DNA from: Vezdaea acicularis
Taxonomy: Eukaryota
NCBI GenBank assembly: GCA_026025075.1
Contig: JAPEUI010000001.1
Location: forward strand, 186,001 to 250,000
DNA: 64,000 bases
Direction: 5' to 3'
Positions 1 through 64,000 of this stretch are shown here, piece by piece. The notes under the pieces were generated by a model that was given only the letters and a program-made list of their open reading frames with translations, did not search any database and was not told the origin of the DNA. The translations under genes were made by a program, and so were the position numbers. Within the stretch, counting starts at the first letter, position 1; each line of letters starts with the position of its first letter.

Positions 1-1500
1 GGGTTGACAGATGCTCAGGCCCCAGGGCTTTCTCCTTTCCCTTCAATGCCCTGTTGTACAAAGCTTCAGCATCGTCTAGCTTGCCCTGATCACTGTATAA
101 ATTGGCTATGTTGTTGACGGTATTAAGAGTTGATAGGTGCTCTGACCCCAGGACTTTCTCTTTTCCCTCCAATGCCTTGCTATACAAAGCCTCAGCCTCA
201 TCTAGCTTGCCTGTGCTGCTATATAAGTTGGCCAAATTGCTGATGGTGTAAAGGGTTGACGGGTGTTCATGTCCCAGGGCCCTCTCCTGTCTAGCCAATG
301 CTCTCAAGTACAAGGCCTCAGCCTCATCCAGCTTGCCAGTGTCGCTATATAAGTTGGCCAAATTACTGATGGTATTAAGAGTTGACGGGTGCTCTGGCCC
401 CAACGCTTTCTCTTTTCCCTCCAATGTCCTGCTATACAAGGCCTCAGCCTCATCCAGTTTGCCTCGACTGCTATATAAGTTGGCCAGATTGCTGATTGTG
501 TTAAGGGTTGACGGGTGTTCACGTCCCAAGGCCTTCTCCTCTCCAGCCAATGCTCTCAAGTACAAGATTTCGGCATCAGCTAACCTGCCTTCTTGATGAT
601 ACAAGCTGGCAAGATTATTGAGGGTACTGAGGGTTGATCCGTGCTCTGGCCCCAGCGCTGCTATATATCCATTTGATGCTCGCTGGTACAAAGGTTCGGC
701 CTTTGTAAGCTCGCCTCTCTCACTATAAAGATTGGCCAGGTTGTTGACAGTATTGAGTGTTGATGTGTGCTCCGACCCCAAGGCCTTCTCTTTCCCTGCT
801 ATCACTCTTAGATACATACTTTCTGCCTCTTGTAGCCTGCCTTTCTTAGTATACAAGCTAGCTAGATTGTGGACTACTTCCAGCGTCGACGTATGTTCAG
901 GCCCTAAAGCCTTCTCCAGTCCATCTAATGCTCGTATATCCATATACTCGGCCTCATCCAGCATGCCTTGATCGGCATATATATTGCCCAAATTACCCGC
1001 TGTGATGAGGGTTGACGGATGTTCCGGCCCTACTGCTTCTTCGTATCCGGCTAGTGCTCGCCTATACATCGCCTCAGCTTCGGCCAACCTACCTTCGTTA
1101 CTATAAAGCAAGCCAAGATTATTGATTGTCTCAAGCTCTGGAATATGAGCCGGATCCGCTAAATTCTTAAGCCCAGCCAGTACCAGGAGTAGCAGTGATT
1201 CGGCGTCTCGCCATTTGCCTTGGGCTGTATATAATGCTCCTAGGTTGTTTATCGTACGGAGCGTTGATGGGTGCTCCGGCCCTAACTTTTGTTTGAATCC
1301 TTTCAAGGCTTGTTGAAACATGGATTCAGCATCTACAAGCTTGCCTTGTGAATTATACAGAAGACCCAGGTCATCCATTGTATGTAGCGTCGATGGGTTA
1401 TCAGGTCCAAGAACCCTTTCCTTTTCGTTCAACGCGAGTTGATACATTTTCTCAGCCTCCTTTAGCTTTCCCTGGTCATGATATAGCCTGCCTAAAACGT
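1..1500 (-). repeat. Coding tandem array of at least 12 x 126-bp (42-aa) TPR repeats
   Basis: A LGxEHPSTL-type motif recurs about every 126 bp (near 1390, 1264, 1138, 1012, 886, 760, 634, 508, 382, 256, 130 and 4). The DNA 16-mer ctatataagttggcca recurs near 220, 346 and 472. Confidence 0.95.
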
Positions 1501-4141
1501 GAAAAGATTCTCCACTAGACGGAGTTCTCACTTGATAGCTATCATCAACCTGTACCTCCATAAATAACTTTAAACAGCGGCTAGCATGGGGCAAAAGTCG
1601 TCGCTTTAGTGCATAGCTATTTGTATTTAGCTCTGTCGGTACCAATGAGCATATACAGCTAAGCGCTAGACAGATCATGGAATGATCGAGTTTGCTGTTG
1701 AGGGCGTTCAATGTCCAGTCGTGAAGAAGGGAATGCATACCAAATCCACCAGAGTGATTTGGTCCATTGATAAGACCGAAGTTATGAAGGTTCTTTATCG
1801 TTCTCATGAATGTGCTTTTGGATTGAGCTATAGTCTTCATCCACTCCGGAACATCTTCTGTCCCTGCAGCTAAGAGGTCAAACCAAACGTCTTGATTGTC
1901 GAAGTACGCCCAGAGTCGCAGTAGTTGTACGGCCGCTTTATCTTGCTGACGCAAGAGATTAAGTGACATGTTCCAAGTTCCATAGAGTGGGACTTCACAG
2001 GATGAGAGCTTTGGGGTGGTAAGTTGTCGAGTGGACAATACTTGAAGATATTTCTGCAAATATTCAGCAACTGTTATCATGCTGCGACTTAGGTAAGTTC
2101 CGGCAATAGACAGTGCAAGCGCATTGCCGTCAAGTAATTTCCACAATTCTCCGACGTCGGGATCTAATAGTCAAGGTTAGCTAAGTACCACAACACCAAT
2201 ACCCAAGCTTTCAACCTTACCTTGTCCTAAATCAACCCGGCCGGATGTCTGTGCTAGAATCGAGATGCCCTCATTTTCAGATAATTTAGAAACATCAATC
2301 GAAGTTCCAATCCTGGGGCCCTGCAAGCGTGTCGTGACAATGATAGAGCCTTGGCGAGTTTCAGGAAAGTAGATTTGAATGTTGTACGCGGGAGAGTCAG
2401 CGTTGTCAAATATTAGTAGCCAGCGCTCATTTCCTGGCAATTCCAACCAGCGCTTGACTGCTTGCACCAGTTCATTGAGAGCTAATAGATCTTGTGATTC
2501 TTCCAGCAATTCTTGAGGAATGGCTCCACTAGGAAGTTTCTCAGCAATCTCAAGAAAGCTCCGCTGCAGTGTCTCTTCATCACGAGCGTCAAACCATAGA
2601 ATGGCGTCGTAGGCTTGTTGATGTTGCCTGGCAAAATGAGTTGCTATCTGAGTCTTTCCTACTCCTCCCATGCCAAAGAGAACAACAACCTTGCGTAGTG
2701 AACCTGTAGGAGAGAAAAGGTTTTGCTCCATTGAGGACATAATCTCCTCTCTACCAACAAAGTGAATGGCCTCCCGTGTGTCAGAGGGGTAGAAAGGTAC
2801 CGTGAATTGATCTTTAAATGAGACAGAAGATGGGGTAATGAGCTTTGAGTAATCTGACTTCTCTCCATCCCAGACTAATCATTGTAAGTTTTTTTCTAAA
2901 TATCTCAGAATGAAAAGGAGACATCGATCCACATACATTTCTTATGGCTCAGATTGACAGCACAGTCATGGATCTGATTTCTGATCGGCTTTTCGTGCAG
3001 ATAACGCGTGATAGCCCACCGAACATCGTTCCACACTTCGTACTCTTCCCAAAAATCCCTCTGCAATCCTCGCTTTACGTTGAATCGGAAATAACGTTGC
3101 TCTGTGTAAAGAAGATCTCGGTGATTAATTGCAAATTCACGTTCTGCGTTCTCAGTCTGCGTTGCAATATCTCTGAGGGTTTCGAGAGTAGGCCGCAGCT
3201 CACGACCTTCTGGTAAAGTTCGGAGATTTCCGGGCCCAATCGACACCATACACTTGACCACTGATTCAAACCTGCCTTGCTTCGGCATCCAGATGTCTTG
3301 TGCCTCGGCCCAAACTTCATTCAGTGGGCTGATTTCTCCCAAAGTCTGATCAACATATTCCTGGCCATAGTATCCTTGTTCGATCCGATCAGGATCGAAC
3401 AACGGGCTTGCCGCACACGTCGCTAGTGCAGCCTGCCATATTGTGGCACTTTCTTCAGCCTTTGTGGTGTCACAGGGGTAGGTACGAAGCCTTGAAATTG
3501 ATTTGTTGGCTTTTCGTACAGCACATACAAATCTAACTCAAATCAGCGTTAAGACATTTTCTATTGGAGCAACGCAGTATTACGCTCGACATCTTCGTGG
3601 CTCTGGTCCGTTATCATTGAGCAGCGCTATTTCTGGATCTTCATGTCGCGATATAATGCGTTTTATGCCTGCTCTAAAGGCATACGGTTTTAGCTGCAGA
3701 GCAAATCGCATCCGTGGTGGCTCAAGCTCATCTTCCATTAAATCCTCGAGGAGCCAGATACATCTGCCAACGTCCATTTCTAACCGACCGAGCATGATCG
3801 CAATAAGGCTGAAGAATATGCATTAGCTAGAATTCAGTGGAATTAAGATGAGCCCTGCATGTGAGACCTACCCGCCATAGGATGTCCCTCCAATAAGATC
3901 AAACACTTCACAAGGTTTCACTGCTGGAAGCCCATTCTCTTGACGCACCGAGTTGATACTTCTCATAAGCTCTCGAAGGATGTAAAGCGTTGATAGTCCA
4001 CAACCACCGTCGCCATCTGTGTCCAGTGACTGTCAGCATTAGATTTAAACACATTGATAGATTGTTCTTACCAAGAGACAGCAAACATAATCCATGCTTA
4101 TCGCGATCAATCTCAACATCCGTGACATGTGCCTGCGCCAT
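1..4141 (-). CDS. NLR-like protein with patatin-like phospholipase, NB-ARC and TPR domains (PLP-1-type architecture); 6 exons, 3' end outside the window
   Basis: Manual splicing with five introns (approx. 4071-4017, 3871-3809, 3583-3533, 2936-2875, 2220-2164) gives one frame: MAQAHV..GLCLLSL|DGDGGCGLSTLYIL..PCEVFDLIGGTSYG|GLIAIMLGRL (patatin), then FVGRE, P-loop GMGGVGKT, Walker B LLIFDNAD, IIVTTR, GNALA, MHSLLHDW, RRLLPHA, then 42-aa TPRs. No stop was seen in the segments translated by hand (~2163-1260 and 360-1); running off the edge without a stop would explain its absence from the ORF track. Confidence 0.93.
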
Positions 4142-4396
4142 GAATATGGTTGGTGATCTTCAAGCTGATAAACGTACAAAGAATATAAGATCAAGAATAG
4201 TTATAGCCTGGTACGAGAATATGTAAAGATAGAGATAGGTCTAGCAAGCACAAGCACATTGGCTTTAGCAGCTTTTGCGAGTAGCGAAGGAAGTAAGGGG
4301 GCCTTTGTTGGTATTAATCCAAGTCCCTCATGCATGCAAGCAAACTCGCAGTGCTCGGGTCCAGGATGCGGGAGTTCAAGAGATGATTTGTGCTGG

Positions 4397-4524
4397 CTCG
4401 TTTCGCCTCAGCCTTGCGAATACATTGTGTATGTACCCTCTACGAACGAGGCTACATGTACTGACTCGTCTCGCCTCAGCCTTGCGAACACTTTGTATAT
4501 CCTCCACGTACCAGGGTACATGTG
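4397..4524. repeat. Imperfect direct tandem duplication (2 copies, period 68 bp) upstream of the NLR
   Basis: ctcgtttcgcctcagccttgcgaatacattgtgtat...gctacatgta (4397) versus ctcgtctcgcctcagccttgcgaacactttgtatat...ggtacatgtg (4465). Confidence 0.9.
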
Positions 4525-5244
4525 CGCGCCACCTTTCGAAATTTGTCGTCTTCACAAAACGTCTGTCCGTCAAAAAGCCGAGTCGTCATTATGTCAAGGT
4601 AGGTCATACATAGGGAGATAGTTCCCACACTGTTGATAGACTCCTCATTTCAAGACATCAGACCGCGTGCAAGAACCTAACAAGGAAAGTCTCTCCTGAA
4701 GCTAAGGAAAAGTGGTTTTGTGGGATATGCTGTATTAAGTGAGTTCCTGATGTCCGGGAGGACGCCCATATGCATTATTCGTCCATGAATACTGCTCGAT
4801 ATTAGAAGTCCGTCCGCTATAAAGAGGCTTGTTGTACGTCGGGGCTCGGAGGAATAGTTCGCCCAGTGCGCTTTTGTCCTGACGAATCAGAGCTGTGGAA
4901 ACCGGACGCAACGGCTTCTGATTAGCTCGGGCCCTGATCGCGCTAGGCGGAATATACAAGGTAGCCCTGTGTGCCCTCGGGAGCATCGTCTATTTTCATC
5001 ATCGGAGCTCATGATGCTGTTATCGCCGGTGAACTCATGACAGCTTCGACGCGCGGAGGAATGCGTATAGTGAATTGGCAGGCCTGTGGTGGATGTACTA
5101 TATAACTGTCTAATCCGTCCCGCTGACTCTCTCTCAATCGCTCTCTCCGCCTCAACATCCAGCTTCTAGCTTTGCCTTCCATTAAACGACAAACTGCTCT
5201 CCTCTTGCTCCTTCCAAGCTTGCGAAGACATCCGTGTATACTCC

Positions 5245-5288
5245 CTCCAACCTCCAACCTCCAACCTCCAATCTACCAATCCACCAAT
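5245..5288 (+). repeat. Degenerate heptamer microsatellite (CTCCAAC)n in the SDR 5' leader
   Basis: ctccaac ctccaac ctccaac ctccaat ctaccaat ccaccaat. Confidence 0.8.
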
Positions 5289-5336
5289 TCGTACTCAATT
5301 TATCCTTTTTCCTCTTCCTCCGTTCCATACGACACA

Positions 5337-6439
5337 ATGGTATCCCTTTCCGCCGTACAAGCCTCCAACGGACGCATCGCGTCCGCCCTCCCCTCTGGCC
5401 TCGTCGCCGTCTTCGTTGGCGCCACCAATGGCATCGGCGAGGCATCGTTGAAGCAATTCGCGAAGGACACCCGCAAGCCGCGCGTATACTTCGTCGGCCG
5501 CTCGCAAGAAGCCGGCACGCGCATCGCCGCCGAGTGCAAGGCCCTGAACGCCGAGGGCGAGTATACGTTCATAAAAGGGGACACCAGCCTCATCCGCAAT
5601 GTGGACGAGATATGCGCTGACCTCAAGCGCAAGGAGAAGTCGATTAACCTGCTCTTCCTCACTATTGGAACGTTGATAGCTGGCGTTGGTACATATCCCC
5701 CCTTCTTCCCCGCACACCATCCCTCTTCAACGCCCATCTGGCTAACCACCACCACCTCCTCCCCACAGAAACCGCCGAAAAGCTTCACTACGCCGCAAGC
5801 TTAGTCCTCTACAGCCGCACGCGCTTCGTCGTGAACCTCCTCCCCGAACTTCAAGCCGCCACCTCTCTCCGCCGCGTCGTTAGCGTCCTCGCCGCCACCA
5901 AGGAAGGCCCGATCAACACCGCCGACCTGCAAGGCTGGAAAGTGCCAATTCTGAAACAGCAGGGACAAGGCGCCTCGCTCGTGACGCTTTCTCTCGAGTC
6001 CCTCGCGCAGAAAGCGCCAGACGTGTCTTTCATCCACAACTTCCCTGGCGCGGTCAAAACCGGCATCGCGCGCGGCACCACCGGCGCCCTCATGGCCGTC
6101 GTCAAGACTGTGTTTACCCTCCTCGGCCCCTTTTTCTACATCCCCCTCAAGGAAGTTGGAGAACGCCATGTCTTTCTCGCCACCAGCGCGAAGTATCCTG
6201 CGCGCAAGGAGGGGGCGGCGACGGCGGGCGTGCCGTTGGGGGAGGGCGTGGTGGTTGCGAGGGGCACGGACGGTCGGCCCGGTAGCGGGGTTTACTCTGT
6301 TGACGTGAACGGAGAAAGTGCAGGGCCGAAGGTAGAGGAGCTGTTGGCGGGGTTCAGGAAGGAGGGGTTGGGGGAGAAGGTGTGGGAGGAGGTGGAGAGT
6401 CAGTTCGTACGGATTACGGGGAAGGTGTCGGCGGCTTAG
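5337..6439 (+). CDS. Atypical short-chain dehydrogenase/reductase (Rossmann-fold oxidoreductase), 2 exons
   Basis: VAVFVGATNGIG nucleotide-binding motif and INLLFLTIG. Intron 5689-5768 (gtacat..gctaac..cacag) joins to ETAEKLHY..LYSRTRF..NLLPEL and SFIHNFPGAVKT. No canonical YxxxK was seen. Confidence 0.9.
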
Positions 6440-6486
6440 AGGGACGCGTTGTGCGTAGCACTTGGTTCGGGCTTGGTGTTCTTTTA

Positions 6487-6671
6487 ATGCGTCTTACAGC
6501 TCTTTTGTAATGTCAATTCAGCGGGATGATAAACTATGGGAGCGAGGGTGCGGTTCAATAAGCTATAGATGCGTCTTACAGCTCATCTGTAATGTCACTT
6601 CAGCGTCTTGATAGGTTGAGGACGCGTGGGTGCGGTTTGATAAAGCTATCAATGCATCTTACAACTTCATC
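6487..6671. repeat. Tandem repeat, period ~82-83 bp, ~2.2 copies, between convergent 3' ends
   Basis: atgcgtcttacagctc..tgtaatgtca.ttcagcg..gggtgcggtt..ataagctat starts at 6487 and 6569; a partial copy (atgcatcttacaact) starts at 6652. Confidence 0.9.
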
Positions 6672-7096
6672 CACAAACCCAATACAGCGGAACAAGACTC
6701 TGAGCAAGGGAACTCTGTCCCTCAATTCCGAACACCCGTTATCAAACTAGCCCCACATCCTCACGCTTCTCTTCCTATCACCAAACACCAATTGAATCCA
6801 CAAGATCATTAAGTCAGAAAGATATATTGACAGCCTAGACAGCCAAGAGAGCCACCCTAAGCACAAGGTCCCTAATATGGGGTATACAGAGAATCAGAAA
6901 TATAGAGGATGCGCCACCACCCAAAAAAAAAATATTAGCCGACAAGATATCCGCCGATGCAGGAACGGCGTAAGTCCCCGCTGGGAAAAAAAACGCCAGG
7001 TCGGTCCTTTGAGGTATGTACATGAATAGATTGGTGCGAAAGTCGCCGTCGTGTGACGAATGAAGCATGAAAAGAGCCAGCTCAGGCCTACAGGGG

Positions 7097-8620
7097 CTAC
7101 TCGAAAGGCTGAGCCGCCCATTCCCCCTCTTTCTCGTGAATGGACTCCTCGCGCTGCCTCTCCGCCTCCTCGCGCTCCCGTTCTTCCTCCTCCCTCTCCT
7201 TCTCCTTCTGTTCCAACTCAAAGCGTTCCCTCTCCTCATTCTCTCTCGCGATGCGTTCGTCGTAATCGTCTTCTAGGTCTTCAGGCCACTGGGGCGTATA
7301 ATCGGCGTCGCCGTCCCAGAGCTTGCGCAGGTTCTGCCGGACGTCGAAGACGATGTCCCACGTGAAGCCCTTGTCGCGGAAGCCGCCTTCTTCCTTGGTG
7401 CGGTCCGAGTCGCGCCCCGTGCTGCCCATCGGCTTGTGCACGCCCACCAGCGGCGGCCAGACGCCCACGCATTTGATATTCTCCTTGCACTCTGACGAGA
7501 TGCTGAGGTCGATGTCGGTGTTTGCGTCCTGGAGGGCCTGCAGGAGGCGCCGCGCGCCGCGCTTCGAGACGGCGTAGCCCGCTAGGCAGATCCCGCCGTC
7601 CGTCGGATACATGATGCGGGTTTGCTCGGGGTACATGCTTGCGTCGGGGAAGCCGACGATAGTCCAGCGCCGGTTGCGGCGGGGAACGGTAGGGCCCTGC
7701 TCCATCACGAAGGTGCGATTGTCGGAGCCCAGGAGGCCTTGCCCGCAGTGGCCTAGCCACAGCATGTCCCAGGTGTCGCCGTAGGGGGAGTTGGGGGTGT
7801 GACGGCTGTTGGGGTCGTTGCTGAAGAGGCGGGCGCCGTAGGCGTAGGAGGAGAGTTGTTCGCGGAAGTGCACGTCCCAGCTGGCATCGTCTTCGAAGAG
7901 GAGGGCGGAGGTTAGGTCGGAGGCTACGATTCTGTGGGGGATGTTAATGGGGGGACTATTGAGAGGGAAGAGGAGGGGGGGAGAGGGGCGTCATAGGCCG
8001 GAAGGAAAGGCGTACTCGTGGAGGACGTTCATGTGGGCGCGCATACAGCCCAAGCTGGCCGTTATGAGTGTTTTGTCCCAGTGCTATGTAGTCGTCAGCG
8101 CTTGACCGCAATGGAGCGGGGTATTGGGAGCAGTACGGGAGGGTACGCCTTCTCATGTATCTTGTCACCATCGACTCCATCACGGAACTCGATATCGATC
8201 CCTGACGCCGAACCGGCGAGGGTCAGGGCATCGCGTTTGTCGGTGCGATCTGGCATGCTCATAGCGAATATCTTTTGAAACTATCGCGCAAAAGTCAGCC
8301 ACCGCCTCCAGCCCAACGTTACCTCAAACAGGTCTGGGCGCGCTTACGCCCAAGGTTCTGTTGTATATAGGATCGTAGCCCTTGCCCCCAGTCTCCCCGA
8401 AGAATGTCGGTGCGTATTTCCATGTTGAGTTGGGGATTTCTTGGAGGGTCACCGAGGCGCGTTCGTGGTTGAAGGCGACGAGGAAGAAGAGAACGCACGA
8501 GACCACGCCCGCGACATAGATACGACGATTGATGCGCCCGCTGCGAATGGCGTCCACGGCCTGCATGATGGGCGACCGCTTCTCGGTCGTCGAGAAGTCC
8601 ATCGCGCCCGGCAAAATCAT
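7097..8620 (-). CDS. Glycosyltransferase family 25-like type II membrane protein, 4 exons
   Basis: N-terminal TM (IYVAGVVSCVLFFLVAF), then IYNRTLG|FQKIFAMSMPDRTDKRD, DGVDG, GCMRAHMN, ALLFEDDASWD, WDMLWLGHC and GYAVS, with an acidic/coiled E-R tail. Introns approx. 8347-8281, 8137-8085 and 8015-7933. Alternative start at 8602. Confidence 0.88.
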
Positions 8621-10527
8621 GGTGAAGAGAAGAGACAAACAGACAGCGACGAAGACACAAGGAAAAGAGATGGACGGAGAAAAAAGGAAGAGGGGGCCCT
8701 AGAAGGGCAAATGGAGCTGTGGCAGACTCCATTCTCGTAGCGTTGCGCACCGCGGTAACAGCCACTGCGGCGACCAGGGGGGCAAAAGTCAGACGGCCTT
8801 TCGTGATTCCCTATCGCCAGAGATTGGCCAAGACCCGCTGCAGCCAAGGCCGCGCTGGAACCCTAAACGAGTGACTTTGGTCGATCGCCTCCACGCGACG
8901 GTTCTCGCCAGTCCCCAGGGGTTTATGATGAGGAAAAGGGGACATGGTACAGGCGCTTTGCTGTGTCAGGGTGTCTTGTTGGATCATGAAGTCCATGATG
9001 GTGCAACGACGTGACAGGCTGATGTGATCGTGCGCTATGGTAGTTTTTTGTGCGCCACAGCCCTCCCACCGAATCGCTACCACGGTAATTTCGTGGGATG
9101 ACTCCATAGCCCTACCGTTGAAAAGGTTCGTGCTACACTCAGCTGAAAACGGGCTCTTCAAGAGCACACTGATCTCTGCGTGGTCGCAGTCAGCTGCAAT
9201 ATTGCTGACTCTTATGCGCAAAGGCTCTCTGAGTAGTTGCGGCGTCCAGAGCGCGACCGAGAAGGCGGTCGACAAGCATAAGGATTTCGACGGTGGGCAA
9301 AACAAGATTAGAGGATCGCGTGGGCGGGCGCTGCCTCCCACGTCTCCCTACCGATAAGCTTGATCGTGATCTCCGAAGCGACCGCCCCTTTTGGTCCAGC
9401 CGACAGCTGTCCAATCGCGTTCAGGAGTCGACCGATCGCTGCGACTTGGTATGCACAATGCGGGAAGAGATACATCAACGAACGAGATGAGATTTCTTTG
9501 CGAGCCCAATTGGTCTGATGCGATTGGCCATCTGCTTATAACTGACATGGCTAACGTTCGGGGCTTGCAAGAAAAGTTCCTAGAATGCCCCTTCTTTCCC
9601 TTAGTGAACAGAGCACAAAATGCCGTTCATGTTGCAGGCTGACAGACGCTTGAAATGCATGAACCTTACAAAAATACGCAGATTTCGTATTCGATTCATA
9701 TTTGAGTCAAGAAAGCCCTTCACATCTTGAGGACCATTCATGCATTTTACAAAAATCAGGTGCTACCAATGATGCTCGTGTCATCGTGTTCGCGTGTCGC
9801 TGGCGAAACGTCAGGCGAGGCGAACGGTGTGTATCGGCCTCTAGATCTTATCTGCTCCCCGGATCGTCAGAGTTACTCCAGAATCATGTCTATCTTGAGC
9901 TGATTAGATCCCCTTCCCAAAAATTGGTCTTACATGGCCCAGGTTTATGTCGCGGCCGTCCATCATATATCTTCAACGGTGGGATCTTCAACATGACGGA
10001 CGAGAGCATCTGCCACTCGACTTTCGCTTCTGAAGAAACATCGATGGATAAGGCTATCCTACCAGACAAGGAGAAAGAGAGACATGATCCATTGATGCAT
10101 TTTTAGAGAAAGGGTTTCATGAGTAAACGTTGTGTACACCTCCTAACGCATGCTGCCTTTCATTCATATGTGCAGATATTTGTCGTATAAACTTGCATTT
10201 GGAGATCGAAAGCACGGGCAGCTACGTCGGCGATATTTGTTTGCCTCTGTATTACTTTGTGTAGAACCTTTCAGCGGTACTTGGGCCATTGCAAGACAGA
10301 AGCTGTCTTGTTTTCTTTTCCTCTGGTTCTTTCCTCACTTCACTTTGTGTAAGCCCTTCGCTTCGCCTGTAAATTTGCCCAAGCGCCTTTAATTTGGGAC
10401 CATATTGACAAAACACTTTGTGTTGTTGTTCTTTCCTACAACACCAAACGTTCAACTCGATCAGTCAATTGATTCTCTGTATATGATCTCGAGCTGCATA
10501 CACTTCCTTTATTTCTCTAGGCCGAAT

Positions 10528-13500
10528 ATGTCGTTTGAAACGAGAGTCTTCGAGAATGGCGCGTGGGTAACTCGCGTGGTTGGCCTACAAGAAGCAGTAG
10601 AAGCCAACAGACGAAGAGAAGAGGCAAAGGCAAAGCTTCAGGCCCCTAAGCCCAAGCCAAGAGAAGTGCCTCCGTCGATAGGAATTCTCACTAGGACGCT
10701 TGTACAAAGTCCTGTCATTCGCTGGATCATTCCAGCACGAATACGCAACAAGGATAAGAATGATGTAATTTTCATTGGAGTAAGGACCAAACCGATTCTC
10801 ACAATTGACGTCGTACTTTGTGCTTACTCTTGGACTATTGGTTAGACCGATTTTATACATGTAAAGGAGCTGCAGTCAGATGGGAGCCTCAAACATATAA
10901 CTACTAGGTCCGACTTCGGTGGTTCTATCAAGCAAGCCAAAGTCTTTGGCACACCAAGAAAACCAGTCGTGACAACAGTCGAGCCAATATTCAAGGTCGA
11001 AGATGAAGATAGTGACGGCATGTGGGCGCTGCAACATCCCGACAGTCCATTACCAGGAGACAATGACAATCTCTCCATTTTGCCTCCGCAGATTCTGGTT
11101 CTCACACTCACCACGGAAAAGCTGATATTCCTGTTCCTTCGCGAAACTATAGAGGAGAACGCTAGAAATATGAGCCCTCTGGACGATGTTTCGCCCCATG
11201 TTGCCCAGGAGTATGTGCGTAAGAAGGATTCTGTCAGGTTTCGGTTTGTTTCTGCCCAGATAAACTTCCCTACGAATCTGGAGTACACGGAGAAACTCGG
11301 CACTTTCATGACTGTAGATCCAAGGTTCGTTACTACTCCTAGGCAATGAGAACTTATAACGACGAATACATTGAGATTCTAAGAGCTGACAGTTTTTCCT
11401 CGCCGATGAAGATCTCGGGCGCTCGCCGTTTCGGCTCATGAGCAGGCAATTGTAGTGTACGCACTGAAGACGATGCAAACAATAAGGGAAAATCTCCAGG
11501 ACGCAGATGGGAGGGAACGCGATCAGTTTGACCCCATAAATCAAGTCAGTCATTATCTAGCGCAAGCAAGTACGTTTACTGATGAATTTAATTCTTAAGA
11601 GCCGGATCTTATTTGTCAAAGGCGACATTCTCAAGCTGGAGTTTCTGCACTCTTGTCCAGACAATGAAGAAACTCTCATTCTTCTCGTAATCACCGTGCA
11701 GTACGTTCTCGCTCCTCCTTTTAAAGAAGTTCAATCCAGTATATCGATCTATACTTCTGCCTCTCGTCTACTCAGAAGTGGCTCCTTCTTGCTTATGGCC
11801 CCCAATCTTTCATATATCTGTCACCCCTCACTGCATGAAACTTGGCCTAATTTTGGTGTAATCGTTTAGTGAAGGGAAAACCAGGTTTATTGCTTGGGCA
11901 TGGGATAGCTCTCAGCCACTAGAGAAAATGAGAAGCCACCTCGGGAACGGCGTTCGTATCTTTGAAGGTAACATACGACGAAAGGATACTGGACCTAACC
12001 GAGCTAACGTTTCACAGACGATACTTCCCCTCTCCTCTTAGTCCCATTGAGGTTTCGCTCAGCTTTTCTCACTGTGTCACGTCGATCACTGACTGTCTGG
12101 ACGGGAATAAATGATCGTGGCTTGACCAAGCGACTTACAATCTCGTTAAAAGATCAACGGGAGAGTAACGAGACAGGTACTACCCAAAGCGTCACTAAAG
12201 GTATGTTATGGACACTTTCGCCACCACAAGCTGTTTGTGGTGTGAGAGCGATACGACCATGGGAGGAATAAGCTAATTAGAACAGAACTATTATGGGTTT
12301 CGTGGGTTCGGCCGGTTAGGTCACAGCATCGTTCAAAGCGCCATGATGACCTCTACTTTGCTCGAGAAGATGGAAAGATCATTTTCGTTGAGATCAGCAA
12401 AGAAGACGACATCGTCATATCTTCTAAAATGGATGCTGGCCATCTGAATTGCTCTATCGACACCGCCCTCGCATGCCTAGATCTTGGGCTTGATTACCCT
12501 GACTTTCTCTGCACAGGAGGTGACATGAGCACGGGCGGCCTCTTTCAGGTACGCGCTCGTAAGCATCCTGAAACTGTAGCACTTATTCCCAATTGGTCTC
12601 CTGTTCTTGACTTAGCATCTGTACCAAGTCTGCCGGACGTTGTGGGGCATTCACAGCTAACGAGGCCTTGGAATGCGCCTATGACAAGTTTTATGTTGGA
12701 CAGCGCCAGCGGCAACGATAGCGGGTTTGAATATACGAAACACAACGGACAACGGAAGGGCAAAGGCTCAGCTACGGCTTGTGACGAGATCGATGAATCT
12801 ACCCAAAATACGACCCTGAATGATAGGCTAGACCCAGCGGCTGAGCTGATCTATCCCCAATACGACCGAATATTCGTTTGTACGGGCCGTGAGCCCTATG
12901 GCGGAATTGCAGAACTACGTAACGGCCTAGAATGTGGTGTGACAGAAATAAGTGAGACCGACATGGAGATAACAAGGATCTGGGCTGTGGCAGACCTTGG
13001 CGGGAGAGGAATATTTATCTTAGCCTCGTCACGCGATATTTCCAAGCTCATTTTCCATTCTTACACATCCGATATCTTCGGCGCATCTGACGACGGGTTG
13101 CAGGTGGAAGATCTGCATGATCAGAGCCATGGCCTCTGCTTGGACAAGCCTACACTAGCCGTGGGGATCATTCATTCTTTAACGGTCCAAGTAACAGCGC
13201 AGAAAATCTCGCTAGCAAGCCTACGTCGTTCTACTATTTCCCCAGTTGTGGATGATATCGAGGGAATAGATAGATATATCAGGCGGTTCGAGATTCCAAC
13301 CAAAATACAATTACCAAGCAGCAATGGGTCAAATGGCTGTGGCTTGTTGGACTGGTCGGCTTCGTTGTCTGCCTTCAGCTCTACTGGCGACTCAACCCCT
13401 TCCATAAAAGCATGTTATGACTGCGGTGATTCTAGGAGAATTGTTATCGCCGCGGTTCACTCACGGTCGAATTCAATTATATCCATAATCAAAGAAGGGG

Positions 13501-15943
13501 GAATAGCAAAGCTTTGTCTATTTCGTCTACAGATTCTTGCGGAGTGAGTGAAGCACTATGAATATGAAGAACAACGAAGAACAGTCCGGCTAACTGTATC
13601 CTAGTACCTGTTTGCTCCATATGGTCATCGATCCAATCAAACTTCCAGAGGAGCCCATAAGCCTGGCTACTGTCGACTCTGCACTAGTGCCTGGGGTATT
13701 TCTAGGATATCATGGCTGTGCTGCCCAGCTATTCGGTTTCGATGCCGAATCCCATTTCAAGATGATTAGCCCAGGCCTTTTAGCAGCCCCAGAGATCCCC
13801 GAAGCAGTTCCACAGACCTTTGAGTCACTCGCGATAATAAGAGACAATAGGACGGGGAACAGGATTTTGCTTTTCGGGACTAGAAACGGACATTTAACTG
13901 TCAGAGAGTGGGAGGTAGATCAGGAAAGCCCGTCTCCTACCATCCTGCTTGATTATGTGCTGGGTCAAACTCCAGTCTTTGTTGAAAGAGATTCCTCGCA
14001 TGCAGATGCAGCTTTTGCATCATGCGGAAGTTGCTTTTTCAGAGTTAATTCTGATCACACGAAGCCAAAGTCTGTGGGGATAGTTCGAGTCTGGCATACC
14101 GATGGTGAGTCTTTGAAGGATAAGGTTTGGATGGTGCTGACCTGTCTCACCAGTATCGCAACCAGGATTTCTAGTTGAAAATATTTCAGCCTTTACCAGG
14201 GTTGGAGAATTAGAAGGAATAAGGGAAGAGTTCTCAAGCGATGACCATGGGACGCTCATTTGTGCCTCCCAAGGAATGATTGTTGTTGGAAGACTGGACC
14301 TTACGCCCAAGACAGTGCCCCGTCAGATCCCAATGGGCGGTGTGGTAGAAGCAAGTGGAGAATACGATGAAACGGACGATCCAGCAGCTCCGAACATAAT
14401 CGGGACTCCCCAAAGAATTATCTACTCAAAATTTCATGAGGCACTCATTGTGGCCTACATGTGGTCAGGAACCCACCTGCAACAACAACGCTCATCATTG
14501 AAAGTCTTCGATCCAGACTCGTGAGTAGAAAACCCCCGCAAGGATTCTGCAGAAAACGTTAACCACTTGGTTTAGGGGGGAGCAGCTTTCAGAGGACTAC
14601 GAAATCAATCAGACAGGACTTGACGATTGGAAATCTGCAGCTCAACCTAAAGCAAGCTTTGGAAGACCCAACACGCGGATTTCTGCGCTTCTAGGTAAGT
14701 ATTGCGGCAAATTTAAACTTGACTTGGAGGTACTGAGTATTTTACGAAGAATGCGATTTCATTGTCGGACATAAACGCCATGTCATCCTTATTGTGGCCG
14801 AAAACTCGTTATTGTACCAGAAGAACTCGTCCAGTCGCCTAATCTTTCTCAAAATGAAAAGGATGGCTTGGGGAAAGATCGAAGTCCAGCAGAAACACGA
14901 AGTGGCTTTCAGTGAACCTATCTGGTCAATGGCCATGTCTGGGTCGGAGTCAGTATACCGGACATTCGCCCGTCCGCTCATCTGTTACCTACATGCTCAC
15001 AAGTACTAGCTCTATTGTCATCACTCATGGAACAAAAGTCTCCATTCTCCAAATGATACTAGAGGGAGAAAGGGGAGTACACTGTCCTAGTCAAATAGCG
15101 CAGTATAATGCTAATTCTAGCAGAATGTTTAAAATCTCCCTTTCCTTTCCGTCCGAGCTTCACTCAGAGGGCTTATTTGTGTCGGCTCTTGACAAGTCGG
15201 TTTATGTCTCAACGGCCAGCGAGTCGTTGCAAGTCTTTAATTTGAGCAATGCCTTTTTCGAAGAAGTCTTCAATGACAGTGAAGCCCGCTCTGCGCAGCA
15301 TCACGTTAACCTATCGCACACGATCACATTATTAGCTGACAAGGAAGGAAGAATCAGCGGGCATTGGCATGGTGAAAGTAATGCTTACTACTTGCAAGCT
15401 CCTGCTCAGCCGCTAATATTCTCAGATTCGCCTAAGAAAGGAGTCATGGTGAGGCTATTCGAGGCTCGAATGCCTCGAATGGTCGTCCGTCTCTACAAGT
15501 TCGCTCACGGTACGCCATGGCAGCCCCAAATCGCCCCAACAACAACACACGTCCTTGCTACCTGCCTCGATGGCACGGTTTACGACTGCCAAATTCTCCC
15601 CGAAAATGAGATGCGGCTCCTCTACTTCATCCAGCGCCTCGCTATGTCATCGCGCAGAGTGTCTCCCTTCGATCCCATCACGCTGGACACGGTGGACGTT
15701 GACATTGTCACCGGCTTCCATGGTCACGTCGACTGCGACATTCTGCAACGCCTGGTAGAAGTGGGTGAGCAGGAACTTGGGGATCTGCTCATGCTCCGGC
15801 CGCTTGCTGTGGAGGCAAGTATTGAGGATAGATTGAAGCAGTTCAAGGACTTGTGTAATCTGGTGCTTGAGGAGGTTCTGGAGGAGAATTTGGTGGTGAG
15901 AGCATTTGAGTTCGTAAAGGAGAGGCTAGATGTTGCATTATAA
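10528..15943 (+). CDS. MMS1/DDB1/RSE1-like multi-beta-propeller protein (MMS1_N-domain family), ~12-13 exons
   Basis: MSFETRVFENGAWVTR..GILTRTLVQSPVIRWIIPARIR..NDVIFIG, DPR|SRALAVSAHE, IPNWSPVLD, DRIFVCTGREPYGGIAELRNGLE and C-terminal HVDCDILQR. Multiple canonical introns link the ORF-track fragments. Confidence 0.8.
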
Positions 15944-16718
15944 GGAGTTGGGGAATCGAGATGTGAATCGTAGAGAACCATGTAGGGAGATTTGCACGGT
16001 GGATTGCTGAATATATTTTACGCGACGACAGACCCCCTTTTCGAAGGTCTCGAGAACTACATTGCGAGCTGAATTAGAACTGCTGAGCGGCGGAATAGCA
16101 CAAGCTACGTCCTCATTCCTGCTAACTACTCATATCTCACATACGGCTCAACGAGGGAGATGGTAGCGAGTTGCTACATTTTACTGTGAAGTGAGTGAAA
16201 TTCTGCTTAAGTTGATAATAAAAGGGTGAGGATTCTGCCTTCGTTTTTCTCAACGTAGGCTGTATTGATGATCTCCATGATGGGCAAACACAACAGTGGA
16301 CGAAACATACTTAGAACATGCAACCTAGAATTCTCTTACCTTTAAACAAGTGCTTTGAATTCTAATGTGACTAAGTGGTCGTCGAGGTCAATTCAGCGCT
16401 AAGGGCTCTAGTGGCCCACCGAGAATTAGTACGGCAGACGTGACGCATGCAGGGAGCCGCTTTCGCGGAACAGCGGTCCCTTAAGAACCTCCAGCCGGAG
16501 ATATTACCTCCTAACGAGCAAGAAACCCGAGTAACCCCTCCAGCACGCGAACCTTCCCTCGATATTGGCGGATGGAGGAGTGATGCAGGCCCGATACAAG
16601 GATCGCAGAAAGTCCACATCTCCAGGCCGAGCACCTCCATCGTCCCCGAGAAAGCCCAGCATCCCTACCGTGCTGCTACGATCCACCACCTCGCGCCTCC
16701 TCGCTCGATGCGACCACC

Positions 16719-19700
16719 ATGAATAACGGCGATCCACATGGACGCTTGCGCGTCCCGCAGGCTTCGGCTGGCGCGAGGTCCAGGACGAATACGGATCCGC
16801 CGCGCTCGGCGAATAGTGCGGCGGCCGCGGCGAATATGAGTCGGGCGGAGCGGTTCGAGGACGAGAAGAGGAGGATTGTGGAAAGCTGTTTTGGAAAGAA
16901 GGATTCGGAGGGGAATTGTACGTCGCTGTTTTACTTCCCAGCGGGTTGATTCCCATTCTCCCCTCTCTACAGCTGGCATGACAATTGAAGTCTCGCAGCT
17001 TGGCACGGAGTATGCTGGTGGTGGGAAGCAATTGGCATATACCTATTCTACACGCTTACTTAGGGTTCTGCGGAGACGATCGGGCTATTATGAGGAAAGG
17101 CTGACTGTATGAAATTGATCTAGTGCTCGAATCTTATATTACACATATTCGGATTGTGGAAGATGCGCAACATCCTTCTACCCCTCCACCACCTGAGTCA
17201 GGTCCCGAGAACAAGAAGCCACGCCTTATCATTGTTGCTGTACGGAAGTCAGGGCGAGTCCGCATGCATAAGGCGCGAGAGAACAATAATGCGACCTTTT
17301 CAATTGGGAAGACATGGGTCCTGGACGATCTCACATCGATTCAATCCTACGTTGGATCCACTCCTACAACACCTGAAGAAGAGAGGTTTAGGGATTGGGC
17401 GGGAGGCGTTGGCTTTACCGTTAATATCGGAAAGCCGTACTTCTGGCAAGCAAGCACAACTAAAGAGAAGGAATTCTTCATCGGCAGTTTAGTCAAGATA
17501 TTCCGAAAATATACTGGGGGAAAGCTGCCTGAGCTTGTGGGCTTCGACGCTAGAGAGATGGAGCAGCTTACCAACGGTCCATCTCCTGCTCGCCCAACTA
17601 CATCCGACTCTACCCAGCGGACCCCATCATCGCAAATGCCACCTTCTACTGGAGCTCCTATACCACCGAAGAGTCTTGCTAGGACTGCAAGTATAGAAGC
17701 AAGAATGAGAGCATCAGAAGGAAGGGGAGCACCAGACTCTGTGGCATCGAGCCCAAGAACTCCTGCAAACGTCTCGGCAATGAGTCCACCCCCTTTGACC
17801 TCACAAACCTCTAGAGGACAGCTCCGAAATGGTTCGTTTACAGGTAGCTCACAGGTTCGGGATATGTCACAGGAAGGCAGACCAGGAAGGCCGTCAGTAG
17901 GCTCTGATACGAGCAGACTACGCCAGAACAGTAACATTGATAGCCGATCGTCATCGTCGAACGCACGACCGAAGACTCCGGAAAGCAATTATGCTTCTCC
18001 TATCCCTAGAAACGATACCCCGCCCCGCACAGGTTTACTAGCGTCGCCGCCCGAGCGCAAACGGCCTACATTCCCTGGGAAGGAAGGAAGCAGCGATAGC
18101 TTTATGCGTGACGGGAATAGTGAAAGATCATTCAGCTCCTCAAATAACGTAGATGCTCGAAACGGCGACATTCATGGTCAACCTCAGCTTGGTCAGCGCA
18201 TGGGTCGAGATGAGCCTGCTGGTACAGGCTATCCACCCAGGGCCTTCGATAAAAACCTAGACCGTGCCAGGACTGGCACTCCAGAGACATTAGACAGTGC
18301 CTCCTTCAAGTCAGCGAAGAGCAAGGATGATGTTTCTTACTCTCCATCGGTACCTACGCCGCCCTCAGAACCTGTAAATGGCGTGAAGGAGGAGGAAACA
18401 AATCGAGCAGCCTTTGAGCCTGTAGTAGCTAAGAAGTCTAACAAAGATATCGCGAAAGCATTCAGAAAGGCGGCTACAGCTTATAATGCTTTCAGGCCCA
18501 AAGGAGCAGTTGCTGCTGAAGCGCAGGCAGAGGAGAAGAGCAAACCCGAAGCGACGGTAAATGGAAACTTGAATGGCGCGAAGGAAGTCAGCCAAAACAT
18601 CATACCCGATCAACCATCGAGTAGAGCTGAAACGCCCAAGCCGGTCAATGAAGTTCCTGAGGTCAAGATTACAAGAGCGGCAACCGACCTTGCAGAAAGT
18701 GGGGCAGGTGAGGCCTCTCAGGCTCCGCCAGAGCACAGACGAGGAGAAAGTCAGGGTAAAGCAAATGGAGCTTCTCAAAAAGCTATGGAAGTACGTCGGC
18801 AACGACGGAGATCGGGTATTTCAGCAAAGCAAATAGCAGCTCTAGGAATCGACCCTGCCTTACTCGAAGGGAGAAGTATGGACTTCGAGTCAATCCTGAG
18901 TGAGTTCGGCTGGGAGGGAGAAGGTGTACACAAGAAAAAGGTCGACTTGCTTCAATCAGAAATCAAGAGGGAGCTTGGAAGAGTTGAGGCGGGCAGCTGG
19001 CTGGGGCACCTCGAACAGAAAGATGAGCGAGTTGGAATAGTTGAGACGATGCTTGACAAAGCGATAGCTGAATGCGAAGAGCTGGAAGGCTTACTAACAT
19101 TATATAGCGTTGAGCTCAGCGTATGTGGATTCTGCAGCCCAAACTTTTTAATCCCTTTTTGCTAACTCATCATAGACTCTCAACGATGATGTCGCCTTCA
19201 TTGAGGCTCAATCGCAAGGCTTACAAGTACAGACAGCCAACCAGAAGCTTCTACATACTGAGCTTGAGAATCTCTTGAGAACGATCTCGATTCCGTCTTC
19301 AAAGCTACAGAGTTTGAGGGATGCCTCGCTTGAATCTTCGAACGGTTTAGAGATAATTGAGGCCTCGCTAGCTTTACTTTATAAAGCCATGGTCACAATC
19401 GATCCGTCCCTACGTCAAGGCTCTGACGTTTCCATTCGACCGAGCGAAGATGGAAGCATAAACTCAAGAAGCTTTGGAGGATATGCCAACAGCGAGGTTG
19501 GCAGCATGAGGGCGCTTCGAGAAAGAAAGGACGGATACCGAAACGAGAGCATCTCATTCCTACGCCGGGTCAAGCAATTCATGAGCGTCAAATTCCAGTC
19601 TGCTATTGCAGATAGTGTGAGAGCCATTGAACGGGATAGAGATGGACAGCTCACGAAGCGGCCCGGCGATGCGAAGATCAAACCCGAGAACCACGATCTT

Positions 19701-21380
19701 GCGCGTGAACAGCTTTGGCGATATAGCCCCCTCATGCTTTTCTGCCGCGAAGTCGACATATTAGAATGGGAGGATATGCTGAGGGCCTATGAGCGCTCGG
19801 CAAAATCTATGTACCAAGAAGAGTTCCGAGAGCATGTCTTTGCCTGCAAGCGAGCGGCAAGGAAACCTTCAGGTGAGGAGCAAGAGCTGCTTTTCACAGC
19901 GGCAGAAAAGGAATCGGAAGGTCTGGCCACAACAGCAAGGAAGCTCACAGTCAAGCGAAGCCAGACACTCGCGAAGACGCTTCGCTCGACTCAAGCAGAT
20001 GGAGAAGGGAAGAAAGCCGGTGAGAGAAGCCAAGGTGGCACCTTGTACGCTTACGAGGCTTTCAATGCGGTACTCGACGGCGTTGTGCCTATCACCTTTA
20101 TGGAGCAGAACTTTGTTGTTGAGTTCTTCCATGCGTCGTCTATAGAGTCTAGCGACTTCACCGATGCCATTGCCATCCCACCAACAGCCCGGAAAGGAAG
20201 GGACTTGAGAGTCAGAAAGCTCTTCGATCCTGACAGGACACTGGCTAAGAGGGTTCTTGATGTTATGGACGAGATGTTCAACTTTCTCCCAAGCGACTTG
20301 CAGAACCTCGTGGAGTGGGCTATCAAGGCCGATCCTCTGTAAGTGCATGCTCTAAAAGCAGATTCACGGGTACTAATCAATTCCTAGACAAGGCGTTGGT
20401 GTCCTCCAGGCATTAGAAAGAAAAATGGCCGAGCTTGACGAGACTAATCAAGAGTTCCTCACTCGCAACCTATCAAAGGTCCACGATCGCTTGGTCGGTC
20501 TATTTCAACGCTTCCTCGATGACCAAATCCGCGCGATAGAGGAGACAAAAGTCAAGATCAAGAAACGGAAAGGTGTCATCGCTTTCATGAAGACGTTCCC
20601 GCATTTCTCTATGGCCATCGAGAACATGCTTTCCTCGACCGATGTGTCGGAGAACTTGGACATACGCGAGATGATCAACGGTGCCTATGATCGGATCATC
20701 AAGGCTATGTTCGAGTCTCTCCAAACAATTGCTAAAGATAGTCCGACGGCGGCAGGCGGTGGGCAAAGCGCAGGTCAAGGCCTTGGCGACCCTGAAGATA
20801 AGGAGGCTCTGAATTACCACATCTTACTCATTGAGAACATGAACCACTACCTCGAGGAGGTGGACACCAAGCTAAATCCAGTCCTTGAAGAATGGGAGGA
20901 TAAGGCTGCGGCCGAGATGATGGAGCACATGGATTTGTATCTCGGTGCAGTAATACGGAGACCGCTCGGGAAGCTATTGGTAGGTTCGATCTTTTTCCCT
21001 TTGCATCTTCATTTAAACTAATGAGCTTCTAGGATTTCATCGAGTCCACAGAATCACAGCTCTCCACGCACTTAAACCCATCGGAGATACCCACACGCGC
21101 GTCACACTCACGATCAACATTCAAGAAACTTCTCGGAACCTACGACGGAAAGGAGATCCGACGAGGGATCGAGACGCTCAAGAAGCGAGTAGAGAAGCAC
21201 TTCGGAGACGCGGACGATCCCGGCCTGAGCAGGGGCCTGGTCAGCAAGGTCCTCAAGGAGTGCGAGAAGAAGTACGTCGAGATCCAGGAACGGTCGAAGA
21301 AGATCATCGACGAGGTCTACGAGGGCGGGCTCGAGCTCGGTTGGGGCCGGGAGGATATCGCGGCTGCGTTTAGGAAGTGA
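16719..21380 (+). CDS. SEC3: Exocyst complex component Sec3
   Basis: N-terminal PH-like region (SRAERFEDEKRRIVESCF..YITHIRIVED..RVRMHKAREN..IGKTWVLDDL), coiled coil ELS|TLNDDVAFIEAQSQGLQVQTANQKLL, and C-terminal ALNYHILLIENMNHY and KRVEKHFGDADDP. Stop at 21378-21380; 5 exons. Confidence 0.95.
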
Positions 21381-22099
21381 AGGGCTTGTGCTTGCACAAT
21401 TGAGAGGAAATAAACTACGTGTAGATATACGGGAGAATGGGCGTTTAAATCTGTCGGCGCGGGCATAACTGTTTGCGGCGCTTGGGATCAATGGTCCATG
21501 ATGGAGACCGTTTTTCTGCTGCACTGTACAAATATAGGTTGTGCAAGAACTCAAATGCAAATCTCGACGTCATTAAGTCGATTGAACATGTCACTGCAAA
21601 AATCGCCTCATCCCTCGCCATGAGGGCATTATTATCGACGTTGTATACCTCGAGGCTTGAGCGTGAACTCATCCCATATGATTTCAGGACTTTCTCGCTA
21701 CCTTAGTGGGTTCTTGTTGCTCGGGTCGCATCACTCAAGCATCAAGCCCGTGTTCTTGGCGAACGGAAGTCCCTGGAGCCGAGGCCGTGACATGCTCTGA
21801 TTGATTCGCCAATCGAGTTGTCGCGGCAGCCGAGAAATTTAGAGCCAACCCGTACCCTGAACCTTTTCCCGGCCGGCGAAAACACCCCCCCCCGGAATAC
21901 GACCATTTTCCTACGGAGCACTGGCAAGGGAGTTGTGGGCACTATAATTTCTTCTCCGCTGGATCCCGGGCCTTCCCTCTTCGCCCTCCTCCCATTTCAA
22001 AAGTTCCCCCGTACTTATTTGAAGCGTTGGTCCCAAAGAAACTTCTAAAGTAGTTTTCTCAACAGTTCTCAGGAGCATAGTACCTTCACCTCTTGAGGA

Positions 22100-23869
22100 A
22101 TGGACGCCAGGTCCAATGCGACCTTTGCGTCGCCGGCGGCGAGCGCGAACTACATCGAGGCTTTGCAGACCGATAATGGGCTGCTCGTTCAAGCGCTCAA
22201 TGGCTTGAATGGCTGGACCGCTGCTCTTACGCTGTTGCTGGTACTTGTAGCTTATGATCAATGTGAGTACAGCCAAAAGGGCAATCTGTCCTTGGCCTTC
22301 GAAGAATGATAGAAAAGTCCACTAAACCATTATGATAGTCAAATATGTCTGGAACAAGGGTACTATTGCGGGTCCGATGTTCAAAATCCCATTCATGGGC
22401 CCCTTCCTCGAGTCGGTGAACCCTGATATGGACAAATACATGGCGAAGTGGGCGAGTGGAGACTTGAGCTGCGTCTCAGTCTTCCATAAATTCGTGGTCA
22501 TCGCCTCTACTCGTGACATGGCCCGGAAAGCCTTCAACTCGCCCGCCTTCGCAAGACCATGCGTCGTGGATGTTGCACAAAAGCTACTTCGACCAACAAA
22601 CTGGGTATTCCTAGATGGAAAGGCGCATATCGAATTCCGGAAAGGGTTAAACGGGCTCTTCACGAAGAAGGCGTTGGAGATATATCTTCCTGGACAAGAG
22701 GAGGTCTTTGATAAATATTTTCAGAAGTTTATCGAAATTTCGAAAGAGAACGACATGAAAGCCAAGCCTTTCATGCCCATGTTCCGGGAGCTAAATTGCG
22801 CCATTTCCTGTCGAACATTCGTGGGGCATTATATGTCGGAAGCGGCGGTAAAGAAGATCGCGGATGACTACTATCTGATCACATCTGCGCTGGAACTCGT
22901 CAACTTTCCGATTATCATTCCGTTCACTAAGACTTGGCGGGGAAAGAAGGCCTCGGATATGGTCCTCATCGAATTTGCAAAGTGTGCTGCAAAGTCGAAG
23001 GTTCGGATGCGGGCTGGAGGCGATGTCACTTGTATTATGGATGGCTGGATCAAGTCGATGATCGAGTCTGAGGAGTATCGGGCGAAGATTGCTAGGGGAG
23101 AGCCTGCCGAGAAACCAGTCAACCTCCTCCGCGAATTCTCGGACTATGAAATCTCCCAAACTATCTTCACGTTCCTCTTTGCATCTCAGGACGCTTCGAG
23201 CAGTGCCACCACTTGGCTTTTCCAGCTTATGGCGGACCGACCCGAGATTCTTGCTAGAATGCGCCAAGAGCAATTGGAGGTCCGAGACGGCGATAAGAAT
23301 GCACAGGTGACTACGGATATGTTGGATAAGATGACCTATACAAAGGCGTGCGTCAAGGAGATATTGAGGTACAGGCCACCAGTTATCATGGTCCCGTATG
23401 AGGTGAAAAAGGACTTCCCAATCACCGATACCTATACAGCTCCTAAAGGTAGGTTATTATAGCTTTCTTCTGAGGAAAGGCATCCTGGTTAATTTAAGTA
23501 GGTTCTATGGTTGTACCAACAGTCTACCCGGCCCTACACGATCCCGAGGCATATCCAGAGCCCGAAACATATGATCCCGATCGGTGGATCACCGGAGATG
23601 CCGAAAAAGCTGTAAAGAATTGGCTTGTCTTCGGCACCGGGGTACATTACTGCCTAGGCCAGATCTACGCCCAATACAACTTAATGGCCCTGATTGGAAA
23701 GGCGTCGCTGCATCTCGACTGGACCCACGAGCCAACAGAACTTTCAGAGAAAATAAAGATCTTTGCTACCATTTTCCCGCAGGTAAGTTGATAAAAGTCT
23801 TTGAGGGTGAAGCGTTTCGCTAATTATAACAAGGATGACTGTCGACTTGTGTTTTCTAAACGGGCATAG
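22100..23869 (+). CDS. ERG5: C-22 sterol desaturase, cytochrome P450 CYP61
   Basis: [27 protein letters not shown], ExxR (EILRYRPP) and heme motif [10 protein letters not shown]. Three introns (approx. 22263-22338, 23449-23501, 23783-23833). Confidence 0.97.
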
Positions 23870-24428
23870 TTCTTCAGTTTCTTTCTCCTTTCTCCTTCTT
23901 GATGTACAGAGATCCCATCCATAGATACTAGACGATAGGAGGATCCGGTTAGGGCATCGTGTCAGCCCTTTTTGCCTAGGCTGGGGGCTTTTCTTGCCTC
24001 GTATATAGGGGCTTTCTCGACAAAGAAATAATAATGTTTACTCCACTTGTCGTCCCTTTGCATGGTGATTTGATAGAAATTCTATCAAAATGCGCACAAA
24101 GACGAGTGGATTATTGCAACCGTCAGCCCACTTTTGCTCGACCAAACCTGCTCATAAGACATCTGGCACGAGCTCCCGGAAGCTTTCCGAACGCACTGCT
24201 AAATGGATCCCATCGTTTTTCCATGATTAACGGCAGATTCTGGTATCTGAAGGGGCGTGGCTTGAGTGCTGTGTCCAGCCTTTGCCATCATCAATTATAG
24301 TCTCAGGTAGGTTAAGCGTCGCGTAAACCGTTTGATAGACTCAGACGAGTTTTGCTTCGCCCTGTTTTGCGTATGTAACGACTTTCGGGCAGCCGCCTCG
24401 GCTGCAACGGAGAAAGTGTGACGTCTAT

Positions 24429-24862
24429 CACGTGGGCTAGGCTCGCTTAGATACAATCTCACGTGATATGGACTTTCTGCGTTGCGTTGAACGGCGAACA
24501 AACAGCAGTTGGCCTGCGGGGATCTTGCGCTAGATCGGCGGAACCTGATTCACTTTTGATATAAGAGAGAGAGCGGAAAACTGCGGATTCGTAGTATTCA
24601 ATCGTATAAGGACATCTATTGACTGCCTCAAGATATCTGTTATCCCGTGAATACCTACTGCTTCTCCTGTGCATGCCTACGGCCAATTTACATAGAGCCT
24701 CGTCACTCGATCTTTTCAAATTGTAAGCGACTGAACGGAGGTATTTCCGGCTGTATCGCTTAGGTTAGGCCGATCGGATAAACCGAAAGCTTTCCGGGAG
24801 GATAGACTGCCCGAGTCGGGCTCAAGCTGATTGGTCAGTCTAGCTCCGTTACGCGGCACGTG
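24429..24862. promoter_or_regulatory. Cluster of three CACGTG E-boxes upstream of the Rossmann oxidoreductase
   Basis: CACGTG at 24429, 24460 (within TCACGTGA) and 24857; TATAAA at 24941. Motif presence only. Confidence 0.35.
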
Positions 24863-25101
24863 CGCGTCAATTCTTCCGGTGGTCGAACTCACAATAGATC
24901 TTCATACGATGGTGCGTAGGTCGGTGACGTTGGAAGTGGATATAAAGAGGTGGATGGGGCGGGCTGAACGGGGAAGGAAGCAATCATCGAGATCAACTTC
25001 TTCCGATACGACTAACAGATATTCAATCTGAACCAACTAAGACCCATTTATAAGCCGATATTTCATATCTCCCATCAACCCTCAACCATCAACACAACGT
25101 A

Positions 25102-25921
25102 ATGTCCTCACCAAAGCCGACAGTTTCCTTCTTTGGTGCTACAGGTGGGTCTGCTAATGCATGCCTTGCTCTTTCCCTTACGGCTGGGTACCAGTGCTCA
25201 GCTCGTAAGTATTCCTTGAAATTCCATATTAAAATGCCTGTTAACACCTTTGATAGTCGCTCGGACTCCCGAGAAGCTCACGAAAATGCTCCTAGAAGCA
25301 GGCGTGGAACAAAGAGCCATAGATGAGCATCTGATGATTCAGGCCGGCGATGTGCAAAACCAGGATGCTGTCAAGGCAGCGGTCCAAGTCAATGGGGCAG
25401 TCGCAGACATCATCATCTTTGGAATCGGGATGATCCCCAAATACTCAGGAAATCCTCTACAGCCAATCGGTGGGGAGCAGACGGATATCTGCCAAGTGGC
25501 ATCCCGCGCCGTTATAGACTCAGTGCGCATCCTGGCGCCTGCCAAAAAGCCTACTCTGATAGCGATCTCAACGACTGGAATATCAAAGGTCGAGCGTGAC
25601 GTACCGCTAGCATTCTATCCGCTCTATAAACTTCTCTTGGGTCTCCCGCACAAGGACAAGGAAATCATGGAGAAGGCAATCAACGATGCTGTTTCAGAAG
25701 GCATCCTAGGCGGGAAAGTGATTGTTAGGCCAAGCTTGTTCAAGGATGATACCCCAGCAACTGTGCAGACGCCACCTGCAGTGAAAGTCGGCATCGAGGG
25801 AAAGCAGAAGGCGATCGGATATTTCATCAGCCGGAAAGCTGTGGGCAGATGGCTCTTCCAAGAGATTTTAGAGAAGAACGTCGGAGAATGGAAAGACCAG
25901 ACTGTTAGCATCACCTGGTGA
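25102..25921 (+). CDS. NAD(P)-binding Rossmann-fold protein (flavin reductase/BVR-B/NmrA-like), 2 exons
   Basis: VSFFGATGGS motif. Intron 25205-25256 gives CSALARTPEKL, followed by QAGDV, ISTTG, PHKDK, VIVRPSLF and GYFISR. Confidence 0.88.
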
Positions 25922-26373
25922 TACTAGCAAGGCGCCGCTTTTTAGAGGGAAATTAACGCATCTTATTTTTTTGGGTTACTTGATTTACTTAGACCACATC
26001 AGCAATACCCGGGGCTCTTGAATTTCTATTTCAGTTATATATGTTTCCTGTTTGGTCTTCTGTTATCAGTATCGCTGGGTTGCTACAGATTGGTCTTAGG
26101 GAATTACTAGCATGAAGTACTTCTTAATTTCGCGACATATCGCTTTGCGCAAGTGGTGGTCAAAGCGTTGAGATTTAACGACAGATGCGACTCTAACAAT
26201 CCTAGAAATCACTACGAAGTACCAAAAAATGGCTCAAACGCGTGCCGAACGCAGGTCTGCCATACCATAACATCGCGGTACCCCTCTAGCTCCCAGAAGT
26301 ATGGCTCTTATACCACGTCACTACTTCTCACCTTATATCTACCCTCTCAGGGCGCCACGTCAATCATATTGCA

Positions 26374-27163
26374 ATGCGCAAACTCCTTCAAACCCCGTTA
26401 TATCTTCTCCTACTTTTCGCCATTCTCCCTACTTCATATAGCGCAAACTCGCCCTCCAAGTTCGCAATTTCATCCTGGACCGCCACCTTTCCTTACGTCG
26501 ACAATATAGCCACTGAGACTTCCAACCTCCAATTCACACTCTCCGACACGACCCATGCCCACGAGTCCTTCGTCTACGCCCAGTGCAACCTCACCCTCCC
26601 CGGCACTTCTCTCTACTGGACTCTCTCTAGCATAACCGTTCCCAACAGCGGTGCCACGCCCTCGGTCGTCGTAGGTCCGGCGAGACCGCCGGCGCGCAAC
26701 AATCCCATCCCGGCGAACAGCGCATCAAATGGAATTGTGCAAATTGTGTTTGCACCGCCGAATGGAGATGTAGGCACTGGGGATGGATTGTACGAGTGTC
26801 TCCCGACCACATTCGGGCTCGCCTTTCAGACTGGGGCAGGGGCTGGGGTTGTGAACAGCACGAGTAGCAGTGCGTTTAATATTAGCGTGATGCATACGTG
26901 AGTACCTTCTCTATTCTTCGCAGCGCTTTCATGGGGGTTTGGGCTTTGCTAATTATGGATCGTCGGATAGGATCACGGATCAGACGAATGGGAGTGTTAT
27001 GATCAGATCGGCGAAGGCAAGCTATCGGAGCTTTCCGGGGACTTGGTCATTCCAGCCAGGGCAGTTCGGGAAAGTATATATGACGCAGCTCGCGGGATTG
27101 AAGGCTCAGCCGAATCAGATGGCGCCTGCCGGGTGGACAGGAGATGGGGTGGCGACCACTTAA
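26374..27163 (+). CDS. Secreted protein of unknown function (238 aa, 2 Cys), 2 exons
   Basis: Hydrophobic signal-like N-terminus (LYLLLLFAILPTSYSA). Intron 26898-26970 (gtgagt..gctaat..gatag) joins the two ORF-track pieces in frame. Several N-x-S/T sequons. Confidence 0.8.
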
Positions 27164-27616
27164 GGGGTGTGTGATACTGGATGAATGAGGTTGATTGGTA
27201 GGGTAAGAGAAGGTTAAAGAGTTATAGGCGCAAAGGGCTAGGGTTTGGTATGGTCTTTGGATGGGAATTGATGCTGTTGCGTAGAGCGTGCTCTTCTCTT
27301 TTCCCTCTTAATGTCTTTGTAATCTAGGTCTAGCTAGTTGTACTATACTTTAATCCGACCACAGTTTTGGGTATAGATATTGCACGAGACCAGTTAAAAG
27401 CGCTCCACTTGACCGGCTAAACTAATCATATTTAGATCACTCTGCTTCAGCCAAAAAATTGATATCATATCCGGCGCTCACACCTGCCCTTCCAACAGTA
27501 TGAATCTGGTAAGCCGGCCGATGCGCCTTTAAGAAAATGACTAAGGTTGGATGTAAATATCCGAGGGAGTTGGATAGATAGCCTACCACGCAAGCTCTAT
27601 CACGGATTTCATGCGC

Positions 27617-28765
27617 TTAGGCTACCCCTGTATCCGATACTCCTCCTCCCCTCCCACGCAGCTCTCCGATCTTTGCATCAGGCGATTCCCATACTATGCC
27701 AGTGGCACTCCCGCAGCAAGCTGCGCTGATATAAGTCGCGTTGCATACGCAAGCCGGACCCAAGTACATATCCCTCCTGCCAAGTCCACTATATCTTCTA
27801 TGACTAGCCTCGACCTTGTAAACCTCTTCAGCAAATGCGCATACTGCAAGGGCGTAAAGTACTATCTCGGCTCCGAGCAGAAGCACATTCGCCCTCCGTC
27901 TTCTGGCCAGACTACTGTCATAAGGTACGCAATCACAGCCCCCGCTACAAGCGCCAGGCCCTTCGCAAGTCATACCGCATGTTGCTACCTTCCTCCTCCT
28001 ATACTTATCCTTTCCTCTCCACATCGCCTGAACCTCGCCAACTTCAACGTCTGTCTGACGTGGCAATGGAACTAACGTCCTCGTCTCAACCCTTGTCGCT
28101 ATGCTCATGCCATTGCGGCTAGGTGCTGGCAAGTACCACAATTGTTGTAGCCTGTCCCCTCTTACATCTAGCCTCAAGAACTCGTTCACTCTCAGTAGTC
28201 CATCATCCTCTTCGACCATGCCACGTTGCCCACGGCAGTGGCAATAAGCAATACAATGCCATCTCAGAGCGCGTGCTCGGTCATTCGTCAGCAGCCCACG
28301 GTATATGGGGGACGTTAGATGCCAAGGAAAGATGAGATGTGTTGAGGCTGTTGAATCAGCAGACAACCAGGGGTTGTCCGGGAAAGTATGATCATCCGAG
28401 TCGGAGAAGGCGAGGTCAAGCTCCTCCGCAAATGCTTCTTCGTCGTCCAGAGTTAGGAGGTCGGTATAGATGGGGGAAGAGGAGCCCCAGCCGCCCACTG
28501 GTCGAGAGGTGCTGGCCGCAACGCATATTCCGCCGAGGTTCGGGGGAGCGAGGTTAGAGCGGCTTTCGTACTCTTTGTGAGCGCAGAGAGACTTGAGCCC
28601 GTCCACTTGATAGTGCGCAGCGGACCATGGGGGTGGATACGCGTTTGCCCAATTAGGTATCGGTCCATTGCAAATCACATCCTCACAGAGGACAAGAGAA
28701 ATGAAGCTACAAATAAGAAAGGAGAAGTAATGAATGTGGAGTTGGTACCGAGAATTGGAAGACAT
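27617..28765 (-). CDS. Cysteine-rich secreted protein with polybasic putative processing sites (382 aa, intronless)
   Basis: Signal peptide-like YFSFLICSFISLVLC. 16 Cys in the mature part, in clusters (SLCA, GGIC, CIAYCHC, TCGMTCEGPGACSGGCDC, CVCNATYISAACC). Basic sites RRRK, RRRR and GRR. Confidence 0.8.
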   Translation of the reverse strand: MSSNSRYQLHIHYFSFLICSFISLVLCEDVICNGPIPNWANAYPPPWSAAHYQVDGLKSLCAHKEYESRSNLAPPNLGGICVAASTSRPVGGWGSSSPIYTDLLTLDDEEAFAEELDLAFSDSDDHTFPDNPWLSADSTASTHLIFPWHLTSPIYRGLLTNDRARALRWHCIAYCHCRGQRGMVEEDDGLLRVNEFLRLDVRGDRLQQLWYLPAPSRNGMSIATRVETRTLVPLPRQTDVEVGEVQAMWRGKDKYRRRKVATCGMTCEGPGACSGGCDCVPYDSSLARRRRANVLLLGAEIVLYALAVCAFAEEVYKVEASHRRYSGLGRRDMYLGPACVCNATYISAACCGSATGIVWESPDAKIGELRGRGGGVSDTGVA

Positions 28766-30162
28766 GGAGCCATGTCAATGTTATAGCGCAGGGACGTACG
28801 AATGTGTGAAACGAGAGAAGTGGAACATCAAACATTATACAAGATATGCGATGGACAGGCTCATTAAGAAAGACTAAGTCTACCTAGCACTCGGAGAAAT
28901 AACATGATTAGGTAGGAAATAGGCCGACCCCGTGTTGGGTTAGCCAAACTCACTGCCAAAGTTAATAACTCGGCGGATTTTCCAAACAGCGTCATTTTTG
29001 GCTTTGAAGACCAATAAATTGGGACAACACTGGGTGGCTGAAACAATAGTGGTGCGATTCTGCCACGAAGTTTGCTAATCCGTGTGCGACATTTACACAC
29101 GGGCCCAAGATAGCGCGTACTTGGAGGTAAGACAACGCCGATAACGTCCATGTTGAGGAAGTTAAAGCAGAGGAATACGCTGTAGTTAAGAAAACCTTGA
29201 GGTATCTCCTAATACTGTACTCATATGGTCCCCTAGACATCTAGCCAGGCGGAGTCCTTCAACCTCGACATCGACATCGGTGCGGCCTGTGACCGGTGGA
29301 GGAAGGTCCTGCCTGCTTGTGCTATGTGGTTGTGAAAAAGGGTTCGGCTCAAAGATTAGAAGCAGGTCAATTTTAGGTTCGATAATCAGGACAGCCGACC
29401 GCCTTGGTCTCAACACCGATTGAATCTCACGCAAAACCAGGCTCTTTTAGCTCAGTTAGTACAGTTCGATGCGACGTTAATTCTATGCGCTCCCCATCAC
29501 GCATTGACCAATTTTATGCGTTCCCCGTTTCCGCCAAGCGTCCGTGAACTACTCCAAAATCTGCCTTCGTGGGCAGATACGCTCTCGCCAGAATCCATTC
29601 CGCCGTGAATCGCGTTAGAATTCCGCTCTCCCTAGCAGCCACAAGACAGTGTATTGAACTTCGAGGAGCAAAGGCCTTTACAATGTGCTCAAGAGATCGT
29701 GAGGGACTCCTGGGACGGCAGATATCGTTCTAGAGCTACCCGTAGGCCTTGGGGTAGCACTAAACATGATTCCAAGTCTCTACGTCCAATGAAGATGGCC
29801 CTAGACGGGTAGCTTCGGCATCTCGGCGCCTTATATCAAGCTTTATCTACCGTCGCGATTGCCAAGGGAATCGCTGCGCTCTGTATCCCCGATCAGGCGT
29901 TCGTCATTGGAAGGGCGTGAGCGATGATTGACTCATATTATCAACCGGGGTAGCTTCTCTTTCGCCTTTCTTTCGTTTCTCTGTCCGCATACCGAGCTCA
30001 ATTGTTGACAATTGATCACGATTAAGCTTATGCTGTCCTCTACATACTGATCTTGAGATATAAAGATCACTCATAAAGATGGCGAATACTAATACCACCA
30101 CTCAGGAGCAATTGCTGCCAACCAATCATCCACTGGTATTTAGAGAGAAGACTTTGGACGCT

Positions 30163-31544
30163 ATGGAGAAGGAAAGGACACCTTTCGGACAGCCGATGCG
30201 GGAGAATTTTCTCTTCGATTCAAAATGGGTGAATCTGAATCAAGGTTCGTCCCAATAATGTGGCATCTCTCTGGACCTTAGCCATCCGGACGACCGATTG
30301 ATCAATCAAGATGCGCTACTGACCGATGCGGCCTTGTAGGATCATTCGGCACGTACCCAAAGGCTGTACGGACTGAAATGCGCCGTTTTCAGGACATAAC
30401 TGAAGCTTCTCCTGACGGCTTCCTTCGTTACGACTATCCGAGCCTCCTTGACGAGTCTCGGTTAGCCATTGCTAAGTTAGTCAATATGCATATTGATGAA
30501 ACAGTCCTGATCCCAAACGCAACAACCGCGGCCAATACGGTACTCCGATCTCTCCTTTTTGAGCCTGGCGACTTCATAGTCTGCTGTGACACGATTTACA
30601 CCGGGTGTGCTAAGGCCGTGGAGTATATATGCGAGACGACTCCTGCCAGATATGCTAGAGTTGAGTTCATCTACCCAATCTCTGATGCGGAAGTCGTGGA
30701 AAAGTACCGAAGCGTAATTAGAAAGACGAAGGAAGCCGGGCAGCGCCCGCGGCTCGTCGTTTTCGATACCATAAGTAGCTTACCTGGCGTGCGCATACCT
30801 TTTGAGAAGCTCACCAAGCTCTGCAAAGAAGAGGGTGTACTGAGCTTGCTGGACGCCGCTCACGGCATTGGTCAGATCCCTCTTGACCTCGGTGCTCTGG
30901 ATGCGGATTTTGCCTTCAGCAACCTTCATAAATGGCTCTTCACTCCTCGTGGCAGTGCCGCCTTGTTCGTTCCCTTCCGAAACCAACACCTCATCCGCTC
31001 CTCCATTCCCACCTCACACGGGTTTGTCCCGCTCAAACCTTCCAGGCAGATTCCCTGCCCCTTTCCGCCAACATCTAAATCACCTTTTGTTTATCTCTTC
31101 GAATTTACTGCAACATTTGATGATACCCCTTATTTATGTATCCCTGCTGCATTAAAGTTTCGTCAGGAGGTATGCGGTGGCGAAGCCCGCATCATGGAGT
31201 ACTCCCACAAGCTTGCACAAGAAGGGGGTAAGAAGGTGGCGGAGTTACTAGGGACAGAAGTGTTGGAGAATGAGGAAGGGACGCTTGGGAAATGCGCCCT
31301 TACAAATATAAGACTACCGATCGATGTCGCGGCTTTGGAGGAAGGAATCAGAGCCAAGGCTACAGCGTGGATGGAGCGGACGATCAGAGACGAGTATAAT
31401 ACTTTTGTTGTGATTTTCCAGTATGGCGGAGCGTTCTGGGTCCGGTTCAGCGGCCAAATATATTTAGAAGAGAAAGATTTCTTGTTTGGTGGGAAAGTAT
31501 TGAAGGAAGTTTGTGAGAAGTTCAAGGGGACGACGATCGAATGA
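30163..31544 (+). CDS. PLP-dependent class V aminotransferase/C-S lyase (Egt2 hercynylcysteine sulfoxide lyase / LolT-like), 2 exons
   Basis: PFGQPMRENFLFD..NLNQG|SFGTYP (intron 30245-30339), NATTA, DTISSLPG, DAAHGIG, PLP-lysine motif SNLHKW and WVRFSGQIY. Confidence 0.9.
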
Positions 31545-32009
31545 TTGTAGCTTTAGCTAATTAGTTGTAGCCCGTGCCTAGATATGACAGACTTTCTCTA
31601 ATGAACAGCGACCCGGGTAATCATATTGTCTCTCGATTAAACTTCGCATAACCCTTGTGACTATTATGACAAAACCTGTTTCTTAGAGAAAATAAAGTCA
31701 GGGGAACTATAACTGGCTTCGGACTTTGTGCCCCTGGCGAAGGATTCAACTTTTCTTTGAATTATAAGGAGTCACTACTGCAGTACAAGGAGGAGATCAA
31801 GGATGGTGTAGTACTTCTGGAAATAGCTTTATTTTTCAATTATACTATCACACTGTTGGGGCGGGTGAAGAACTCTAGCTAGACACAACTTCATGAATGG
31901 ATAGGAAGGCACGAAGTGTATGTACACAAATAGTAAGTACAAGTGGGGCTCCGAACTAGTGCAGCAATTTTGAACCCCACATTCAACTTTCAAACCATTA
32001 GATGCACCC

Positions 32010-32984
32010 TTAGTATAGCACTCCACCTCTTGATCTCCTGCGTCTTCTGTGATTGGCACGTGGATTACCTGAAGCATAGATATCGTCGTCAAAGTCATCA
32101 GAACTGGCATAGCTACTTTCATAGCCACCCATACGACGTCCCCTCAAGCTACCCCTCCTAGTTCCAAGCCCACGTGCATTATATCGCATGGGCGATAAAG
32201 AGTCCTCGGATGATGCGAAGGAGTCTCTGTCGTGATAGCCATCGTTCAATGGAGAGCGACCAAAACGGTGTCCATTCATGGCCCGATCAAGGCCGTTGCC
32301 CATGCGACGGCTGAGGCTTGGCCCCATGCCACGTCTCATGCCATGCCTTGGCTCAAATTCAGTACTATCGGATATTGAGCTCTGGTACTGCAATAGAGAA
32401 TCCCGACTTAACTCTGCAGGCACAAATGCTCCATTGTGTCCACGTCTGCCGAGATAAGGACGGCGCCCAGATGCCCTACCGCGGTGCCAACGAGAACGGC
32501 CATACCCGTTATCGCTGTCATTATCGGGATCATATCCAGTACGTTCTCCTAAACGGAGGGGGCGAGGCAGGTAATTGCTGAAACCTCTATGTCTATGGAG
32601 GGGTTCGGAGAGTAGACGTGCCGAATTGTGGTGACCTGTATGGTTATATTGTAAATGAGGATATTCATCAACACCACAGCCGGGGTTGTAATTTGCTGTT
32701 GACGGTGGGCAGAAGTCGTGTCCCGAACGCATGCCAAAGCTACGCCTTCCGGCAGACAGCCAGCTAGGGGACAAGAAATCTCTTATTGAGGTGGAATTTT
32801 GCATCCCTATTGATACCAGACCGGTACGGTCTTCCCAAAAGAAGTGTCGTTTGCTTCTCGTAACGCTCTTACGCTTCGTAGCGTAGTAGACGATGGCTAG
32901 TAGTGCTGGTATTCCAACTACTACAAGAATAGGTATAATAATTGAATTTTCTGTGTTGTCTCGGCGTTGGAGAGATGTCGGCAT
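32010..32984 (-). CDS. Hypothetical single-pass membrane protein with Arg/Gly/Ser-rich disordered tail
   Basis: ~324-codon ORF from ATG 32984. One N-terminal TM (IIIPILVVVGIPALLAIVYYA) followed by KRK. No recognisable domain. Confidence 0.55.
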   Translation of the reverse strand: MPTSLQRRDNTENSIIIPILVVVGIPALLAIVYYATKRKSVTRSKRHFFWEDRTGLVSIGMQNSTSIRDFLSPSWLSAGRRSFGMRSGHDFCPPSTANYNPGCGVDEYPHLQYNHTGHHNSARLLSEPLHRHRGFSNYLPRPLRLGERTGYDPDNDSDNGYGRSRWHRGRASGRRPYLGRRGHNGAFVPAELSRDSLLQYQSSISDSTEFEPRHGMRRGMGPSLSRRMGNGLDRAMNGHRFGRSPLNDGYHDRDSFASSEDSLSPMRYNARGLGTRRGSLRGRRMGGYESSYASSDDFDDDIYASGNPRANHRRRRRSRGGVLY

Positions 32985-34610
32985 GGGAGGCAAGAGCTCC
33001 TTTAAGAAGACGGAAAGCTATGCAAGTATCGTTTGTAGCGTGAGTCGTCATCTAGCACCATGCCGTTCGACAGAGTATGTGATCCGTCAGCGTCGGTTGT
33101 AGATGATCTCAGAAGACATGGCCGAAAGGAAGATCATTTTATTGGGGATGTTGGATAGCAGCAAGGTCCGCATGATATAGCAAACCATCCGTTGTTGAAG
33201 ACAAATAAGATTCTAGACTGCAGTTACTGTATAGAACGTGCCTCCTTATTGTGCCCAGCTTCGAACACCCTTCTTAATCGCTCGTGCTAACATTTGTCTG
33301 AACTTCATTATTAGGGTGAAGAGACCAATCTAGAAATATTAAAAGACAAAGGTTTGAAATGTATTGCATGAAAGTGGATATAGAGAGGCCGCTCCCTCTA
33401 CAAATCCACATCGCAAGATACGAGCAATAGCAAAAGACTCTACACTCCAGAGAGCATCTCCAAAAACATCAAACAGTCCGCCAGCTTAGAGGTATTAGTG
33501 GTCGAGCAAAAGTAAGTTTGCCATCGCAAGCATAGATACAGCCAAGAAAGGGAACGAGAATCGGAACGTACAGTGCCGAGCGTAGCAAACATTGGTGAGT
33601 GGGCCAGTATAATGACACACGACAATCGAAATCTGCGGAGATCGACACGAGTCTCCGGATCGGATTCGCCTAAGCATAGGGCATTGTGGCTTCAAGTTCC
33701 CATCGCCATTCAACCCTCTGTTGTGGCGGTGTCTTGAAATAGTGCGAATAGTTCCTTGTGGCCAACCTAGCAGCAGCCAATCATAATGGCTGGTGTTATT
33801 CTGTCCAGAAGTGGACAAGGTAGCAGTCCGTAAAGCAAGACATAACTCAGCTCGACGAGCGGGCGGCTCTGCTGCGCGGTAGATCCGGCGGTGTGCACTC
33901 TAAAGACCATCCGTTAATGGCTATTGGTGCGCAGTTCACCTGGGAGGTCGCTCGGCCTCCACCAATCGCAATTCTTCCAGCGACCGTGAACACACAAAGT
34001 TGGAGTCAGACGCCATGAACCGTAGTGCCCCATGATAGCTCCGGAGTGGGAACGAATTCGTAATTGCTGGGTTCCGCTATGACGAAGAATGGTTAGGTTT
34101 TCATCAGTGATGTTTCTTGTATCGACAGAGGGGACATGGCGTACGCCTGGTCTGGCTAGTACGCACTTCCTACGCTGTCCTCAGCACCAGCACTAGCCTG
34201 CTGTCCACCACAGACTTTCAGATCCCGGCAACTCCCTGCGACACGCCAGAGCAACCCTTTTCTACTGGCCGAACTTCTTCGTCAAGTACCACATCCAATC
34301 CCTCGAATCATATTTCTTTCAGCGTTACGACCAGCCAGACCTGCACACGACTTCAACACCGCTCTACGCATAGCTCTAATCCATTCGTCCATTTTAATCG
34401 CTACCACCGATTTGCGAAGAAGACTTTGACACGTCCGTGCTTGTCCTGCTTTTCTCCGTCCTTCACACGGCAAGCGAGTACTGTCCTCTCTTTCGCTGTG
34501 GGCCCGTCCACTTAAAATTCGACCCACTTCGACCGCCCGAAATAATTTTTTTCCTCAAAACTACCCCTCAGCCTGCGCTCTTTCTTTCTCTATACATCTT
34601 ACCTGTCACA

Positions 34611-37600
34611 ATGCCTGGCCAATTCCCTTCCAGCTTCGCATCTGCCGCAGCCGGCAACCTTAATCAGGATCCTTCAAGCAACCGAACCACGAGAGTTGAC
34701 GGGGCAGGAAGCGGAGAATGGTAAGCATTCTTTAGCTTCATTCTAAGTAGATACACTTCAGAGCGTCTAGCGGCTCGAGGGAAGCCAAGTTCGTCGTTAC
34801 TTCCTGGCATGGACCGCCTCTGTTACATCGGCTTCTTGTAGGGAGGGAGAGAAATCTCGGTTGTGGTAGTTTTGGAAGCCTTCCTAGCCTGTCCTGTTCT
34901 TCAAGATGTATATTTGCTGTGCTACTCTCTTTTGTATATGGTATTGACTGTCTGCACCGGCTTTAGGTCTCGTTCCCGTCCCAATGGCACTGCAACATTT
35001 TCACTTAGACGACCGTCAAGTACTACAACATCATTACAGCAACAACCCAGTACAATTCAATCTTCCAACCCTCCAACAAACTCAGGTGTCTACGTCCCTC
35101 CACATCATTACCAGAACAGCACAAATCGTAACAGCCAGAACTCCGAAAGCAGGTATAGCAAAGATATCATGCTAAGCATCTTCAAAAGCCAGAAAGAGGC
35201 CGGTGATCTAGGAAAGAATCTGTCTACTTTGTTTATAGATGGTTGGGATCCCGAGAAAGCTCATGGATCAACAAATCAGTCGTGGAGCAAGCGGGACGAG
35301 CCTGGAAGAGAAGGAAACAGCCTAGGACCTGAAGTATGTTGGGAGTTTCGTGGGGGCGTCTTGCCCCTGGGTCTTTCACAGTTATCCGAGGAGGAGAGAG
35401 AGGCAAGCGATGATTCATCTCTAAACACTGTGTAATTGCTGACCATTTCTAGCTTTTCTCATCGTCTGTTAATTCACCTCTGAAGCAATCTCAACAAGGT
35501 GGTAAGGATCAGGCCAGTCAGAACAGTGGTAGTCTCAATCGCAAAACATCGCTTTCACAAGTCCAAAATCTTCCTTCTAGTTATGGGCTTGTGTCGCCAA
35601 CGATGAATCGACCAGGAAACCGTCGGCGCGATACAAGCGATGCGCTGCCAGACTCTGGTAACCCGCTATCACCTAGTGGAGGTGGACGATTCTTTCGTGA
35701 CGAATCAAACCCTCACAGCCCGCCGCCAGCCTTGCTAAGAAGACGAACAGACGTAAAGGACAGCTTTGGGGTGGAAATGGAGGATCGCGAAGGGGATACA
35801 ATTGCTCGCCTTAACAATCAGGACTCAAAGAATAACTTCTCCAATATGGCCAGACGTAGTGCAACAAACCCTCTTAGCGCAGGCCCAAATGGCCCTTCGT
35901 CCCCGTGGAGTACTACACCACAGAGTGCGACGTTCTCTCCAATGGGACAAATCGGTGCTTTTGGGAGTTTGTTAAGCGGAAGCCAGGCGCCTCTAAGCAC
36001 TACTGGAGATAAAAGACCTGCTTTTGGGAGCTTGCGCGGCGAAAGTCGCTTTTCGAAGATGATGGCATCAAAGGAAAGCTCGGAAGACATGTCCAGTCTA
36101 TCGAAGCAATCTTCTTTGAGCAACATGGGATTATCGAATGAAGGGCCGAAGGATCGATCGTCTCAAAGCTGGAGGGCTTCAAACAGGTCGAATAGGGGAA
36201 TGAGTAGTGTCACTGACCCCTTCGGTGGTGATGACGAGATTCCTAGTGGTAGCGCAGCTTTAGGCGGCCAAAATGTAAGCCCGCCACTCCCACAAGGCAC
36301 TGGCGTTGGCACGTCCTCTCGAAAATACTCCCGCGATGATTTTGGACCCTCAGAAGTTGGTATGTCATCATCAGACATGCCAGCGTTTCGAGAGATGATA
36401 GCACAACGACATGATCCTATCCAATCCCAATCACAACATGTGACTGGTGGGCAAGAGCCGCTCAGCCCGACTGAGACGAACCCGTATCAGAGCCCTGCAG
36501 CAGAGAAGGCTGATTCTGAAGATATCGACACGGATGATTCAGAAACTCATAATATGCAACATCCTGGCTTACGTGGGCTGTCAGGAGACCCGGCCCTGGG
36601 TGGATCGTTTGGACCCTATTCCAGGGGTGTAATAAATACACACGAGCTTTCTGCTGGTGATAGAAGCCAAACTTCAAGTGCTGGGCCGGGTCGAGGGTTT
36701 CCAGGACTCGGTGGCCTTGGTGGGCTCAGTGGCCTCAGCGGCATGCCTGGTTGGCCAACAACCACTAACTCGATGGGCACGCCTGATCGGGAGCGGCCTA
36801 ACTTTCCTACGCCGTTTGGCAATTCCGTGTTTGGTACTATGGGCGATTTACAGTCTCCTAGCCTGGCTGGTAGCATATTCGGGTCGAATCCTGGCATCAA
36901 TAGCACCGCTCCAGGCACTGTAAGTCGAGGCAGTAAGCTCGGGTCTTTGTTCCCTTCAGCTATGCAAGCTCAAATGCAAGGGCACGAACCGGGAAATATC
37001 GAAGGCCACTCAGCCACTGAAGGACAGCGTAATAGTGCAGGAGCCTTTGGAACATCCGCGCCGGGCCTTAGCTATCAAGGTAGAGATACAGAGAGTCCGA
37101 TGCGAATGGGGAGGGGCGTGTTCGATGACCTCAATTTCTCGAGCTTGGATATAAATCGTAATTCTCATGGGTCTGATAATTCTTTCACCCGTAACGAAAC
37201 AAGCGCACCATACTCTCAGCAAAGGGTGTCTGGGGCCTCGCAGACACCCTCTTCAGGCACCTCTGTACAGCAAGACATTCCCATCCCCCAGTCAGCTAAT
37301 TCTCAATCTTCTCATCAGCAGCAAGCAAGTCAAACTTCGGGAAGTGGTGGTGCACAATCCAACCAGCCACCTACTAGCCAACAGCGCACCATGGTAATGC
37401 CAGATCGGATCCGTTGGATATACAAGGATACTCTGGGTAACACGCAAGGACCTTGGTCTGGATTAGAGATGCATGATTGGTATAAGGCAGGTTTCTTTAC
37501 GCCTGATCTTATGGTGAAGAAATATGAAGACAACGAGTACGAGCCGCTTGGCCAGCTCATTCGGCGAATCGGTAACTCTCGTGAGCCGTTTCTTGTTCCT

Positions 37601-39866
37601 CAGATTGGAATACCGCATGGTCCAGCCAGTACTCAACCTGCGAGTCAGTGGGCATCAGCAAGTACTAGCACCACGCCCGCCCAGCCGACTGGTCAAAGTG
37701 GATCCGTCCAACCGCCCTTCGCAGGAGCCTTCCCAAGCTTCGGTACAACCTTAACAGCCGAACAGCAAAATGCGCTCGAGCGTCGAAAGCAAGAAGAGCA
37801 ATACCTAATGGCGCGTCAAAAGGAGTACCTTGCCCAACAACAAGTGATGCAGAAACACCAAATGCTATCAGGTGGGCCGCACAGCATATCTGCTCAGCAG
37901 CTTCACCATCACTCTAGTGCGCACAGTCTTCATTCTCAACCTAGCTTTGGTAGCATCACTTCCCCTGGTGGTTTCCAGCCAACGCCTCCCCAGGGTCCCA
38001 TTCAGGGTCAACAAGCTGTGCCTCCATTTCTTGAAGCCCAGATGAGACAGTCAAGTGGTATGGGAGTGAATAACTTGGCCTCCGGAGGCGGTGACTTTTA
38101 TGTAGGCAATACGATTCCCGAAGAGGATATTCCTGCGGCGATTGGTCGACTTAATCCGGGAAGAGATCCCCAACAAAGCACCAAAATCCTTCCTTTTGGC
38201 CAGTCACAGCAGGAAATGCCGCATCATTCTCAGGCTGTCGCTGCTATGCTTGCCCAGCGAAATCAGCTCCAATGGGAGCAGCATCAGCACGATGCAAGTC
38301 ATGCCTCTCCACTAGGCGAGCAAGAATCTTTCAGCGAGCGTTTGCAACAATTTCGGGGCTTAAGAGCGGGCATGGATGAGGAACATGCATATATGTCGAC
38401 TGATGGTCTGGTGGGAAAGCCGGGAGCTGCTCAAGGTACCCAACCTTACACTCAGAATGAGCAAATTCAGTTCCAACGTCGTTCCCAGGGCGAAGGTGAA
38501 AATCAGGGAGCTGTCCATTCGACAACTTCAGATGCTGATAAACAACCCGAACCGCTATCACTTGCTCAGCAAGTGCAAAAGGCTGCATCAGCAAAGGACG
38601 CTCCAATCCCGGTGTCTCCCTGGGGAAAAATCGATAATATTGCACTACCTCAACCTTTTCCTCCGCCTCCACAGTCGGCGTCACCTCTCCCCGCACCGAC
38701 TGCGCAACGAAGCAGGCAAAATCTTTCAGATACTTTGCATGCCGAAACTAGGTCTCGCTCTCAGACACCTTCTGTTGAAACGCCAAGCGCTTCAATTGCT
38801 CCATGGGCTAAAGAGTCTGCCGAAGGTTCTAAGGGACCGTCCTTGAAAGAAATCCAGGAAGCGGAAGCTCGCAAAGCGGCAAAAGCCGAGGAAGCCGCAG
38901 CAGCAGCTCGCCGTGCTGTATTAGACCAAGAACGTCTCATCCTTGCTCAGCCTCCCGCACCAGGCCTCCCTTCCACTTCAACTTGGGGGAACGCAATGTC
39001 TCCGCTGAATTCTGCGAATAGCGGCCCATCAGCGTGGAACAAGCCTTTAGCTGGGAAGGCGAGTGTGACCCAGAGCGGCCCTCCAACAAAGAAGACGCTC
39101 TCGCAAATTCAGAAAGAAGAAGAGCTTCGTAAGCAAAAAGTTGCTCAAGCAAACCTCGCTGCCACTCAAGGGCAGTCTACTGTTACAGGCGGCAAGCGTT
39201 ATGCAGATCTGGCTAGTAAGACGGCCGTACCCATGAACTCCGGCGGTGCATGGACAACTGTGGGAACCGGCGGTGCAAAGCCAAAAGCTGCCTTATCATC
39301 CGCAGCCCCTATCACAACACCTAGCTACCGGACTGTGAGCACTAGTACAGCACCAGTTTTGAACACGGCAGCAAAGCCGAGGCCTGCGGCAGTATCAACT
39401 AGAAACGCAACTATGGGTGGTCCAACTCTAGGTCAATCTAATGCCAAAGAAGAGCTTGCGAAGTGGGCCAAAAATACCCTCACCGGACGCATGAATCAGA
39501 GCATCAATGGTGAATCCCATCATCTGAAATGAATATGGCAAGGTGCTGACGATAAGTGCAGTTGAGAGCTTCGTTCAACAGCTCCTAATTTTCCCATCGG
39601 AACTAGATATCATCAAAGAAGCTGTGCATGGCAACTCAGAGACAGTCAATGCTCAGCATTTCGCTGAAGAGTTCATTCGTCGTCGTAAGCTAGCCGACAA
39701 AGGCCTTGTCGACAACACCAGCACCCCTTCCCCTGGTGGGGAGGAAAAGAGTGACGGCGGATGGAGCGCCGTGGCGAAGAAGGGTTCCACGAACGCGGCT
39801 GCGAACCAGTCTGAGATGAACGCTGCGTTCCGCGTCGTAACGACTAAGAAGAGAGGTAAGAAATGA
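34611..39866 (+). CDS. GYF-domain protein (Smy2/Syh1/GIGYF-like), 4 exons
   Basis: GYF domain WIYKDTLGNTQGPWSGLEMHDWYKAGFFTPDLMVK, PSLKEIQEAE and KKTLSQIQKEEE motifs, HFAEEFIRRRK and terminal KKRGKK. Introns 34721-34966, 35403-35452 (GC-AG) and approx. 39510-39561. Confidence 0.9.
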
Positions 39867-40988
39867 AGGCATGAATTGTGTACAATAAACTAGCGTGATT
39901 TGCATAATGACGAGGTCGGCTTTTCTCAGCATGTTAGATTGCTACTCTTTCACCAATCACATTGTTGGCGGTTCTTGAAGCGTTCAGTATTGCATTTCGC
40001 GTGTTGGGTATGGAAAAAGTCAGGATTGATCCGATAGAACTTCATGATGAGGTGTTGTTATGTTAGATAGGTTGGAGGGATCTCATAAGCGTTGCATTCT
40101 CATTCTCTTCTCCTGCTACGTTCTCTGCTTCTCGCTACTATTACAGTCCTTCTCTTTGTGAACGTAGGTCGCGGTCTTTGTCAGCCGTCCTTGGACATGC
40201 GTTAGGGGTTCAATCATTGATTACTTGTTTGGTCGTGTAGTATTGTGATTTTCTCAATGTATACGCAACGCTCAAGGAGATGAGGTATCAAACACCCAAT
40301 TTCGCTCCCATTTGGTCGATTGAATGCTGGACAAGCCAGATCCTGTCCGCAACTGGCACCAAGGAGGTTGGTATATAGCACCCAATCACCACAAAATTAC
40401 CTACAGAAGAAAGGAAACCTTACCAAAACCCCCAGAAGCATACAATGAATGCATGAAAAATTGAGTCCAAAAGGCGAGAGAAATGGTCAGCGAATTGTAG
40501 ACATCATGCTTACAATCCTTTTGAGCGTATGGACTGTGGGCATCATAATCCTAGTGCGTGGTACAATAGTTTCGTAGCTTCAAGTTCAGGGAGTCTTGGG
40601 AGAACACCTTGTTGTGGCATTTGCCCTGCTTAAATGGGTAGAGTTCTGTTCTTCATGCGGACTCTGATAGGTCAGATATTACGGGAGTCATCTTTTTAAT
40701 TCCAAAACAAGCGCTCAATCCAGTAAATATCATTCCAACACAAGTCACAGAGCTCAGGGCGCCAAATTCGTGGGTGAGAGTAAAAGATCTGCGAACTTCA
40801 GCAGTATTGTCACATATCTCCATTTCTTCGCCCTTCTATAGCTACACATGCAATCCATCCCTTTTTGCTAAAAGTTCATGCCCGGAGCCGCAAAATCGTA
40901 CAATATACACAGTAACAGTTGCCAGTGAAACGCTTGAAACGCTGCAGAATGCCCACTAACATAATGAATTGCAGGTGTACTTCTCCCA

Positions 40989-43900
40989 CTAGAATCCCCT
41001 ACTGCCCCTCCTCCTTCCATTGATTGGAGACGCCAACGAAGTGGTTGGCGAAGAGACGGTAGCGGGTGTAAGAGGCATACTCATGTGTACCTCTCCAACC
41101 CGCCGCAATAGCCCTTGCAGTGCCATTCTGATCTCGGGAGCCACGTCTCGGCCCAGAAGGCCAACGGCGAGCGGGTAAAAAGTATTGACGTGCTTCTCGA
41201 AGCCTTCGACAGGGAAGTTGGTGTAGCCCTCAATGACGTCGACGACAACAGGGCGCCAGGCGCTGATGTTGCGCTGTTGCGTGTCTTCGTCGAGAAGGTT
41301 GTAGCTGCGGATGATATCTGCACAGAGCCTAGAGGGTAGTATTAGCAATTTTATAGCTTGTTATTAACCCAAGGACAACTTACGGTATCAGAGCGGCTTC
41401 GATGTCAGCGCGATTACTCCGCTTCTCTTCGCTCTCATCATGATACATCCGCAAAAGAATATTGACGTAAGTTGCAGCACTGCCGCTCTCCTGCTTCAGC
41501 AGATTTGGTGGCTGCTTCATAAATCCCTCTCGCCATAAACGCATCCGGAGATCTTTATTCCCGTTGAACTTTTTGGCAAACTGGTAACTATGCTTCAGGA
41601 GGCCCATCAATCGCAAAAGCTCCCCGCTCGGAATTTGTTGATATACCCGCTCGTTTGAGAAGAGCTCGTTCACTGTCTCGATCATCAAGAGCTGCAAGAC
41701 GCATTTCGTAATTATCTCGTTGAAAAATTTTCGTCTCACAGCAGTAACTACTACTGGTTGCGTCTGTGGCTCTGACTGAGGCCGGTAGTCTTCAAGTTCA
41801 CCCATACCAGCTGAATCTGGCATTGGTGGAGGGGTTTCAGGGGCGTCGGATACTACAATTGAGGATCTCGGGGGAGGTAGTCCGTTGATTCTCAAAGAGT
41901 TCTCTTCAGTAAGACCATCAGATGACTCCTGTGTCGGCGTTGACGTGATTGCAAGATCGGTCGTCATCGAGTTTGGACCTGGCGATTTCAGAGGCTGCCC
42001 ATTCGATAATTCAGCCGAAGAAGACGATGAAGACGATGAAGTCGCCGAGAATAGCTTCCTTGCAGTTGTCTTATCGAACAACTTTACAAATGCCGATACA
42101 ATCTTAGCCCAGTGATCTGCATCGAACTTCTCGACGTTTTGAAGGACTAATTGTTGAAGGCAATTGCTTCCGATCCGTGCGATTGTATCGTTCTCTTGAC
42201 ATATGCATAGAGTTAAGAGCTCCAAGAATTGATCCAGCATGTACTCTAAAGAGTCGAAGTAGTGAGTGAACAAGGTTATCATATTCCTCAAGGCTTGGAT
42301 CATGGTAGTCGATAACCACACCGATAGCTCTTCCAGATTGGGAGCTCGTGACATCTCGGACCTTGATTTAAGTACAACGAAGATAGGATAAAGGATCTGT
42401 CGCCAAAGCATATCCCAAAAGTCTCGTGGAAAGTCTCCTCCGTACTTTCTCAGTATATCAAACAAGTAGCCTAGTGCACTAGAAAGTTGTTAGCTAGATT
42501 TAATCTGATACCTTAGACCGTGCACTTACCGAGATCTCGCTTCTAGATCGTCGCCAGTCATAAGTATATTATGGAAAGCAAATAACACAGGAAACCAATA
42601 TTGTTCTTCTTGCGTCGTCCGAAAGACCTGACGTTGTGCCTTAGTCTTGTTCTGCTTTGAGCCGTCGACGCTGGAGTTTGTTACGTTCGACAAGGGGCAC
42701 TCTGGCGTCTTTAGCATCTTGGGAATGGTAGACTTGAGGGTCTCAATAGCTTGAAGTGCTATTCGTTGAAACTTCATGTTCTTCGCAAATTCCGTTAAGC
42801 AGACTATCAAGTCAGCGAAAGCACCCTGGGATATAACAACGCCAAATCTAGTATCGTATATTTGAGTGACATTTTCGTAGGCGAGTTTAACGATGCCCTC
42901 TGCTGTGCATTAGAAATGCTTATATCAAGCCAGAGTTCAACCTTGGGCTTACCGTAAGGTTCTTTTGCGGCAACTGTAAAGACAGCAAACATCGTTCGCC
43001 ATCCAGAGCGGATATTATGGCCGCAAAGTTTGATCATTTGTATAAGGCATTGCAGCACCATGTCTTTGACGGCCACAACGCTGCTATTGGCCATCACGTG
43101 TTCAAAAGGCTTTAGAAAGTCTTTCTGAAATTTGAACCCGGGAAGCTCCTCGATCTCCATGAACCGCATTGACAGCTGTCGAAGGGAGTCTAGTGCGATA
43201 TACACAACGTTCGTATTAGTATGGCAGCCAACATGGTTAAAATGCTCGCCTAGCACTTGCCAAATGTTGGTCCATTCAAATCGAACTCGTCCCATGTTGT
43301 AGTAGCTGATTTCTACAAGCTTTTGGAGACTATAGGTCCTCGGAGACTCGCTCTGACCAGAAGACTGGATCTCCTGCCAGCTAACCTCACTTAAGGCTCG
43401 AACGAAGTGTACAATTGCATCCCCTGACAGATTACCACTAGTACTGAAAATCTTGTCAACGCTTTTTATGATCTCAGCAGATCGACTCTCCTGTGCAACA
43501 CCAGGTAGATAGTTCTCCCTGGCATTGGCAGACTTTGGCCGTGGTCTGCGAATACTCTGCATAGATGATGCTCGGCCGCCCGAAGACTCACTAGCCACTG
43601 AGTGCACGATCTTGGCTCTGGAAACATCAGGAACGACACCTTCGTCTATTCCTGTAGAGATCAACTGGAATCGATCCAGCTGGCTTATACAGGTCAGAAC
43701 ATCTAGCCAAGAGCTCTTCAGAAGGTCGCCCTCTGTCAAGGCGACTTCAAGCAAAATCTTTAGAGCTTCGACGTTCTTAGCTACCATCTCACTCAAATTG
43801 TTGAGATTCGTGAATTTGGCCAGAGCAGAAACAAATGCCACTCTTGGCGTTTCAAGATCAAAAAGACATGCAATTCGAATGGCGAGTTGAAGGCCCTCCA

Positions 43901-46900
43901 TGCAAAGCTTGATCGTCTCAAGGTTCTGCGTGTCCTGGACTTGTCCTGACAAACCTGAGAGAAAAGACATCCAAGTGACATCAAACATCGGGCCAACGTG
44001 TTTGAAAGACGTTGCTGGTATAAATCGAGCCAGGCTCGTCTTCTCCATGGTTTTGCGTTGTGAGCGGACAAGGCTTCGGAACAACTGCTCCGTCTTCTGA
44101 GCCATCTCTTCGGATGCCTGCACATATGCCTCTCGCCGCAGATCTCGTCCAACATTGGCTAAGAAGCCCATGTTAGCTAAACCTCCTGCTGTATTTTCTG
44201 TAATGCCAAGTGAAGCGGCTGCATCCCTTTCTGTAAGGAGAACAATTTCATTATGAGCAATTTCTTCAAAAATGCCGCTTAAATAGTCATCTGGAAGATC
44301 GGCGTTGTCGTTGATTCCACGGTTATTCTTGATGAAATCTTCCTTCGTCATTCGATTGCCTTTCAGTTTGGCGCTATGCTGATCCGTATTCAACATGATT
44401 ACTGAATAAGCCAAAACATAAGCAGTATCCGCATTAGCAAATGCATTCGGATTGCCAGTAATGTATCGTTCAGCAAATTTCAGCATGAAACGGTCAATTT
44501 TCTGCGCCTCTCCTGGCAATCGGAAGCTCTGAAGAAACCTCCGGAGTGCGTCAACAAAACGTGTTCTCGAAAAATCCATGAGATCCACAAAGGCATGCAT
44601 TATTTCAATATTCTCAGGTTCGCCTTCTCCAAGATACTCTCCGATCATTGCTTTGTCGAGACGATCGTTTTCCAAAAGGAATGCAGCAATATCATCCGGC
44701 GTATCGCCAGGAATAAAACCTTCTTTGATAAGAACCTTGATTCCTCGCTTGGGCTTGAAGTTGAACTGTTTGATACCGTTCATCAAGGCGGTCTTACGCT
44801 GTTTCTCTTTTTCCAGTTGATTCGGGTCGTCATCCGCTTGCATCATAGGACTTGGTATACCCGAATGAGTCTCAACATTTGATAATTTAGGTGACGAGAC
44901 ATTAGTGGCTATACTTGGAACTTCAAGTGACTCTCGGAACTCCTCCACTGAGTTCCGAGACGCAGAATCTTGCAGGCGGGCACTCGCATCCGCAATGCCA
45001 TCTTGAGACCAATTGACAAGCGACCTCAGTGTCTCTACTAGGCATTCCAGGGCCTGTCGTTTCAATGAATACTCAACTGGAAAAGCCGACTCTGAGTCTG
45101 CAGCACCCCCAATGCTTGCAGTAGATAGGGATGGTGGGAGTGTGCTCCGATTTCGCCAGCCAGCTGTAGAACTGCTCGATCTAAGCTGTTGGTCTTCGTA
45201 TTGTTGCTGTTGAACAGCAGTGATTGGGACAGAGGTGCTAGAGATACGTGACAGTTGCTCTATGATCCTTTGGAACATGTTATCCAGCGCTGTCCTATCG
45301 CAGTCATAGTTCAAGTAGATTTCAACTAGCGCCCTTGGGTCTGCACTTAGCCTTTCCAGAACGCCCATGAGATACTGCTTCTGTGATATTGGCGCGTTCC
45401 GCTTATCTAGGATTGCGAGGTATATCTCTTTCAGAAATACTTCTATCTCTTTCTATGATGGCAGCTTTATCAGCCTCTTGAAGGTGAATTGAACGGAGTA
45501 GGGGCATACCTTCAGCATCACACGCAGGTTCTTCATCATTAGCCAGAATATCTCACATCCTACCTCAAACACTCGATTTACAGAGCTAGCTCCGTTCCGA
45601 CTCAAACTTAGACAGAGATACTGCTTGACGGCTTGGACAAAGCTAGTCGGTTCGCTGCTACTGTTGCTCCGAATAGTTGAGGCCGGTGATGTGAAGACAA
45701 GCATATTATTATGCAGTATTGCGTGAATAAGATGTAAAGAGAGAAGCTTCGAACGCATGCCATGGGACTTTAGATCAACCAATTGGTCTGGGGAAAGTGT
45801 TTTGATGCTTAGTTTGCACATGGCTCGGAAAACAAGGAAAGCGTCTTTGATGTAAATCTCATCCTCTTCATCTTCCACAGCATGATCTCTCTCAGCACTT
45901 GACTCATGTGACCGAGATGGTATTTGATTCGGCTTGAGCCGCGTGACCATTGTCGGTGCATTATCATTGATGGCATTGTCGTCAAAGGTCTTCTGGTTTT
46001 CAAAGCTTTGAAGTGTGATCTTCTCCCTGGGCTCTTTCCTTCCAGAGTGGTCAGAGGTAGCGGTCGAAGCCGCTTCAGAAAAGTCATCCTGGGCTTCCTC
46101 CACGCTTGTTTCATCCGTAGACACGGCAATGCTAATAGTATCTAGGGCGCTCTCGCTCCCACTACCACCAACCTTGCCGGGCCGAAGTTTGGTCAGGTTC
46201 ATTCGAGCTTCTTTCATAGAAATACGTGATTTGACCCGTTCAAAAACCGTGCCAACCATTTGCGTGAGGGTTCCCTGAGCTACCTGTTGATTCGCGCTCG
46301 ATTTAGACAGTAAGAATATGTTGTACGTTTGGCGAACCGCTTTGAGTAGGCCCGCTCCATGCACTACTATCTTGTCATTTAAAACAGCAGCAAGTAAGGA
46401 TTTCACTATCTGCAGCTGAATCTCAACAGCGGTTGCTTCGCCCTGGAAACAGTCACATATCGTATCTATGGCACGCTCTATCAATGGCGTCTGTGGTTCG
46501 CCTGTTCCAGGCTGAGGAGCAGGCAGAGCTGTGGGTACTGCAAAATAGGAATAGCTAATTAGTTTGCCAATACAATCGAGGGCTATGGTGGCAAGGGGAA
46601 TGCTGTTAACAAGTGTTGCGAGCTGTAAAGGTTCGAAAATCACCTCGGGGTCTGGAAATTCGGGGTCAAGCTGCTTGATCGCCCCCAAAGCTCTCTGGAC
46701 CGTTTCAGAAAGCTGCTTCCGTTTCCGCGCCTCTTTCGAACTTGCAATACTCTCTAAAGCAGTAATCACAAAAACCATCGAGCTTAGTGTAGTATTTCGC
46801 TGGGTTCCATTAGTCGTAACGGTAGAGTGAGAGTCCGATCGTCCTCTTATAAACGTTGAGCGTACTGCAGTAGGTGCAGCAGATGTTCCAGAGACACTCC

Positions 46901-47237
46901 GCAAGGTACTTGGCTGCCGCGCAGATGATTCCGATTGTTCCTCAGACTCCATAGACATTGGTTGTATCTCTTGTGCTGTATCTGAGGAAATACTGACTCC
47001 GTTTAGCTGCGAGTTACTACTTGAGTCCGGAGTGTGTGCTTCTGCTGGCTGCATTTCCAGGCTTCCAGGAGCCGGGCCTGCATCCTTAGTCTTGATCTCA
47101 GTCCAACCTTGAGTATTCCCAACATGCTCCTTCTCACCTTCCAGAGGTACCCTCGAGACGTCAAAGTCTGGCTGATCTTGTCGAGCATGTCCTGCTCGCC
47201 CGGCTTGTTCGCTCATTGTTTTATCAGTTTCGGCCAT
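40989..47237 (-). CDS. SEC7: Sec7/BIG-family Arf guanine nucleotide exchange factor, 5 exons
   Basis: DCB (ALDCIGKLISY), HUS (EIYLNYDCD), Sec7 domain FRLPGEAQKIDR and VLAYSVIMLNTD, and HDS regions (YSLQKLVEISYYNM, NIRSGW). Confidence 0.97.
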
Positions 47238-47861
47238 GGCTACGCCGCTCCCACCAATGCCGAACGGCTTCCACTAGAATTGAAGGGTCCTTGGACAAGG
47301 GGATGATAGAGAGCATGGGGAATTCTATACGAGACGATGAAAGTGAAAGTTTCTGATATGAAGGATGTAAATGTGGAGGGTGGCTATCTCGCTTTCAAAG
47401 CCACATAGGTTATAAGGTGTCTCTTCGAACTTCACATCTCGGATTATCTTTCTTTCGAGTTTTCGCCTCGTTCAGGGTCAGCCACAATAGACTAGCCTCT
47501 CTAGGTAGCATGTGGGCCAAGAGAACGATGTACAAACTTATTAGCATATAAATCAGGATAAAAATCTCTTGCGGATGAATCTGTATTCACTGGAAAATAA
47601 CTTTCACTTTTTGTGCATGAACGCGTCCCCTTTAGCGTAGGTGCGCGAAGCTCTCCTGCAGGCTTCTCTAGTTAGCTGGTTGGGCAACCAACCGAAAAAT
47701 ACCGGCCCAACATTGCTGTTGCGCATCTTTCGGTAGTTCTCGCGACGGAGCTTACAATCAATTCAACACCATTCACCTTTATTCACCTCTTGTGGCTCCG
47801 GTCCCACCGGCTCTCTTTTTAACTTGAGCGCACTGCATTGACATCCTGACATCCTGCCACA

Positions 47862-49588
47862 ATGTCAACCGCGTCAATGCTTGCTCGCTCGTTGGGCAGA
47901 AAATGCCTTCGATCATCAGTCAGGTCTACTGCAATCGGGGGTTACGGCAATGTCATGAATATAGCTCAATCTGTCACCCTGTAAGAGTCCCATTTAGCAA
48001 GATCTCTCAAGTGGACTTGGCCCCCCAGCCATTCTCACTCAGGGTTGTTAACATTGGCTGACTATGCATATGCTGCAGAAAAAATGTACCTGCTCTAGCT
48101 GCATTAGCAAGATACTACGCTTCCAAGTGTATGTAGAGCTCCATGTCTAGACACCGGGTCCAACATCTATGGTATATCTCATGGGCGCTTGCTCACTTAT
48201 ATGTTGTTAGCGTTTCCTCCCCACACTGTGGTCACGATGCCCGCCCTGTCGCCAACAATGACGGCTGGAAATATCGGAACATGGCAAAAGAAACCTGGGG
48301 ACAATATAGCACCTGGTGATGTGCTAGTGGAGATTGAAACAGATAAAGCACAAATGGACTTTGAATTCCAGGAGGAAGGCACATTAGCAAAAATTCTTAA
48401 AGATGCAGGGGAGAAGGATGTGGCTGTAGGAAATGTAGGTGTCCATCGCCTTCAACCGAGTTTCCGAAAGCTAAAACTTGCTAGCCAATCGCCGTTATGG
48501 TTGAGGAGGGTGAGGATGTCTCGCCTTTCGAGTCATTCACATTGGAGGATGCTGGAGGGGAGAAAGCCCCAGCACCTGCGCCAAAGGAAGAGGCCTCCCA
48601 ATCATCTGAGCCATCAGAAAGTGGCTCAACAACTGCCCCTCCACCGAAAGAAGAATCAAAGCCTGTGGCAGAGGAATCTACTTCTACTGGTGAAAGGTTA
48701 CAGACCAGTCTTGACCGAGAACCTGCAGCAAGCCCCGTTGCGAAGGCGCTTGCTCTTGAAAGAGGCGTTCCGATCAAAGAAGTGAAAGGAACCGGGCCCA
48801 AAGGAAGGATCACAAAATCTGATGTTGAGAAATATAAGCCCAGTGGTGGAGCAGCTCCTGCTGGTGCTACTGCTGCTGGTCCCGCATACGAAGACTTACC
48901 GATTAGCTCAATGCGCAAAACTATCGCCAGCCGTCTCACCCAATCCATGAATGAGAACCCGCATTACTTTGTTTCAGCAACGCTATCAGTAACAAAGCTT
49001 ATGAAGCTACGGCAGGCGCTAAACTCCTCTGCGGAAGGAAAGTATAAATTATCAGTGAACGATTTCCTCATCAAGGCGTGCGCCGTGGCCTGTAAAAAGG
49101 TGCCTGCGGTCAATTCCAGCTGGCGTGAAAAAGAAGGTGTCATTAGGCAACACAAGACTGTAGACGTTAGCGTTGCAGTGGCGACCCCGAACGGACTTAT
49201 GACTCCTATCGTAAAGGGTGTTGAAGGTCTAGGACTCGAGAGCATCTCAGCGCAAGTCAAGGATCTTGGCAAGCGAGCAAGAGAGAGTAAGCTCAAGCCA
49301 GAGGAGTTCCAAGGCGGTACTTTCACCATCAGCAATATGGGCATGAACCCTGCGATCGACAGATTCACCGCGGTCATCAACCCACCTCAGGCGGGAATCC
49401 TCGCCGTCGGAACGACTAAGAAAGTTGCGATACCAATAGAAACAGGAGATGAAACTGGAGTTGAGTGGGATGACCAAATCGTTGTGACTGGGAGCTTCGA
49501 TCACAAAGTAGTGGATGGTGCTGTTGGAGGAGAATGGATAAGAGAGCTAAAGAAGGTGGTGGAAAATCCCTTGGAGTTACTGCTTTGA
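47862..49588 (+). CDS. LAT1: Pyruvate dehydrogenase E2, dihydrolipoamide acetyltransferase, 4 exons
   Basis: Mitochondrial presequence-like exon 1, MPALSPTM, lipoyl site EIETDKA, E3/E1-binding [13 protein letters not shown] and catalytic FDHKVVDG. Confidence 0.97.
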
Positions 49589-50196
49589 GCGCATTATAAA
49601 CCGCTCTGTATAATTGATAAACACTTGTCTATGTACTATGTAAATGCTTTGGGTCGGCTTGACCATATGCATTCGGTTTGAAATTTTGATCACTGTCCAA
49701 GTAGCAAAGAAGTTTGTGACTTCCCTCAAGGCTGTTCAATGGCGAAGCATGCGCGGGCCTCATGGCGATGTTCTCACGGTCTAGGACCTCCTCCCATACT
49801 TGGCCAGCGGTGCATGGATACGTGAAAGTTTGGTTCATAGCTAGCACTTTTCTTCCTAATGAGAACGATGTTTGGGCAGCTACATATCGCAGCCTCTAGC
49901 GTCGCCGGAGGTCGGATTTTCTATTTCGCCGCCAGATCTTGGTCCGCAGCCGGACCTAGCAAATCCAAAAGTTGCCTTCAAGCGCAGACTCCACGGAAGA
50001 CAAGTTTTTCTTTTGCATCCCGACTTAGGAATCGTAGCGTTGCACGTAATGTCGATAGGGGTTGTAGCAGAGCTTTATTCCCTTTATTTCTGCTGAATGC
50101 ATTTAGATCTTCGCGCAATTCTTGTCCTTCCTTGTCAACGTCATGTAAGAGTACTCTGTATTGATCCCCTAATCAGTCGGGGAAGCTAATATCGAA

Positions 50197-53100
50197 ATGC
50201 AAAGGCCTTCTTTGGTCGATAATCCGCAAATCAAGGCATCTTCACTCCATAACCCTCTTCCACTATACCTACATACCTACATATGGCCATTCTTAATTAT
50301 CTGGCCGGCTTTTCTCGCCTTTTACTTATCTCCGGAGCGATATGAAAAGCACATCCAGTCGTCGGAATGGACTTTTGTATGGATGGGATCGATCATAACC
50401 CTCCAATCCTTGACATGGTTAAGCACACATTGGAATGTAGGGATAAGGACGTACTTCACATCAACCAAGGCCAGTAATGTGAGCAGCGCGAAGCTTATCA
50501 AAGTTATACCAGTGGCAAACGCTGGCTCGGCGGAGATCTGTCCCCTTATTCATGACAACCAAGGCGGGAAGCCGAACTTGTCGTTTCTATTTCAGAAGAG
50601 GCGCTTCCTTTATGATACCGAGACGAAGACGTTTGCGCCACTTGCTTACGCTCTGGATGCAGAACCAAAGCCTCTAATCCAGACTTTCCAAAAGTCTGAG
50701 GGCTTAGCATCAGCCACCGAAATCGAGCGCCTACAGCAACACTACGGCGATAACACATTCGATATTCCGGTGCCTACTTTTACGGAGCTATTCAAGGAAC
50801 ATGCTGTGGCGCCATTCTTCGTCTTCCAAGTCTTCTGCGTCGGTCTATGGATGTTAGATGAGTATTGGTACTACTCACTCTTCACCCTATTCATGTTAGT
50901 GGCGTTCGAAAGTACGGTAGTGTGGCAACGACAAAGGACTCTGACCGAGTTTCGGGGCATGAGCATCAAACCTTACGATATCTGGGTGCACCGGCTTGGC
51001 AAATGGGAAGAGACCCAAAGCGATAAACTGCTTCCAGGAGACCTTGTGTCAGTCGATCGAACCAAAGAAGATGGGGGTGTTGCATGCGACATGTTGCTTG
51101 TAGAAGGTAGCGCCATCGTCAATGAGGCAATGTTGTCAGGTGAGAGTACGCCATTGCTCAAGGATTCCATACAGTTGCGGCCTGGCGATTCACTTCTTGA
51201 GCCAGAGGCTCTTGACAAGAATGCATTCTTGTATGGCGGCACAAAGGTCCTTCAAGTCACTCATGGAAACCCGAGTGAAGACACTCTGGAGCAGACTACG
51301 TCGATCATCTCCGGCGTTGCGCCACCCCCTGATCAAGGGGCTATGGCCATCGTCGTCAAGACAGGATTCGAAACCAGTCAAGGAAGCCTAGTTCGAACGA
51401 TGATCTACTCAACTGAGCGTGTCTCCGCAAACAATGTCGAAGCACTTTTATTTATTCTCTTCTTGCTCATCTTTGCCATTGCCGCATCATGGTACGTATG
51501 GCAAGAAGGTGTTCAGCAGGATCGAAAACGTTCAAAGCTTCTGCTCGATTGCGTCTTGATCATCACCAGCGTTGTTCCCCCTGAACTGCCAATGGAACTG
51601 AGTCTCGCCGTTAATACTAGCTTGGCAGCTTTGAGCCGCTATGCTATCTTCTGCACCGAGCCATTCCGTATTCCTTTTGCCGGAAGAGTTGACATTGCTT
51701 GCTTTGACAAAACTGGAACACTGACTGGAGAAGATCTTGTTGTGGAGGGTGTTGCCGGCTTGTCACTTGGTCAAAGCGGATCTACGAAGAAGAAGCGGGA
51801 CAGGGAAGCAGCTTCGAGCCATCTGACCCCGGTCTTAAAATCTGGGCAGCAGACGACCCTTGTTCTAGCTACAGCTCATGCCTTAGTTAAGCTAGATGAA
51901 GGGGACATAGTTGGCGATCCCATGGAGAAGGCGACTCTCACATCTCTAGGTTGGACCTTGGGCCGCCACGATACTTTAACAAGTAAGGTCACCAGCGCGC
52001 CAGCAGGCAGGGCCTTTGCATCGGCAGCAAATGCTGTACAGATCAAACGACGATTCCAATTCTCGTCTGCCCTCAAACGACAAAGCTCTGTTGCTAGTGT
52101 CATTACAACCGACCCACATACCTCGAGAAGAAGTAAGGGAACCTTTGTCGGCGTAAAAGGTGCTCCTGAAACGATAAGAACAATGCTCGTTGATACACCA
52201 CCTGATTATGAAGAGACTTATAAGCACTTCACCAGGAGTGGTTCTCGAGTGTTAGCCTTAGGGTACAAATACTTGGCTAAGGACTCTGAGCTGGGCCAAA
52301 CCAAGATTAATAACCTTAAACGCGAGGAAGTTGAGTGTGACTTGGAGTTCGCAGGATTTCTGGTCCTACAGTGCCCATTAAAAGACGATGCGATAAAGGC
52401 AGTTCGCATGCTCAATGAAAGCAGCCATCGCACAGTCATGATTACTGGAGACAACCCCCTTACAGCAGTCCATGTAGCTCGTCAAGTAGAAATTGTCGAT
52501 CGGGAGGTCCTCATCCTCGACGCCCCAGAACACGATACTTCCGGTGAGAAGCTCGTCTGGCGGAGCATAGATGACAAAGTCAATATTCCCGTCGACCCTA
52601 GCCATCCGTTAGATCCTGAAATTTTGGAGACGAAGGATATCTGTGTTACTGGATATGCATTAGCGAAATACAAAGATCAAAAAGCTCTCCCATCACTTCT
52701 GCAGCATACATGGGTCTACGCAAGAGTTTCCCCAAAGCAAAAAGAAGACATCTTGACAGGTTTGAAAGACGCGGGTTATACCACCCTTATGTGTGGAGAC
52801 GGGACAAACGACGTTGGCGCACTGAAGCAAGCTCATATTGGCGTGGCACTCCTGAATGGGTCACAAGACGATCTGAACCGAATCGCAGAGCATTATAGGA
52901 CTACGAAAATGAAGGAAATCTACGAGAAGCAGATCTCCATGATGAAGCGGTTCAATCAGCCAACTCCTCCTGTACCGGTCCAAATAGCCCATCTGTATCC
53001 TCCTGGGCCTGTAAATCCTCATTACGAGAAAGCAATGCTTAGGGAAGCAGAAAAGAAGGGCGCAGCAGGTGCAGTCGCCGCAAATGCTGACAGTAAAGAT

Positions 53101-54257
53101 AAACCAAATGGAATTACCACCATAACCTCACCCGGCGCACAAGCTTTACAGAACTCCCATCTCACTCCAGAGCAGTTGAAGCAACAGCAGGCAGCCAATG
53201 CTGCTGCTGGCTTGGCTGACAAGCTCACTGCTTCGATGATGGAGAATGAGATTGACGAGAACGAACCCCCTACCATCAAGCTTGGGGACGCGTCAGTAGC
53301 AGCACCTTTTACAAGTAAACTTGCGAATGTCATCGCCATTCCAAATATCATCCGTCAGGGCCGATGTACTCTAGTTGCAACTATCCAGATGTACAAGATC
53401 CTTGCCCTGAATTGTCTCATTAGCGCGTATAGTCTTAGTGTTCTGTATCTTGAAGGGATCAAATTTGGAGATGGACAGGTAACTATTAGTGGGATGCTCA
53501 TGAGCGTGTGCTTTCTTTCAATTTCAAGAGCTAAGGTAAGTTACCCCTGCACAATTCTGATGGCTAAACTCTAATACGAAGTAGCCTGTCGAACAGCTCT
53601 CGAAAGAGCGTCCTCAGCCAAATATTTTCAATTTCTACATAATTGGCTCTGTCCTTGGCCAATTCGCCATTCATATAATTACCCTCATATATATCTCTAA
53701 TTACGTCCAGCAAGTCGATCCGTAAGTCGGCTTTTATCCAATCTCCTGTTATTAGCTGACCTTGTATCAGAAGAAAAGACAATGTCGACCTCGACGGCGA
53801 CTTCGAGCCCTCCCTTCTAAACAGCGCCGTCTACCTACTCCAGCTCATTCAGCAAGTCTCCACCTTTGCCATTAATTATCAAGGGCGACCCTTTAGGGAA
53901 TCTATTCGCGAGAACCGCGGCATGTTCTGGGGAATCATACTAGTAACCGCCGTCGCCTTCTCCTGCTCAACCGAGTTCATCCCTGAGATCAACGAGAAGA
54001 TGCGCCTTGTCCCATTCAGCAGTGGGTTCAAATTCGTCATGACGACGGTCATGATCCTTGACTACATTGGATGTTGGGCGATCGAAAAAGTGCTGAAGAA
54101 TGCGTTCAGCGATTTCAGGCCGAAGGATATTGCGATGAGGAGACCGGATCAGCTCGCGAGGGAGCAGAAGAGGATAGCGGAGGAGAAACTTGCAGAGGAG
54201 CTGGAGGCTGAGGAGGCGAGGGAGAGAGTTGTAGAGAGGGCGGAGAAGGGTCGGTGA
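50197..54257 (+). CDS. SPF1: ER P5A-type ATPase (transmembrane helix dislocase), 3 exons
   Basis: SGES, PPELP, DKTGT, KGAPE, TGDN, GDGTND and YQGRPFRE. Introns approx. 53535-53584 and 53722-53770. Confidence 0.97.
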
Positions 54258-54441
54258 AGCAATGTCCTTACTTAGTTTTGGTTTTTTATTCGCTCGGTAT
54301 ATAGCATAGCTCAGGTCAATTTAGATTTGTAGTCAATTGTAACTCCATGAGGAGCTTCATAGCCAACGCCAAAGCCAGCGCCTACGCCAAGATCTCATGC
54401 CATCTGCACACCTAGCCTAAGCAATGTAGATCTAGTGTTAA

Positions 54442-55354
54442 TCAAGCCTTATCAGTGGCAGCATGCTTTCCAGTCAAGGGTCCATTGTGTGCAGATTCTC
54501 CTGTAGATTCGATTTGCTCCCACTCGTCTCCATCTGCGTGTGGCTCTTCTGTCGGTCGGTATGGGAGCTTAGTACTCGGCTTCCAAACTGATTTAGCATC
54601 CTTCTCCGCGGCTTTCTCAGCACTTTCGCCTTTGGAAGATCCAGCAAGATCCTCTTCTGTTGGCGGGAAGAAATATCTATAGATGGTCAGCAATCCCCTT
54701 AAACACTAAGAGAAGAGCAAGATCGACTTACGGCACCAGCTTATTATAAGCATCCTGGTCTTTCTTCTCGAAGGAACAGAACACCACACTCTCCAGCCCA
54801 GCCCCTTGCTCACTGCTCAAGAACTCCCTTACCGTTCCTAGTGCGACTATAGCAGCTTCCTCACTTGGGTACCCGTACACGCCGGTGCTCAGTGCAGAGA
54901 AGGCGATGCTTTTGCACCCGTAGCAGACCGCAAGGTCCAAACTGCGTTTGTAGCAGCTCGCCAACAGTTCTGTATGTTTCCCTTCCTTTTTGGTGCTCCA
55001 GTATATGGGACCGACGGCATGGATGACTTTGTCGCACGGCAACTCGTAAGCACCTGTGATTTGGGCGCTACCGGTGGGACACCCATGGAAAGTGCGGCAT
55101 TCGGCGAGGAGCTGAGGGCCAGCAGCGCGGTGGATGGCTCCGTCGACGCCGCCACCACCGAGGAGGGATTCGTTGGCCGCATTCACGATGCAGGCAACAG
55201 CAAGCCTCGTTATGTCGTTGCGGATGAGTTTGATCTTGTTGTTGAGAGACTGACTCGGTGGGTAAGGTGAGTTTGAGGATGGGTTTGGGATGAGATGCTT
55301 GAGGTAATATAGGACGGGCACAGATGCGATTTCGCGCAGTGTGATTGTTGACAT
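54442..55354 (-). CDS. Macrodomain protein (MacroD/YmdB-type ADP-ribose glycohydrolase), 2 exons
   Basis: DITRLAVACIVNAANESLLGGGGVDGAIHRAAG, VIHAVGP and STGVYGYP; intron approx. 54731-54680 leads to RYFFPPTEED. An in-frame upstream ATG at 55663 is possible. Confidence 0.92.
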
Positions 55355-55891
55355 TCTCGGGTTAGGTGGTATGAGGAATCGAACAACTCGTTCACGTACT
55401 CGTGGTAAGATCTCAGTTGGCTGGGATTGGTCCCAGAACGGAGTTGGTGGTGCCTGGAGGCCTCCAAGAGCGGGAGTTTGTATTAGGGAAGGGTTGGTGC
55501 CGTGAGTAGAAGTAGTTGTTGCGCCCTGGTTCAGGTTGACTGCGGTTCCTGGTTGCTGTTCGGGGTTGACAGGAGCAATACATGAGAGCTCTTGATTCTG
55601 GTGGGGCGAGGTGGGGGGACCCGGGTGGGTAGGACCCCGGCTGTGCACGCGATGCTCGTCCATGCCCGGGTAAAGTTGGAGGATTCTGGAATACCAAGCA
55701 TGTTGAAGGAGTAAAGGTCATATCGAAATGCCAGGTCATATAGGCAAATACAACTGAAAGCATTTGTGTTGTGTTACAGAGCCAGCACAGCTTCTCACAA
55801 TATACTGGGCAATATGGCAGCTGACAGGCTCTTATTCTCGAACACTTCAGCCCTGGCCTGGATGGAAGGCAATTCTACACCGCAAAACATA

Positions 55892-56496
55892 TTACAACCA
55901 CTCTTCATCCCATTGATCTAATTCCGGTTTCCTCTTTCGGACCCTGTCGCCGCTATCCCAATTCTTCCAATCAAGTCTCCTTGCTCTAATCATAGGCAGT
56001 ATGATTCGCGTGACCTTCCCAATTATCAGGTTGGCCGATATCTGCGATGACGTCAAATTTGAGGTCACTGGAACTCTGAATGATAGGGGCTTACAGGTCC
56101 ATAGGTATTGCTATCCAAAGAGGATCCTTCCAAACCCTCAACCCAGACGTGCCCTTTAGGAATGTCTACTTCCTCAAATTCGTAGGGTTTTCGTGTCCTT
56201 ACCCGGTCTCCCTCGAGCCCAATGATTCGCTTCACAGCCCATTGATCAGGATTTTTGGTCGGACTCCTGAACACGACGATCATACCTCTCTCTAAGTTAA
56301 AGGCTGGCAGACGCTTGTTGAGCCATACTACATCTCTTGATCCTGTGTAGTGGTAGGTTGGGTTCAGGGCTGGTGACATAGAGCTGCCTGCGATGTGCAT
56401 TGTCTCTCCCACATGATCTTTGAATAGAATGATGACCGGAAGAAGAGTGACAAGCTGGAAGGTAGAACGCAGTAGAAGCCGAGCGCCGTATGCCAT
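55892..56496 (-). CDS. IMP2: Mitochondrial inner membrane peptidase catalytic subunit (Imp2-like), 2 exons
   Basis: S26 peptidase motifs GSSMSPALNP, VKRIIGLEGD, GHVWVEG and SLDSNTYGP|ISANLIIGKV. Intron approx. 56094-56042; stop at 55894-55892. IMP1 is not fully excluded. Confidence 0.85.
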
Positions 56497-56726
56497 TAAG
56501 TATGGGATTAGAATCAGAATCCGCCCCCATCGAATCGTGAAAAGACCTTAGCGAGTTCGAATTGTTAGCTATGGTTAGTGGATGCTCTTTCCGGGGCTAA
56601 AATAAAGCTTATTTTCTGCCAGGCGGTGAGTGCGGGCAATATCAACGCACACTCTCGTGAGTCAGTGTTATTATACAATCATACGAACACATCCTACGAG
56701 GGACACCTAACAGTACATTTATAGTC

Positions 56727-58676
56727 ATGGAGGGAGAAACTACGTTGCCCGAGCGTCCCAAGCCAAAAGAAGCAAAACCCAAGAAGGAGCCAAAAGCACC
56801 AAAAGTGCCAAAGGCTCCCAAAGAACCTAAGTCAACCCCAATGAAAAAAGCACCAGCTCCAAAACAGCCCGCTGCTCCTGCAGACCCGAATTCAATGTTC
56901 AAAGAAGGATTCCTTGGCGCAGTATACAAAGAAAAGCCATCAGAGACAATTGTTACGCGATTCCCTCCTGAGCCCAATGGCTACCTGCATATTGGCCATA
57001 GCAAAGCCATCGCCATCAACTTTGGGTTTGCAAGGCACCACAATGGAATATGCTACCTAAGATATGACGACACAAACCCGGAAGCGGAAGACGAGAAATA
57101 CTTTACAGCCATCAAGGATATAGTGGAATGGTTAGGCTTTAAACCATATGCAATCACATACTCAAGCGACCATTTCGATAAGTTGTACGAGTTGGCGGAA
57201 GACTTGATATCTAAAGGTGGTGCCTACGTTTGCCATTGTACAGGTAAGTATTCTGTCACAACTTTAGCAGGAGCTATGATTGACAATGTTAGATACCGAA
57301 GTCAAGCTCCAACGAGGCGGAGAGGATCACGGCCCTCGATATGCTTGCCCGCACAGAGATCGACCAATTGATGAGTCCTTGACTGAGTTCCGAGGTATGC
57401 GAGATGGCAAATACAAGCCTCGAGAAGCTTTTCTACGAATGAAGCAGAACTTGGAAGATGGCAATCCCCAGATGTGGGATCTCACAGCATATCGGATCCT
57501 AGATGCTCCCCATCATCGATCAGGAGATAAATGGAAAATATATCCGACCTACGACTTCACGCACTGTCTTTGCGATAGCTTTGAAAATATATCACATTCC
57601 TTATGCACGACCGAGTTCATTCTATCAAGGGTTTCATATGAGTGGCTATGTGACAAGCTCGAGATCTATAAGCCTATGCAGAGAGAGTGAGTTGGCTTCA
57701 AATATCGTGATCACTCCTGCTAACCATATATAGATATGGTCGCTTGAATGTTACAGGAACTGTTCTGTCCAAGCGAAAAATCGCCAAGCTAGTCTCCGAG
57801 AAGATCGTCCGAGGGTGGGATGACCCTCGACTCTACACTCTAATAGCCCTCCGCCGACGAGGCGTACCTCCTGGTGCCATTCTCTCCTTCGTAAATGAAC
57901 TTGGCGTTACCACAAACACAACGAATATTCAAATTGTCCGTTTCGAGCAATCTGTCCGCGTCTTCCTGGAGAATACCGTCCCACGTCTCATGCTCGTACT
58001 CGACCCCATTCCAGTCTATATCGATCTTCCAGACGACCACTACGAAGAGCTAGACCTCGACTTCTCCCCCAAACACCCTGCTTTTGGTTCGCACAAAATT
58101 CCCTTTACCAACAAGATCTACATCGACCGTTCCGACTTCCGCGAGGAGGATAGTAAGGACTTCTTCCGGCTTGCGCCCAACAAAAGCGTCGGCCTTCAGA
58201 AAGTCCCATTTCCCATCACCGCCACACGCTTCGAGAAAGAGGGCGACAAAGTGACAGCCATCTACGCTAGCTACGACAAGCCTGCTGAAGGCGAAATTTT
58301 CAAGAAGCCTAAATCATGGATTCAATGGGTAGCCGATTGCCCTACTGCCCATTCACCCGTCAGAGCCGAAGTGCGCGTCTTCAAGCCTCTATTCAAATCC
58401 GAGAATCCAGATGCAGCCAAGGGTGGTTTCTTGACAGATGTAAATCCTGATAGCGAGGAAATCTATCCGAACGCCGTGATAGAGACGGGCTTCGAAGAGG
58501 TCAGACGTAGGGCGCCGTGGCCGGCGGAGGAGGGCGAGAAGGATGGTGGTGGGCCGGAGACAGTCAGATTTCAGGGGTTGAGGACAGGTTATTATGCTAT
58601 GGATTCAGATACTAGGGAGGAGAGGTTGGTGCTGAATACTATTGTGAGTTTGAAGGCGGATGCGGGGAAGGCTTAG
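56727..58676 (+). CDS. GLN4: Glutaminyl-tRNA synthetase, 3 exons
   Basis: [35 protein letters not shown] and GWDDPRL. Confidence 0.96.
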
Positions 58677-59400
58677 GGTGGATCGTATACGTTAGTGGTG
58701 ATTCTGGAGTTGGGTATGCGATCGCGTGGGTCTGGTCTTGGTCTTTATCAGGTTGGTCACAATAGATAGGAAGGCGTTCACACCAACGTATACGTGACCA
58801 CTTGCGTTTTACGTGAGGCACAGGATAATGGTGCAATAAGAACATTCACAGGATAAAATTGGCATTTCTGGATGAACTTCCATCTTGCAGGTTTACCTAG
58901 TGGACGGAATGGATACCTCGCAGTAATTCCTGGGGTGAGATATTTTTCAGTGGATAACTCATGAAGGAATGGGTCGTCTTGCATTATTACTCGGGAATGA
59001 TCTTCTCGCAGGCTTTCCCGATGGTCAGCCTCCGTAGTGGATTCTTACAATGAGACTCGTGACGAGTCCTTGGTCTTTGGGAAGAACAGGAAAAGGAAGG
59101 AAAGTAGATTGGCAGCAGCCTTCCAGGTCTTTACTGGCGCAATATATTTGTTGATATGATGACATTTCTTCAACTACGCCTAGGTACACTGCCAAGTATG
59201 CCCAGGGTGACATAGTCATTCAGTTGAACAGCAATGCCGTTCAATTTATCGTGGAGGTACTATTCCTGAGTTGAATTTATGTTCATTTCCCACACATATA
59301 CTATACAGGCTTATGATGCAAGACGTCTATCCGCGTCGTCTAGACTCCATGGAAATGCTCTGCTCTAAACGCCGACACATGCAAATGCAGACCTTTACCT

Positions 59401-60693
59401 CTATATGATTGAGTTCCCCTCGCTCGCTCCTGAGACCAGCGGGTGTTCCTCTAGCTGCCGTAAGAGCGCCTGATAGAGCACCAACATGGTCCCACTCTGT
59501 ATGCTTGTCCAGACAAATCTTGGACCTACCCCTCTAAACCACCCCGCAATGCCCTCGGTTTTGTAGATTAGCTTGAGACCCGTCAAGACGGATGACGTAT
59601 CTAGATTTAGTTGCCCAGCTTTGGGCGTCGCTGTCGATGGTGAAGATGTCGATATAGTGCGTTTCTGATGAGGGATGGCAGGTTGGCCCCTCTTTACTGG
59701 TCTGGCTGTGGCAGCATAGGAGCTATCGCTTGTATTTACTTGCGTTTGTATCCTTGTCTTGACGACGTCTAAGGGACAGGTGATAACACCCGCTAGACCA
59801 CCAGCAGCCCCGCCGGTCAGGAGTTCCAGGGGTAATCCGATGTGTCGCGACCCGCAAGATTCTTTCGCCCACGTCTGACCTTGTTCATAGAAAGCAAATT
59901 GGAGTGCTGAGAATGGAAGATCTCTAAAGATTGTAGCTTTGTATCCATAGAAGAGGGCAGAGAAGCCTTCTACTCGTACGATGGTACGTAGTGCGTCTAA
60001 TGTAGAGCGGTAATTGTAGCCCGAAGAGAAGAAAGGGTTGTTGTGTCTGCCCTGAAGCTGCAATCGGGTCTTGAGGACTTCAGACGGAACGTAGACGAAT
60101 GACGCTGCGAAATCGGCGAGGAATCCCCCCATTAGATATGCGAGCTGTGGCTTTACACCAGCATCAATCAGGTTCCGTTTGCTGTACTCATAGGTGCCGA
60201 AGAATATAATGGTGCCAGGGAAGGAACCGAGGAAGGCAGGGACTACACCTCCGTATAACCCTCTTCGGATGCCCTCCTGTCGAAAAATTGTTGCATATGA
60301 CGACGACATGGATGTGTATTTAGGAGGGTAATGTGGATCGCCCTGTTGTCTCGTCTTGACAGTATCCAATGAATGCATGAGTAAGTCGCCCGTTGTTCCA
60401 CCGATGCCTCCTGCTAGCATTGACTATTCACAAATGTGAGCATACTTGTTCGCATCAGGAGCCACTGCCAAAAGTATGCTTACATGGATATATGGGGGCC
60501 TCTTAGTCTCCGTGTCTTGTGTCTCCGCCATCGCAAATGCAGAACAGCTTTTTCCCCTATCAGCGATCCCACCGACAATCGATGAGCCTGTAGCACCCTC
60601 ATCATCGAAGTCCGTACTTCTATCCGCGTCGACAAGGATTGCGCCAGATGCACCAGTCGAGAAGTAGTTTGAAATGCGAGAGGTCAGGGACAT
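59401..60693 (-). CDS. Mitochondrial carrier family protein (Mme1/YMR166C-like), 2 exons
   Basis: Three carrier repeats: HSLDTVKTRQQ, PSEVLKTRLQ and PLDVVKTRIQ; also FRDLPFSALQFAFYE. Intron approx. 60484-60424. Confidence 0.9.
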
Positions 60694-61007
60694 TGCCCTC
60701 CCTCAGATGCTGCAGGGCAATCTGTTCTGAGAACTATCAGAATTCGGAGTCCAGAATCCAGAGAGCTCTGGGCAGCTATCTAGGGAATAAGCGTTGGGGC
60801 GAATTATCTACGAAATTGTCAACGCACGTCGGACGTCGGAGCTTCATTCCTTCGCGAAAGCAAGCGACGCAAAGTTACGCGGAACCGAGAAACACCGCTC
60901 GCATCCAGGATTAGCTAGAAAACTACAAAATACCGGCTATCTATTCGAACCACTTTGCTCCGTTATTCTCTGGATCCAGAAAGTTGTTTAGCTATGCAAA
61001 ATGAATG

Positions 61008-61030
61008 ACGTGATCTGCTTAGATCACGTG
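61008..61030. promoter_or_regulatory. Perfect 9-bp inverted repeat carrying two ATCACGT sites in a divergent promoter
   Basis: acgtgatct-gctt-agatcacgt(g). Confidence 0.5.
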
Positions 61031-61311
61031 CGGTGAACGCGACTGGCCCATCCCAAGTGAGTTTAGTGCAGCTTCCCAGCCTCAGCCGACGAGAGGGTGG
61101 CGGCGCTCCAATTCAAAACAAAAACACTCGGAGCATCTTGGGTGCCCCAACCCCCCTCCATCGCATCCTATACATCATCCCGCGTACCTCTACTCCCAGC
61201 CTCTTGATTTACACTATATTTTGTGCCCGTGCCGTTGTCCCTCTTCCCCATCAAGTTCTCTCATTGCGATCACTATCATAATCAAAACCGCATTACATCA
61301 ATCAAATCATT

Positions 61312-62463
61312 ATGTCGGGCCTACCGTCATGGTTGACGAAGCAGCGCAAGACTGAGCTCGTTGGGCTAGCTGAGCTACTCCACTTGAAAGGGTAAGCATA
61401 CTCAAATTATGCGCCGTAACGCGTACCTACTTGCGCAATTGCTAACGCAGCTTCCCGTAGCTACGAAGACCTCAAGAAAAGTGATCTCGAACTTGCGATC
61501 GATAAACACTTGCGCGCCCATGAGAAGGACTTTGCGAAAGATCCGCGCTTCGCACCGTATTTCAATCGCACTTCCTCTCCAGTGAAGAAAGAGGCTACTA
61601 CAGCTGCTCTCATCGCATCAGAAGCTGAGGGAAAGCCGTCCAAGCCGCGAGGAAGACGAGTTACTAAGGTTGCCGATGAGATAGGCCACACGTATGTCAT
61701 AGACGCGCTTTCCCAGATACACATGGTCGCAAGTACTAACATAACACCCTACAGAGACGAATCCTCTCCAGATGATACCAGGCGCACGGCATTGGCGACT
61801 CGCACACCGCGATCCATTCTAGCGTCAGCATCTAATGTGCCTCTCCCACCGTCTCCGTCCGTAATTGCCGATGCTGTCGACCGTCGCACTGCGGCTTTGC
61901 GGCGCAAGGCGGTGAAGAGCTGGAAGAAGTCTGGCGTTACCGACAGGGCCGAGGGACTGCGAGATATACTCAGTTCCGTAGTAAGCGTCGAAACAGTGAT
62001 TCTTTTGATCGAGGCCTTTGGTCTACGCACGGAAGTCCTGCCATCGCGCTACGCTTTCACAATACCCGGTATTGCCGCTTTAAGGACTCCCGATTGGCCT
62101 GTGTTCATTCCAGATTTGTTCCTCCTCTTGACAAGCACTTTTTGGGCTCCCTTCACCCTATGGCTATCCACAAGCCTCTTCGTTCCGTTGCTCTTCTCGT
62201 ACTTCTTCAACTTGACTATCAAGACAAAGGGAGCAATTCGCTCGCATAGCGCTGCTTATAAGTTTGACCCTCTCACCTTCAACCTCACGAAGGCTTTGCT
62301 CGCATACCTCGTCTATTATCAAGGGGTCAAGTTTGGAGGACTTCTCGGATACAACAGCGTGTACAAGGTTGAAGGTTCTATCCCAGGCGGCGCTGACGGC
62401 CTTCTCATCGGCTCGGCCATAGGAGCCATCATTAGTGTCTACGAGGCGGTACTTAAAAAGTAA
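61312..62463 (+). CDS. Conserved fungal membrane protein, probably Gtt3-like (N-terminal helical HeH-like segment, C-terminal TMs), 3 exons
   Basis: WLTKQRKTELVGLAE..|YEDLKKSDLELAIDKHL, PLPPSP, PDLFLLLT..FWAPFTLW, LFSYFFNL and FDPLTFNLTKAL. Introns 61392-61460 and 61692-61754. Family name is from recall. Confidence 0.75.
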
Positions 62464-63272
62464 AGGAAACAGGAGGATACAAGTCGTGTTGATAGGGGTA
62501 TGTATGACAGAATGATTGGAAATGGTCATGGTACGGGGGGTCTTATATCGGCAGGTCCAGATGGTTTTTCCTTCTCTCTTTTCGTATGATAGTGACGTCT
62601 GCTTCTTGATATGACTTCCTCGGAGGTTCGAGTCAGGGGCGTTAAGGCGTATCCTGAGATACCTTAGTTCAGTCCGCCTTGGGAGGATGAGATAGCTAGT
62701 GTACCCATATTTAAAATTGATGTACCTACACAATAATTTGCGGACTGCTTGTCCATTATGCTCGAGAACTTCCAATAGAAATCGTGATACTATGCTTTAA
62801 CTGAAGCCGGGAAAATAACTCAACACCCTTGATTACCACCCTACTCGTGCTCCCTTCACGGGCGTGATCGAGAACAGCATGCAATGTCACTCAGATCAGG
62901 ATTAAATCCCTACATAAAATTCATGTGCAAGGCAATTTTAGAGTTTTTGTATTCTTACTGTTGTGCGGCCCAATTTGATCTGCAGTTGTGATTTAACAAA
63001 GGACGATGTAGAAGTTCGCGAAATGCCCCACCACGTTTTAACCACAGCTGCCTATGCTAAGACTTACTACGAAAAGACCACGGCATCTCCCTCCTTCTGC
63101 ATAATCCAAGATCTCATAAATTTAGCCTCACCTGATATACCCTTTAGCGTTTCAAGTGCCTGCGACTCACAACTTTAGGCCTTGTTCAGCGCCACTTCTA
63201 TCAGCAAACAGACCGCGGGGGGAATTTTCTTTCAAGGCAGGAGAGCGCTGAACAGCGCCACACATTCGCAAC

Positions 63273-64000
63273 ATGTCTCTCACAAATTGCCGGTACTATG
63301 AGGAGAAGTACCCTGAGATTGACAGCTTTGTTATGGTTAATGTCAAACAAGTCCGTGCTTTCCCTGCGAAGAGTCAATATATCGTGGGCACATGCTCACG
63401 AGATAATTTATTAGATTGCCGAAATGGGCGCTTACGTCAAGCTCCTGGAATATGACAACATCGATGGCATGATATTACTATCGGAGCTGTCACGGAGGCG
63501 TATTCGAAGTATACAAAAACTCATTAGGGTTGGAAGGAATGAGGTTGTGGTCGTGCTGAGGGTGGACAAGGAGAAAGGTGGGTGCTTTTTAGCTCGTTTT
63601 GGAGCCAGGACTGATACGGAATGTGGCTGCAGGCTACATTGATTTATCGAAACGTAGGGTATCGCCAGAAGATATTGTCAAATGCGAGGAGCGGTACAAC
63701 AAGAGCAAAACTGTGCACTCAATCCTAAGACATGTCGCTGAGAAGGTCGAAACTCCTATTGAGGGATTATACGAATCTATCGGTTGGCCTTTGAATAAGA
63801 AGTATGGACATGCGGTCGACGCTTTCAAGCTCTCAATAACGTATGTGAACGATCCCAGGTCCTCAATCGCTTGAAGCTCATCCATTTCTTAGAAATCCAG
63901 ATGTATGGAAAGACATTACATTCCCTAGCGACGTCATCAAGAACGAGCTCATCTCTCACATTGGCAAGCGCCTCACACCCCAACCAACCAAAGTGCGGTC
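63273..64000 (+). CDS. SUI2: Translation initiation factor eIF2 alpha (3' end outside window)
   Basis: [23 protein letters not shown], phosphosite context [13 protein letters not shown] and [10 protein letters not shown]. Three introns lie in the window. Confidence 0.98.

Follow-up and report, generated by a model that had tools for sequence, protein, structure and literature searches.

The NLR gene at the left end of the window (the whole 64,000-nucleotide stretch of Vezdaea acicularis DNA analysed here) raises the question of whether its N-terminal patatin domain is still a phospholipase. An earlier note on this DNA had read the region 3330–4016 as part of a fungal NLR with a degenerate, possibly pseudo-enzymatic patatin effector domain. 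In a splice model based on homology, the gene comprises six exons on the minus strand, from 4141 to 1, and its 3′ end lies outside the window. The spliced frame of 1284 codons has zero stops and encodes patatin, NB-ARC and TPR domains as far as the window reaches. All five introns are GT..AG introns of 51–63 nt, and all five exon junctions are continuous with the homologues P0001, P0002, P0003, P0049 and P0047. The coordinates 3330–4016 correctly bracket the catalytic motifs in this model, which is laid out as follows.

1–4141, minus strand: whole NLR gene; start codon 4141–4139, 3′ end beyond window base 1
4072–4141, minus strand: exon 1, Met1 to the first base of Asp24; N-terminus aligns with P0002 and P0047
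4017–4071, minus strand: intron 1, 55 nt, GT..AG, with a TGCTGAC branch-like site
3872–4016, minus strand: exon 2, carrying the glycine loop and the nucleophile elbow
3809–3871, minus strand: intron 2, 63 nt
3584–3808, minus strand: exon 3, helical, variable part of the patatin domain
3533–3583, minus strand: intron 3, 51 nt
2937–3532, minus strand: exon 4, C-terminal half of the patatin domain and linker
2875–2936, minus strand: intron 4, 62 nt
2221–2874, minus strand: exon 5, NB-ARC NTPase; P-loop 2674–2651, Walker B 2419–2396
2164–2220, minus strand: intron 5, 57 nt
1–2163, minus strand: exon 6, ARC/winged-helix part and TPR array; 126-nt repeats at 1–790

The domain order, patatin, NB-ARC and then TPR, is that of a fungal NLR, with the C-terminus lying beyond the window. 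The Pfam NB-ARC profile (PF00931) scored 41.8 bits on exon 5 against a cut-off of 23.5, TPR_12 scored 453 bits in 10 stretches, and TRF found a period of 126/252 with 72–85% matches in the TPR array. The P-loop GMGGVGKT and the Walker B motif LLIFDNAD are both present, 29 of the 31 conserved NB-ARC columns are kept and 2 deviate, and the GLPL motif reads GNAL. The closest database relatives are annotated as patatin/NB-ARC/TPR proteins and come from lichen fungi. The Pfam domains and these annotations confirmed the NLR identity proposed earlier, and the P-loop, Walker B and TPR frame, which had been claimed to be intact, are all present in the model. The same three-part architecture, in the same order, is found in PLP-1 of Neurospora crassa, HET-Z1/PaPLP1 of P. 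anserina and vic2 of C. parasitica, which are patatin/NB-ARC/TPR NLRs of allorecognition. The window's NLR resembles PLP-1 by architecture and differs from it in having non-canonical loops around the catalytic dyad.

Homology of the head to patatin family members is clear (E=7.6e-47 and 2.1e-59). The best match in the protein collection showed 54% identity over exon 4 and 72–74% over the 47-residue exon 2, and exon 2 was 62–74% identical to the 120 homologues among the matches listed; searches of this collection with exon 4 and exon 2 returned no close orthologue. The Parmeliaceae proteins P0001 (Alectoria fallacina) and P0003 (Cornicularia normoerica) are 46–49% identical over exon 4 and, together with P0049, form the sister group in both the patatin and the NB-ARC trees, with intron-compatible junctions. 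Unlike the window's NLR, these relatives carry canonical GTSTG, ATSAAS and YVDAGLGxNNP motifs where covered, and P0002 (Pseudevernia) has a canonical DGGGVRG loop. With exon 4 as query, 0 PDB chains were matched by sequence at E≤10. The solved structure closest to the family by sequence is CapV (PDB 8ZR9, 9KEJ), which P0002 matched with E=6e-12 in an alignment that takes in the glycine loop, the elbow, SAAP and DGG..NNP. CapV, a cGAMP-activated patatin phospholipase of bacterial CBASS, and the NLR are alike as death effectors switched on by assembly; CapV reads GGGVRG, GTSIG, SAAP and DGGLVANNP, and the window's protein differs at each.

After splicing, the glycine loop reads D24-G-D-G-G-C-G30, with the Asp24 codon split by intron 1. 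The active-site motifs of the head are located as follows.

3997–4014, minus strand: variant oxyanion/phosphate-binding loop Gly25-Asp26-Gly27-Gly28-Cys29-Gly30, from the spliced model and homologue alignments
3874–3888, minus strand: elbow G67-T-S-Y-G71, with nucleophile Ser69 at 3882–3880 and the unique Tyr70
3406–3423, minus strand: A184-T-C-A-A-S189, where the family consensus is A-T-S-A-A-[STP]
3325–3357, minus strand: Y206-V-D-Q-T-L-G-E-I-S-P216, with catalytic Asp208 (3351–3349) kept and four near-invariant neighbours changed

The readings DGDGGCG, GTSYG, CAAS and YVDQTLGEISP of the earlier note were reproduced in the spliced model. Other splicing or framing that might restore canonical motifs was rejected, as read-through of intron 1 shifts the frame (ORF 3908–4159). 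The elbow G-T-S-Y-G, which had been described as kept, has the G-x-S-x-G form and includes Ser69, and both residues of the Ser69–Asp208 catalytic dyad are present. The loop G-D-G-G-C-G departs from the phospholipase form G-G-G-x-[RK]-G and agrees with the wider (G/A)XGXXG, while Asp208 is followed by Q-T and the D-G-[AG] or D-x-[GA] motif is not formed. The supporting loop residues alone are altered and no indispensable catalytic residue is lost; with Ser69 and Asp208 still in place, the label "pseudo-enzyme" goes too far. The reading of CAAS as an aberrant SAAP held in part: the Ser-to-Cys change is unusual (Cys186 in 2 of 192 homologues), but the final Ser is ordinary, because SAAS and SAAT are normal in the clade.

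The rarity of these residues was evaluated in two alignment sets, one of 194 homologues and one of 118 further exon-2 homologues, together about 310. In the 194-homologue set, position 26 was G122/A3/S1 of 126 without any D, position 29 was R113/K5/E5/H2/C1/W1 of 127, and position 70 was T in 130 of 137 without any Y. Toward the C-terminal half, position 186 was S in 164 of 192 and C in 2, and position 189 was T78/S65/P31 of 192. Around the catalytic Asp, position 209 was G142/A47 of 192 (G or A in 189; no Q), position 210 was A100/G81 of 191 (A or G in 181; no T), position 214 was N in 187 of 191 (no I), and position 215 was N in 190 of 192 (no S). The exon-2 set gave the same picture, with G116/C1 at position 26, R115/C1/Q1 at position 29 and T115/I1 at position 70. 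Thus Asp26 occurred in 0/126 and 0/117 homologues and Tyr70 in 0/137 and 0/116, while Cys29 was found once per set (1/127 and 1/117). Where covered, none of the 194 + 118 homologues has Asp26, Tyr70, Gln209, Thr210, Ile214 or Ser215. In total, the head carries eight substitutions at active-site positions that are otherwise near-invariant, and the homologues of both sets share them rarely or never. The alignment check called for by the earlier note showed that the loop substitutions have few or no counterparts in about 310 homologues, and, judged by these alignments, the motif departures of the NLR head are more than chance variation.

A similar erosion was seen with the Pfam Patatin profile (PF01734), which was scanned on single exons only. 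Exon 4 scored 18.2 bits in this single-exon scan, under the cut-off of 27.7, compared with 32.6 and 28.6 bits for the equivalent fragments of P0014 and P0006; exon 2 alone (47 residues) gave no match at E≤10, and its P0002 equivalent gave 25.4 bits. Across the columns conserved at ≥90%, the NLR model departs at 9/56 and keeps 47/56, ranking 5th of 195.

The rate of change was then compared with that of the Parmeliaceae relatives. In a Tajima relative-rate test of the model against P0003 with P0049 as outgroup, which leaves the glycine loop outside the test since P0003 is without that region, the model was faster in the patatin head, with 68 vs. 20 unique changes (p=3e-7). The NB-ARC domain gave 54 vs. 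31 unique changes (p=0.013), and the acceleration differed only marginally between the two domains (Fisher p=0.066). Terminal branches of the model and its sister were 1.19 vs. 0.33 in patatin and 0.87 vs. 0.50 in NB-ARC. The terminal branch of the model was the third longest of 117, and the two longer ones belong to members without the Ser.

A roughly 90%-identical relative on metagenome contigs, which could be chimeric, allowed codon changes to be classified in 1–426 and 3523–3714. The second of these intervals contains the fast-evolving patch of the head.

3607–3714, minus strand: fast patch, codons 104–139; against the metagenome relative, 16 codons changed non-synonymously and 0 synonymously

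For these 36 codons, the 16:0 ratio has P of about 0.001–0.004 under neutrality. Another reading frame for codons 104–139 was considered and discarded, the model frame being the only one stop-free in both the NLR model and the relative. The excess of non-synonymous change suggests positive rather than relaxed selection on this patch. In contrast, the TPR codons, compared over a repetitive stretch in which the alignment may be out of register, differ by 14 synonymous vs. 6 non-synonymous changes (P=0.0003 against a neutral expectation of 30% synonymous). Divergence from the relative is mosaic, about 0.8% in 3239–3608 vs. 9–18% elsewhere. A scan of metagenome loci with exon 4 gave 55 pattern matches, none of them confirmed; one of the six patterns was located in the stretch that is near-identical in the relative, and it too gave no confirmed match.

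Taken as a whole, the gene probably encodes a weakened or repurposed lipase rather than being a dead gene, and about an even chance is given to a working NLR whose lipase head is impaired or repurposed with its dyad kept. In such a receptor, the TPR sensor and NB-ARC switch would still oligomerise upon activation, and the N-terminal patatin head would retain its fold and the Ser69–Asp208 dyad. Three elements of the head are gone: the phosphate-binding Arg of the loop, the central Gly of the oxyanion loop, replaced by Asp, and the two pairs that flank the catalytic Asp, G/A-G/A and Asn-Asn. A role for this Arg in stabilising the phospholipid phosphate has been proposed for R21 of CapV (PMC12480259) and for cPLA2 and Pat17 (PMC3198459), and in cPLA2 the oxyanion hole is described as formed by the loop Gly196-Gly-Gly-Phe-Arg200 (PMC3521694). 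The most likely consequence would be that this lineage has little or no phospholipase A activity left. The head, evolving fast and apparently with one patch under diversifying selection, might then be kept because its function has changed or is no longer catalytic, for instance as homotypic patatin contact, a recognition surface, or weak esterase activity on phosphate-free substrates. The family signature, eroded in the exon 2 and exon 4 Patatin scores, argues for an impaired head. On the other side, the 47/56 conserved columns kept could reflect continued catalysis, the 16:0 patch is just as compatible with adaptation of an enzyme that still works, and the kept dyad, a loop within (G/A)XGXXG and the precedent of ATGL without the Arg would also fit an active enzyme.

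A tentative alternative is that the head remains a working acyl hydrolase but has moved from phospholipids to another substrate, such as neutral lipids or other esters, or to transacylation. By analogy with mammalian PNPLA1-5/ATGL, neutral-lipid patatin enzymes in which the loop Arg is missing, the unique substitutions and the fast patch might possibly represent adaptive remodelling of the substrate pocket. The oxyanion consensus of the PNPLA superfamily is given as (G/A)XGXXG (PMC2435558), into which the G-D-G-G-C-G loop fits. In active ATGL, hydrophobic residues are reported to replace the phosphate-binding Arg of cPLA2/Pat17, and certain Gly-to-Ala loop mutants of ATGL to stay active (PMC3198459). 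The PNPLA1-5/ATGL proteins thus share with the window's protein an (G/A)XGXXG loop without the phosphate-binding Arg (PMC2435558, PMC3198459); they are not fused to an NLR, and the likeness is one of loop pattern. The earlier note had counted the same variants in known active patatins as evidence against its reading, and this was partly borne out, by the loop pattern and by the missing Arg of ATGL. The kept Ser–Asp dyad, the 47/56 conserved columns and the 16:0 ratio in codons 104–139, which suggests positive and not relaxed selection, likewise speak for a substrate shift. However, an acidic middle residue of the oxyanion loop was found in none of the homologues of either set (0/126 + 0/117), and D-x-[GA] is broken to D-Q-T whereas in PNPLA1-5/ATGL the catalytic Asp is described as still followed by G-G/A (PMC10291501). 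Neither Asn of the NNP turn remains, and the residues that replace them occur in 0/191 and 0/192 homologues. Moreover, loop variants in the family nearly always come with a lost nucleophile.

This last point was quantified in the 119 relatives whose alignment covers loop and elbow alike; 8 of them have lost the nucleophile Ser. The Ser was absent in 4/5 loop variants vs. 4/114 canonical loops (Fisher p=4e-5). Loss of catalytic residues affects a measurable share of the patatin-NLR relatives, and no discussion of it was found in the literature searched. Patatin heads without Ser and/or Asp recur in the NLR-length relatives P0128, which matches NB-ARC, P0194, which matches NB-ARC and TPR, and P0105, which matches TPR. 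In the tree, the relatives with lost catalytic residues sit on long branches, each in the midst of canonical members instead of in a group of their own. Like the NLR head, P0105, P0128, P0160, P0179, P0194 and others are patatin homologues with eroded active sites, but they have lost Ser and/or Asp while the window's protein keeps both; by its residues, the latter is a milder and differently patterned case.

The impaired or repurposed head may be extended to a broader, rather unlikely proposal, namely that the window's NLR is an early-stage member of an undescribed "pseudo-patatin" NLR class that arose in several independent fungal lineages. The head of such proteins would no longer be a phospholipase and would be kept as a fast-diversifying contact or recognition module, signalling through or restraining canonical patatin proteins. 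If true, the class would be a fungal counterpart of the plant sensor/helper NLR pairs. Where a fungal NLR carries an enzymatic head, the assumption is that this enzyme does the killing directly; to our knowledge PLP-1 is the sole tested case. A maintained NLR with a fast-evolving lipase head, eroded at its active-site loops and locally under diversifying selection, would offer a natural test of whether fungal effector domains turn into adaptors or decoys, as happens in plant NLR networks, or change their substrate. NLR biology has hardly been explored in lichen-forming fungi, the source of the closest named relatives.

A special case of the impaired head, modelled on plant paired NLRs, is a sensor-only, decoy or inhibitory NLR that would act through, or restrain, a canonical patatin NLR or a stand-alone patatin. 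The intact sensor and switch beside eroded effector loops and the recurrence of Ser/Asp-less heads in P0128, P0194 and P0105 are compatible with it. The catalytic domains of CapV and iPLA2-beta are described as acting as dimers or filaments (PMC12480259), and therefore homotypic patatin contacts are plausible. The gene neighbourhood did not point the same way. Neither the 28 of 37 ORFs of at least 180 aa scanned across the window nor 43 of the 44 ORFs of at least 85 aa at 6.4–17.1 kb yielded a second NLR, a patatin or a SNARE gene; the scan extends over the 60 kb that lie right of the gene and could miss small or intron-rich genes. The PLP-1/SEC-9 locus has a linked sec-9 SNARE; no SNARE domain was found in the scanned ORFs right of the window's gene. 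Such loci are also marked by highly diverged haplotypes or balancing selection, a trait on which the mosaic divergence from the metagenome relative and the 16:0 patch may bear. With no partner gene among the scanned ORFs of the window and no fungal paired NLR of this kind found in the literature searched, the sensor or decoy role is regarded as improbable.

The remaining explanation is early decay or a null allele, in which the odd residues would be early neutral changes, with stops and frameshifts still to come. Repeat-induced changes were excluded as a source of the G-to-A and C-to-T differences, no RIP signature being found by the indices (TpA/ApT 0.75; (CpA+TpG)/(ApC+GpT) 1.44). In the metagenome relative, 66 nt (3173–3238) give way to 65 dissimilar letters, possibly a frameshift in that sequence. 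The long terminal branches in patatin and NB-ARC, the GLPL motif degraded to GNAL and the relative's exon 4, possibly 1 nt different in length, would fit decay, but 1284 codons without a stop, five canonical introns, the missing RIP signature, the synonymous bias of the TPR changes, a rate of change far lower at conserved columns (9/56) than overall and a 16:0 patch above neutral expectation make it very unlikely. The stops and frameshifts by which the earlier note would have recognised simple decay thus did not appear in the NLR model, which is free of stops and of a RIP signature. On the sequence evidence, simple decay of the gene is contradicted, because stops and a RIP signature are absent, the NB-ARC motifs are intact and the TPR changes are mostly synonymous.

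The patatin/NB-ARC/TPR NLR gene occupies the minus strand, with its start at 4141 and its 3′ end beyond the window edge at base 1. Joining of the six exons predicted from sequence signals and homology gave a single open, stop-free frame of 1284 codons. Introns 1-5 all carry GT..AG borders (55, 63, 51, 62, and 57 nt), the five exon junctions were all unbroken in local alignments with homologous proteins, and leaving intron 1 unspliced shifts the frame (ORF 3908-4159).

Exons and active-site motifs of the spliced NLR model
4141-4072, minus strand, exon 1
4016-3872, minus strand, exon 2, with glycine loop and nucleophile elbow
3808-3584, minus strand, exon 3
3532-2937, minus strand, exon 4, weak Patatin match
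2874-2221, minus strand, exon 5, NB-ARC
2163-1, minus strand, exon 6, TPR array
Residues 24-30, loop, D-G-D-G-G-C-G
Residues 67-71, elbow, G-T-S-Y-G
Residues 184-189, A-T-C-A-A-S
Residues 206-216, Asp motif, Y-V-D-Q-T-L-G-E-I-S-P

Pfam scans were run separately on each exon. Exon 5 matched NB-ARC at 41.8 bits (cut-off 23.5) and exon 6 a strong TPR array (TPR_12, 453 bits, 10 stretches), the 3′ end of which consists of 126-nt units with a mutual likeness of 72-85%. Exon 4 matched Patatin weakly, at 18.2 bits and under the cut-off of 27.7, and exon 2 scanned alone gave no Patatin match, whereas the 47 equivalent residues of the canonical relative P0002 scored 25.4 bits and the exon-4-like fragments P0014 and P0006 scored 32.6 and 28.6 bits, so that the Patatin signature of the model is measurably eroded. 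Despite this, sequence comparison leaves its homology to the patatin family not in doubt, as exon 4 matches patatin/NB-ARC/TPR proteins of lichen-forming fungi at E=7.6e-47 and ORF fragments at E down to 2.1e-59. P0002 itself (Pseudevernia consocians, 356 aa, 'patatin-only') stops exactly where intron 4 of the window starts and diverges thereafter; its gene model may have been cut short, with a full NLR behind it instead of a stand-alone patatin.

The active-site positions were compared with 194 homologues, comprising 5 long and 41 short exon 4 matches and the best 150 of 9065 representatives retrieved with P0002, two of which duplicated earlier exon 4 matches.

Active-site residues of the model and of the aligned homologues
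Position 26, model Asp; G122, A3, S1 of 126; no Asp
Position 29, model Cys; R113, K5, E5, H2, C1, W1 of 127
Position 70, model Tyr; T130 of 137; no Tyr
Position 186, model Cys; S164 of 192; Cys in 2
Position 209, model Gln; G142, A47 of 192; no Gln
Position 210, model Thr; A100, G81 of 191; no Thr
Position 214, model Ile; N187 of 191; no Ile
Position 215, model Ser; N190 of 192; no Ser

A second set of 118 homologues found with exon 2 gave G116/C1 at position 26, R115/C1/Q1 at 29, and T115/I1 at 70. The departures in the window are thus real and statistically unusual, and the atypical loop and Asp motifs described in the earlier note were borne out as far outside the usual variation of the family. 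Its reading of SAAP to CAAS as a whole departure was not, since the clade ordinarily has Ser or Thr at position 189 (T78/S65/P31 of 192), and only Ser186Cys departs from the norm.

In patatins, the oxyanion hole is made by the glycine-rich region, the nucleophile sits in GXSXG, and the proton acceptor in DGA/G (PMC12871566, PMC10291501). The oxyanion hole of cPLA2 is Gly196-Gly-Gly-Phe-Arg200, with the VipD counterpart Gly42-Gly-Gly-Ala-Lys46 (PMC3521694), and the phospholipid phosphate is thought to be held by the loop Arg in cPLA2 and Pat17 (PMC3198459) and by R21 in CapV (PMC12480259), by sequence the solved structure nearest to the family (P0002 vs. 8ZR9, E=6e-12, all four motifs aligned). 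By these roles, the model has lost the phosphate-binding Arg, has an acidic side chain midway along the oxyanion loop, and has altered residues around the catalytic Asp. The head departs from the norm and its phospholipase function is probably compromised, in partial agreement with the earlier note, whose suggestion of a pseudo-enzyme is unproven: Ser69 and Asp208 are both retained, the loop G-D-G-G-C-G matches the wider PNPLA consensus (G/A)XGXXG (PMC2435558), and ATGL, which likewise has no phosphate-binding Arg but hydrophobic residues in its place, is an active neutral-lipid lipase, some Gly-to-Ala loop mutants of which stay active (PMC3198459).

These same features would suit an active enzyme with a changed substrate, a prediction that we regard as possible but rather unlikely. 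Against it stands the behavior of the loop elsewhere in the family. Among 119 homologues with both loop and elbow aligned, eight have no nucleophile Ser, and its loss was found in 4/5 loop variants vs. 4/114 canonical loops (p=4e-5); the sole loop variant keeping Ser, P0187, shares its Arg-to-Cys change with the window. The loop thus seems free to vary only once catalysis is irrelevant in this family, and mainly for this reason an impaired or lost phospholipase was ranked above an active one with a new substrate. We give about an even chance to a live NLR whose head is impaired or repurposed, an estimate that takes in a putative paired or decoy version, itself improbable.

The Ser-less relatives, P0105, P0120, P0128, P0148, P0160, P0179, P0189, and P0194 (and P0109), have often lost the Asp too. 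Pfam architectures were patatin + NB-ARC for P0128, patatin/NB-ARC/TPR for P0194, and patatin + TPR for P0105. Their nearest tree neighbors are mostly canonical, suggesting repeated independent losses, and they are predicted proteins from genomes and metagenomes, some of which may be pseudogenes or faulty gene models. No description of catalytically eroded patatin heads in fungal NLRs was found in non-exhaustive full-text term searches of an open-access library; if real, their recurrence would add to the interest of the gene in the window.

The pace of evolution of the head was also assayed. Both domain trees place the model as sister to P0003 (Cornicularia normoerica, name per source) and P0049. 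In a relative-rate test with P0049 as outgroup, 68 model-unique vs. 20 P0003-unique changes were counted in patatin (p=3e-7; the Gly loop is excluded, as the first ~42 residues are absent from P0003) and 54 vs. 31 in NB-ARC (p=0.013), the contrast between the domains being marginal (Fisher p=0.066). Terminal branches of the model and P0003 were 1.19 vs. 0.33 in patatin and 0.87 vs. 0.50 in NB-ARC. Among the terminal branches of a tree built from 117 well-covered patatin domains, that of the model (1.13 vs. a median of 0.6) ranks third in length after those of P0105 and P0160, two proteins without the nucleophile Ser. At similar NB-ARC identity, its patatin identity to relatives was 0.377 vs. 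0.461 for other pairs. The model deviates at 9/56 columns conserved at ≥90% (5th of 195) and keeps 47, so its fold is still constrained. These results indicated that the patatin head is evolving differently from those of its relatives.

Early decay of the gene, in which such changes would simply accumulate, is very unlikely, as frame and splice sites are intact, RIP indices gave no RIP signature, being close to the rest of the window (TpA/ApT 0.75; (CpA+TpG)/(ApC+GpT) 1.44), and the NB-ARC part is mostly conserved. In detail, among columns conserved at ≥85% in 24 full-length relatives, 11/79 deviate in the patatin part (2nd of 25) and 2/31 in the NB-ARC part (8th of 25), one being GLPL read as GNAL. 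This G-N-A-L lies in the 2161-2100 region (residues ~575-580), where P0001 (an Alectoria fallacina protein), P0003, and P0049 keep G-L-P-L; a 9-residue loop after Walker B in these three is absent from the model. Further, a ~90% identical metagenome relative was present on contigs in four DNA runs of one moss-metagenome study. Over the TPR end, 1-426, one of two stretches with completely listed differences, 14 changed codons are synonymous and 6 non-synonymous (P=0.0003 for so many synonymous changes if 30% are expected under neutrality), which indicates purifying selection there. Stops, frameshifts, and neutral change, named in the earlier note as signs of simple decay, were thus looked for, with no stop and a TPR end under constraint as the outcome, indicating that the gene is not decaying.

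A different pattern was found in exon 3, where a patch of DIVERSIFYING change (3609-3714, codons 104-139) differs from the metagenome relative at 19 bases in 16 codons, all 16 non-synonymous (P=0.001-0.004 for no synonymous change under a neutral 70% non-synonymous expectation; Fisher p=1.3e-5 vs. 1-426). Of the six frames, that of the model alone is stop-free in both versions. On the plus strand, a 114-codon stop-free antisense frame (3482-3826) runs across exon 3, without sign of coding, as the 19 differences give 2 synonymous and 14 non-synonymous codons.

Immediately downstream of the patch, 3239-3608 is ~99% identical to the metagenome relative over 370 nt (one difference in 3239-3366, two in 3374-3551, none listed in 3523-3608), while the flanks 384-2891, 3079-3172, and 3609-4400 show 82-91% identity (9-18% different). 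This mosaic suggests that diverged haplotypes of the NLR have undergone recombination or gene conversion, although the contigs, being metagenomic, could be chimeric; such a haplotype mosaic is typical of NLR or het-type loci. The near-identical stretch contains intron 3, the CAAS motif, and the variant Asp motif, so that the latter, common to both versions, is not independent evidence of constraint. In the relative, 2892-3078 (187 nt) is swapped for 185 unlike letters and 3173-3238 (66 nt, all within exon 4) for 65; the latter change might break its frame.

The surroundings were scanned for domains in 28 of the 37 ORFs of ≥180 aa across the window; the nine omitted were three NLR ORFs and six overlapping other ORFs in a different frame or strand. 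The genes of the right-hand 60 kb are ordinary.

Domain matches beside the NLR gene
5338-6439, plus strand, short-chain dehydrogenase
7100-7990, minus strand, GT25-like ORF, weak
10.8-13.5 kb, RSE1/DDB1/CPSF1-type beta-propeller protein
17.1-21.0 kb, exocyst Sec3
Right-hand 60 kb, P450, class-V aminotransferase, GYF protein, Sec7/BIG-type GEF, 2-oxoacid dehydrogenase E2, P5A-ATPase, macro-domain protein, Glu/Gln-tRNA synthetase, mitochondrial carrier

No SNARE, NLR, or patatin domain was found at 6.4-17.1 kb in 43 of 44 ORFs of ≥85 aa, the omitted one overlapping the dehydrogenase on the opposite strand. The dehydrogenase and the next ORF (5338-8300) form a local compositional jump, with ~62% G+C vs. 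46-50% in the NLR gene and the greater part of the window. Upstream of the NLR start codon, at a distance of ~250-360 nt, a 44-nt element is present as two direct copies (4389-4432 and 4457-4500, 68 nt apart and 86% alike). Another element, of 75 nt, occurs in two direct copies (6487-6561 and 6569-6643, 79% alike) immediately downstream of the dehydrogenase gene, and a third, weaker copy seems, by eye, to be next in line.
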